A DNA stretch of 61,058 bases, the filler included, from Porpidia crustulata (Eukaryota): assembly GCA_964255105.1 (NCBI GenBank). It is 7 parts of 7 records of this genome, joined end to end, with 100 filler letters (N's around TTAATTAATTAA, not from the genome) between each part and the next. Parts side by side here need not be neighbours in the genome. Positions count along the whole stretch, not along the records: positions 34,999 to 43,620 come from CAXUWE010001082.1; 6 more parts are not named here. One strand, written 5' to 3'. The translations under genes were made by a program, and so were the position numbers. The notes under the pieces are model-generated. The model searched no databases, was not told where the DNA came from, and saw nothing but the letters and a program-made list of their open reading frames with translations. Positions 1 to 61,058 of the stretch are shown one piece after another (position 1 is the stretch's first letter; each line of letters begins with the position of its first letter).

Positions 1-304
1 GTATCTGCGTAGAGGGATTTTATGGATTTTTGGGGGTCGCATGTGGACGGATTTCGGGACCGATTACGGAAAGTTATGATGGTGAGATGAGGGGCCTTGG
101 TGACTACTTTCTACGAATTGTACTTGACAATAGACTCCTGAGGGAGACTGCAAGTATGTACAGGCAAATCACTGGAAATTGGACGTTGGATTTCCAGTTG
201 CGGTTAGGGCTTCGTATTATGTCGTACTTCTTAGGCAATGATATTAAATAGCCCATTCTCTTCGGTAGTTCTGGGCTTCAGCATTTCCGCAGTCGAGAGG
301 GCAT

Positions 305-1641
305 CTATGCCTTCTTCAACTCGATTTCTGGAGCAAGAATTCAAAGGTCAGTAATCCAAAGCTCGATTGTTGATCGATGCAGACGATGACTTACTCGGAT
401 CTTTCAAGATAGCCCCATGCTCTGCAGGCATCAGCGCACCCTTTGGCGGTTGATTCTTTGACTTGAAATCGTCACATATGTCTTCCATCTTGACCCACTC
501 GACACCTTCTTTGGTATTGAGATACTCGATCACTCTGCAGGCAGTAAGGTTTTAGCCTCGTTGCATATTCTCCCATTGAGTCTCCATGGCACATATACCA
601 GAAAGACTTCAAACGTACCTTTCAAGCATGAAAAGAACGTGTGGATGCCCGCTGACATCTGGATGGATAGTCACAGGAAAGCAGAAGTCGTCGTATTCGC
701 GGTAGAAGTAGTCGAAATGATCTTTCCACAGTTCTTCAACGGTCTTTGGGTTTACCCATCCGTGGCTATTAGGTGCTTTCTTGATGAACATCATCGGGGG
801 CAAATCGTCTAAATACCAATTGGCGGGAATCTCAACAAGACCAGTGTGTGGACCAGCAACCAGAGGTTTCATCCAGTGGTCCGGGTGTTTACTGTAATCT
901 ATTGGGGTCCAGGAATCGCCGGTGCGTAGCCAGTATGGGAGGCAGTCATGATGGGAAAAGCTGTGGTCTTTGTTCTGAATTAGTCATGGTATCATCCAAG
1001 CTGAACCATGAGATCTTATGAAATTTGCTGACCATATTCCACACCGTATTTGAGCATCAGCTCGGCACCTTCTTGGGAAGCCTCCCACCACGGTGCTACT
1101 GAGCCGCGCGGTGGCTTGCCGCAGAATTCAGTGAGTTGTTTATAGGTCTTGTCGAGGATAGCGTGCTGTTGCTCAAGATTCATCTTGACAGGGTTCTCAT
1201 GCGAGTAGCCGTGGAGACCTCTGGAGTAGTAGATATCAGCGATTGGCCTTCTTCAAGAGATGCCTTAGAGGTGGGTTTCCTCACATCTCGTGGCCCGCAT
1301 CTCTTATCATAGCAGATTCTTCCGGAAAGGTCTCGAGCGAGTGTCCCGGGATGAACCAAGTAGTCTTAATGTTGTATTTCTCAAACAACTTCAAGAGTCT
1401 ACGGACTCCTATGTTACCAGCGAAAAGACCTAGGTGGCGATGAGTGAGATTGTCCGGCATTCTACTGCGACCCTCGACAAACCTCTTGAAATATCACTTG
1501 TAGAGTCCTCCCCCCCATACGAGCCTAGCCAGCCAGCAACGGCATCGATGTCGACAGAGATACAGCAGAGAGCGCCTGGAGATTGTCAATTAGCATCGAT
1601 TTCATATGAGTAAGAGAGAGAAACTTGCGTTTCTTGCCCAT
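305..1641 (-). CDS. Polysaccharide deacetylase (CE4, PuuE/HpPgdA-like), multi-exon
   Basis: Spliced translation begins [36 protein letters not shown]. It contains [41 protein letters not shown] and [10 protein letters not shown], and ends ...DPKIELKKA* (TAG 305-307). Introns have CTRAY branch sites; the first intron is GC-AG (1628-1576). Confidence 0.9.
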
Positions 1642-4062
1642 GGTTGCCGATTGAAACTGATTATTCGAATAGAAGGGGTGGACGAAGGGTTAGAACACAT
1701 CATGGTGGACGAGGGGGGACTGTTATCAACGAGCGACGAATGGTGGGGTAAGATAAAGTAAACAGAGATAGACCAAGCCCTGGAGAGGCGCTAAGAGGAG
1801 CCCCTCAGCACACTTATGGTATGCTAACTATGACGCGATGGGCGCGGCGCCTAGAGTCTGAAACGCGAGAGCCGCGCCTGGCTTAGACTACCCTTTTCTT
1901 CACGACCCCTTGTCTTCATTACGTGTTAGTACACCGACATTGTTATTTCACGATCGTCGTATCCATCTATAATTTTTTCAATTGCCAGTACTGCTGATAA
2001 CGAGATACACTCGAGCGAGATGCACCCTGCAGTAAAGTTTGGAACGTTGAGTCGGAAGTTCATAGCTCATGAAAAGGCTTCGCTGAATGTTTCTAATTGT
2101 CATTTTTACTTTTGCATGGCTCAAACCCTACAATTGATTAAATAGACGCTGTTCAGTCTAACTATCACCGGTCTCTTGGCCCGTTGTCGTTCAGTCTATT
2201 CCGTCATGACCGAACAAAAAGTTTATATATCTCCTTACTAGTGTTGGCTGTGGCTTTCACAGTCATCATTACAATCCTTTCGCCTTCAGCCTCTATATCG
2301 CATACTCTCACATTTCTATCGAAAGTGTACACTTCACCCTAATCCTGTCATACGTATAGCAAATGCACAAACTCTTTGTCAGATGTCAATTCGACTTTCC
2401 GATCCCAGTGCTGTTCTGGCAGCAAAACAATCGACGCCGACACAAACACACCTCTTACAATTAAGGTTTTACGCAGCTCCATCCATTACGAAGCTACTAA
2501 GACTACGCTACTGTCCGTACCATTGCAAAAAGGGAAATTGCAGTGGCCAAGACCGTAGTGAAATTGCGCCTTCTGGCATCATTATAATTTGGGAACCTAT
2601 GGACTTCAGCTATGCGCCTATCAAGCTCTTCTATGTCAAGATCGCAAAGTTCGATTTTGCGGACGCCGTATTTCTCAACCTGGGCATTGGGATTTTGGTG
2701 TTCAACATCTTCGAACCGTACGAGACATCCGTTACCGTAATTTGATCAAAACAGCTTTGCCCGCGCTGATACGTTTTCTATCTTACATAGTTTAATCACC
2801 AAGTGAAACAGTATACCTTCGCTTGTTATTGCAAGCTTTGGAAATCATAAGCACCCACACACAGCCTTAGGTCCCGAAATCCCTCAAAGGTCTTAGCGAC
2901 CCTGAGATCTTCACAATAAGCGAGCGGTCCCGATGCTGTCTATTGCCCCTCTCTCTTCATATAGACCCCAATCATGATTCCTCCATCATCACCGCCATAA
3001 ACACAGCACCTGCTTTCCACCCTTCGATACAATCTCCAAGCCCCAAAGATCCTCCAATAATTTGCCATACGCAAGTTTACAGACCGTTTCTCCCACAGCG
3101 GAAGAAGACTGCATGACAGTGTTCTACGCCATCCACATACTCACAAAGCCGCTCCACAATCCTAAATCATGTTTATAACCGCACTCTTTCTTTCACAATC
3201 ATTTCGCTCACCACCACCATCGTCAACACAACCACTACCTCCCGTTAATGCAAACCATCAGGGAAGCTCCGCCCCGCCCCACACCAATACCAAAAGCCCA
3301 TCCCCTTACTGAACAAGACCTAGCTCGAAAAACGGCCTTCGACCTCTCCACCAATTGGCCTCTCTCGCCTTCGAGGTCCTTTTCTTCAGACTCACGTACG
3401 GGCGGGAATCAAGCATCGCTGCCCGTATTGTCGAGTGCACTCTTGGCACTTCGAGAGGGAATTTTTCGGTTTCCGATTCGAGGGAAGATAGGGGGGATGC
3501 CTGTGGAGATAGAGCTCAAATCATTTCTCGGGATCAATAGTACATGCCAGCGCAGACGTGCTTCTACACAATTAAAGTATTGACGCATCCTTAAAATATT
3601 TGGTCGACCTGGCGTGTGACTCGCCTATCGCGTTTGCTGGCAAAAAGGTGAATGATGGGTGATGAACAACGACAAAGCCAGCACCCGTCAACATTGTGTT
3701 GTTTTCAACTAGGTCTATTTGTCTCCCAGTTCTCTCCTTGTTCCTTCTTCCCTCACTTATGCATCTACCTGTGAAAGTAACTGGCATCAGCCTACATTTT
3801 CTTGGTATCATGTATCAGCTTCACTCTCAAAGTCACTGGTGCTAGCTTTTGATTCTGGGCATGCTCGGTGGGCACCTTGTGTGATCTTCAACTTCTAAAT
3901 ACGTTGCTCCAACTTCAATCCCAGACATTGAACCCTACCTTCAACTCCAAACAATTTGCAGCGGCTCCGGCTTCCAGCTGCTGGTATCATCTTCGATTCT
4001 TGACATTGAATTTAGCTTCGGCCCTGAACGCCTTGCGCACTGAAGATATATCTACCCTCGCC

Positions 4063-6964
4063 ATGTCGTTCCTGTTTCTTCTCGTCAAGGCGCTGATACT
4101 GGAGCTCCTCAAAGAAGGCCTTTGGACCCCAGTCTTCTCTTTCGTCATATTCGCCTATCTTGGCGTCAATTACGAGTACTCGTGGCGCAATACTGACAAC
4201 GTGAGCTTTGATCCTTGATCAAGGGGTAACAGTAACCTGACAAAGCCATATATACATAGCCATTCGGCGCTTTCATCGGGTACACCGTACCGGTTTTTGT
4301 TCTCTATTGGTTAATCCAGTGGCCGATACATTGGCTATACTTGTTGACGCTCCCCAAAAAAATGGACGCAGCAAGCTTGCCTGGTCAGCCACCGGACGAG
4401 CCCAATATTCTTTCAATGCCACTCCCTCCTTCACAACGACATCACCCTCTCTTCCCACCCCTCGAAGAACCTCGTGCATTACCAAGCACCCCTCGAGTTG
4501 GGTCAGTACAAGAGTACAAGCCATCGTCACATAAAATATCAGCACCATATAGTCCAGTCGCTTCACCAAGTACCTCTCAACTTCGGTTAATGCAATTATT
4601 CAAGCCATCATCTCACAAAGCATCAGCATCGTCAAGACCAGACGCTTCACTTGGGCCGAACGCGCCTGAGATCTCTCTTTCGCTAGTGCCGATTGTCAAC
4701 ATTTTTGCTGCCCCAGAAAGTCCAACACCTACACCTCCCATCTTGCAGCAACCAGTGGGGACAGAACAGCAGATCCAAACAGCTTCTAGTCCTGCACCAG
4801 AGTCGACTGAATCGTCGATAATATTCAGAGTCCCTGACCCTCCTGACTCTGACTTCGATGATTGGGAGATCGGGGAGATCAATGTTGAGCAAGCAGAAGA
4901 TTCCAAGGAATGGGCATACACATTGACCCCAATCCAATTTTCAGGTTTGATGAGGATGAGATTACAGTTCGCAAAAGTACGAAGTGCACACGAATCACAG
5001 ATACAGTCGTTAGCAAAGACGAATAAGTACTTAAAGACTAGCGTGAGATTACTGGATAAGAGCGTAGAGCGCAGGATTGCCGAGACCAGTGCAAGCTCGG
5101 GAATAGTCTCACGACTGGAAGGAGAACTGCGCATCGAGTCGCGCCGGCGACAAGACGCAGAAAAGACGGCGACAGATAGGCAGTCTCAATTGCACAAGAA
5201 TGGAGATGTGTCGGAAACGCAGAAATGGTTAAATGCGTGCGAGGACCTAGCCCACCAACTCGGCATAGAGAGAGCCTCTAGGGCCGGAAAGGAATCGCAT
5301 CAGATTGACCTAGCCAAGGATCTCAATGTAGCAAACGAGCGGATCCAGGAATTGGAGATCGACGCCTTTTCCAAGGCGGACTACATCGAGATTTTAGAGA
5401 GCAAAGTAAAGAAGGCAGAGAAGAGCGAAGACCGACGCATGGCAAAGGTCCAAGAGCTCCTTAAGAGGGCCACCAACGCAGAGCAGGTGCTGGAGGAGAG
5501 AACCCAAAGTTCTAGCACAGTCTTGAACGAAAAGAAGCAGCTTGAAGCCGAGAATCAGCAGCTCAAAGATGAGGTCGCGAATCAATTTACGGCACTCGAT
5601 GCGAACACAAAGACTGCAGAGGACAAATCTGCATCGTTCCAGAAAGACCTTGTTGCTGCACAGGACCACAGCAAGACCCTTCAATGGAGATTAGATGCAG
5701 GCAAGGCACAAGCTGACAAGGACTGTCAGCAGCATAACACCGATCGGCTATCAGCTGAGACAAAGTATACTGAATACGTGAGGAGTGTAGAGACCGAGTT
5801 CGTGCTATTGCGATCCAGACTCGAGGCACAGGCTGGGATTGACTCCGAGAAGGACCGACAATTGGAGGAGGCGAGAAGCCGGATCCAGTCGTTGCAAAGC
5901 CAACTTGATGAACGCAGTATTGAAGATGCCGAGATGGCCGATCCTTCAAAGTCTTCTGTCAACGACCAACCCGACTATGTTAATGTAAGACTTGTCTGAG
6001 GTACGAATGTGTTAAGACTAATACTCATTAGAATTGGAAGGTCATTAAATCAACTGCGGATCAAGAATATATGTTTCGACAGCGGGTCAAAAGTGTCGAA
6101 ACCGCTGCGAGCCATGTGGCTCGAGAGGACGCCCGTCAAGATCGAAACGCCTTCAATGCCAGCTTGAGGAAAAAGACGGAGGAGCTGAATACCTCACAGC
6201 TGGAAGCAAATGACCTCAAGCAACAATTAGACACCAAGTCGCAGAGAGTAATAGTGTTAGAGCACCAAATATATGGGCTTCAAGACGCAGTCAAAGCGTA
6301 TGCCGCGAGTGGCAATACCTATAACGCTCAAATGCCAGGTATAGAGAGCTCTTCGGCAGTGCAAGTGGCAGACGGCGGGCGAAAGAAGAGGAGGGCGGAA
6401 GTGGACGAGGAAGAGGAGGTAGCCTTGGAGGCTACCGAAACCAAACAGGCGAGGATGGAAGGAGCTAGCCCAGTTACAAAGCATACGAGAGGTACCCCAG
6501 CCAGGGACATGCCGGCTATCTCGGCCATAGGATTGGAGTCGGACCCTCTGAAGGGAATGATCGGCCGGGAGGTTGGCGACCAGCTCGAGCAATGGTTCGG
6601 CGTCATGGGTACCGGGGCTTCCAAACAGCCCGGAAAGATCGCATCGGCTCTTTTGACGTGGATGAAGTTCTGGCAACAGGACTTCGCCGAGGTCAGAGAC
6701 GTCTGTACGGCCGTAGCCGTCAACCTTACCAAGATCTCGGTCGAGGATTTTGAGGACCGTGGCCTGATGATTTTCACATATCATCTGAGGGAGCTGTTCC
6801 AATTTTTCCTCAGGGAGGATTTTAGACCAATGTGGACTCCCCAGAAGAGGGCTAATATGGCGCATACCCACCAATGCGCTGTCCAGATCTCGGCTCATGC
6901 AGTCGCCGCCGGAGCAAATTATGATAGCTGCAAAGACCCGAAGACATTCTACTTGCAAAAGTAA
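4063..6964 (+). CDS. Hypothetical ~931-aa protein: N-terminal hydrophobic/TM segments, Pro/Ser-rich linker, long coiled coil, basic NLS-like motif, C-terminal helical domain
   Basis: Exons 4063-4200, 4260-5984 and 6032-6964. Introns 4201-4259 (GTGAGC..CCTGAC..TAG) and 5985-6031 (GTAAGA..ACTAAT..TAG) join three ORF-track frames in phase. Heptad-rich E/K/Q/L region; GGRKKRR motif. Confidence 0.75.
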
Positions 6965-8652
6965 GAAGGTCGTTGCCTGTGTCCTTGTCCTCTTCTCGGA
7001 TAACCATGGATTCTCCTTCCTACTGGTCTGTTTAATCAATGCTCGCAAATACATATGAATGTCAATAACACTACGCTCGTTTTAATTTCCGCCGGGGCTA
7101 GACAGGTCTTTCAACTCGAACGTACTGGATTCATAAACAAGACATAAAAGAGGCGGTTGAAACGACAGCATCAGCATTCTAAATCGTCAAGTCTAGAACT
7201 CTCGAATCCTTACAATCCTTCGCCAAACACAGGCCTGTGCGCGTTCCAATTCATTTCAATTACCTTCCGAGGTCGGACATGTCTTTGAATCTTACCTACT
7301 AGACCCACGCACGAGACACACGAGAGGCGCATAGAACTATCGCGCTCTGAATTTGGATCGTCATTTTCGGATTCCTGGAACCTCCAGATACTCTGATCGC
7401 TATCTTTTTTTTCTCACGACGCCCTGGGTTTCTCGATACTGAATCTTCAGGAGCTGATCGCATCTTCGGCCTCCTCACCTCACCCCCAGCCGCAACGACT
7501 TCTCCTGTAGATTATGGAAGTATCAAAAGTCCGGAAAAGGCTTTATAGTCGGCGCTGGAGCATTGAATATTTTTATTCCTTTGTATTCCGCTGATGAACA
7601 GCGGGGTTACGGCTCCGGTAGTAGAACTTCATGTGACTGGATCGAATGATTCAGAGAGCGTCCATCATGTAATTCTTGTCTTATTTTACCAAAGGGGACC
7701 AGTTAGTCGATGAGCGATGCTTTTTCCCTGGTGGTAGAGCAGGGCTCAGAAGCAATATACTACTCTGTTCGTATGCTCCTGGAATATCAGAAATGGATTG
7801 AGCATTTGACGTTGACGTTGTCGTTATTTTTAGGAGGCTATCTAGGGGGTAAAGGGGAAAAGATCTGGTAAGAGTTACATGTCCGGAATTCTCAACTCCC
7901 GTGCTCTCCAACACGTACATGTTAGATGGAGAGAAGTAACGCGTGAAATGCTCGATTCATCACCAAAGAGTTCTTTCTCCTCAGGCATATAAGTCAGGCT
8001 GGCTACTCTAGCGCGTTCCGGATGAACTCAAGGAGATGACCCTGACCCTATACTTACTGACTGTCCCGTTGAGGGGTGTGTCCCGTCGAGGGGTAAATAC
8101 GAGTACCTCGGGGATAGTAATCGAGAAGTTAGCCTATGTCTCTCACAATACTTCGCACATCTCGCAAGTTAGAACAATGATTCCTTCACAAGAGAATCAT
8201 AGTACCCATCCAGCATGAAACTAGTTTCGAACCGCAAAGACGCTTCATCGCTGTAAAATCCATACTAACATCACATCTCCAAATCCCCGCTCTATCGCGA
8301 TTCTCACGTCGTCTACCACGCAGCCTAGAGACTTTCCCATATGATTTCCCAAGTCCTACAAGTCCTTTACATCCAGGAAATCTCTTTGTCTGTTCGATCT
8401 CGACTTTTCGCAATGAGGCAAGATTTCTCACGTTAAGCGTTCCTTACGCGAGTGCCGAAAGCGGCCAAATCTATTTCATTATGCGCTATGATTTCACATG
8501 ACTTACCTATTTTTTTTTTAATTTTTCGATGCCTCTTTAACAAAACTCTCCCTTCACCAAACGCAATCATGTCGGATTCAGATCTCGAAAGCCCGCGCCA
8601 GGTAATCAAACGGTAAGCCCCCCATCTCCCATCTCTCATCTCGCACCCCGCC

Positions 8653-8752
8653 NNNNNNNNNNNNNNNNNNNNNNNNNNNNNNNNNNNNNNNNNNNNTTAA
8701 TTAATTAANNNNNNNNNNNNNNNNNNNNNNNNNNNNNNNNNNNNNNNNNNNN
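8653..8752. other. Artificial contig-joining spacer (N44-TTAATTAATTAA-N44)
   Basis: Exactly 100 nt with a six-frame stop linker; identical to five other copies in the window. Confidence 0.97.
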
Positions 8753-9054
8753 AACCAGCACTTTCCCAACCAGATACTAGCGATCTCAACCACCCAAGAA
8801 TTTCATTCACAATCATAGCCGCGAATCCAAGAACTCAGAAGAGCAACCCACATTCACGTGAAAAAGTACTACATATCGAGCTATCGGATCCCCAAACCCA
8901 AACCCAGAAACATCGAAATCAAAATTAACAAAACGCTGCTGGTAGATTAAACACGCCAAAAAAACATTAGCAATCATCAGGTAGATATAGACAAGGAAAC
9001 TCGTGCAGGTCACCTCTTGCGTAGATACAGCGAACCCCCCATCCATACCCCATC

Positions 9055-10302
9055 TCAACCCTCCACCTTCTTCCGCTTATTCCTCCTCTCCTGCCCCCCA
9101 ACACCGCGCCCCGTCAACAAATGACTATCATCAATAAACCCCATCGTAACCTTCTCATCCTCAACAATCTCCCGGTTCATATGCGCCAAAAAAACCTCCT
9201 GCTCGCGGAAAAACTTCTTCAGGCGCGCGGTGTTGAACCGCTTGCCGCCCTTGCTGTTCTCCCGCAAAAACTTCAGCTGGTCGCGGATCCGCTGCTCCAG
9301 GATCTCGAGCCGGTACTCGCTGAACTGGAAGTACAGCTCCGGCAGGTTCGAGATCGGCCGCACCGTCGTCAGCACGGTGTCGTCCGGCAGCGCCGGGCTG
9401 CGCGGCCGGAACGACGTCACCATCGTGATCCGCTCCGTGGCGCCGAGCGCCCGTAGCGCTTGGTGTTCGATGTAACGGCCCTGAAGCACGACGGCGCAGC
9501 CCTGCGGGCGTTAGGCGGTGAAGAGCAGGGCAGGGGGTACGTACCATTTGAGGACCTCGGACCCTGAGGATATCGCCGGTGCCGGTCCTCAAGGCGGTCT
9601 CGCCGCCGATCATGGTCGTGCAATCGCTGAGCATTGTGACGCAGACGAAGGGATAGCTATCGGTATGCCAATCCACGATAGGCTTGTCGTCTTCCCATGG
9701 ACAACCAGCGATGCCCTCATCCGCCTCGGTCAAATTCCTGTCCACGAAAGCCTCGAGTTCTTCGGCCTTTTGCTTTTCCGACTTCATCGAGATGTTAATG
9801 TGGGCGATCTCAAAGTCCATCTCAGGCACTAGATCGATACCGGCGACCTTGGAGACGATTGCAAGGGTTTCTGGATGCTTCCAGGTGTCGTACACAAACG
9901 GAGCATATCTGAATATCTATCAGACAAGCTAGTACATCGAATTTCCCTTCCTTATTGAGGTACTTACTTTGATGCAAAGCCTCGGAGCTGGCACTTGGCC
10001 AAATTACTTGAGTATTGACAGTTCTCCCAAACTTCTTTGCGCATGATCTCTGCGCGCATCAGATGGATCGCTTCTTCAGTGAAGAGGTGAAAGGGCTCTG
10101 ATGCCGCGCACGGGGCCACTCCGGTTCCCTCGGGAAGACCCAGATCGGCCATCGTATGGACTTTCGAAGGTGGTTTGAAGTTAATATGCACTGCGGGACT
10201 AAAGTCCACTGCGGCCGTTGTCTCTACCGGGATCCCAGTGATGAGTGGCTCTGAGGTAGGCTTTACAGCTACTGCAGGAGAAGAGACTTTCATGGTAGCC
10301 AT
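9055..10302 (-). CDS. Fungal Fe(II)/2-oxoglutarate-dependent dioxygenase-like protein (3 exons)
   Basis: Start MATMKVSS at 10302. HxD motif in VDWHTDSYPFVCV, distal His in GRYIEHQAL, and ERITMVTSFRP. Two introns near 9910-9968 and 9500-9545. Confidence 0.75.
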
Positions 10303-12319
10303 AGTTACCCTCTCCAGCACTATAATCGCAATCCAGCTAAAGCGAAAGAGAGACAAGAATAGTAAATCACGACACCAGGTGTGCAGATAAAACAGACGAC
10401 TCAAGAACCTCAAGGAGAGCCTGAATCAGGTCGGTTAATGGAAAGGTGAGTCAAGACTCCAGAAATGCGGTTCTAAATACCAATATTGGGTAGCGGGGGG
10501 TCGCTCCGAACAGGGACGTCGCTGTTATAAATGCTCTAGGAAGGCAAGAGAGTAAATGTCAGGATGCTAGTCAACGAGGCAAGCGAGAACCCATAACAAT
10601 GATAAGAAGATGCTGTGTGACTCCATCGTACCTCTTGCTGTTATCTAGAGTTTTTCTCAGGATTTGATCTTGGATTCGTGTTGATATTTGGACTGCGAGG
10701 TTATCATTAAATTTTCGCCTTGCTAATGGCTATGATGTGATTTTCCCATACTGTGTATGTAGTAGATGCTGGAAATTCTTCCAAAGCAAATTTGAAAATA
10801 GATACAGTTCGAAATGAGGCAGAGGTCCTGGTAATGTCGAAAAGCAGGTTGGAAACCAAAACTTCTGGAAAAGAAATATATAACGACAGCATAGTTTCAA
10901 CCGACCTTCTTAATGCTACTCCACTTATCACAAGCAACAATTTATAGTGTTTATCTGCTGGCCACGGATGCCTTTGTTCTGGTGTGGAGGGGAAAATTGG
11001 CATGTTCCTTGGTACGAAACCGGGGTATGAGCACAATGTCGGCATTTTCTTTGGTTCCGTTCAACTGATCCGTAACGATGAGACAGCGTATGTTGATGAC
11101 CTGTACAGAATGATGAAGTTGCTGTCCTAGCATTCGCGTTGGAAAGGAATATGTTACTCCCTTTGGACAGACGTATCTACGCTGCCAGAAAGCAGAGTAA
11201 CGCTGCACCGACACTAGCGACTCTCTTAAACATGTGTTTCTGCTCAGCTATCACAATCCCGTCGCGGAAGCGATGCAGAAAATTGCATCGTTGGTTGATC
11301 GGAGCCTACAGCGCTTCCCAAGATCATAGTGAGTAGTACAAACGATGCATCATGAGGAACGTCTTTCGTATCTGACGTTCGGGGGAGGTCTTATTGGAAT
11401 TTAGCCTATGAGCAAACCTACCGTGAGCAGCGACTATCGTGGCTAGAAGCAATTTTGGTGTGGAAGACTAGGCAGATTCTTCACTATCATCCTGACTAAT
11501 TTTGACCAAGCGGTGGCTTTGAATGCGGTATGCAAGTGATGTCTGGACTCCCTTTCCTAATGTGGACACGCAAGAAAGAAGAAGCGACAGAGACTGGAAC
11601 GGCTCCTTCGTGTTTAAGCTTCGGTAGTAGACTTGGGACTCGCGAGGATCAAATTGGCAGCACCAGATAAAATATTGCGCCGTGGGTTCCATGATGGAAT
11701 AGGGCAATCATGGTTGGAACAACAACGGAATAGCTGGTGGTACCGTCGAAACCTTGTGCGATGATATTTGACATGTACCTACTCTGTCAGCTTTGCTACA
11801 CATCTGTGTTCGGAACAACAACGAGTAGCCGTCCCATGGCTTTTGACCTTTAATTGATCTCTATAGGATCACCTCTCCGTCAGCTGTCCAAGACCGTTAT
11901 TGACTGAGTCCTCCGATGCAGGCATCTGACATCAGACATGCATTGGACGAGAGTGAACATGCAAACTAGAAGGGAGCACGCTGGGATGACTGGCAGCGAT
12001 AAAGCGTAGAGTATTTTACCAAATCATTCGGCTATCATGTGCCTGGGAAGCATTGCATATCAAATCACAGATAATGCCGAGTGCAGTGAGCTAGATACAT
12101 GGAATAATCTCGCATTGCATAAATATCTAATGTGCGAGAGGTTGAGTGCTGGTGGGAACTGCAAAGTGACGCTCTTATCGATATGGTGAAGATAGTTGAT
12201 AAGACTAAGAATGCATCTAAGGCAACGGCGTCCATGTGGTCTAAAAGGATTTAACCTTTCCCATGCAATCCGTGCCGCAAACGTTCCATTCTACTTGCAA
12301 CATCATCTTCAAAGATAAC

Positions 12320-12854
12320 ATGGCCCAGGCAGGTGGAGAGCACTCAACTTGGGCAAAGGCCGAGGGTACTTTTACCAGGTTGCTACACCCCACCTCCCCC
12401 TACACAAATTTCTGTTCCTCAGGAAAACACATCATCCGTCAAGTGCTATGTAACTGACTTTGTCCAGTAAGAGGAACAGTGAATTCTTTGATCCCTGTCA
12501 AGAGGCAGCTTCTCGCAGCATGAAATGTTTACACCGGAATGGAGGAGACAAGGAGCTGTGTACCGACTACTTCCAGTGAGTAGACCTTATCTATAGGACC
12601 CTACGTTATATAGCTTCGGGAAACAATCGCAGACGGTGGGCTTTGGTTTCATGGGCAGCTACGGAGCAAGATGATAATGTGTGCTGCACTAGGGCGTATA
12701 GAGATTGCAAGAAAGAATGGGTACGTCCTAGCATGCAGCTGAAGAGCTTATAGCATTCCAGAATCCTCCCAATCTGACGAAACACTAGACAGCGGATCGC
12801 CTCGAGACCAAACGAAAAATGAGACTCCATGGCGGCAAGTCAGTGCACTCGTGA
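12320..12854 (+). CDS. COX23: Cytochrome c oxidase assembly factor COX23 (twin CX9C), 4 small exons
   Basis: Spliced protein MAQAGGEHSTWAKAEGTFTSKRNSEFFDPCQEAASRSMKCLHRNGGDKELCTDYFQAYRDCKKEWTADRLETKRKMRLHGGKSVHS*. The DPC-x9-C...C-x9-C pattern is typical of Cox23. The ORF track does not recover it. Confidence 0.88.
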
Positions 12855-13592
12855 CGATGGCTTGATCCAGCAGATTAGTCGAAATACTACGACCGCTGAA
12901 ATCCTGTCTTTCAGTCAAGCAGCTGCACGCTGAGTGGATACTATCCCAGAGGTCGGTATGGGACAAGCGTGTGTTTCGACACCGAGAGCGTCGATTGGAT
13001 CGAGCTACCTGTGAATAGAGTACTGGGCGACAACTGGAGAGTTCTTGCAATGTGAAATGTCGTAACAGTAGAACGACAAGTTACGTGAAGTGCACACAAT
13101 ACAGCCACCTCTACTGTCAGATCCAAGATAGATCCGAATCAAAACTTTATGCTCATATGCTTGGCTGTCACGAGATATGGAAATATATCGTCATACAAGT
13201 AGAACTGTAGAATAGGCATCCTCGAATATCACTGAGGGTCTTATAAAAGTTCTAAATATATCTAAATAACAACACAACGGGGATATATCTACATCGTCTC
13301 AGGTGGAATAGCAGAGGATCGATAATTGAGATCATTGCACTGAACACGGCTAGTTCGCGCTACTCTCACTTCACAGCAGCGGGCCGATCCTCTTAATTCC
13401 GCCTATCACCGATCCCCGCTAAATAAATAATACTGTACGTAAGTGGACGCTTTTGTCCAAACTCCATCCTGGCCGCAGTATCGTATGTGCGGTGCTTGGA
13501 GCCTCAGTAGAAGGCTCGGTCACGCTGTCGCTTATCATTGCATTTTCATTGTACATCAGGGTCTGATCAGCATCGTGTAAAGTGTATGGCTA

Positions 13593-16500
13593 ATGTACAA
13601 TGCTCGGGCGCAGAGGCGCGCCAAAATGCAGGCAGAGAGTGCCGCTGGCAGTCGATACGAACGAGAACTGCAGGAGTTAATCGAGGGTAAGAGTTGGAAG
13701 CAAGCCCACGCATTATGTGAAAAACGAATCAGAAATGGGGAGAAGGATGACAAGCTTTGGGTAGGCTTCACCAATGTGCGTAGGAAGTATTATTGAGCTA
13801 ATGTGTTTCGGGCTGCAGGCAATTAAAGCCCACGTTCTGCTATCATGGCCCAATGAGACTCGTCAGCAGCAGGGTCGGAGGGAGTTGAACGTGCTTCTGG
13901 ACCGTACTCCCCCAGTCACTGACGCCAATGCTCTCTGCGTCATCGACTGGAACGCTTATACGAGAAATGATGATGATGACCGCTTCGAGTCGATGTGGGA
14001 GAGAGCTACGAGCGCAAGCCCCAAGGATGAGAACCTTCATCAAACGTGGTGTCGTATTACATTTCAAGATTTACGTTGGAAGGCGGCGCAAAAGGTATGG
14101 CTTGTCCCGGCAAATGTCGATTATAAATCGAGAAATGCTAAGCGTAGCCTTTGCAAACCAGGCGTCTTTGAAATACATGAAGAACTTTCCAAAGAAGCGA
14201 GCACCTTTCTTTTGGACTATAATTGCTAGCTTCTATGCTGGGCGCGAGCCTGATCTCTCAGAAGATGAGAAGAGGCTTTTCTGGCCGATGGCTTATCGAC
14301 TGCTTTCCAAAGCAGCCGCCGATGTACCCTCTAAACCGGTGAGTTGAAATCTGCGAGGCAAGATTCCCTTGTTAGCTAACGACGTGAAGGAACCACTAAG
14401 TCCGGGAAGAACCCTCCACACAACTGAAGATCTTTTGCTTCTTATCAAGGTGTATGATTTGCAAGGTAAACACGAAGAGGCCCTTGCAGTCTTAGATCGT
14501 CCAGCAACAAGTATTCATTCGCAGATCGGAGGCCATTCGTGGGAGCTTGTGAGATCGAGAATTGACCTACTTCATACGCTGTATCTCTGGAAGGATGAGT
14601 GGCAGTTCTGCTGGGAACTCTTACAGGATGCTCGCCCAGATGTCTTACGGAACAGCTCTAGGACTCCTTACTCCAGTTTTGGTGAGATTGGCGATGATTG
14701 GAAAGTATGGTCTGGCTTGATAGAGGCAACTGCGAGGTTAGACTCGACAGAGTGTGTAGTTCTGCCAGTGCGCCATCGAACAGTTTCGGGGAAGCTGACG
14801 ATTCCAGATACAAAGATCGCTCGGAGATGATCATCGACATTTATCTCAAGCAAAGCACAATCTCACGGAACGCCCGCTTAGCAGCGATGAAATATCATTC
14901 CCTAATGTCGGTGACAAACGAGAAGCACCAAGATAAACTACTATCAGCTTGCCGGGAGTACTTTTTAAACTACTGCTCGAAGGTCGTTTGTTTCCGCGAT
15001 ATCCACCCCTTCGTATCACATCTAGAACGATCAAAGCAAGAGCAGTTCTTGAGGCAAAGTGTGAAAATTGCTTTGAGTTACCAAGCCCGCGGACCTCGAT
15101 CAGAGGCAAGTCTCCTCCGGCGGGCTCTTTGTTGGATTTCCTAACATCAGATACAGAGCACTTGTATAGCATGGGTCACTGCAGAGATTAATGCTCTGAA
15201 GCTACATTATTACATAACAGTTTCTCACTCTGACGCTCGTGGTGGTGCTGGCAGAAAATTGAATTTCTTAAGGGCATTTATTACCAATTGTCTTAAGCTC
15301 TACAAGCTCTCGCGACCACTAGGTTCTAGACTCCCAATGAGCGAACGCCGCCCAGGAGATGATGCAGCAATATTGGCAGCCATGGGATTCATGCAACTGG
15401 AGAAACATGGAGATAGTAATGCTAATATGCTACGTGCTGTTGTAGTGCTGGAGATTCTTCTTTCTGATTCGAAGCACAACTATGATGCGTTACTCATCCT
15501 TGTGCGTCTGTACCTTTTCTTGGGTATGGCATCGCTGGCAGCCAAGGCGTACTCGATGCTCTCGATCAAAAATTTACAGCATGCGACATTGTCTTGGATA
15601 CTGTTCACCCGGATCTCAACAACTCATCCATGGACCTTTACTACTCGATCAAAACTCAAGAAGGGGCCACCGTCCTCACATTTCTTGATGACTGCAATGA
15701 ATTGGCACAGTACAGCATCCCACGCATATTGTGAAGCCTCGGAGAAGATGCTCCACCGTGGGCAGTACAGCACTCTAGTCGATCTCTTGGAAATGCAAAC
15801 TTCTATACAGCTAGGGTTCTCGGCATGTCTGACGGCGATGGAGATGCTACGGACCCTGCGTTTGACTGAGCCGTCGATCGGCAGCGATTTTAGAGCTTTA
15901 TTTGGTGGGCAGCATGTGCACGCATCAATGCAGTCACTAATATGAGTGTAGGTATCAATCCTTACCGTGTGATAGAGAACCGGGATTCGGCCGCGTTTCC
16001 TAATTGCGAACCAATCGGCCAATCTCAATTCAAGGACTACCTTTGCTTGGGGCCAGAACCTAATGTAAGGCAACATTATAAGTATATCTTTCTTTGTTGA
16101 GCCTAGCTGAATTTCAACTCGTAGATCCAGTGGCTTGCCACTCAATTACGTTATGCCTTCCTATGGGATTGTCTCCATGACCGGCTTCGCACATCGTCAT
16201 ACAAATCGATCGGAAAACTAGAGGACCGTTATAAATTCGAGGAAGATAGGATGACCCCTGTTGAGACTGCAGCAAACGTGATCACCATCGAGGCCATTGA
16301 GCGGTTAACCTTTATGATCTTAAGAAAGCCTTCCGCAAATGAGCTCGAAATGGCAGGAACGCAGTTTCAGGCGCATCTCGAAATGCTTGAATCCTGGCTT
16401 TGGGAATCTAGCAATTTTTTCGATTCTCAAATCAAGACTATGTTTCCGCTCACTGAGAAATTAAGAGTACCTACATTCCATACTTTCCACGAAATAACTG

Positions 16501-16865
16501 TTCTACTCGATGTCTGTCACTTCACCCAGGCACTTATGGACTTTATCGAATCTAACATGTCCAATTTGGATTATATGGACAAGAAGCACCTGGCGGCTAC
16601 CATCGCTCGTATCCGCAAGTTGGTTGCTCAATGCTTCACCGGCGCACACAACACTGCAAAGAAAATCCAAAACACAATGAAACAAGCACATACAGCCAGT
16701 GAGATCACCAAGGCTGGTATCGGCGAAGAGGGTGATGGTGAGGACTTTATTGGAGCCGAATTACGGCAATTAGTCAGCGTCCCATGGATGAAAGACTTTT
16801 GTGCAATTTTGCAAGACAGTTGGGATCAGGCTTTGCAAGGGGTAGTACAGCTCAAAGCACCCTAG
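13593..16865 (+). CDS. MDM20: NatB N-acetyltransferase auxiliary subunit (Mdm20/NAA25), multi-exon
   Basis: GDDWKVW, SRNARLA, YCSKVVCFRDIHPF, EINALK, SKHNYDALLILVRLYLFLG, LSIKNLQ and ENRD...FP motifs spread over consecutive + ORFs separated by short introns. Confidence 0.85.
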
Positions 16866-17156
16866 GTAGAATCCACAAAGGCTTTGAAAACTCTCATATA
16901 CGATCGAGCGGACTGAGCTGGACAACTGGATACATGCATACGGGTTGGGGGGAAAGTGGATTATTGGGATAGCAGGAGTTCTGGACCAACATCGGCATTG
17001 AAGATCATTGCATGGATGTATGACAAGCAATGGACTTTAGGCACCCATAGAGTTGACGAAGCGCTCGACTCTCTGTGGGAACGACGTCATGTACATAGCT
17101 TCATCGTTTGCGGTCAAAACCAATAGGATGATATTATAGTGGTATCAACAACAATT

Positions 17157-17403
17157 TCACAGTCGACCCTCTTCCGCCTTTCTCCTCTCCATCACCTTCG
17201 CGACAGTTTCTCGTCTCTCATCCCTCAATGTGACATAGACCTACGCCACAGATATTAGCACTCCTCAACCCCCCTTCCCAACCTATTAATCATCGACTCA
17301 CCCAGAACCAAGACAGCATCTCCAAGAACGCCCATGTGAAAACAACACTGTTCTTCAACTCATCCCCTCCCCATCTTTCCCGACTCCCACCACCCAACCA
17401 ACC
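17157..17403 (-). CDS. ILM1: 3' fragment of an ILM1-family membrane protein (5' lost at contig end)
   Basis: Reads ...GGDELKNSVVFTWAFLEMLSWFW|VYVTLRDERRETVAKVMERRKAEEGRL* across a GTGAGT..GCTAAT..TAG intron, resembling the C-terminus of fungal Ilm1. Confidence 0.7.
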
Positions 17404-17503
17404 NNNNNNNNNNNNNNNNNNNNNNNNNNNNNNNNNNNNNNNNNNNNTTAATTAATTAANNNNNNNNNNNNNNNNNNNNNNNNNNNNNNNNNNNNNNNNN
17501 NNN
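17404..17503. other. Artificial contig-joining spacer
   Basis: N44-TTAATTAATTAA-N44. Confidence 0.97.
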
Positions 17504-17540
17504 CCCTTAAGGAAACCCCACCCTTATCGTGCGCACTCAC

Positions 17541-17937
17541 CTTCATCATCTGCAACTCCTTCAACCCTTTTTGGATCAACTCCTGCATTCTCCTCTCCTC
17601 TATCATCGGGCCCTCCGCTGCGGCCTCCCTGAACGCATCCTTGGTCCTGCGCTTGGCATACTCGCGGAAATTATATGCGGCAAATTGGCTTGATTGGCGG
17701 AGGAGGGAACGGAACTGAGAGGGAGTTTAGCGATTACAGTGGAATTCATGGATGGGGAGTTTGGGAGGTAAACAGACGAGCGCCAATCAGAGAGGGGAAA
17801 GGGAATCAAATAGAGAGCATGGCGAGGAAGGGATCGTGCAGTAGTCGAGGAACATAGGGAAGTGGGAAAGAATGGGTTAGACTGACCAGTGATCTGGCTT
17901 GGAAGGCGGTGTCTCCCTTTAGCGCGGTCATTGACAT
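17541..17937 (-). CDS. ISD11: LYR-motif protein Isd11/LYRM4 (Nfs1 cysteine desulfurase partner), 3' exon lost at contig end
   Basis: [47 protein letters not shown]...[20 protein letters not shown]. YNFREYAxRRxxDAF is characteristic of Isd11. Confidence 0.88.
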
Positions 17938-18330
17938 GCTCTGACCTGGCTTTGGTACGCCCCAGAGCGAGAGAAGGCACTTGATATAATATCTGGATGA
18001 CTTAATGGTAGGCCTTAAGCTACCACGATCATTATTGGTGCTGTTCAGCGAGCCGTGATATTTGCACGGCCGATGATGAGAACTGTAGATATTTCGGAAG
18101 TGCCGGAACCCGTGGAAATCCCGCCGTGCCAGCTTCAGTGCCTCCTTGCCTCCCTATCATCTCCTCTCCGCTGAAGAAGTTATCGACGAGAAGGTATTGT
18201 CACCAGAAGTGCTCTATAGAATATCACGGTAGGAGATTTATTTGAGCACGTAAATCAGTCTTGTCTATGTTTCGCATTTTATGAGATAAAGCCGCCGTCC
18301 GTCTATCCGCTCTATACCAAGAATCGTCCC

Positions 18331-20464
<2,134 letters not shown>

Positions 20465-20967
20465 TTACGAGATCTGTACTCTACGAGCACCTTACGACTC
20501 GCTCGGACTCGGCGGACTCCTACCTACAGAAAATTTCTTCACAATCTTACTGTACGGATTACTCTAGACCCCCAAAATTTGGGGTAGTATCGCTTAGAAG
20601 TGCGCGGGCATAAACATTGGAAATCTTCGGCAGTGGGAGGCACGATGACGCTATTAGGCTTCAGGTACGAGAGGCGGAAATTTGGGGGTTCAACTCATTT
20701 GCAATCGTAGCCCATCCATGGTTGGTTGAGCGCACTTGGTATAATTATTTCAGCTTGCTCAAAGACCTGTGGATGAGCGAGCTATATCAGTGGATAAAGA
20801 GCTCATATCCTATCCGTCAAGCTGTCGACTTGGACTGACTATTCTTCGAAACATCTAACGAGCAAAAAAAGATCGCTATCCTCCAGCCCCCGTTTTCATG
20901 CACCGTCGCTTCCCCCAATACTCCACGCTATGCCTTCACAGAAACCCAATCAAGTTTCACATGAGAT

Positions 20968-21938
20968 TCAGGATGAGATCTCCAAGCGTGACTCTAGCGC
21001 TTGTCGAAGCTCCTCCTCATGTGTTTTCAACTCTTGCTCTCTAAGGTATTGAGCAAATTTGGACCGCGGGTTATGTAGTCCACACTCGGTCTTGGCCTGG
21101 CCCTTCCATCGGCCGGCGCGCTCGTCCTCACCTTCTTTGACCGGTTGCGTTGAGTGCCAGTCACCCACACTCTTGTAGCCACGGTCCAGGAGCTCATTAT
21201 AAGGCACATTGTTCTCGTTAACATATTGTTGTACTTGTTTCAAACTCCAATTTGCAAGGGGGTTAATCTTGATGAGCCCTGCTTCGTCGATCTCAATAAT
21301 ATCAATATCTCCTCGTTTGCCCCCTTGGCTTCGTCGACGGCCAGTCAGAACGGCGTCGACTTGTAACTCTCTGTATGCTCTCTGCGCTGGTTCGACCTTA
21401 GCTACCCAGTCGTAGAGCTGGTCATTGCTTTCCCAAAGCTTTTCGCCATACTTTTGATCGAATTCTTCAGGAGACTCTGAACCCTCGGGTTTGTAGATGT
21501 GTAGGCTGACGAGAGGGTACCGCTGGCGGACTCGCTCGACTAATGCTAGAGTTTCAGGGAAGTGATGGAGCGTATCGAAGAAGATAAGATCGACCATTTG
21601 TGGTCTTGGAATCTTCATCTTCGAAAGCATATCAAGCGTGACCAGGCCGGTGAGTCCGAATGCGGTAGTTTGGAATAGCGAAGGGAACGTGATAATGCAC
21701 CATTGTAATATTTCTGCGGGGCACGTGTCAGTTGATATGTGAGTGGTCGGAACGAGAGTGTCCTCGTACCTTGAGGCTCTAGATTTTGTAGTTGCCTATT
21801 CAGGAAGTTCAAGTGTTTCTTCGTGAACAAAACATCAAGGGCGCCTACTTCGCTTCCACTTCCACTAACATATCCCGACTCCACATCTTGGTTTAGGGGG
21901 CTGCCCGTATTGTATATAGGAGATGACCTTGAAGGCAT
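20968..21938 (-). CDS. MET16: PAPS reductase (2 exons)
   Basis: QTTAFGLTGLVTLDML, FFDTLHHFPET, TGRRRSQGGKR, KINPLANW, GYKSVGDWHST, ERAGRW and TECGLH. Confidence 0.96.
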
Positions 21939-22566
21939 TTTGCGGATTTTTTGACTTCACACAAATTGGGAGTGTGTGGGGAGATTTTGGTTCTTGACAA
22001 AAAGAAAACAGATCGCTCTATGGGTATAAATTGATGATAATGGAAAAGACGGGGAGACATCAGAGAGAAATAGCATTAAGTTGCCCAACAACACCCTGCC
22101 AGAGGGTTCTAAATTATTCATTATGTGCCGGGGACGAATTGCAAACAGAACTATGGAATTGCGTGCTTGCCGCTAAAACTTTGATTTATGACAAAGCGAT
22201 AGAATGAGAAGATGATGAGGTGATTGTGAGGACCCCGCGGAGAGAAGCTACGCCAGTAATTATGTCACCATGGAGGTTAAGTTGGAAGAAGTGGTGGTTC
22301 ATTGGAAGCTTGGAGGCCTGGGAGATGTTCTTGGGATTATGGCGTGACGGTCCGGCATCGGAAGCCACTCGAATGAAATGTTCCGAAGACTTCTCGCATT
22401 TGCTGTTACACCAACGCGCACGCCATACTCCGACGGAATATGAGGGTGACAATCATTGAGCTGCAGTCTGTCGTTCAGGCTTGACGACGAACGACTTTGC
22501 GTACGTTTGATGAATGCAATTGCGGGAGGGAAAGAAGTGGCGATGGTGAATAAGACGAAATAGCGG

Positions 22567-22617
22567 ATGGCGGCATGACGTCCTCCGAGCCTCCCACTCG
22601 ATTGAATGATCACGTGA
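22567..22617. promoter_or_regulatory. Candidate sulfur-regulatory elements upstream of MET16 (CYS-3/MetR-like bZIP sites and a TCACGTGA E-box)
   Basis: ATGGCGGCAT (22567-22576) and ATGACGTCCT (22575-22584) each differ by one base from ATGRYRYCAT. Palindromic TCACGTGA at 22610-22617. Confidence 0.4.
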
Positions 22618-23176
22618 AAAGGTACGGACGAGGCAGATTATATGGCCATCCGACTACGTTTGGCTGCATGATCCATATGTGCGCTTTTAGGAATCAAAGG
22701 AAACATGAGAGGATAATACATTTGGGATACTCTGTCACATTCCACATTTCCGACGTTCTCACGACTTGTCTCGAGACTTGACCGTATCTGATGGCTCAAT
22801 TAAGCCCCCGGCAAGCTCCATTGTACCTTGCCATTGCTCCATGCGCTCAGGCTGCAAGGATCGTGGTCCGAAAGATAATCCTCTTTACATGTAAATCTAG
22901 AGCTAGGTATGGTATTGTAATAATACAACAGCAGGGGCTGTTCAGCGTACAAGCCAACCCCAAGACTGGCCTCAACGCTGAAACCGTCAGTTTGTTCCGG
23001 CATCCTCTTCACGATATACAAACGGTGTGCCTTGCATGTTCACTCACGTGGATATGGCTCTGTCGGCCCCGCATTCCTGAGGAATGGATATATCCCTTTG
23101 GTAGTCCTAAGGATAGGGATACCCTCCCTTGAAGATGCCTCTCTTTTGCCCAAAATTAAAATTCTAATTTCATTCC

Positions 23177-25553
23177 ATGGCTCATTACCGATCACATGTA
23201 CCCACGAGCAAATTGAGCTGTTCCCTTCCTATGTCCTCAATATCTTCACCTCCTCAGTCGAAACTTTGCAGAGAGACTTTCAAGCATTTTGATAGACAAT
23301 TCTCGAGCACACACGGCTCTCCCATCTGGACACCTTCCCACGAGCCCAGCTATGCCCACTCTGCTCAACCCGTCTGTCCTTCTCATTCCGAGTACTTTTA
23401 TCACAATGTCCCTATAATTTTTGTTCGCATTTTGGAACCCCTAGCAAGTCTGCCCTCCACAGTTCATTTCTTTCACAGTCCGAAAGAACTCCCTACGCGA
23501 CTTTCCTTGAGTCCCGCTCCTTCACGAAAGGATCTAGTATCCAGTCCCTTACAACCTATAATCTTAAGAGCACATCCAGAGGATGAATATCCGCAGGTAT
23601 CGCAAAGCTGCTTCTGTAACGCACCAGTATCAGGCCTTTCGCCGCCACATGACGGACTGGAGGGACTACTTCCTCCAGTAGAACTCGATTACCCCTATGG
23701 GACGAAGGATTTCCCAGCCAACTCCATCGAATCTTTCGACTCTGCGAAAGGTAGGGGCCGCCTATCAGTGAACAGTACGCCAGTGCACACAGACTCCCCA
23801 GCGAGTCCGTCTTTCAATAGGACTTACAAAATCATTAAATCAAATAAGAACGCTGTACTTGATAAGGGCGACGTGGACCCAGCAGATGAACCACCAAACA
23901 GACTCAGTGACCGTGTGAAATGCCCGGCAATAAATCCAGTTTCGGCTATAGAAGGCCTTCGTTCCTTCTTGCCACAGCGAAGATTGTCCTTTAAAAAGCA
24001 ACAGTCGACTCTAGAAGGTAATTCATTACATGAAATAGCGGGATATAGAGAGCTCAAGCACATAAAATATCCGAGATATGATGCCAATGTCTGTGCTCCT
24101 TGGGTCTGCCAAATATTGAAAGACCACAAAAGAATAGCTCCAAAGGTTGCTAGACTATTAGAAGACTGTACAAGCACAGGCTGTATACCAGAGGCTCAAA
24201 ACAAAGTGAAGGATGTCTTCATGCCGCGAGGACTGAGCAACGACAATTCTTGGGCCCTTAACCTACAATATACAAACGATAAATTCCAAGAGATCGCGAC
24301 ACCGGGCAGCTACGTATGTCCGTCAGATCTTCCGAATCAAATAGCCGCCATTTCACACAGCTCCTAAACAGAGCCAGTGACGATAGAAGCTTTCGACCAA
24401 GACGTGTCCGTTGAGAAGGTAACTCTTAGCATTGTACTCTCTGAGAAGCTACATACTGAAAGATCAAAGATTGACGAAGCCCAGATCGAAGAAGCTGTGA
24501 GACTCCCACCATTAGCACCAAAGTCCAGCAAGGTTGCTGATTATATCGATCATTGTATAGCTATCCGTCAGCATCACAAAAGCACCCAAACCTCTCATCA
24601 CTACGATATCTCCAGCAACGTCCAATCCGAATCACGGTCGACGACACGTATCAGTCTCCACGCCTCCAGACCATTATTCGTATGGCTCAGTCAAAGAAGC
24701 TCTATACGATCTGGAGAAATCTGCAAAACAATTCCCGCGGTTAAGGCTCCATTTAAACACACTGATCATTCAGCACATACGCGGCTCCAACCGCGAGAGT
24801 GTTTCGTCGAATTCTCCCCAAAATTGCCCGGTCAACACGTCGACAAACAGCTTAACAACGACTAACCACATAGACATCCACCGAACAGAAATTCTAGCAT
24901 CATCATTAACGTACCCGGTCCCTGATATACCATGGCTACTCCGACAGCCTAATAATCCAACAAGCCCTACCACTCCACTACGAACTGCTGATGAGGTCCA
25001 GCCGGAATTACGCGCCATGTTCCCCAGAGCTCCATTACACCTTGTAGACGGTATCCAAGCCACTTATATAGCCCTCGAATACGTTTCGTGTCTGCTCATA
25101 CCTACAAGTCCTCGAGCCCTGACGCTCACCCAGCGAACCTCCTGGAGTCGAAGTCAAATCGAAGACCTAGCCAGCTTATTGCGTATTGTATGCCGAGGTC
25201 TGATCGGTGAGGTCGAAGCGAGACACCTCAACTTCGCCGATCAAGCGGACGCAACGCTCGAAAGGGATGTGGAGCTGACTGTGAATCTAGGGGAGAAGGG
25301 ACCGGGGATGCGGGCAACGGCGGAGAGTATGGACGAGGTAGGAGGGGTGACTGGGGCTCGGAGTGGGCTTTTAAGCGCGCCTGCGAGCGGAAAGGTGCAG
25401 CAGAATTTGGGGGCCAATGCAAAGGCCAACTGGGGGATCAAGAAGAGCTTGAGTGGGCTTTTTGGGGGCCTACTTGGGAACCTGCCCGGCCGCGGAGGAA
25501 AAGCAAGGAGGGAAGGAGAAAACGAGAGAGACGGAGGGCGTGGAGAGGTTTAA
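23177..25553 (+). CDS. Hypothetical Ser/Pro-rich protein, probably 3 exons (start may be 23231)
   Basis: Three long + ORFs (396, 162, 178 aa). The junction at ~24830-24873 (GACTAAC..TAG) restores frame into LRAMFPRAPLHLVDGIQATYIALEYV. The first junction near 24314-24373 is ambiguous. Confidence 0.5.
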
Positions 25554-26153
25554 GTATAGGGATCGCTTCTTTGACCTGTGAGCGTCAAGCCGGAGCGGGC
25601 CTCCTGCAGACTTGACGAATGGCGGTCCTGATGACCTGTCTAGATGAACAGAGCCTTTTTTTTGGTAAGATATAGGTATGTATTGTATAATATGATATCT
25701 TTTGTAAGAACTACCATCCGCGGAAAGGGAACGCCGCGTTCGCTACTGCCATCTCATCCATGTTTTGGTGGGAGAACCCGATCATACGACCATCAAGTGC
25801 AGAAAAAATGAATGTTTCATGAGCGCGCACGAAAGATAACACCTGCGACCAACAACCGTTGCTCATCAAATTCCTCCCCTTCCCTTCTCTCCCAAACCCA
25901 TTACAATTACCCATCCAAAGTCAAAGCGCTGAGAACCGCAAACTCGCCGTCAACCCATCTTTCCAAAAATTTTCGATTCTCGAAAATCCGATCATCTTTC
26001 ACGCGTAGACAGGATCAATCCCAATGTAACAAAAGGAAAAAGTCGGGAGGAAATAATCATCCTTTAGACCACGTGATGATCTTCGATGATGGCGCTTGTG
26101 AGCTGTTGAGTCAAAGCTAAAGAGATGGATAATAGACACATTGGGGCCGAGTT

Positions 26154-26253
26154 NNNNNNNNNNNNNNNNNNNNNNNNNNNNNNNNNNNNNNNNNNNNTTA
26201 ATTAATTAANNNNNNNNNNNNNNNNNNNNNNNNNNNNNNNNNNNNNNNNNNNN
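26154..26253. other. Artificial contig-joining spacer
   Basis: N44-TTAATTAATTAA-N44. Confidence 0.97.
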
Positions 26254-27412
26254 ACCGTATCATGTTCTTGACGCAGGCGTGTGAGGCTCGCGGCATGATG
26301 TGGGGAGTGGCTGGCTTTGCTCATCTCGTAGCACATCCACTGGATGAGCGTGGCGGTGGTGTCCTGCCCGGCGAAAAGGAAGCTCTTAAGCTGGTCGACA
26401 CAGCTGCGTGTCAAAGCTTTGTCGGGGGAAAGACCGGACACGGCGAGCTGCAAAATGCATTTAGATTTAGAGGCGGTATCTGCGGAGCCGATGCGCGCTT
26501 TGACGATAGCCGTAAGTTTGTGGTTGAATATACTCTCGTTAAAGAGCGATTTGAGTGGCCGGATAGGATCGATCATGTGCAAACCGACGCCCTGGCCTAC
26601 ACCGTAGACCATCTCGCTGAGCCGTCGGCTAGCCGTGAGGAGGCCGGTGGGGGACTTCTCGCCATGGCCCTCGGGTGTAGATTGCGCATTGAAATCTTAC
26701 GCGATTGTGAGTTGAGTGATAATATCGGCGGTGAGATCTTGAGCGTAATCGGCCATCTTGAATGCGATACCGCTTTTCGCAAGGGACTGCAGACGTTCCA
26801 CAAAGATCTCTACCCTCGAGACAATAGAACCCGTAAGAGAATGGATATACCTAGGCTGGAAACCTGGGTTGAAGCCCTTGCGCATCGCCTTCCAGGCTGC
26901 ACCCTCCTTCGTGATGATGGATTCCGCGCCAAGTACTGGTTTCAGAGCGTGGTAATTGTTGCTTTTCGGAACGGAGTATCTGAACTGCTCCGTCGAACTG
27001 ACCACCGCTTCTACATACTGCGGTTCCGCTATGATAAAAAAGCCGCGGTCCTCGACTGGTGCCAGGTTGACCAAGAAGCAGCCCGGTTGGCCTAATTCCC
27101 GCCAGATTTCCTCGAAGCCGTAGTCTGGATGGCGCTTCAATGAGGGTTTGAGACGTTTTCCCGCGTTGATCAGGTTGCCCCAGATCCGATGCCGCGGGAG
27201 GGATGGGATNNNNNNNNNNNNNNNNNNNNNNNNNNNNNNNNNNNNNNNNNNNNNNNNNNNNNNNNNNNNNNNNNNNNNNNNNNGTAGTGGAAGCGGATGC
27301 GAACACGGTAGGCTTTGTATATCCATTGATATATTTGATATGAGACATACAGCGCAAGAACGACGAGCAACGTACTTTGAATGTGGTGGAGCCTTGGTTC
27401 CAGTCCTGTCAT
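26254..27412 (-). pseudogene. Cytochrome P450, 5' two-thirds, with in-frame TAA at 26699-26697 (3' lost at contig end)
   Basis: N-terminal TM (LLVVLALYVSYQIY), IPSLPRHRIWGNL, WKAMRKGFNPGF and I-helix KSFLFAGQDTTATLIQW. The frame continues DFNAQSTPEG... directly after the stop. Internal N gap at 27210-27283. Confidence 0.7.
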
Positions 27413-28470
27413 GTTGCCATACTTCCGAATCTCGGTATCGAAAGGGTCAATGTAGGAGGAAGTGTCTGACTTGGAAAAGGCAAAGTACGCCTAAGCTAAC
27501 ACTAAACTCGGTATGGTAAGCAGCCGCCTATGCAAGGTGCTAAAATATACCGGAAACATCACAACCCCTTGAGTGCGCCTCCACAAAAGCCTCAGGAAAC
27601 ACAGCTTCCAGCTCGCTGCCATCCCAATTCTCCGGCACAAAGCATACTCCCGACGCACATTCTTCATCGAACCCATTATCATATCACGGATATAACCCCA
27701 ACTACTCCCGACGAAAGCCATAAACCCCACGCAAGCGTCCACAAACAGACCCTGATGAAAGCCGAGTCACTAATCTAGCTTTCGTTATTTTAAAAAAAAA
27801 CCGAGATAAAAGCAAGAGACAAGTTTAATCACAATAAAATATCAAGACGTATCGAGTAACAGAAGATAACGTAGGCGAGATTCGGAGAGACATTCGATAG
27901 CAATAAGGAGAGTAATATTACAGTTTCTCCAACAAGCCAGCACAAGGAGATTACGAACGGGTAGAATAATGAAAAATCGAAAAGGTAATGAACATACGTA
28001 AATCGTCGACATAGCCGTACATGAAGCCATTTGATCAGCATTCACTTTCAACGAAACCCCCGGTCTCGCTTAAACTTGCATGAAGTCGATGGCCAGAAAG
28101 AACGTAGGAAGTGATTGAGAAAGAGCGCGAGAGAGTAGCGAGCGAGCATGAGAATGCAGGGAGAAAGCACAGAAAAACAACGAGTCAGCATAAAAGATTA
28201 ACAAAGAAGCATTTCGACCAAACAGTCTTTGGCGAAGGAGCAAAGCGGCGAGGTCTGAGTCTTCGGGGAAACTATATGTACATATCCATCTCGAGAACTC
28301 AATATGCTCTTCGTATCATAGTAATCTGCACGCTCAATCTCTGCCCAAAAATGCACATTTCTCTCAAGCTCAAGCTCGAGTCCGAAACTAAACAAGTCTT
28401 CGTTGCTATGCCGCCGTAGCTGATCAACATAAGCTCGTTCAACGTCAACGTCATAAGAGAAAAGCGGAGG

Positions 28471-31011
28471 TCATTGAGCCACCGTTTGCCCAGGAGGCAG
28501 CCACGTCCTGCGCTCATCCATACTTCTACTGACTCTCCCACCCNNNNNNNNNNGAGTCAGCGGCATTTCCATCCTCGATCTCGTCAACGCGTCATCCTCG
28601 TCATCACCGTAGGCGTCCGTGAACCTGGCAAAATAATCTGCGTAGCCACGGCCGGGATCGCCGGCGACGATGCTGTCGTATTGTGGCGGTGGAGTCATTA
28701 GGGGAGGTGGGGGTTCTTCGTCTTCGAAGGCGGGGGGGTTGAACGACGGTTGGCGGAGTAGATGCATGGGTCTGCTATCGCCGGAGTTGGGGTTGTGGAC
28801 GTGAGCGGCTTGGGGCCGGGTGAGGGCGCCTGCTGATGGTGGTGGAGGAGGAGCTCGGGACATGGCGTCGAGACTCAGGGTGGACGGATTGCTTCCATCT
28901 CGGATATTGTTCAAGGTGGGTAAGAGGGATGAAGGGGAGTTCCGCCGTCGCAGAGCACCGGGACAGCCGCATTCGTAGTGCTCGGTCAATAGTGTTGATG
29001 ATTCGGGAGATGTGTAGGCGGGAAGAGCAATGTTGGCTTGTGTTGCCCGACACGATAGGATATGGAAGGGTGAATCAATGGAAATTTCGAAATGTCGACG
29101 TTTCGATGGGTCCACTGTATCTGGTTTCGAGAGTCGCATGACAATCTACTCGGATCAATTTAGTGCTTGCAAGCGAGCATACTGGGAAGATCATACCTTG
29201 ATCCAGTGGTGTACCTGAATGGCATGATATGTAGTATCGAAATGGATCTTCTGACCCTTTTCCCTTTCCCGCATTGAATGACAGCTCGGTAATTGTACGC
29301 TAAATTCCATCTCTGTCGGACCGACGTTGTGCTCCCCTTCGAGATTACCTAACAAATTGCTGGAATCTCGAGGCACGTTTTCGTCGCCCGCTGCAGCTGC
29401 TGCCCGTCCATCATAAGCAATACCACCTCCCGAAGTTATCCGCATGGAACTGCCAGGGTAAGCACTCGTGCTTGGTCCATCTGCTCTTTTTTCAAATAGT
29501 TGTATTTTCCGTGTCGGTTCTAGCCGGTGGACATGCTTGTTGCTCGTATAATATTGGATATTCTCCGTTACAAATACCTTAATCCGATGGCATTGAACCT
29601 TTGCCAACGGAGTAAGCTTGAAGGCAATGGGAACTTGGGCGCCCAGGGGAAATGATTTGCCGGAGATGACAATATCGTAATGTAGTTGGTCTTCCCAATT
29701 CCTGGAGATGGCAATGGGTTCAACTTGTTCAAGAGAGCCTTCTGATGGTGCTCGAATGAAAGTCACCTCTTTTGTTCCTACAAGATTCGACCGAAATGCT
29801 CCAGCCCGTTCGATAGTGGCCTCTAGAAAGTATTTGACATTACCGAGCTCAACATCTATGGATTCTGGAAGTCGCGAATCTATTGGAAGCTCGAAGTTGT
29901 ATATATAAAGTCCAGGAGTAAACGTGCGATAACCCTTTTGAGCTACCGTTGACCCTCCGTTTGCAGACTCGCCTTTGCCGAAGCTACGAGATTGGTTCAC
30001 TTGGAGAGACAGACGCTTTGCTTCTTTAGCGCTTATCTGGCCATGAATTGAGGACCTCTGAAGCTGATCGACGACTGGAGTGGTCGAGCTCGTGACTCCG
30101 AGATCTTTTGTGGTAGTCAAAGGACCTTTGAGAGGCTGCACTGAATCCGCTCCAGAGCCATATTCGGCCGATTGGAATTGTGCATTGAAGAAAGGCCACG
30201 TATGGTTCATGATGCTCTCCCGGTCTTTGAAGTCAGACTTTTTTGGAGGGATACCTTCCGGCCATTCTGTTTCGGCGCGACCGCGGAAATTCAAAGATAC
30301 GGTCTTGATCTTGGCGCTTTTCGATACTCTTAGCTGCAGATTTCCCCTCAACATCGTAGTGGTTCGATCGGTGATGTCGCTTTGGTCAAAGCCTTGAAGG
30401 AAGAGAACTGGCTCGGCCAGCGTGATCGAAAGGGACATGCCATTTCCGGCTGCCAGAGCCTGTTCTTCTCCACCAATGCCTCCAGCACTCGAAACGCTCG
30501 TACTGCTTGCTATCGAGGTCGGCCTGTTGTTCTCCGCCAGGGATGGTCTATGCGCAATTCCACTAACTGGCCCACTTATTGCTGAGCCGCTCCGAGGATG
30601 GCCGTTTCTGATCCCATCCCCGGCCGCCATATCACCGACCTGATGTGTTGCACAATTGGAGGCCCTCGTAGCGGCGGTAGCAGAATTGGCCGGCGCGACA
30701 GGAGGCGAAGAGGTGACGAAACGGTAGAGACGTTTCGCGTTCTCCTTTGGGTTCGCCAGTTTTCTGGTTGGCAGGTTTCTCTGGTCGAAAGCAAGAAGTG
30801 AGGAGTAAGGAACGTCCGGTTGTACTTGGGAGATGCGGAGGGTTTGAGGGCGGCAGGCTCGCGACTGAAAGAAGCCAGACGGGAGTAGCGGAAGGATGCG
30901 GTGGTTTGAGGGAAGGTAGAACAAACGGCCGGTGCGAGATTTGGTCTCAAGGAAGTCTGCTATGTTGAAAGTTGGAGGTGAGCACACGGCCATGGTCTGA
31001 GAAGCGGGCAT
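28471..31011 (-). CDS. Alpha-arrestin / Rsp5 adaptor (Aly1/Aly2-ApyA type), 2 exons
   Basis: LAEPVLFLQGF, FRGRAETEWPEGIPP, YIYNFELP, PIAISRNWEDQLHYDIVISGKSFPLG and HHWIK|IVMRLSK...FEISIDSPFHILSC. PY-type motifs LPAY and PPQY. Start could be 31011, 30993 or 30630. Confidence 0.88.
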
Positions 31012-32707
31012 TGGTGAAGGTCACTCTCTAAAGCTCTCGCAAAGAGAGATTGAAGCACATGCAGCACATCGATGTGGGGTACGACTAATCCAACTGAACA
31101 CATGCAAACAGTATACAGGTTGACGGTAAAGTTTGACAAGGAGCAATGTCCGCAACTTACATTGATGACTATGAGGAAGGAAGCAAGTGTCAAGGGGTTG
31201 ACTCTCTCTCTCTCTCGGAAGGCGTGGATGGATCTGAATTGTGTGAGAGGGGGGATCCTGGGGTACGAGTGGTATAATCCGTGCTTGGATATAACTTACA
31301 ATGGCAATGGCGAGCGAGCAACAGAAGACGAGTCGTTGAGGGAGGAGATGGTCGATGGTAGACTTGTATTTTTGAAGATGGGCGGATGTTTACTCGATCG
31401 TCATGGTGTAGATTTGTACTACATACTTGTATGTGTAGATGCGCGTGCCGGTTCTTCCACGGACACCCGTTCCATGGCACACACTCACCACCCAATTAAT
31501 GCAGGTGGGAACCAATCTCGTTACTAATACTAATTAAAGAAAACAAGAACAGCTCCTTGGAATCTCTTGAGTGGACAATTACTACTCGTATATACACATA
31601 ATTCGACTCCGGCCGAGCCGTCAGCAGCATGATTACAACAACAGTGCAGACTATGGTATGACAGTGCCACAATACTTCGCGGAATTACTCCATCTCCATT
31701 ACATATACCTTCTTGGCGCCACACTTTCGCACTTGACTTTAGCACTCTCCACCGCTGCTCGGCCCGCGACAGATCAAGTCCAACAAGAGGCTTTCCCTGC
31801 CACCCTGCGTCCCGATCAGTCCGCTGAAGAATCCAGATTCGGTTAGGGGGCTGTGGTTAAAGTGCCACGCAGCAATTCCATAGCAAGATCGATAAATGGA
31901 TCTGCGACATCCTGACGGAGCAGCAATTGCATAAGCAAGGCAGACGATTCTCGTGATTGATAGACGTCACAGTTGAAAACGGCTGTGCTGGCTATGCTTT
32001 ATCAAGGCCACGCGTTCTATCAGCCACTGCCAACCTAGATTGACCGTTGATCAAAGGCATCCAGGTTCCAACAGGGACGGTAGCTTGTGGGATGGGATCG
32101 AATTGTCGAGTTGAGGATTGTCGGCCTCTCTTCGTTCATGCTAGAAACTCTCCGGGCACGAAGCTTATGCAGCTTGATAAATGACTCCATTAACCTCCTG
32201 CCTCCCACTTTCCACAGTCGCATCGTCCAACCATTCCAACTTAGTCCTTCCGCGACTACCAGCGTACATTGTCTCCATTCTGTTCAATCCGAGGTTTGGA
32301 TAAGAGTTTGTGGTTCGTCTTCCAGAATGCCGGTTCCATCTGATGAGAGGGTTAGTGGTAATGAAAGGGAACCGAACTGTACTGGTAACGTAGAGTATGA
32401 TCGGTACTCGTTGACACCCCTCCACAGACCACTCCAAGCATTACTAGTAAGTACAACCCTAACCCTAGGCTGGATGGCGCGTTGAGGGGTAAGAATGAGT
32501 AAGGAAATCATGATATAGTCATGTGATATCGCCTCCAGCGTATTCGTAAGTAAGGTAGATTTCAATCGACTTTACGCGACAAGGCGCTTCCCCACATTGC
32601 CCCAGCACCGCGTGGTAACCAGGCTCATGCCGAAGATATGTTTGATAATGGGGAACGCTGTGAGTTCCGATCCATCTACACCCTGATACAAGTTCAATTC
32701 TGACATC

Positions 32708-34898
32708 ATGTCAGCTAAGGCACATTCCCCCCTCATGGGCGTTATCCTTTGTTGCACGTCCATTCTCCCCGAGGAGCGCGTAAGTCTTTCCTCCCTACGA
32801 AAACGAGGAGAATGCGTGATAGCCCTTCAATTTGTGATGAGCTGGCTGACACGTGGAAACCTACAAACAGTCAGAACTTGCATCGATTGCTGTACAGATG
32901 GGCGCCATCCACAAGCTTGATCTTACCTCCGACGTAACGCATCTCTTAGTTGGGGGGATAGATACACCGAAATACAAATTTGTGGCGAAAGAGAGGCCTG
33001 ATGTCAAATGTTTACTGCCGACCTGGATCGAAGCTGTGCGACAGTCCTGGTTGGAGGGAGGCGAGACTGAAGTGGAGGCACTCGAGGGCAAGTATAAGCT
33101 GCCGACCTTTATAGGCCTCAGGGTATGTGTCACTGGCTTCGAAGATTGTATGTTGTTTTTCGTTCGCAGGATGAAGCGTTGAAGTGCTGATCTCAAACTT
33201 CCAGTGACCCACCGAAAAGAGCTTGAAGTACTGATCAACGCAAACGGCGGCGAATATAGGGGAAACCTGACCAAAGATGTGACCCATCTGATCGCAAAGG
33301 TGCCGTCTGGGAATAAGTATGTGTATGCAGGCTATTGGGGAGTCAAGATAGTGGCTCTTGAATGGTTGGAGCAAAGCCTCGAACGGGGAATGATACTTGA
33401 CGAGGACCTTTATAGCTTGCTATTACCAGAAGACGAACGAGGCCGGAATGCCTGGATACGGAGGACTGATTCAACAACTTCCGTGGGCAAGAGAGCAAGA
33501 AATGCCGAAGTGGGCACCAGTAATCCCAGACAGCTTCGGAGGACCGCGAGTGCAAAACTGAGTAACCAAAGTCTTGGTATTTGGACTGACATTGTTGGTG
33601 CGGAAACATCGGTGATTAAGACCGAATCCAGCGAGTGGGATGATAATCCAAAAGAATCTGCACCGGTGAGCGGTGTGACCAAAGTGGGTGGTATGTTCCA
33701 GACTATCGAACGGAATCACCAAGTGTTCAGCATTGACGTAAGAAATGTAGCTCAAACTGAAGCTACATCATGGCCGCCGAATGAAGTAATTGCCAAAGTA
33801 GATTCGAAGCCATTGTTTCCAGAACAAGTGCCACGGCAAGGTATTTTCCATGGTAGAACATTCGTCTTGCACGGATTCGGAGAGAAGAAGGTAGACGCCC
33901 TCAGTACCCTCAATTCTCGTGATAGTATTGACTTCGGTCGTGTAGAATTCGATACTACGGGAACATCTATATTCCCACGGCGCAGAAGTAGTACCGGATA
34001 TCGCTGATCTATCGGAGAGGTCAGAGAGAGGTTATTTACTAGTACCTTATACCAGCTCCGTCAGCGACATTCCATCAATACCGGAAGCTATCCTCGAACC
34101 CAGCATTGCCACCGAGATGTGGATCGAGCGGTGCCTGTTTCGCAAAGAATTTGTTCAACCTGAAGCTGACATCACGAGTACTCCATTCCCTCGATTTCCA
34201 ATTCCAGGTAAGCATCCTCCATGAGGTCTCTCTTAGGACACTACTGAGACTTCACAGGCTTCCAGAGCTTGACTGTCTGCTCGACTGCTTTTTTAGGAAT
34301 TGATTTAATACATATGTTCAAGGCCGTCAGGCTCATGGGTAAGAGAATTCGTACGGGTTTCAATCGGGACTAAAAATACTTAGGAGCTATCTACGATGAA
34401 TTCTTCACTCCAAATGCCACCGTGCTTATATGCAACAACGTTCAGGCAGGCCGGGAAAGGCTGAGGCATGCCCGGTACTGGAACGTTCCTGCGGTCACAC
34501 CCGATTGGTTATGGGAGTCTATAAGGGAAGGCCAGCTTAAGCCTTTTGATCCTTATCTAGTGCAACCGTATGATGTCAATCCACTTACAAAGCAGAACAC
34601 ATCGGAGCATCTCTGGGGGATCGTTGGTGAGAACAAGAGGCCCGATAAAACTACCACTCTCGAGAGACCAGTAAAGAAAGTGGACGATTGCGATTCCCTT
34701 CCAAAGGAAAAACTCGGAGACGCGTTCAGCGAAGATGCACCAATACTGGAGCCACCACCATCGCTCACCAATCACGATGCGAATGACACGAACGATGACG
34801 ATGACGACACGAATCACACCGGAACGAACATACCCACGGAACACAGCAATGACGCACCCATAGACCTGGTCGATACCGCCCACACCCTCCGCGCACCC
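32708..34898 (+). CDS. DPB11: Multi-BRCT replication/checkpoint scaffold (Dpb11/Rad4-Cut5/TopBP1 family), 3' truncated
   Basis: PLMGVILCCTSI, MGAIHKLDLTSDVTHLLVG..TPKYKFVAKERPD, NGGEYRGNLTKDVTHLI, WLEQSLERGMILDE, TEMWIERC and VTPDWLWES give four BRCT repeats. Confidence 0.88.
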
Positions 34899-34998
34899 NN
34901 NNNNNNNNNNNNNNNNNNNNNNNNNNNNNNNNNNNNNNNNNNTTAATTAATTAANNNNNNNNNNNNNNNNNNNNNNNNNNNNNNNNNNNNNNNNNNNN
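34899..34998. other. Artificial contig-joining spacer
   Basis: N44-TTAATTAATTAA-N44. Confidence 0.97.
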
Positions 34999-35821
34999 TA
35001 TCTTCATAGACTTGCGAGGGAGAGACTTCAAAGGCCTAAATTGGTGGTTCGTCCCGCGACGGGGTGCGTCTCGCGACCCAGGGACGGACGTTAGGTTGAT
35101 ACCCGAATTTACTTTGACCGCGCGAACACAATTTTTCTAGTGATCGCAAGTTCTATGACTCTGGTTCGAAAGAATAAATGTCAATAAATTAAAGGCTTCA
35201 GATCAAAGATCCTGTTCTACCACTCTGGTTTCCTGAGAAATCATGAAACAACGACGCATTATAAGCCAGAATACATTTCATTCCTCAGTCATGAATCACA
35301 ATTCTCAAACAACCTTCCACTTCGCTTTAGACATAGGCCAAGTTCGATTGATTCGTGCTGCTGGTCTCCGGAGCCCAATATATATCTCAGAACTTTCTGG
35401 TTCGACTTGATGCTAGCACGCAGATATGCATGAAGATGTAGCTCTAAAGCATATTGGCATTGCTCATCCCCCATTCAATGAATTTACCATCCTCGATATC
35501 TCACCACACTTCCGGTAGTGCTTTCATTCTATTTTGACACCTTTATCAGCGAGTTTTCTTGTAGGGAATTTGATCTCTTTGGGAACGGGCGAGATAGATA
35601 AACAAGAGTTGACACTTACCTATCATCAAGACGTGAAGACTGTTCGCGGATACTGGTTCATGTTTACCCACTGCCATTGATCATTGTGGTCTCTGCGCAT
35701 ACTAAGACTTTACTCGGACCCTCTTAAGCGTTCGGCTGGTGTGTTCATGACCTTTTCCTGCACTGACGCAATCTCTTGACGTAACGCATCCAACTCGTGA
35801 ATTAAGTATCCGTATTCTCAG

Positions 35822-36562
35822 TCATAGCTTTGCATTTATATTTTCCTCCTTACTATCAATAACGACCTCCACCCCATGACCCTCCAATTCCACTTCTTGA
35901 CAGTCGTCCCCCGGCACACCATTGGCAAATTGCACAACCACAAAGTCTACTCTCTTCTTTCCTACCACCACCATCGGGGCATGCCAAGTCCCAACTCCAT
36001 ATGTGACTGCCTGTGCCCCATGTGCAATGAAAGCCTTCAGGTTCCTCAGATCTGGAGGCCCAAGGTGGGGAATCGAGTCCGCCTGCTGACAAGTCGGAGC
36101 AACAATGACGAGATATTTCGTGCTCGTATCAGTGGAGGAAAGATTTACAGGAATAAAAGTCTGGGTCGTGAAGGGGTGGCGCTCGAGGACGTGGACATGA
36201 AAAACGAGAGCGTTTCCAGAGGTACGGCGGGACAGGGATCGCGGAAAGCAAGAGAACATATTCATAACAGCTTTGCCAACAGGCTTTATTGATGATTGAG
36301 GATATTTGTTCTGCATGTGCGTGACATCGCTAAATTTTAGCGCCGTGTTCTGGTTCGCTAATGCGACATTCAAAGGGGAGATTGGGAGGGTGGAGGGTAC
36401 GGAATGTAAAGTTGAGGGGAGCGGGCTTTCTATGACGGTGCCGAAAGGTGCGAAAGAAGCAGCTGTTAGTAGGGAGGACTTTATTGTGTAAGATGGCGAA
36501 GGGATAAGGGGAGACATTGTTCTCTGCACCATCTGGACGGAGCACAAAAGCGTGAGAGGCAT
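35822..36562 (-). CDS. DAL3: Ureidoglycolate lyase with C-terminal PTS1 (-AKL); start may be 36532 or 36517
   Basis: FAPFGTVI, ANQNTALK, LERHPFTTQTFIP, QAVTYGVGTWHAPM and DFVVVQFANGV. Intronless. Confidence 0.92.
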   Translation of the reverse strand: MPLTLLCSVQMVQRTMSPLIPSPSYTIKSSLLTAASFAPFGTVIESPLPSTLHSVPSTLPISPLNVALANQNTALKFSDVTHMQNKYPQSSIKPVGKAVMNMFSCFPRSLSRRTSGNALVFHVHVLERHPFTTQTFIPVNLSSTDTSTKYLVIVAPTCQQADSIPHLGPPDLRNLKAFIAHGAQAVTYGVGTWHAPMVVVGKKRVDFVVVQFANGVPGDDCQEVELEGHGVEVVIDSKEENINAKL

Positions 36563-36751
36563 TAGATGGATGCATGCTCGTCTCGACTAACCCTAACCCT
36601 ATAATGCACTTTACGTTTGGCTACCGTCAACTCCCAACTCAGCTTTTGTCAAGTAAGATAGACAGTGTAAAGTCTTTGATTTTCTTGAGAATATCTAGTA
36701 TATTGTATTATCAAGAAGTCTGGCCGCACCAGAGATACGAAAGCTTTCGTA

Positions 36752-38881
36752 TTAGTTGCGAATTTGGAGATGATATGTTCGTAAAACCTCTTCGCTGATT
36801 TTGGAAGGGCTCTTGACCAACAAATCCTCGCCTTTCCCACTTTTGGGAAAAGCAATGACATCCCTTACAGACTCCTTTCCCAGCATGACAGCAATCAGTC
36901 GATCGAATCCAAGGGCGATACCAGCGTGAGGCGGGCAACCTGATTGTAATACTTCGAGGAGATGGGAGAATTCGGCAATCCGCTCGGGTGGCATTTGTAG
37001 AACTTCCCGCATTACGAGTTCTTGCATGTCAGCGTTATGGATACGCCGACTACCACCGCCTAATTCCACTCCGTTCATGACTAAATCATAATGATCCCCA
37101 ATAACTTGTGATGGATTTGTCCGGAGCAAATCAATATCTTCTGGCGACTTTGGTGACGTGAATGGATGATGGGTAGAAGCTAGACCAGCACTACCACCTT
37201 GGCCTGGTCCAGATATATTCGAAGGAGAGAAAAGGGGAAAGTCAGTTATCCACAAAGGTTCAAAGCCCCGAAGAGCATCCATGAGCTTTTCTACTATTGC
37301 AGTCTTCACGAGAGCGAGTCGCATATTTCCTAGGGACGTCGAACTCCCCGAAAAGGGCTCTTTTCTCCTAGCCTGCAGGATAATGAGGTCTCCATCTTTG
37401 GCGTTCAATAAATCTTCGACCCTTTCTGCCCCTTCAAATCCAAAAGCCTGCAGTCCAGAGAGAGGTTTGCTTGAGTCATATATGAAGACCCCGGGGCCGC
37501 CTTCAAGATTCTCATGAAACGGAGTAGCTGTAGTAGAGTCCAAGAAGTTGCTAATGAACTTGTGAGTATCTTTTGGACTACAATGATTGCTTAACGGTAG
37601 TAGCATTGCTTCCACGATGGGGTCCTTGAGTGGGGATATCTTGCTAATAAGATCAGCAGGTAGGAGATGCTCGATCCTCAACAACGGCTTCATTCGGATT
37701 CGCAAGTCAGGCTTGTCAGAACCAAAGTCGGACATGGCTTCCTCATAAGTCATTTGTGGAAATGATGGAGGTAACTCGGAGACAAGCGTTTGCTTCCACA
37801 AGTTTCTCATGATAACTTCGATACAATCTATGACATCACTTCCAGTGGCAAAGGACATTTCGAGATCCAACTGTCATTTGGATTAGCATAGAAAGCCAGT
37901 ATTGCCCACATCACCTACCTGAGTAAATTCCGGCTGCCTATCAGCTCTTTGGTCTTCATCACGAAAGCACTTCGCAATCTGGTAGTACTTTGGAATCCCA
38001 CTGGCCATGATTGTTTGTTTAAACTGTTGAGGACTCTGTGGTAAGGCATACGCCAACCCCTTGCGTCTTGTAGGCACAATGAATTCTCTCGCACCTTCAG
38101 GGGTAGACTTGAATAGCAGGGGTGTCTCCACTTCAATAAATCCGAGTCCATCAAGTACGTGCCTACAAATGCTCGCAGCTTTGGCCCTAAATTCAAGCGC
38201 ATCTCGAAGATCCTTATTGAAGCGAAGTTGGAGATGTCGCCGATCAGGTGCAAATACACCGTCTGCAGGCGCGATGATGTCCGATGGGAAATCATTTAGA
38301 ACTTGTACTTCTATGAGGTTAACCTCGACATCGTCAATTTTTCTGACCCGGTCATATCCGTCGGATTTAGAAGGCCTTTTATCTTTGAATCTACCCGTGA
38401 CGATGATGGGTGAATTGGTTCGAAGACTCTTGAGTTTTTTATTTAGAGATTCATTAGAAGAAACTACTTGTATTTTACAAGATAGGTGTTTGCTGTAGAG
38501 CCAGAAAAAACATAATTTTCCTGATAGCACTGACTTCCCTCCGAGATATCCGTGGAGGACGATCTCTTCGGTGTTTGAGGAACTGAACTTCTTGGTTTCA
38601 TAAATCCGAGAGATTTCCTCATTGATCTCGTGTGTTGCCTCGGGAAAATGAGCTTGTATAAAACCAAAATTAGCCAGCTCTCATGCCACATTGTACGTCG
38701 AACAAAACAACCTACTCGATTCTTTATATCTATCGAAGATTGATAACCGCTCATTTGTATAACATCTTTCGTGCAAAGTCTGATATATTCCTTTACTTGA
38801 GAAAAACTTGTATAGTTCAACGTAGCTGTGACGTGCAGCGCGACTGGTCGAACGAATTATAGGCAGCGATTGGGTCAACAT
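36752..38881 (-). CDS. MSD1: Mitochondrial aspartyl-tRNA synthetase, 3 exons
   Basis: Arg/Ser-rich presequence [18 protein letters not shown]. Motifs [73 protein letters not shown] and [12 protein letters not shown]. Confidence 0.95.
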
Positions 38882-39056
38882 TTGTAGATATCAATGGCTC
38901 CAACGCCTTGAAGATACTCGCAATATTGGAGCGAGATGGTGGGATTCTACAACAGGTACAGCTTCATGATTTCGACTATCTATTGGCGCTAGCAATGTTC
39001 CCGTAATTTATGCGAACAATAAACAAATTCCGTACCACTGATCTTCTTCTTTTGTC

Positions 39057-39303
39057 ATCCTTCCAAGTTTTGAACATGTGAGTTCTCACATACTACTTTT
39101 CCCGAATTAGCTCAAGCTAATATATATCCAGATGATGAAAGCCTAGAGTGTAGGATATGATATAATCTCGCCCACTCCGACTGGCAGCTCTCCCTTAACC
39201 GGGCTTAAGTGGCTTGTACGTTGGGTGTGGAAGAGAGTATGATATGGGCGTTTGACACACACACCTTGTTACTCAACGGACGCGATGAAGGCATCTCTGA
39301 TCC
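39057..39303 (+). ncRNA. snR45: Box C/D snoRNA snR45/U13 (SNORD13) ortholog, interrupted by a 54-nt intron (39078-39131)
   Basis: 5' guide ATCCTTCC (39057-39064) is complementary to 18S GGAAGGAU. Box C ATGATGA 39132-39138. Guide ACCTTGTTAC (39263-39272) is complementary to 18S GUAACAAGGU. C'-like GCGATGA 39282-39288; box D CTGA 39297-39300. Intron signals GTGAGT..GCTAAT..CCAG. Confidence 0.82.
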
Positions 39304-40144
39304 TCAAACTTGGAAGATGTTAAAGGGTGGATGTTTGGACTGTTGTGCAGCGCCAACGAGCGTTATCCTTTGCGTGCAGATATATATAAATAATTCAACG
39401 GTCTCCTTCCCTTCCTTTAGCACGTCCTTCATGTGTCTCCACGCCTGGCGTCAAGTGACGCTGGACAGAATGTAACCCGCAGGCGCACTAAGGACTCGGT
39501 ACAAGCAACGCTGAGTCTCACGATAGCTGGACGGAAGATTGAAGAAGCGGTGTCAACAGTCCACCATCTCCAGGGCTTCAAATACCCTACACTAGATGGA
39601 GGGTCGTAACAACGTCGCAAGATTTCTCCTCTATCAAAATCAGAAATTACAACTAAGTTTCAACTCTTCATCACATCACGAGCGTATAGAGTGATAGAGT
39701 AAAGTAGATAACTAAGTCCTTAGATTATTCTGTGAATGGGACAATTTGATGCCGAATATTTTGCCAAGCCGGTGCCCGGCTATATAGATAATCCAGATAC
39801 AAACAACAGCTCCATCTCCAGAAACTTCTCTATTTTGTTGAACGAGAACAACTTGATCTGAACCTCACTCCTGGGATCTTATTCTCGTCGGATGATACTG
39901 TACATTGTTTGACTTGATCTGGGTAGAGGCGCTGCTGTTGAAAAGTCCGAGCTTCGAAGTAAGCGCAAATAGCTTCATGGCGATTGTACCTCCTCAGCAA
40001 TGGTGCTTTACTAGACGTTTCAATGATTAGCACAAGCACGAAACTACGAACTCAATAATACTACTCCTGGAGGAGCCTACAAAGTAGACCCTATGAGCGC
40101 AGGTTGCGACACGATTGGGTATATTGCCTACTTTCTCAGCAGCC

Positions 40145-42499
40145 ATGACAGGATCTTTCGAGAAGTCTGTCAAGGGCGGCACAAAGATAAAGGTGCCAAT
40201 GCTTGGAAGTCATTGAGCGATAAATCCGCTGATTTTATGGTGATAGCTTGCAGCACCGAAGTCAAAATACGTCGAGCACATTCTTGTCGCAACACATGCT
40301 GGAGAAGCTGGAGTCGCGGAAATGTTTAGAGCCTTACAGAATAGGCTACGGGATTCAACATGGACTATTGTCTTCAAAGCACTCATCATAGTGCATCTCA
40401 TGATACGAGAGGGAGAGCCAAACGTGACTCTCAAGTTCCTGGCTGAGTCGCCATCCAAATTGGCAATCAGCAACTTCTCTGATGGTGAGTCCGGGCCAAG
40501 TCTATCATAAGCGTGATGGGATCAGGAAGCATGGGTAGGACAGAAAGGTGTCCATTGCTAAGGGTTCGTTGAAATCAAGCCTTTGCTGACGGATCGTGCT
40601 TTGATAGTACAGGTCCAAGGCAGCAATATTCGGCACTACTATGCATATTTGTTAGGAAGAGCAAAAGCATACCGAGATACAAGAATCGACTGGGTCAGAG
40701 AGGGCCAGGGTAGGCTGAAGAGGCAGACCGTGGATAAGGGTCTACTACGAGAGACGGAGACTGTACAAAGCCAAATAGCGGCTTTACTCAAATGCGATGT
40801 ATGTTACAACTACAGTCATGAAAAAGTTTTCGCACGTAAGCTGCTGATTCTACTGTAGCTTCTCAGCAATGAGCCGGATAATGAAATTACTCTGACGGCA
40901 TTCCGTCTACTGACTATGGACCTCTTGACGCTATTTCATAGCATGAATGAGGGCACGATAAATGTGTTAGGTGCGTATGTACACTTGTGGCAGTAAGCAT
41001 ACTTGGCTGATCAATCGTTCCTAGAGCACTATTTTGAGATGTCAAAATATGATGCAGAGCGTGCTTTGTTGATATACAAGACATTTAGTAAACAGACAAA
41101 CCAGGTAGTTGAATACCTCAGTACGGCCAGACAGTATGAACATGCGACCCGCTTAGACATACCAAAGCTCAAGCACGCCCCTACAAGCTTGACTGGATCA
41201 TTGGAAGAGTATCTCAACGACCCGGACTTCGAGATCAACAGACGACAATACCTTGCTCAACAAGAAGGTAAAAAGGGCAACAAGCCGATGCGAAATGGAG
41301 CGACAGGTTCCTCAGATGACTTCGCCAAGCTTGGATTTAGTAAGACCTCTGCTGCCCAGAAGTTTCCAGAGCCAAAAGATTCGGCGGTGGCGCCTACTAT
41401 AGCTCCAGTCAAACAAGTACCTAAAGCACCAGCACCAGATCTAATCGATTTCTTTGAATCTATCGAGCAGAATCCTCAATCCATGACTGGACAAGTCTCA
41501 AGTATTCAGAATGCGCCCCAGTACAGTGATCATGGAGCGCAATCACAACAGCCAAATATCTTCGCCCAGAATGGGCAACCACAACAGCAGATCGCTAGTA
41601 CATTTCCTAATGGAATCCATCCGGGCCAGATACAAGCACAACAGCCTGTATCGACAAATCAGATTGACTCTGGCTTCAGCAATTACGCTCAACAAGCCTT
41701 TAATCCACAAAACTCAATCATGTCACCAACTGATGTCAATGGATTTACTCAACAGCAGCAGCCTTTCGGTAAAGGGCAGCAGCTCCAGCAGCAGCAGCAG
41801 CACAGTTTTACTAACGTCCAACAATCTCAGCCCCAACAGTTATTTAACCCGGGCCAACAACCATTCACCACAGCGCACCAACCTCAACATCAGTCGCCAT
41901 TCAGTACAGGATTACAATCCCAAGCGACGAACCCATTCAAGAAATCAATGATGCCCCAAGATACAAGTCCTAATGGTACATTCATAAATTCGCCGTCGCT
42001 GCCATCTCCACAAACCCGTCAGTCTACTAATCCATTTGCACGCAGTACATCTGCTCAGCCTACGGCTGAACTTCAAGGTTCAACCTTTCCAATGCAATTA
42101 TCGAACTCGGGCTCCACATTCGCTGCACCATCGCTTAACCAGGGCTCTCCATTCATGTCTCAACCACCTCAGGGCACGCCCTTCAATTCAACTCCGCCTC
42201 AGCAGCAACAACAGCAGTCACAAGTCGCCCAAGCCCTACAGCCTATGAAGACGGGCACCAATCCATTCGCTCGGAACATAATACCACCCCAGCCGCAACC
42301 TCCAATTGCCTCACCACTGGTGCCAAATGCTACAGGGAGCACTAACCCTTTTCGACAAAGCCAATTTGTGAACCAACAGGCTGGCCAAGGCTGGCAGAGT
42401 CATCAGGGTTCCATGGGAGGCTTGGAGCAACTACCTACGATACCGGTCTTTCCCCGTCCCGGACAACAAGTCCAGCCAGCACAGCAAGGCTGGCCGTAA
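40145..42499 (+). CDS. YAP1801: ANTH/AP180 clathrin-assembly adaptor (Yap1801/2-like), 5 exons
   Basis: MTGSFEKSVKGGTKIK|LAAPKSKYVEHIL, RLRDSTWTIVFKALIIVHLMIREG, NEGTINVLEHYFEMSKYDA and LEEYLNDPDFEINRRQYL. DLIDFF motif and a Gln-rich tail with four TNPF motifs. Confidence 0.92.
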
Positions 42500-42785
42500 T
42501 TATTGATGCTTGTTCAGCGTATGGCATTGCGGTGGTGTTTTGGCGTTCGTCATCATTTAGGGCCTTAGGCGTCAACACTGCTCCAGGAAGCTCTTTTGAG
42601 CACCTTACAAATGCTTTTCACCGCCGAAGCTCTCTTGCATAGAGCTTATGTATATGTTCGAGCCGCCTTGAAGGCTGGCCAGCTCTGAAGCTGTCAGTTC
42701 TTCTACAACTACTCAGACCCTAATCCCTCCGAACGCCGGTGTCCTGCCTCGTGGAAACCCCTTTACTTTACCAAAACCCTGCTTA

Positions 42786-43620
42786 TCAGAATCCGAAAAA
42801 GCCCGCAATGGTATCCCCAATCGTCGCTTTCCCATCTGCCCTTCTTTTCTTCCGATGCTTGTCCTGATCTTCGTAAATCTCCCCAATCTGCCTTCCTAGC
42901 ACCTCCGTTGCCTGTGCCTCCACAGCCACGGCGTGCTCTTCCAACTGCCTCTCCTCTGGCGTCATGCCCTTCAACCTCTCATTTAACGCTGCCCTAGCTT
43001 CGGGCTTGAGCCTGTCCTTGCCGTCCGTTGGAGGTAGAGAATCATTTGATCTAGGCGAAGCCGAGGCCGCGGTAGAGACAATTGGTGGGAAAGAGGGGAT
43101 GGGGAGGTTTGCAGCCTTGGCGGCCTCGATCTCTTTTTCTTGTGACAGCATACGGTGAAACAGTGAATCGGCGTGCATTTGTATATCTTCATCCACCGAC
43201 GGCGGCCGGTCGTAGGTGGAGAGGTACCCGAGCGCTTTGAGGAACCTTGACTGCATCATGTAGCACCGCTCAAACTGCTTATTCTCTGCCCGGCACATCG
43301 TAAGCCGCTTCTCCCATCCCCCGTGTGTGAAGCAGTCGCTCACGGCGCCCTGCTCCAACGCGCAATTCTCGAGGGCGGCCCGCGCAATGTCGGCTTTCCG
43401 TTGCTTGTAGCCTTCGAGGACGTCGAGGAGTCTGTCTTGGTCGGTCTTTGTGGCGTTTTCTATTTCCTGAAGGGGACGGTAGGTTTTCCAGAGGTGGGCG
43501 TAGCGGCCGTCGGAGAAGAGGGATTGAGGGGGGACGGTAGGAGTGTTAGGGTCGGAGCTCGATGGAGTTGCCGATGTTTGACGAGGAGTGGAAGGCGGTT
43601 GTGGCAGAGGGGGGGGGTGC
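42786..43620 (-). CDS. Conserved fungal protein with twin CX9C motif (5' lost at contig end)
   Basis: RAALENCALEQGAVSDCFTHGGWEKRLTMCRAENKQFERCYMMQSRFLKALGYLS...IQMHAD. Ends with GKATIGDTIAGFFGF*. Confidence 0.75.
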
Positions 43621-43720
43621 NNNNNNNNNNNNNNNNNNNNNNNNNNNNNNNNNNNNNNNNNNNNTTAATTAATTAANNNNNNNNNNNNNNNNNNNNNNNN
43701 NNNNNNNNNNNNNNNNNNNN
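43621..43720. other. Artificial contig-joining spacer
   Basis: N44-TTAATTAATTAA-N44. Confidence 0.97.
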
Positions 43721-43741
43721 CCTATAAATAAATTACAAAAC

Positions 43742-45040
43742 CTATTGAGCATGCAGGCTGTTATATCCGGTCTCAATTAAGCTTCGGGGCCCCTTGGCAT
43801 CAGCAGTCCCAGTCCAGTAGAACAAGCCTCCAAGCCTTGACTGCTTTGCAAACCTTGCCTTCATCTGGACAGTTTGAGGGTTGTCGTACGTAACAAAGCC
43901 TCCATCGCCTCCGAGACAATAGGCAGCTCCGACACGATCATCAATATGTTCTGCAGCTCCGGGTCGAGGTAGGTCTTTGTATTCAAAAGTTCCTTCTTCG
44001 CCTGCATGTCCAGTATAGCGGTCACCGACCATAGAGGCCCCGAGAAAGGAGCGTCCATAGGCAGGTATACCAAGTAAGATCTTCTTTGAGGGTACACCTT
44101 GCGAAAGTAGGTAGTCGATGGAAGACTGTCCGGAAATCCTCGCAGCGTCGTCATGAGGATTCTCCGGGGTATAAAGCTGAGCTTGATATTCGGCAGTCTT
44201 TGTCCATGGCCCAGCAAAGTCATACGCCATCAAGTTGATAAGGTCAAGATGAGTTGATGCTAGCCTGATATCGATGTTCTTCAAAGCCCATGTGCCAGCT
44301 GGTAATGCTGAGGTCAAAATATAATCCGGTGACGGCAGGGCTGCCCGAAGAACTCCTAGTAGTTCGATATAGTTAGCGCCCTGCTGCGGATCAGACGGGT
44401 GTTCCCAATCAACTATCCAATTAGTACCAATAATCTTTATATCTAGTAGTACACCTTACTATCAATGCCGTTAAGCCCGTAGGTATCCACCATTTTTCTG
44501 GCGTTGCGGGCAAACGCAAGCCTTGCATTCGGATCGTTGGCCACCCCTGGGAAAACTGCACTGCCTGCTCCACCGCCTATTGATATAATCACTTTGAGGA
44601 GCGGATATTGGCGTTTGAGAAGGTTGAAAGCGCTCAAGCAACCCAATGTACCGTCTACTTCCATTTGGGCATCTGCGTATTCGTCACTAAGCTATTTTAT
44701 GTTAGCCTGAAATTTCTGTCATGGTGGACAGGAACTCGCACGCTTATGTTTCCTCCTGGTGTCAAGCTGTGGGTTATGTCAGATCCAAGACGAATGGTTC
44801 AGGCTAAGGCGTATCTCACCTTGCAAAGGCGTAGAAAACGTGGGAAATGTATGCTAAATTCAATGATGATGGGGGCTGCTGACGATATACACGCCAATTG
44901 GGATAGTATACTGCATTCGCAAACGGTATAGTCGCCTGACTGCCGATTTGTTCCTTCGCTGGCAGTAGGTCGTCCTTACGTTTGAACGGATTTAGTGGAT
45001 GGGTACGCCAATTCGGCATTGGAGGGAGAGAGGAAGACAT
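43742..45040 (-). CDS. GH18 chitinase (fungal group A), no signal peptide, 4 exons
   Basis: YYPNWRVY, SHVFYAFA, KVIISIGG, LNGIDIDWEHP (split by an intron), INLMAYDFAG, LLGIPAYGRSF and LGGLFYW. 25-nt exon at 44742-44766. Confidence 0.92.
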
Positions 45041-45835
45041 GCTGGCAATGGAATTCTAATGGTCCTTCCCTTATGCGAGGGTTGATTATCAATTGCGGAT
45101 TGAGAAAGCTCTTCAAGAGGGTTCAGGGAGCGATAGCGTCGGAGAATGAATTTAGATTGGTAGAAGCCATTGATTCGGAAGCGAATGAATCAAGTCACAC
45201 TATGCGCTTCCAGGTTCTTCCCATGCATGACCAAAGCCACAGAAATTCGGGGGCTTCGTGAATAGGAGAGAGGTATCTATGCGTGCAAACTAAGATGGAG
45301 TCTCACGCGGAGCATCACAGAAAGAAAATACCTTGCAATCTTGCTTTACACTTTGTAGATAAGGAACATAAGAATTGGGAGCGAATTTTAAATATGGAGA
45401 AGAGTGTCTTTGAGGAAGTGAAGCTTCCCCATGGATAATCTCACTGGCAGGTTGAACAAAAGAGACCGTCTGGGGACTTCTCGGACACTAGATACGGCTC
45501 TTCCCGCATGAATTCACGGATCAGGAAGCAATCGAAGAAAGGTGAACTGTGAACTGTGAACAACAGTTTCCGTTCAGACCGTTTGATACATGTACAATAG
45601 TAGGAGCGTCTTTCTCGAGATTGTACTATGTAAACTAATTAAATTATACATGAGAGAGGCCGAGGGGACGGGGGCTATCAGATGCAGCACTAGCGTGATA
45701 GTGGCGTGGCTTTGGATGGAATAAATGGGACCGATTATCAATCCGAGTGAGCAACCTGACCAAGAACATCGTCGACAAACACTTCCGCTCGAAGTCAAAA
45801 CTACCCAGCGCAGCGGTTCTCTCTGTCGTCGAAGC

Positions 45836-46585
45836 ATGGCTACCTCGACGGAGAGCGTTATGGTACTGCCAACTGCGCCAAAGCAACAGAGTTTCGTTGC
45901 TTATAATCCAGCGCCAGCCTACGATTTCGCCTTCAAAGATTTCCTAAGGAAAGAGTACCAATTCGGCCTCAATGTAAACCAACCGTATTGCAAAGCTTTC
46001 CGCGAAGGCCACTGTCCCCTAGGTAAAGCTCGTTGTCCCGACAAACACCCCATTACGCTCTCCCACAGCAATCTAATATGCAAGCATTGGCTGCGGGGCC
46101 TCTGCAAGAAGGGAGAGAGCTGCGATTTCTCCCATGAATACAACCTGCGCAAAATGCCAGAGTGCATCAATTATACCCGCACCCTTTTCTGCCCTAATGG
46201 CGACGAGTGCGTCTACCTGCACATCGACCCTGCCTCGAAGCTACCCCCTTGCCCACATTATGACAAGGGGTTTTGTCCTCTAGGACCTGTGTGCAGCAAG
46301 AAGCACGTTCGCAAGATGCTTTGCCCGTTTTATCTCGCTGGCTTCTGTCCGTATGGGCCCAGTTGTGTGAAGGGCGTGCATCCTCGCTGGAAAGAGGATT
46401 TGCCGAAGCCGACGGTGAAGATTGAGAAGACGCCGGAGGAATTAGAGAGAGAAAGAAACAGGATACAGGAAGAGGGAGAGCGTGAGGATGAAAGGGAACG
46501 AGAGAGAAGGGACGTGAATCGGAGAGATGGGAGGGGAAGAGGGGGAAAGAGGGGATATGGACAAGGGAGACGGGGACGATATTGA
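45836..46585 (+). CDS. YTH1: mRNA 3'-end processing CCCH zinc-finger protein Yth1/CPSF30
   Basis: Five CCCH fingers including [30 protein letters not shown] and [23 protein letters not shown]-rich tail. Intronless. Confidence 0.95.
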
Positions 46586-47477
46586 TTACATGAAACGACA
46601 GAAGGGAAATCTCATGCCAGGTGCCGTCCGCGACGGAACCTGTATCCATAGGTTGTGCATCCGGTTCGAGCGAATGCCTGCTAGAGTTTGGAATATCACC
46701 ATTGGCCAATCATCATTCTAATCCGGCTGGTTTCCTATTTAGGTAATCGAGTGCGCTCGACGCAAATGAGCATTCTGTGGCTCAATTATTTAAGTTGGCC
46801 GCTTCGAAGCTTCAGAATTGAAGCATTGGAAGCATCCAAGATCACCAGAGACACGAGAGTCATTCCCGGAAATGATGTTACTACTTCTTGTACTTTGCCA
46901 AGCACTAAGAAGAACCGAAGAGATTATCATAAAGTTACCTCCCCATCCATCGATACCGGTTCCGTGATACTTCTCTTTTCGGCATCTCTGGCACCTCGTC
47001 TACAGGGACACAACTGATAGTCGTCGTAAAACTTGATAAGTCTGTTACATCTTCAAGCATGACTACAAAGCATATCTGTCTTACAGAACAGGCCTACTCA
47101 GATCTTTCCGTGCTGGATGCAATACATTATACTTATTGACTAAGACAGCCCGCCGAAACAGAGTGTCACTTTCCTTATGACTGAGAGTATGAAAACGTTG
47201 CACCGAGATTCGCCAAAAAGGACGGCCAACGAAGGACGGTTAGAGAAAGACGGCCAGGAAAGGACGACCAGAAATTACCCAAAAGGGCAATCAACGATAC
47301 ATCTATGGGTGAAGAGCTATAAGTAGGCAGTGCCCGTGCTTCTCTCTTCCAGCTACCTACTATCCGAATCATCCCATTAAATCTCCGTCTTCGAAGCGTT
47401 ATTCGAACCCCATCATTCGCAACCATCCTACCGATCTCTTCGAACTCAACGTCCTTTACTACTAGCACGATTCGACA

Positions 47478-47687
47478 ATGAATAATATAATCAACGCATT
47501 CCTCTCCACAACCTTCTACCTTTTGGCATCGCGCGATACGGTCGAGGCCGCCATCACCGTAACAGCTTCAGCTTCTAGGATGCCTATCCTGTACTTTGCC
47601 TCAGCGGTTGCTCTGGCCATCGCCATCCTGGTGCTTGGATTGTTGGGAGGAATTTGGGTCGCTACTTGCCGAAATTCGACATCCTAA
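47478..47687 (+). CDS. Putative small single-pass membrane protein (69 aa)
   Basis: ATG in ACAATGA context; TATAA at 47318. One long hydrophobic stretch ILYFASAVALAIAILVLGLLGGIWVA. Confidence 0.35.
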   Translation: MNNIINAFLSTTFYLLASRDTVEAAITVTASASRMPILYFASAVALAIAILVLGLLGGIWVATCRNSTS

Positions 47688-47732
47688 GGATTGCAACAAC
47701 GCTACTGGCCATCCAACAGCGTGGAACTTATC

Positions 47733-47782
47733 AGGGACATCTAAGGGACATCTAAGGGACATCTAAGGGACATCTAAGGGAC
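47733..47782. repeat. Perfect 11-bp tandem repeat (AGGGACATCTA) x4.5
   Basis: Four identical units plus AGGGAC, with no spacers. Confidence 0.95.
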
Positions 47783-49664
47783 GAGGAACGTGTAATGGGA
47801 GGAGGTGCTGGGGATATGGTCAAAAGGTTCATGGACGCTCGACAAGCACACGCTCTACAATAATTCAAAATCATAAGGCTTAGCTCTTCAACCCAATGCA
47901 AGGGGCGCGTGATCGTGCATATTTCCAAATCCGGCGTTGTATCTGCATATTTTCACGCTAACCACATCGAAGCCAACTTCCGCATCAAGCCAAATCACCA
48001 CAGTAGTGAAACATCGTGATCCTACCTCCGCATTGCCTCATCAGCTAAAGTGCCTAACTAACTTCTCTGTGATCCTGACGTGATGCCCAAGTCAAGGATA
48101 TAAGGAGAGAAGGAGAGAAGGGCCTTATGCAGAAGTGCGGGAGCTATGGGTGACGGACGGTAAAACCGTTGAAACCGCGTTGATGGATCATTTGATTGGA
48201 TGATATCCATCACTGATCGCCACTGAGACTGGGCTTAGCCCCGTTCCCTTCTTCAGGTGCATCGACGTCCATCATCCAGTCCTTTTCCAAAAGCAAATTA
48301 TTTCCAAGACATAACTCGCCGGATGAGCGATCAAGGTTTCTTGACTTTTACGTGGTTACAAGGGCGTGAATGCTGAGCTTGGCTATGTGGTTTTGGAGGA
48401 GTTAGAGATGACGTTCCTGTACAGCACACAGCGAAAATTCATGTAGGCGGAAGGGTGACCACTGTCGCTCTGATAGTCTTTCCGTATTCCAGGTACCGTA
48501 TGTCAATATAATCTGCTACTTCTACGATCTTCAAGATACAAAGCGGCTTCATCGTGTCTTGCGATAGGGTAAATTGGTTGCAAATTTATTATATGATACG
48601 TCCGATTCTCTCTTCTTCAAGACGCTGTAGTACATCTCAATATCGGCTTTTCGTAAGGTAAGCCGCAGCCCTCGAGTAGTCATAAGCCATACTCGTAGGG
48701 CGTGATCAGCCACAATTCATGCTGAGCGACAGCGTTTAATTCAAAAAGGTCCTAAAGTTGCTACATGGGTGCATGATAAACGCCCAATACAGAACAACGT
48801 TTCTTCATGCATAATGCCGGACCGCAACATCACTTGTGACTTCCTCTTGTTCATGACTACGGCTTCTTTTTCCAACGACTTTGGATGGGACTGATTTATT
48901 ACGCCATGAGATCCGTCACTCTGCATCTTTCATCCCATGGACTTTAGCAGTGTCCACAAAGATCGCTTTTGTTAGTCTACAAGTGGTTTCATCGCTGCAC
49001 TCGAAGATCAATAATAACTTTCATTTAAAAGCATCGCCTGCCTAGCAAAAGCATTTTCGGTAGCGTTTGCTATCATCTTTCGCAGTGCAATAACGTTGAC
49101 GCAAGAACTCCAATACTTTCAGCATAGGTGTTCTCTGGAGATTGGCCAAACTAAGGTAGTCTTGAACAATTTCTGCCTGATTCAGTCGTGCGGCCGCCAT
49201 GACGAGATGCTGCTCTACGACTCAACTCTAGGACACCTGGCTTCCACTTAATAGGTCTACTCCTAGCTCAAGTGGGCATCCCCTCGACAATTGGCGAACG
49301 TCTTATACAGCCAAAGCGCATCGCGCGTTTCACAGGAAATGAAGAAAGTTGTAAATTAGGACGTCGAAGGCAGCAGCTTTCTGTATGGAAGGAGATCGGC
49401 TTGTATTGAGCTATACGGTAAGATTCGAATTTGCCTCCACATCTGATTAATTTTACGTCTTAGCTCGCAATTTTCAATACACTAACTGACTTTGACTCGT
49501 ATTTACCAAGAGCAGCAGAACATCCTTCGGGCTCGGGTTTTACCTATTCCCCGCGTACAGCGCAAATGATATTGAGGCAGAGCCCGCCGCCATGATTGTG
49601 TCGCAAAGGCATATTAGAACAGTGAAGGCCCAGGTGCTTCCAAACTATGTGACTGTTGCCGCCA

Positions 49665-50918
49665 ATGTCGAACCTCGACATTCTCATCTCTGGTTCCGGG
49701 ATCGCGGGTAGTGTCTTCGCATTCTGGCTGCTCCGCGCCTATCCCAATGCCAACATTACTATAGTTGAGCGCGATCCCTCCCTCCGCTTGACTGGTGCCA
49801 GCGTCGACATACGCAGCTCAGCGGTGGACATAATTAAATGGATGGGCGCAGAACAGGAGATCCGCAATCAAACCACAAAGGAAGAGGGCATACAATTCGT
49901 AGAAGCAAATGGCAAGATTGTGGCAACACTTGGAGCGACCGGCAGATCAGACATTCAGAGCATCACATCCGAGTTCGAGATCTTCCGCGGGGCACTTGCG
50001 AAGATCTTCATCGATCCAATCATAGAGCGGGTGAAACTTATCTTTGACGAGTCTGCTGACCACTTTGAGGAACGCGACGACGGCGTGGCCGTCACGTTTG
50101 CAAAGAGCAAGGAAGTGAAGACATATGATCTCATCGTGGCTGCAGATGGCCTTGGCTCGAAGATTCGCGGCATGATGCTAAACACCAAACCGCAGGAGCA
50201 ATTCTACGACGAGGGCGTTCACGCAGCATATTTTACCATCAAGAGCGACCTGCTGCAGGGCGGCCGCCTGGCAAAATGGCACAATGCGACGGGTGGACGC
50301 GTTGTCTTCCTGCGCCCCGACCCCAATCCTGCTGGTCGCACGAGGGGTCACCTTATAAATGTGACCCCGAGTGGAGATATTGAAAGGAAGCAGAGACTCG
50401 ACACAGCTCTTCGCGAGGGCAACGAAAGCTACATGAAGCTCATGGAAGAGATGTTCCGCGACGTAGGCTGGACGGCACCAGAGGTGCTGCAAAGCATGCG
50501 CGAAAGCGACGACTTCTACTGCTCCCCGTTCGGGCAGATCAGATCACCCAAAATCCACGATGGCCGCATGGTCCTGCTTGGCGACGCCGGGTACGCGACA
50601 CCCGGCTTCGGCACCAGTCTCGCAATCATTGGCGGTTACGTCCTTGCTGGAGAGCTGTTGAATCATCCCGGCGATGTCCAAACGGCCTTGAAGCGGTACG
50701 AAGAGATCATGCTGCCGTTTGCAAAGAGTTCGCAGGGCGGGGATAAGGCGATGCAGATACTTAATCCGCAGACGCAGTGGGGCATTTGGATCAGGAATGC
50801 GATTTTGGGTTTCGTGACAAGGATAAAGCTGGATAGGTTCGCGATCGCTGTAGCCTCGGCGCTGGGCTTCACGGAGACGAAAGTCTCCGTGCCTGATTAT
50901 CCGTGGCCGGCCAAATGA
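49665..50918 (+). CDS. FAD-dependent monooxygenase (class A / UbiH-like), intronless
   Basis: ILISGSGIAG (Rossmann), IVER, DLIVAADGLGSKIR and RMVLLGDAGYATPGFGTSLAI. Confidence 0.92.
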   Translation: MSNLDILISGSGIAGSVFAFWLLRAYPNANITIVERDPSLRLTGASVDIRSSAVDIIKWMGAEQEIRNQTTKEEGIQFVEANGKIVATLGATGRSDIQSITSEFEIFRGALAKIFIDPIIERVKLIFDESADHFEERDDGVAVTFAKSKEVKTYDLIVAADGLGSKIRGMMLNTKPQEQFYDEGVHAAYFTIKSDLLQGGRLAKWHNATGGRVVFLRPDPNPAGRTRGHLINVTPSGDIERKQRLDTALREGNESYMKLMEEMFRDVGWTAPEVLQSMRESDDFYCSPFGQIRSPKIHDGRMVLLGDAGYATPGFGTSLAIIGGYVLAGELLNHPGDVQTALKRYEEIMLPFAKSSQGGDKAMQILNPQTQWGIWIRNAILGFVTRIKLDRFAIAVASALGFTETKVSVPDYPWPAK

Positions 50919-51611
50919 AGATGACATCCCTACCTACTCAAAAAGCAACATGCCTTTCTCCACTCTTGGAATTGGAGTATGAGGCGTCAATCGGGGCTGC
51001 CATCGACAAGGTGTCCAGGCTTAAAACCGATTTCGAGCACTACTGTACCATTTTCAGTTTTACTAGAACCAACTCTCAGTAACGACTCGCCACATTGAGC
51101 CGAATAAAGGAACAACGCCTCGTACACCTGTCATAATAGCTGTTCCCCAAAACTATATAATATCAAAGTTCACGGGATATCATCAAAGCATTATTGTAAC
51201 AGTGCGATAACCAACTATATGCCAACGTCAATTGAGCAAGAACCCCAGGCAAAAGTGCCATTAATATATCCCCGTCCTAGATTTCCGCTAAAACAAATAT
51301 ACAGACTGCAGGAAAGAAGCAGTGGAAATGGATTATAAGACGTAGAAGGTTTGAAGATCATTTTTTGTCGAGATGTTAAATTTTTTTATATCAGAAAAAG
51401 ACGGGGGTCACCATTCTGTCTGCGGAGTCTATCGCTGTCTGATAGGACGAAGTGACCACATGATATTTAGCTCACGCTAATCCAAATCCGGCGATCGGGA
51501 CCCGTCCACAATGGTCTAGCTATTTGCAGTACTCGTCAAGTGAGCGGCGAAAGAACCCCAAACCCCAATCCCCGAACTACCTTCCCAAGACTCCAGCCTA
51601 ACCCAAAAACA

Positions 51612-52341
51612 TCAAGCATAAACCCTCTCAAAACTTTCATCGGAATCATCCTCCGCCCTCGGCTCCACGACCTCCTCGATCCGACTCGTCGCATCACTTG
51701 CTCCTTTCTTGACACCCACGCCTAACATCCACCCCACGACCCCACCGGGGACCCATCTTCCCACGAAATCGTACATCCAGCTTCCACTACCCACAAATAC
51801 TGTACCCCCCCTTCCCTTGCCGCGGACAATGGCGTCGAAGACGCTGTTGTGTAGTTCCCGCAACGGACTGCCCTTGACCTTTTCCTGATCTCCCGCCGTC
51901 CGTGTAAAGTAGTCTTGCCCGTAACGCGCCTTTGTGGTGGCGTCCCCACTCCGGACTTCTTCTTCGGCTTCGCTGCCTGGTGGGCGGATTCTGGCGATTT
52001 GCTGCCGGCCTCCTGGCGCAGAACTGTAATCAAAGGTGCCAAGCTTAAACTGTACAATGTTGACGCCTAAATCCTTCACCTCCTTGCGTAGTGTAGATAT
52101 GTAGTTCTGCAGTGCGCCCGCGACGACACTTTCTGGGGCGTGAGATGGCGGGGTAAGTGAAGGGGTGATAGTAGGTATTAAGAGAAGGAGAGAGGATTTT
52201 TGGGCGGTAATTAAAGGAAGAAAGGCTTGGAGCGTGGTAAAGGGAGCAAGGAGGTGGGTATTCAAGGTGTCGGACCAAGTGGAGGCGGTGAGAGCAGCAA
52301 TTGGGAATATTGGGTACGTCGAGGTGGGGCCTGTGCTGAAC
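51612..52341 (-). CDS. DUF1776-family (SDR-like) fungal protein, 3' part
   Basis: YPIFPIAALTASTWSDTLNTHLLAPFTTLQAFLP, HAPESVVAGAL, KGSPLRELHNSVFDAI and VGSGSWMYDFVGRWVPGGVVGWML. Confidence 0.75.
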
Positions 52342-52441
52342 NNNNNNNNNNNNNNNNNNNNNNNNNNNNNNNNNNNNNNNNNNNNTTAATTAATTAANNN
52401 NNNNNNNNNNNNNNNNNNNNNNNNNNNNNNNNNNNNNNNNN
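52342..52441. other. Artificial contig-joining spacer
   Basis: N44-TTAATTAATTAA-N44. Confidence 0.97.
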
Positions 52442-55400
52442 GCACTATTACCCGGTCGAAATCGAGGATCGAATCCAGTTTGTGTGCAATGGTTATGACG
52501 GTCCAGGCACGGAAGGAGGTGGCGATAATGGCTCTGAGGAGGTCCGTTGTGGGCGGATCAAGACTGCAATTGGGGTGGGGGAGGTTAGTGACGGGTTGGG
52601 TGATGCAGTGGCCACAAGGGACGGTTGTGATAAATAGAGACGCAGAAGTAGGGATGGAATACGAACCAGCTCATCACCTCATCGAAGAGAACGATCCCCC
52701 TCTCTTGCTTCCGCAATAGCGCACGAGCAACACCGAAGATAACTCTCTGGCCCTGCGAGAGCGCCAGGGCCTCCATGCTACCATCCAAGCCTCCCCTCCC
52801 GTCAATCAAACTCCAGAGCTTCACTTCCTCCAGCACACTCGCAATCTTTCTATCACTCGCAGAACCGATGGGATCAGCGTTCAATCGCACACTGCCGTCG
52901 AAAATGTACGGTTCCTGCGGGACAGCGACTATGGTGGAGCGTACGTGTTCGTGGGGGACGGAGGTAAGGGGAACGGCATCGATGGTGATGTTACCGGAGA
53001 CGACGGGCACGAGCCGAAGGAGGGCGGAGAGAAAGGTGGATTTGCCACTGTAGGGTGGGGGTTAATTTGGAAGGATGAAAGCAGGGCGAGGGAGGACTAC
53101 CTTCCGGTCCTGCCGCAGATGGCTAGTTTCTGGCCGGCGGGGATAGAGAGGGTGATCCCCTTGAGGACGGGGTTTGAGGGGCTGGGAGGGTTAGCTATGG
53201 TCAGGTGGATGACAAGGAGGGGCGATGGAGGATCGAGACTCACTGGTAGGAAGCAGTGAAATCTCGAATTTCGATCGCGCCTTGGCTCGGCCATGACTCT
53301 GGAGGCATCCGTAACCCTGAACATTCGTCTTCTGACTCTGTGTCATCGGTAAAACTCTTGATTCGAGCCACTGCGCCAATGGAAATCTCCAGCGTCACCC
53401 AGGACGTTATCAGCGTTTTCACCGTGGCGCTAAAGCTCATGATATTGAGTAATGCGATACCCATGTATCCGGGACTGATTTTTCCCAGCAGTTTGACGGC
53501 AATAGTGATCAGGATTATGGCCATGATAGCGATAACCAGATCGACGGCTAAATTTAGCCATCGCTGGATGCAGTAGAGGAGATAGGATGGTCTTTGGGAA
53601 TCATCGAGGACACGCAAAAACCGCTTTTCGAATTTGTCTTGCCACTGAAATGCTCGCATTGTCGGTAATCCACTAAGGGTTTCCATCAATTGGGAGTATA
53701 GGGGTGCCTTGTATTCAATGTCTAGAAGTCGCATTTGTCTTGAAGTGCGAAGGTAGAAGCGTTGAATGATGTAGAAGACGAACGCTAGAAAAGGAATAGC
53801 TATGGTGATGTATTTAGATGCTATCGACATCAATACACTCTGTGCGACACAGAAAGCCAGACCTAGGAATCAAGCTTTAGTGAAGAGAAGTCCATTCGGA
53901 GCAAGTAGAGATACCTATAGCTGTCCCTATTGCTGCGGAAGGGAGTTCCATATCGACAAGTTGCAAGTCTTGACTGAATCTAAAAGTCCGACTCAGCTGG
54001 TATCATTACTTCTGGCTCATTGGCTTGTAAGGTGTACCTGTTGATAGTAATCCCGGCATCAACTGACGAAAAGAACGACATTGGAGCCCTGGTAGTACTT
54101 TTAGTGATCGTTTGTATGTTTCATGAAAGTACACTACCTTGAAACTGTCTTCAGAAGTGCAGCATGAAAATACAATCCCGATTTTGATATAACAACAACA
54201 AATAGTTGCCTGTATAGAACTCAGTTTGACACCCACTCAGTTTGAGGTCCTAAACATAACTTACCAAGCTCCTGTGATAAGGCTGATGCATGCGCCAGCT
54301 CCTAAGGCAACATACACACCAAGCCACTTGCCTAGATGGTCATTTGGCTCCTTGGCATTCTCCTCGGCCCACCATTTGAGCCAAAGGACTTGACGGTCAG
54401 TATGTAGTAATCAAGCTTTGGAGAAAGTACGGCTTACTCGAGAATCCGTCACAAAAGGCTAGAATGGTCATCATGGCGATAATGATGGATGGAGATAGCC
54501 AACCTGCTGACTTTAGATAAAATTTATAGATAGAGGTATCCCCATCTCGGCGTTGTAGGTCCCCTTGCTTGACTCCCGTCGGTAATGCAGCGTCCAACAG
54601 GCGAGCTGTCTCTGTCAAGATGGTAGACACTCCTTCCTCGGACTTGCTCTTGATGTTCACACTAAGATTCTGATTGGACTGTTGTGAAAACGTACTAGAC
54701 AGATAGCCTCGCTGTGATTTCAGATCGTCGAAGCTACCCTGCTCCAGAATCTTGCCACCCTCTCCGAGAACAACAATGGTATTTGCGAAAGGTGCACGAC
54801 GAGCTAGTAAAGTGAAGGACATCACTGTCAGACAAGATCCAAATTTACTGAATAAGTGATAATACTAACCATCAGAAGAAGCCAGCACAACAGTCATGCC
54901 ATCACGTCGTAGCAACCCTTCGTTACCTAACAAGTTGTGGAAGACAATGTTTCCGGTCTTGGAATCGAGTCCACTCAGCACATCATCAAGGATGATGAAT
55001 TTGCGTCTCGAGTAAACCGCTCTTGCCAAAGCCTTTGCTGTCTATTAGTTGACGAGAAAAAGCTTTCAAGATTATATATACTGACGGTTCGCTGTTTTTG
55101 GCCTCCGCTCAGAGTTGTTCCTTTGCTCCCTATCACTGACAGATCACCATGCGGCCATTGTCTTAGATCTTCATCTAAAGCGCAGGCGGAAATGACATTG
55201 TTATACCATATTTGATCCAACTCGGACTTTTCAAGTACGATCTCGCGAAAAGTTCCATTCGGAAGCCAAGGAACCTGGTCACAGAAACCCACCTCTCGAG
55301 AAGTCACAGCTATGGATCCTTCGAAATCCGGCAACTCACCGAGTAATCCCTTCAGAGCAGTTGACTTTCCACAGCCAACAGGACCTAATACAAGAGTAAA

Positions 55401-57617
55401 GCTTAGTCCTTGGACTTTCCAGTCCGCGATGTCGAGGATGTAATCGGCATCTTCCTTGTACCGAAATTTTCCACCTAGAACAGCGATTACATCTCGATCC
55501 TTCTCACTCACCTCCAGGGGTCCAAGCTGGTTGCTTGTCAAAGACGACGCTGACAAGATCCGGGAGCCTTTTGAATGGGACGATTGCGATGGGCAGATTC
55601 TGCGTTCTTGCCATGATGGCTTATTCAAATATGCTTGGATCCTGGTGAAGCAAGCCGCTGAGCTTGCAAGCAATGGAAGAGCTCCGATGACTATAGCAAG
55701 AGGTTTGTAAAGGAGTGTCAGTAACGAGAGCGATGTAAATGCGGTAGAGATGTCCAAGGCATTATCATGCTTGAGTGCAAGGCCAGTATATGTGATGAAA
55801 GTCAGTACAGGGCTGAGAATGGGAGTCATTGAGGCTACATCGTCCGTTAGCCCAGATCGTCGTCTACCATGGGGCAATGTACAAAAAGCCACAACCCAGA
55901 TCAAAAGAACGCGAAATATTCTCGACATCTCCAGTTCGTGGACCCTTAAACCATGAACAATAGAAAATGCGCTCTCTGTCAAGCCGGACAGCTTGATCCA
56001 TTTGATGCTGCTGATAGTAGCTGATGTTCTCGCGACTCTTTCCTGAGATGCTTGGATCCATTTTGCTTGAGCTTTGCCCATGAAGGCCGCAACACCAATC
56101 GTGGCGGCCAAGACAGCTATAGAATCATAGCTTAGACATTGCATGTTTAATTAGGAGTTCTTCGTACCTATTGCGAACACAGTAGGGACGGCACTTGCAG
56201 TACCCAATTGTCGCTTTAGTAGATATATTGCCAAAGCTAATTCAGTTGGGCTAGCCCATAACTCTTGTAAATGAACGATTCCATCTTTTATCGTTTCAAT
56301 ATCGGTGCTGACCAACGTCAAGGCTGCCGCAGGGCTGACTTCGGAAGTCTCCAAGATCAATGTCTTTTGGTAGATGATAGGAATGAGACATCCTCTCATC
56401 ATAGTCGCAGCGCGATACATAATATACTCATGCTGAACATTCGATAACTTAATCGGTCTGTCAGGATACAATTCCCACATAGCGGAATGTATAAAACTTA
56501 CGGCTATACCAATGTAGACTAGAACAAAGGCACCGATCAACCCATACCCTACGTTTCTATTCTCCAATGTATCAGGTGAGCTTGCAAAATCAATAGCTCT
56601 ACTGATCAGAAACGGTTGGGCAAAGCTGAAGCCGATAAGGCAGAGCCTTGGAAATGCTGCGGCAAGTAGAGGTTGCTTCAGAAGTTTAAGCGTGGTTTTG
56701 AAAAGTATACCGTCAGGCTTCTTGTCGGTCACTAGGCTTGATTCTTAATCTCCGTCCTCATATCTTCAAGGACGCTGCAGAAATACTGACCGTTTTCCCA
56801 AGCTAGTTGAAGGCGCTCGTACAACACCTCAGAGTATAAGTCCTTGTCTAGTGTAAAGAGATTACCGAGGACGAGCACGTTTCGATAACCTTGTAAGAAG
56901 AGCGTACTCAACCACCAAAAAACGCTGCGACTGAAAAGTCCACTTGTAGCCTCCAAAGGGTATTCTTTATATTTGGGTATTAATATTGACCTTTTCTCGG
57001 CTGATTCCAAAAGTAGCATCACAGACTTTAAGGAAATTGTACAGATGAAGATTACAGGTATACTTCGGTCCAACCCCATCGACCATAGTGTTCTGGCTCG
57101 CGCGGTATCGAAGATGATTGAAAGAAACAGAAAGGTATCAAGAATAAACGATGGGCGAACCGAAAACACATGTTCGCTATATGAGAGCACGCCGAACCCC
57201 ACAGAAGCAATGAAGGATAATGTGGCAGTAGGCAGAGAAGCTCGGGTGAGGTGGATTGAAGTCGGAGAAGCCCTTGCCCAGAGGATGAGTAGCGCGAGAT
57301 ATAAGATCGAATGACAGATTGTGGATACCTATGAATACATCGGATGATTATTATCAAAGTATCGCTCAACGCGGGTCTTGCAAAGGGTTTCACACTATTT
57401 TATATACTTGCAAAGAACTGCTAAGAACTTTCTTGTCATGCTTGAGCGACTGGAATATCCGAAAGGGGACGATTAGGATGAAGATAACCAACAACGGGAT
57501 GGTCAAGATAGCCTCTTCGAAGAGAAGTGTGAAATCGAAGCCACCACGACAAGCACCCGCATAAGGACCGAAAGAATCATCAATGGACGAAAGGCAAGAT
57601 GTTGCTTTGTTGTTCAT
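52442..57617 (-). CDS. ABCC/MRP-type full-size ABC transporter, many exons, extreme 3' end lost
   Basis: N-terminal DDSFGP..CRGGFDFTLLFEE. NBD1: GPVGCGKS, LSGGQKQR, ILDDVLSGLD. TMD2: NRFSQDLQLVDMELP, FYLRTSRQMRLLDIE. NBD2: GRTGSGKS, LSQGQR, FDE, IAHKLDSI. Confidence 0.93.
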
Positions 57618-58366
57618 GCTTGACCTTAGTCCGAGCGGGAAGACAACTCATCAGACGAGAGATGCGGAGAAGTCAAAGGTAATCGGTATAAAGAGTGCTG
57701 CTGCCTAATTACATCGAAGATGCCCATCAATTCGTTACTCGATGCAGCAGCAGCATTTGAGGCAAATTGTCCGAAAGAGTCATACCAACCATCACGTGAG
57801 ACACGTTGAACATACTGCAGTGCCGTTGACCAGGATTGTTTATGATTGATGTTAGATGTCGCCAATTTTACTTGAATGATTTTAACCAACGGATCCGAGT
57901 TGGTGGTACGGTCTGGTCCCGTTTCAATCCAGGGATCCATGCAGCGGCAGGAGCATTAAACCAGGTAGATATTTGCACATAAATTACGAGCTAGCTAAAG
58001 GTTATAAGCGCTAGTAAGGTTCAGTCCAGGTGCCAAAAGAGCCGCTACGGAATACGGATATGACAATCTGGTGGTTTGCATCGAGTGCACGGCACACAGG
58101 TATCGACTATCTATCGAAAGTCGTCTCTTCAACTCACGGTACAACCGAGTGTCGGCCGTGATGCCTCGCCTGTCACCTCGAACAGTCAATCAGCTTCATC
58201 TTGCCAACAGGTGCGGAAAGGCTATGGGGTGACGGCGGGTTGAGCTCGGCTAGGAATATGTACAACGATTGAAAGCAAAGCAAGTGGCAGCCATTGGAGG
58301 TCGCCGAATATGGCATGCACGGCAAACGACCTGGTAATCTGCTCATCGATGTCCAGAGCCTGGATC

Positions 58367-59965
58367 TCACAACGAGATCAATTTCTCCGTCGCTTCCAGC
58401 AGAATATCCGCTACCAAAGCCGTTAGCAACCATTCGTTCCCGTAAATCGGAACAAACTTACCATGATGCCTCTGGAAAATCAACATCGGCCTCAATCGCA
58501 CCGCTTTCTCGCCACTGCCCCCAATATTCACTCCCAGACCCTTCGCCCTCTTCAAAAAATCATCTCTCCTCGGACTGTCCCACGCGATAAATGTTCCTTG
58601 GCCTTTGCCCCGCAGGCTCACAATCTCGTGCGGATACTGCTGCGCCAGCCGCTCCAACCCGCTATACAGGTGCTCGCCCACTTGCGCGGTGCTCTCAACA
58701 AGGTTCAAGCGCTCAATCTCGTTGACGATGGCGCGGAAGAGGATGGCGCGCGCGGGGTCACCCATCCAGGTGTTGAATTGCCGGTATGGTTTATTGGGGC
58801 GGAGGTCGGGGTTGCCGAAGTAAAACCCGGCCGTCTGGGCTTTCTTGGAAAAGGTTACCATATCTGGAGGCTCTGATAAATTCCAGTGGTCGTGAGCCCA
58901 GAATTTGCCAGTAGCGCCGACACCTGTCTGGACCTCGTCAACGATAAAAAGAATATTGTGGCGTTTTGTGATGTCGCGGAGACCACGGAAAAAGGCAGGT
59001 GAAGCATGATTGTCGCCGCCTTCAGATTGAACGGGCTCAACGACAACGGCACAAACGGGGTTGTGGAAGTTTTGAATGAGGTCTTCGGTTTCGGCGAGGC
59101 AGCGGGCTTCTTCGATCATGTTTTCTTGGGCGAACTCATGAAGGGGGTATTTGAGGTTGGGGAAGGAAGCTTGTGGCCAGTCGAAAGCGGGAATATCAAG
59201 TTTGTGGATTGGCTTACTGCGGGTAGTGGAGAGACTGCCAAAGAGACGGCCGTGAAACGCGGAGCGGAAGGACATGATCGATAGTTGTGGCGATCCGGGA
59301 GATTGGTTGTTCATTGAGGAGGATATGTCTTCGGCACTGAACTCGGCGTCAGGGCGGCCTCCACGTTCTTGCATCCGGCGCCACATAAAGGCGGCTTTGT
59401 ATGCGGTTTCGTTGGCGTCAGAACCTGCCATTGCCGTGAAAACTTGGTTCAGGCCTTTAGGGGCCACCTTCAAGACGCCAGTTTCGAGAATAGATGCCCA
59501 GTCATGCTGTGGGAAATTACCAAGCGCTGGACGGTTGATGATAGCACTGGCCATCTCCGGTGACGTTGCCGCCGCAAGCAATGTCGGATTACTGTAGCCC
59601 ACAGGAATCGAGGCGATCTGGGCGTATACGTCGAGCAGGACATTTCCATCTGGGTCTGCAATGTAATTCCCAAAGCTGTTCTGATAGTTGGCAATCATAT
59701 TCAAACTCCTCGTATCGAACACTCTATCCAAATCCTTAATCGCCTTCTTGCTTATGGGACCAGGGATTGCCGTCCGTACCGTTGGGCCACGGGGCTCATT
59801 CGGAAAGAGGGGTTCCTCGTGACTCGATGCGTCGGGCATCATCGCAGTCGCCACATCGGCCGCGGGTCTGGCTGTGGTTGTGACGGGACGGGATGCCAGC
59901 GACCGAGCAGCGTTAAGTCGGGTGAACGTGCGAAGGCGGGGCGCTGTTTTCACAAAAGACGCCAT
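58367..59965 (-). CDS. UGA1: 4-aminobutyrate (GABA) aminotransferase with mitochondrial-type presequence; one intron 58411-58461
   Basis: LLDVYAQIASIPVGY, GSDANETAYKAAF, FHGRLFGSLSTTRSK, VEPVQSEGGD, DEVQTGVGATG and PLP-lysine motif TFSKK. Confidence 0.97.
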   Translation of the reverse strand: MASFVKTAPRLRTFTRLNAARSLASRPVTTTARPAADVATAMMPDASSHEEPLFPNEPRGPTVRTAIPGPISKKAIKDLDRVFDTRSLNMIANYQNSFGNYIADPDGNVLLDVYAQIASIPVGYSNPTLLAAATSPEMASAIINRPALGNFPQHDWASILETGVLKVAPKGLNQVFTAMAGSDANETAYKAAFMWRRMQERGGRPDAEFSAEDISSSMNNQSPGSPQLSIMSFRSAFHGRLFGSLSTTRSKPIHKLDIPAFDWPQASFPNLKYPLHEFAQENMIEEARCLAETEDLIQNFHNPVCAVVVEPVQSEGGDNHASPAFFRGLRDITKRHNILFIVDEVQTGVGATGKFWAHDHWNLSEPPDMVTFSKKAQTAGFYFGNPDLRPNKPYRQFNTWMGDPARAILFRAIVNEIERLNLVESTAQVGEHLYSGLERLAQQYPHEIVSLRGKGQGTFIAWDSPRRDDFLKRAKGLGVNIGGSGEKAVRLRPMLIFQRHHGKFVPIYGNEWLLTALVADILLEATEKLISL

Positions 59966-60633
59966 CTTGCTGGAGAGTGAGAAGCTTGAGGATGTAAGAG
60001 TTACCAAGAGGTGGTATGGCGAACACTTCTCTTTGCGAAGCAGCTGGAGTTTAGGAGAGCGAAGAGGTCGTTCACTGAAGCGGGACTGATAGGAAAAGTC
60101 TGTTGCGGGGGTTGGACTCTCTTAAACACGAAGGTAAAGTAAGATCAGTGGTAGAAATACAGCTGAATCGCTAGACGATCTTCGCCCAGAATGGGTCTGC
60201 ACTCAATGTTATTCCAGATTGGATATTATTAGGTGTTTGGGCATGTTTGTGTGCCTTGGTTGGATATGTGACATGAGGGGCAACCCCAAATTCCGGGGAT
60301 TAACCAAATTTACCGGCTTTTAGGTAATGATACACGACCGTTAGAGTATTGCCACGGCTTTAATCCAAAAACAGCAAGTTCACCCTTGCCTGGAAAGCAA
60401 TGAGAGTATTCACGCGATAAGAGTGAATTGAAGTACAGTCGTCAAGTATCGAGATTTGCGGTAATCGATGTGTGCCAGTACGTGTATATAACATTTATTA
60501 CCAGCAGACTACCACAAATACAGCGCGACAGAATGGGCCGTCTCTCTTGCGGACGTCCAAGCCAAGAAGCTGATGCCCTCTGCTTCCAACAGAATATCAT
60601 CCACGATCACTTTTCCCGACTATAGTACAAGCG

Positions 60634-61058
60634 TCACGCCCCATCATGCACCTGAAGCTGCTGAACCCGATGCAAACTAGCTCCTGTAAACGATCGACCT
60701 CGGTCACCCTCCCGTTCGCTATCAGATTCCATGGGCGTCAGATCAGATGCGTTGAGAAGACTTGGGCTTGGGGCGGTGTCGGAAATATCTGTAGCGACAC
60801 TGTCCCTGCTTTGTATTAAGTCGAAAGCTACCGGTGCTTGCGCTTGCACTTCATCTGCATCATCCATCATTGCGTCCTCGAGCGGGGTTTCTCCATCTAC
60901 AGGCGCAATGCTGTTGAATGCGTGCTTGAAAAGATAGTCTCGCGGACTTTCCGATCCATCCATCATCGTCTCATCCATCATCGAAGCAAGCCTTGAAGGC
61001 GTGGTTGGATCCGCAGGAGAATCATCTGTCAGTGGCAGTGGCGGTGGCGGTGGTGGTG
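60634..61058 (-). CDS. C-terminal acidic/Pro-rich fragment of an unidentified protein (5' outside window)
   Basis: Frame is open from the window end (PPPPPLPLTDDSPADP...MMDETMMDGSESPRDY...) to TGA at 60634. Confidence 0.6.
   Translation of the reverse strand, partial: PPPPPPLPLTDDSPADPTTPSRLASMMDETMMDGSESPRDYLFKHAFNSIAPVDGETPLEDAMMDDADEVQAQAPVAFDLIQSRDSVATDISDTAPSPSLLNASDLTPMESDSEREGDRGRSFTGASLHRVQQLQVHDGA

Follow-up and report, generated by a model that had tools for sequence, protein, structure and literature searches.

The locus and its features

The window, by which the whole stretch of 61,058 nucleotides of Porpidia crustulata DNA analysed here is meant (filler included), contains a predicted snoRNA unit of the box C/D type in a spacer of roughly 1.5 kb between two protein genes. 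According to the flanking open reading frames, the upstream neighbour is a gene of a mitochondrial-type aspartyl-tRNA synthetase (AspRS), which lies on the minus strand, head-to-head with the snoRNA unit, and the downstream neighbour is a gene of an ANTH-domain protein, which lies on the plus strand about 0.95 kb beyond the unit. An earlier note on this DNA had placed the unit at 39057-39303 and had listed its motifs. All of these motifs are present, the coordinate of box D moving slightly, to 39297-39300. The limits have to be widened: the functional unit extends on to about 39316-39320 and its start also lies 5' of 39057. The following features, all on the plus strand, are distinguished:

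39018-39027, plus strand: tentative TATA-like, A-rich box, 30-39 nt 5' of guide 1
39057-39064, plus strand: guide 1 (GS1), ATCCTTCC
39057-39077, plus strand: part of exon 1, reaching from guide 1 up to the donor; the actual start of the exon would lie farther 5'
39060-39073, plus strand: 5' strand of the terminal stem, pairing with 39304-39316, T39071 bulged
39078-39131, plus strand: putative spliceosomal intron of 54 nt, with GTGAGT at 39078-39083, GCTAAT at 39116-39121 and CAG ending at 39131
39132-39138, plus strand: box C, ATGATGA
39141-39143, plus strand: GCC, which forms with GGC at 39290-39292 a short helix inside the C/D motif
39148-39151, plus strand: GTGT, which could form a pseudoknot with ACAC (39255-39258) in the loop that holds guide 2
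39157-39160, plus strand: D'-like box, ATGA in the window (the label is a reading)
39186-39214, plus strand: conserved internal hairpin (helices 4 and 5) in the D'-C' insert of roughly 80 nt
39239-39245, plus strand: C'-like box, ATGATAT (the label is a reading)
39248-39283, plus strand: guide-2 hairpin, with stem 39248-39254 and 39277-39283; its loop contains guide 2
39263-39272, plus strand: guide 2 (GS2), ACCTTGTTAC
39297-39300, plus strand: box D, CTGA
39304-39316, plus strand: 3' trailer strand of the terminal stem

The A-rich box at 39018-39027 may mark the promoter. A simple motif scan picked up comparable boxes, at -35 to -42, in only 8 of the 30 sequences, and the others have looser A-rich strings. 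Transcription would start within the pyrimidine tract 39040-39056. Searched for as one pattern with gaps between its parts, guide 1, TGATGA and guide 2 are matched once in the 61 kb window and in none of 100 dinucleotide-preserving shuffles of it. The 10-mer of guide 2 has no other exact copy in the window on either strand, and sites with one mismatch number 4 against 2.3 expected.

Relatives of the unit

Metagenomes were scanned with the pattern ATCCTTCC, 53-83 nt, TGATGA, 109-139 nt, ACCTTGTTAC, and 44 loci were obtained, which represent 34 distinct sequences. True homologues, aligned with the window along the whole unit, are 38 of these loci (30 distinct sequences from about 20 lineages, the lineages being rows grouped by intron similarity). 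The remaining six loci, four distinct sequences (L013/L016, L019/L044, L022 and L030), share the pattern only and were set aside as chance matches. The alignment used below, A1, consists of the window and 29 homologues and has 28 distinct rows; L027, cut at a contig end, was omitted.

The spacing in the scan describes the intron-containing form only, and because the scan required these motifs at this spacing, the invariance of the guides and of TGATGA, as well as the absence of intron-less relatives, is partly a matter of construction. Outside the pattern, invariant or nearly so in A1 are the C before guide 1, the (A)AGTTT after it, AAAGCCTAG after box C, the two internal TGA boxes, the helix GCGTTCG/CGGACGC that encloses guide 2, the GGCATCTCTGA containing box D and the GGAAGG of the trailer. 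The flanks and intron interiors of the relatives are randomised. The conservation in related genomes on which the earlier proposal had been made to depend is found: the C and D boxes are kept in 30 of 30 sequences, and so are the guides, although the guides and TGATGA were imposed by the scan.

The neighbourhood is conserved as well. AspRS stands head-to-head with the unit in 29 of the 44 loci, with a protein identity to that of the window of 33-66% (44-66% in 27 of the 29), and the ANTH-domain gene follows on the same strand in 22 of the 44. This synteny indicates that the unit has been kept in place over deep divergence, and the fact that 18 guide positions are unchanged across such deeply diverged relatives points to constraint. 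As a separate observation, a second conserved structured element (H/ACA-like) is found 150-170 nt downstream of the unit in 16 of the 30 sequences; searched for by anchor, it is absent from 12 relatives whose flank extends over 847 nt or more.

Guides, boxes and predicted folding of the RNA

Cytidine acetylation guided by RNA is associated in yeast with snR4 and snR45 and in animals and plants with SNORD13. The snR45 of S. cerevisiae is the guide for Kre33-dependent ac4C1773 in helix 45 of 18S rRNA. It was claimed at the outset that both guides of the present locus are complementary to the flanks of this helix, and, as judged by the helix-45 sequence of most eukaryotes, the claim is borne out: the reverse complement of guide 1, GGAAGGAT, is the 3' strand of helix 45, and that of guide 2, GTAACAAGGT, is its 5' flank. 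On the 3' end of yeast 18S rRNA, the guides would pair with the same stretches as snR45 and would leave the CCG between them unpaired. In most eukaryotes the helix-45 string has GGAAGGA at its end, as given in the accessible part of the supplement to PMC9226516; Neurospora and Podospora are shown there with a different helix 45.

Box C is invariant in all 30 aligned sequences; its TGATGA was imposed by the search pattern, whereas its leading A and the following AAGCCTAG were not. Box D, which lies outside the pattern, is also invariant in 30 of 30. The body from box C to box D measures about 165 nt. Guide 2 stops at 39272, which leaves 24 nt between it and box D, and guide 1 lies upstream of box C, an arrangement that does not follow the D+5 rule; with guide 2 ending so far from box D, the RNA is not a methylation guide for the helix-45 site.

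The two internal boxes are readings of conserved positions. TGA is invariant in both; the D'-like ATGA becomes CTGA in 6 relatives and the C'-like box takes the form RTGAWAT. A different C'-like box, GATGAA at 39284-39289, had been proposed earlier and has to be given up as unconserved, since relatives have TTTGAT, GATCAC or TCTGAC there. The internal stem between C and D that had been suggested together with it is upheld, the GCC/GGC helix (helix 2) being paired in 96.4% of cells across the relatives, with one pair showing a two-sided change. The four pairs of GTGT/ACAC (helix 3) are paired in 100% of cells and hardly vary: two are invariant and two show one-sided changes only, one pair occurring as UG 19, UA 6 and CG 3 times. 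Helices 4 and 5 of the internal hairpin are paired in 96-98% of cells, and the pair 160/186 is GC in 14 and AU in 12 cases. The stem of the guide-2 hairpin (helix 6) has seven pairs, 100% of cells paired, and two pairs with two-sided changes. Taken as a whole, the specified core structure has 95.9% of cells in standard pairs against 31-47% when partners are slid, and two-sided changes affect 6 pairs against 2 in the slid version and 1.4 in shuffles. The folding energy of the unspliced precursor is unremarkable (z = -1.41; 19 of 200 shuffles fold equally well or better).

The terminal stem of exon 1 and the 3' trailer

Outside the boxes a further helix is predicted, in which exon 1 pairs with the trailer that follows box D. 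The trailer strand masks the CTTCC of guide 1 and itself resembles the rRNA target (GGAAG). Among the relatives 22 haplotypes of the two stem halves occur, and all of them pair, over 5-11 bp beyond the fixed CC/GG. Changes on one strand are compensated on the other, as in AAGTT/AACTT compared with AATTC/GAATT, and where one strand has lost a base its partner has lost one too. Cognate halves reach -8.74 kcal/mol compared with -6.20 for swapped halves, and none of 2000 permutations was as low, a contrast which relatedness among the sequences inflates somewhat. RNAalifold, run on the intron-free columns of A1, did not return the terminal stem, because MAFFT aligns the indels that compensate each other on the two strands out of register; the stem was therefore analysed sequence by sequence.

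Removing the intron from the window sequence leaves 4 nt between the stem and box C and 3 nt between box D and the stem; with the intron in place, 58 nt separate the 5' strand of the stem from box C. This stem, absent from the earlier note, is the strongest structural argument for splicing. It also qualifies what can be read from guide 1: since 5-6 of its 8 nt are needed for pairing with the trailer too, the stem by itself could account for the conservation of this guide.

The probable intron between guide 1 and box C

The segment 39078-39131 is, judged by its sequence signals, very probably a spliceosomal intron. In the window the branch A is 39120, and GCTAAT is followed after 11 nt by CAG (CCAG ending at 39131). 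Among the 28 distinct rows of A1, every one begins the segment with GT and has G at +5, the donor hexamers being GTGAGT in 10, GTAAGC in 6, GTATGT in 5, GTAAGT in 3 and others in 4. The acceptors (CAG in 17 rows, TAG in 10, AAG in 1) all abut ATGATGA, and the length varies from 49 to 61 nt. A branch motif stands 10-16 nt before the acceptor, in the aligned column as RCTRAY in 21 rows, RTTRAY in 3 and GCTAAA in 1; in three further rows (L005, L008 and L020) RCTRAY was found by eye 3 nt upstream of that column.

Conservation changes sharply at the two boundaries. Between lineages the identity is 0.85 in exon 1, 0.78 in the span from box C to box D (exon 2) and 0.54 in the intron interior, which is the level of shuffled introns (0.53 +/- 0.07); over the 28 distinct rows the mean pairwise identity of exon 1 is 0.86. 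The intron as first proposed from the window gains comparative support, since all 28 rows keep splice signals at both of its boundaries around a randomised interior. Its removal had been expected to restore a short distance between guide 1 and box C, and indeed the distance is 13 nt without the intron against 67 nt in the DNA.

Like signals are seen in a neighbouring protein gene. The AspRS mRNA intron in the window, the junction of which was placed by the layout of the open reading frame and the continuity of a conserved synthetase motif, has GTAGGT, GCTAAT, 12 nt to CAG and a length of 48 nt. In its ends, donor, branch and length the window intron falls within the limits set for filamentous ascomycetes in PMC5832005, which in the sections available are GT-AG ends, a donor near GTRWGT, a branch RCTRAY placed 6-36 nt ahead of the acceptor and a total of about 50-90 nt. 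By criteria of this kind the U3 introns of most Pezizomycotina were taken there to be ordinary spliceosomal introns.

Identity and relation to known guide RNAs

As far as can be told from sequence and its conservation, the locus is a real, widely conserved gene of the snR45/SNORD13 type, the 5' guide exon of which is split from box C by a very probable spliceosomal intron. The snR45/U13-type identity first suggested for it gains support from the 30 further distinct sequences and from an architecture which is both snR45-like and pre-SNORD13-like. Rfam 15 returned no match on the window at the gathering score, on 38900-39450 at E<=10 or on 20 of the 38 homologous loci at E<=1, unspliced DNA being searched in each case, so the family membership rests on architecture and not on scored similarity. 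Sub-threshold Rfam matches on 39300-40300 (snoU30 on the minus strand with E 4.3, ALIL and HOTAIRM1_5) were taken as chance. The Neurospora orphan Nc CD53 (212 nt; supplement of PMC2780460) was considered and rejected as a different RNA, being without guide 2.

In the full-text literature the box-C and guide-2 strings led to papers with rRNA primers only, and within a search of incomplete coverage, supplements included, no description of a fungal intron-split gene for a helix-45 guide was found. The snR45 family is confined to Saccharomycetaceae in the snoStrip survey, according to the consulted portion of PMC5824354. The cross-eukaryote SNORD13 survey is, in its accessible text, centred on animals and plants; its supplement gives fungal helix-45 sequences, and among the term matches in the available part of that supplement no fungal guide RNA other than snR45 appears (PMC9226516). 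If the present assignment is true, a large group of filamentous fungi has its missing helix-45 guide.

The likeness to snR45 extends to details. In the passages of PMC5464676 that were at hand, snR45 is a box C/D RNA with guide 1 at its 5' end ahead of box C, and guide 2 in a loop that abuts a helix with good support on the 3' side of C'; the guide-2 loop may form a pseudoknot with the nucleotides just after box C, D' is non-canonical and the D+5 methylation rule is obeyed by neither guide. These traits are shared, the pseudoknot as a possibility only. In contrast to snR45, the fungal gene described here has an intron between guide 1 and box C and no Rfam similarity, and its guide 1 is a perfect 8-mer, whereas that of snR45 spans, in the same passages, nucleotides 1-15 with imperfect pairing.

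With SNORD13 (U13) of vertebrates, other metazoans and plants the RNA shares two antisense elements which flank the helix-45 CCG. The precursor of vertebrate SNORD13 has a 3' extension that covers the 5' antisense elements (stems IV and V) and is thought to help in bringing the C and D boxes together, as stated in the available text of PMC9670809 (section 5 for the masking). The covarying stem of exon 1 and trailer described here likewise covers the 5' guide. If the gene is what it appears to be, masking of the 5' guide by the 3' trailer of the precursor would be common to fungi and vertebrates, which argues that snR45 and SNORD13 are of common descent rather than products of convergence. The fungal RNA differs from SNORD13 in a much larger body (about 165 nt from box C to box D) with a long D'-C' insert, and in having an intron inside the gene, while in the accessible sections of PMC9670809 none is described inside SNORD13.

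Introns within fungal snoRNA genes are best known from U3. Most Pezizomycotina U3 genes have an intron in the 5' domain (PMC5832005, section 3.2, as far as that section was available), and outside yeast and Neurospora the fungal U3 introns have, by the same text, been accepted on computational grounds alone. The present gene resembles fungal U3, as partly documented there, in being, presumably, an independently expressed gene of the box C/D class with a 5' functional domain split by a short GT-AG intron, and the U3 intron signals quoted there (GTRWGT, RCTRAY, YAG) are like those found here. U3 differs in its function, which is pre-rRNA cleavage, and in the position of its intron within the 5' hairpin and not between guide and box C. 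If true, the present gene would be among very few snoRNA genes besides U3 which need splicing within the functional RNA itself.

Intron-split snoRNAs, together with an exon-derived snR45-U13/U3, have been reported from Cryptococcus (preprint, bioRxiv 10.1101/2024.10.08.617225). As described in the part of the preprint at hand, they come from a basidiomycete, match the U3 model of Rfam and may divide the guide function between two molecules; the locus described here has, in contrast, both guides in a single non-U3 box C/D RNA.

Proposed pathway and alternative explanations

From the DNA we infer that the locus is transcribed and spliced, where its RNA begins and ends, that proteins bind this RNA and that it serves acetylation; the probable pathway can be pictured as follows. 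Transcription would begin shortly upstream of 39057, and the short exon 1 would bring guide 1, able to pair with the 3' strand of 18S helix 45. The canonical 54-nt intron (39078-39131) would be spliced out, which would set exon 1 directly on box C. In a 3'-extended precursor exon 1 would pair with the trailer just past box D, and the spliced stem, with its 4 nt to box C and 3 nt to box D, could draw the two boxes together, so that the C/D core proteins can assemble. Trimming of the trailer would then free guide 1, and guides 1 and 2 could pair on either side of the helix-45 CCG, so that the CCG would be presented to the acetyltransferase Kre33/NAT10. It can be said that the guide RNA probably takes its working shape only after splicing.

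A more far-reaching view, which is offered tentatively and is rather doubtful, is that the intron acts as a conserved assembly checkpoint, by which helix-45 acetylation is licensed by the spliceosome in many filamentous ascomycetes. The intron would keep guide 1 and the 5' strand of the stem 50-60 nt from box C, and the spliced RNA alone would close the stem by the C/D motif, take up the core proteins and, once the trailer is trimmed, expose guide 1. The arrangement and the head-to-head AspRS gene have been kept together across lineages in which AspRS is only about 45-65% identical. If the main reading is right, the locus would offer a simple genetic handle on whether rRNA acetylation is controlled by splicing.

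Splicing could also take place with exon 1 serving as a disposable leader of a longer host or polycistronic transcript, which may continue as far as the H/ACA-like element downstream or the ANTH gene. The mature RNA would be trimmed to box C and left with guide 2 alone, comparable to the single-guide SNORD13 of Drosophila. This is unlikely. In Diptera a SNORD13 without the 5' antisense element still supports acetylation, according to the accessible part of PMC9226516; Neurospora has exon-encoded snoRNAs, and Cryptococcus the exon-derived snR45-U13/U3 of the preprint. The structured element found 150-170 nt downstream in 16 of 30 sequences would fit such a transcript, as would the ANTH gene, which is syntenic and on the same strand. 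Against this, exon 1 is conserved like the snoRNA body (0.85 versus 0.78) and covaries with the 3' trailer, which is sensible only if it is attached during formation of the C/D core; the 5' guide is essential in yeast (PMC9226516, same portion), and since 12 relatives, each with 847 nt or more of flank, lack the downstream element by the anchor used, co-transcription with it is not general.

That the 54-nt segment is retained, giving a mature RNA of about 250 nt with guide 1 on a long flexible 5' extension, would agree with the prediction of the terminal stem in the unspliced fold too. It is nevertheless very unlikely: there would be no reason for GT..G, the branch motif and (Y/A)AG to be fixed in 28 of 28 rows beside a randomised interior, and 49-61 nt is an ordinary intron length in these genomes (48 nt in AspRS).

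Most box C/D genes of Neurospora are intron-encoded, and with the downstream gene on the same strand the donor at 39078 could in principle join a distant acceptor, the C/D RNA being released by debranching and trimming. Such an origin is highly improbable here, as it would leave the branch motif and the acceptor right before box C without a role in every row and would unlink the 5' exon from its covarying trailer, and in alignment A1 no conserved donor-like or acceptor-like signal follows the trailer.

Chance co-occurrence of motifs in an intergenic spacer with no gene, to which the shortness of each motif and the silence of Rfam might lead, is counted as refuted, given the composite pattern in 0 of 100 shuffles and the 30 further distinct sequences with the whole unit, covarying helices and conserved synteny.

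Gene neighbourhood of the snoRNA gene

The candidate snR45/SNORD13-type snoRNA gene lies in the middle of a conserved three-gene arrangement, which in the window consists of:
36752-38756, minus strand, mitochondrial-type aspartyl-tRNA synthetase (AspRS) gene, head-to-head with the snoRNA gene
37871-37918, minus strand, 48-nt intron of the AspRS gene, with the signals GTAGGT, GCTAAT and CAG
39057-39316, plus strand, snoRNA gene (box C/D unit)
40134-42499, plus strand, ANTH-domain gene, about 1 kb downstream of the snoRNA gene

The head-to-head pair of mitochondrial-type AspRS and snoRNA genes was found in 29 of the 44 loci (L001-L044) recovered by the metagenome scan. In 22 of the 44 loci an ANTH-domain gene follows about 1 kb 3' of the snoRNA gene and shares its strand. 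AspRS identity ranges from 33% to 66%. The conservation of this arrangement suggests a bidirectional promoter region common to the AspRS and snoRNA genes. The 48-nt intron, which splits a class II synthetase motif, served as an internal reference for the splice signals of the Porpidia crustulata genome. Further along the window, a run of undetermined bases (about 43620-43664), where a minus-strand open frame translates to a string of X, is an assembly gap.

Upstream motif

By eye, one short motif recurs in many relatives 5' of the A-rich box, the TATA-like stretch upstream of guide 1:
about 38985-38995, CTAGCG/GCTAGCG-like motif, 60-75 nt upstream of guide 1 and at the same position in the loci

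In the window, for example, it reads GGCGCTAGC; other loci have forms such as GGCTAGCGC, GACTAGCG and GTTAGCG. This motif may be a promoter element.

Downstream H/ACA-like element

At least 170 nt 3' of the C/D unit there is a second candidate RNA:
39477-39622, plus strand, candidate H/ACA-like RNA
39603-39613, plus strand, its conserved 3' pocket strand (GACGTAACAAC in relatives)

Two hairpins are separated by a hinge and CGC-A(N)A stands at the end. We read the element as a candidate of the H/ACA class, with a degenerate H box; it has no Rfam match. An RNAalifold analysis of 13 sequences gave it 19 pairs, and compensatory changes occur in 8 of these. The anchor TGYCAACRG is present in 16 of 30 sequences and was not found in 12 relatives whose downstream flank spans 847 nt or more. 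The pocket strand contains CGTAACAA, which agrees in sense with the 18S stretch that pairs with guide 2, and consequently guide 2 could, judging from complementarity, form 7-8 bp with the downstream element. This match to the guide-2 target may be due to chance, or the pocket strand may be a second masking element, beside the 3' trailer that pairs with guide 1.
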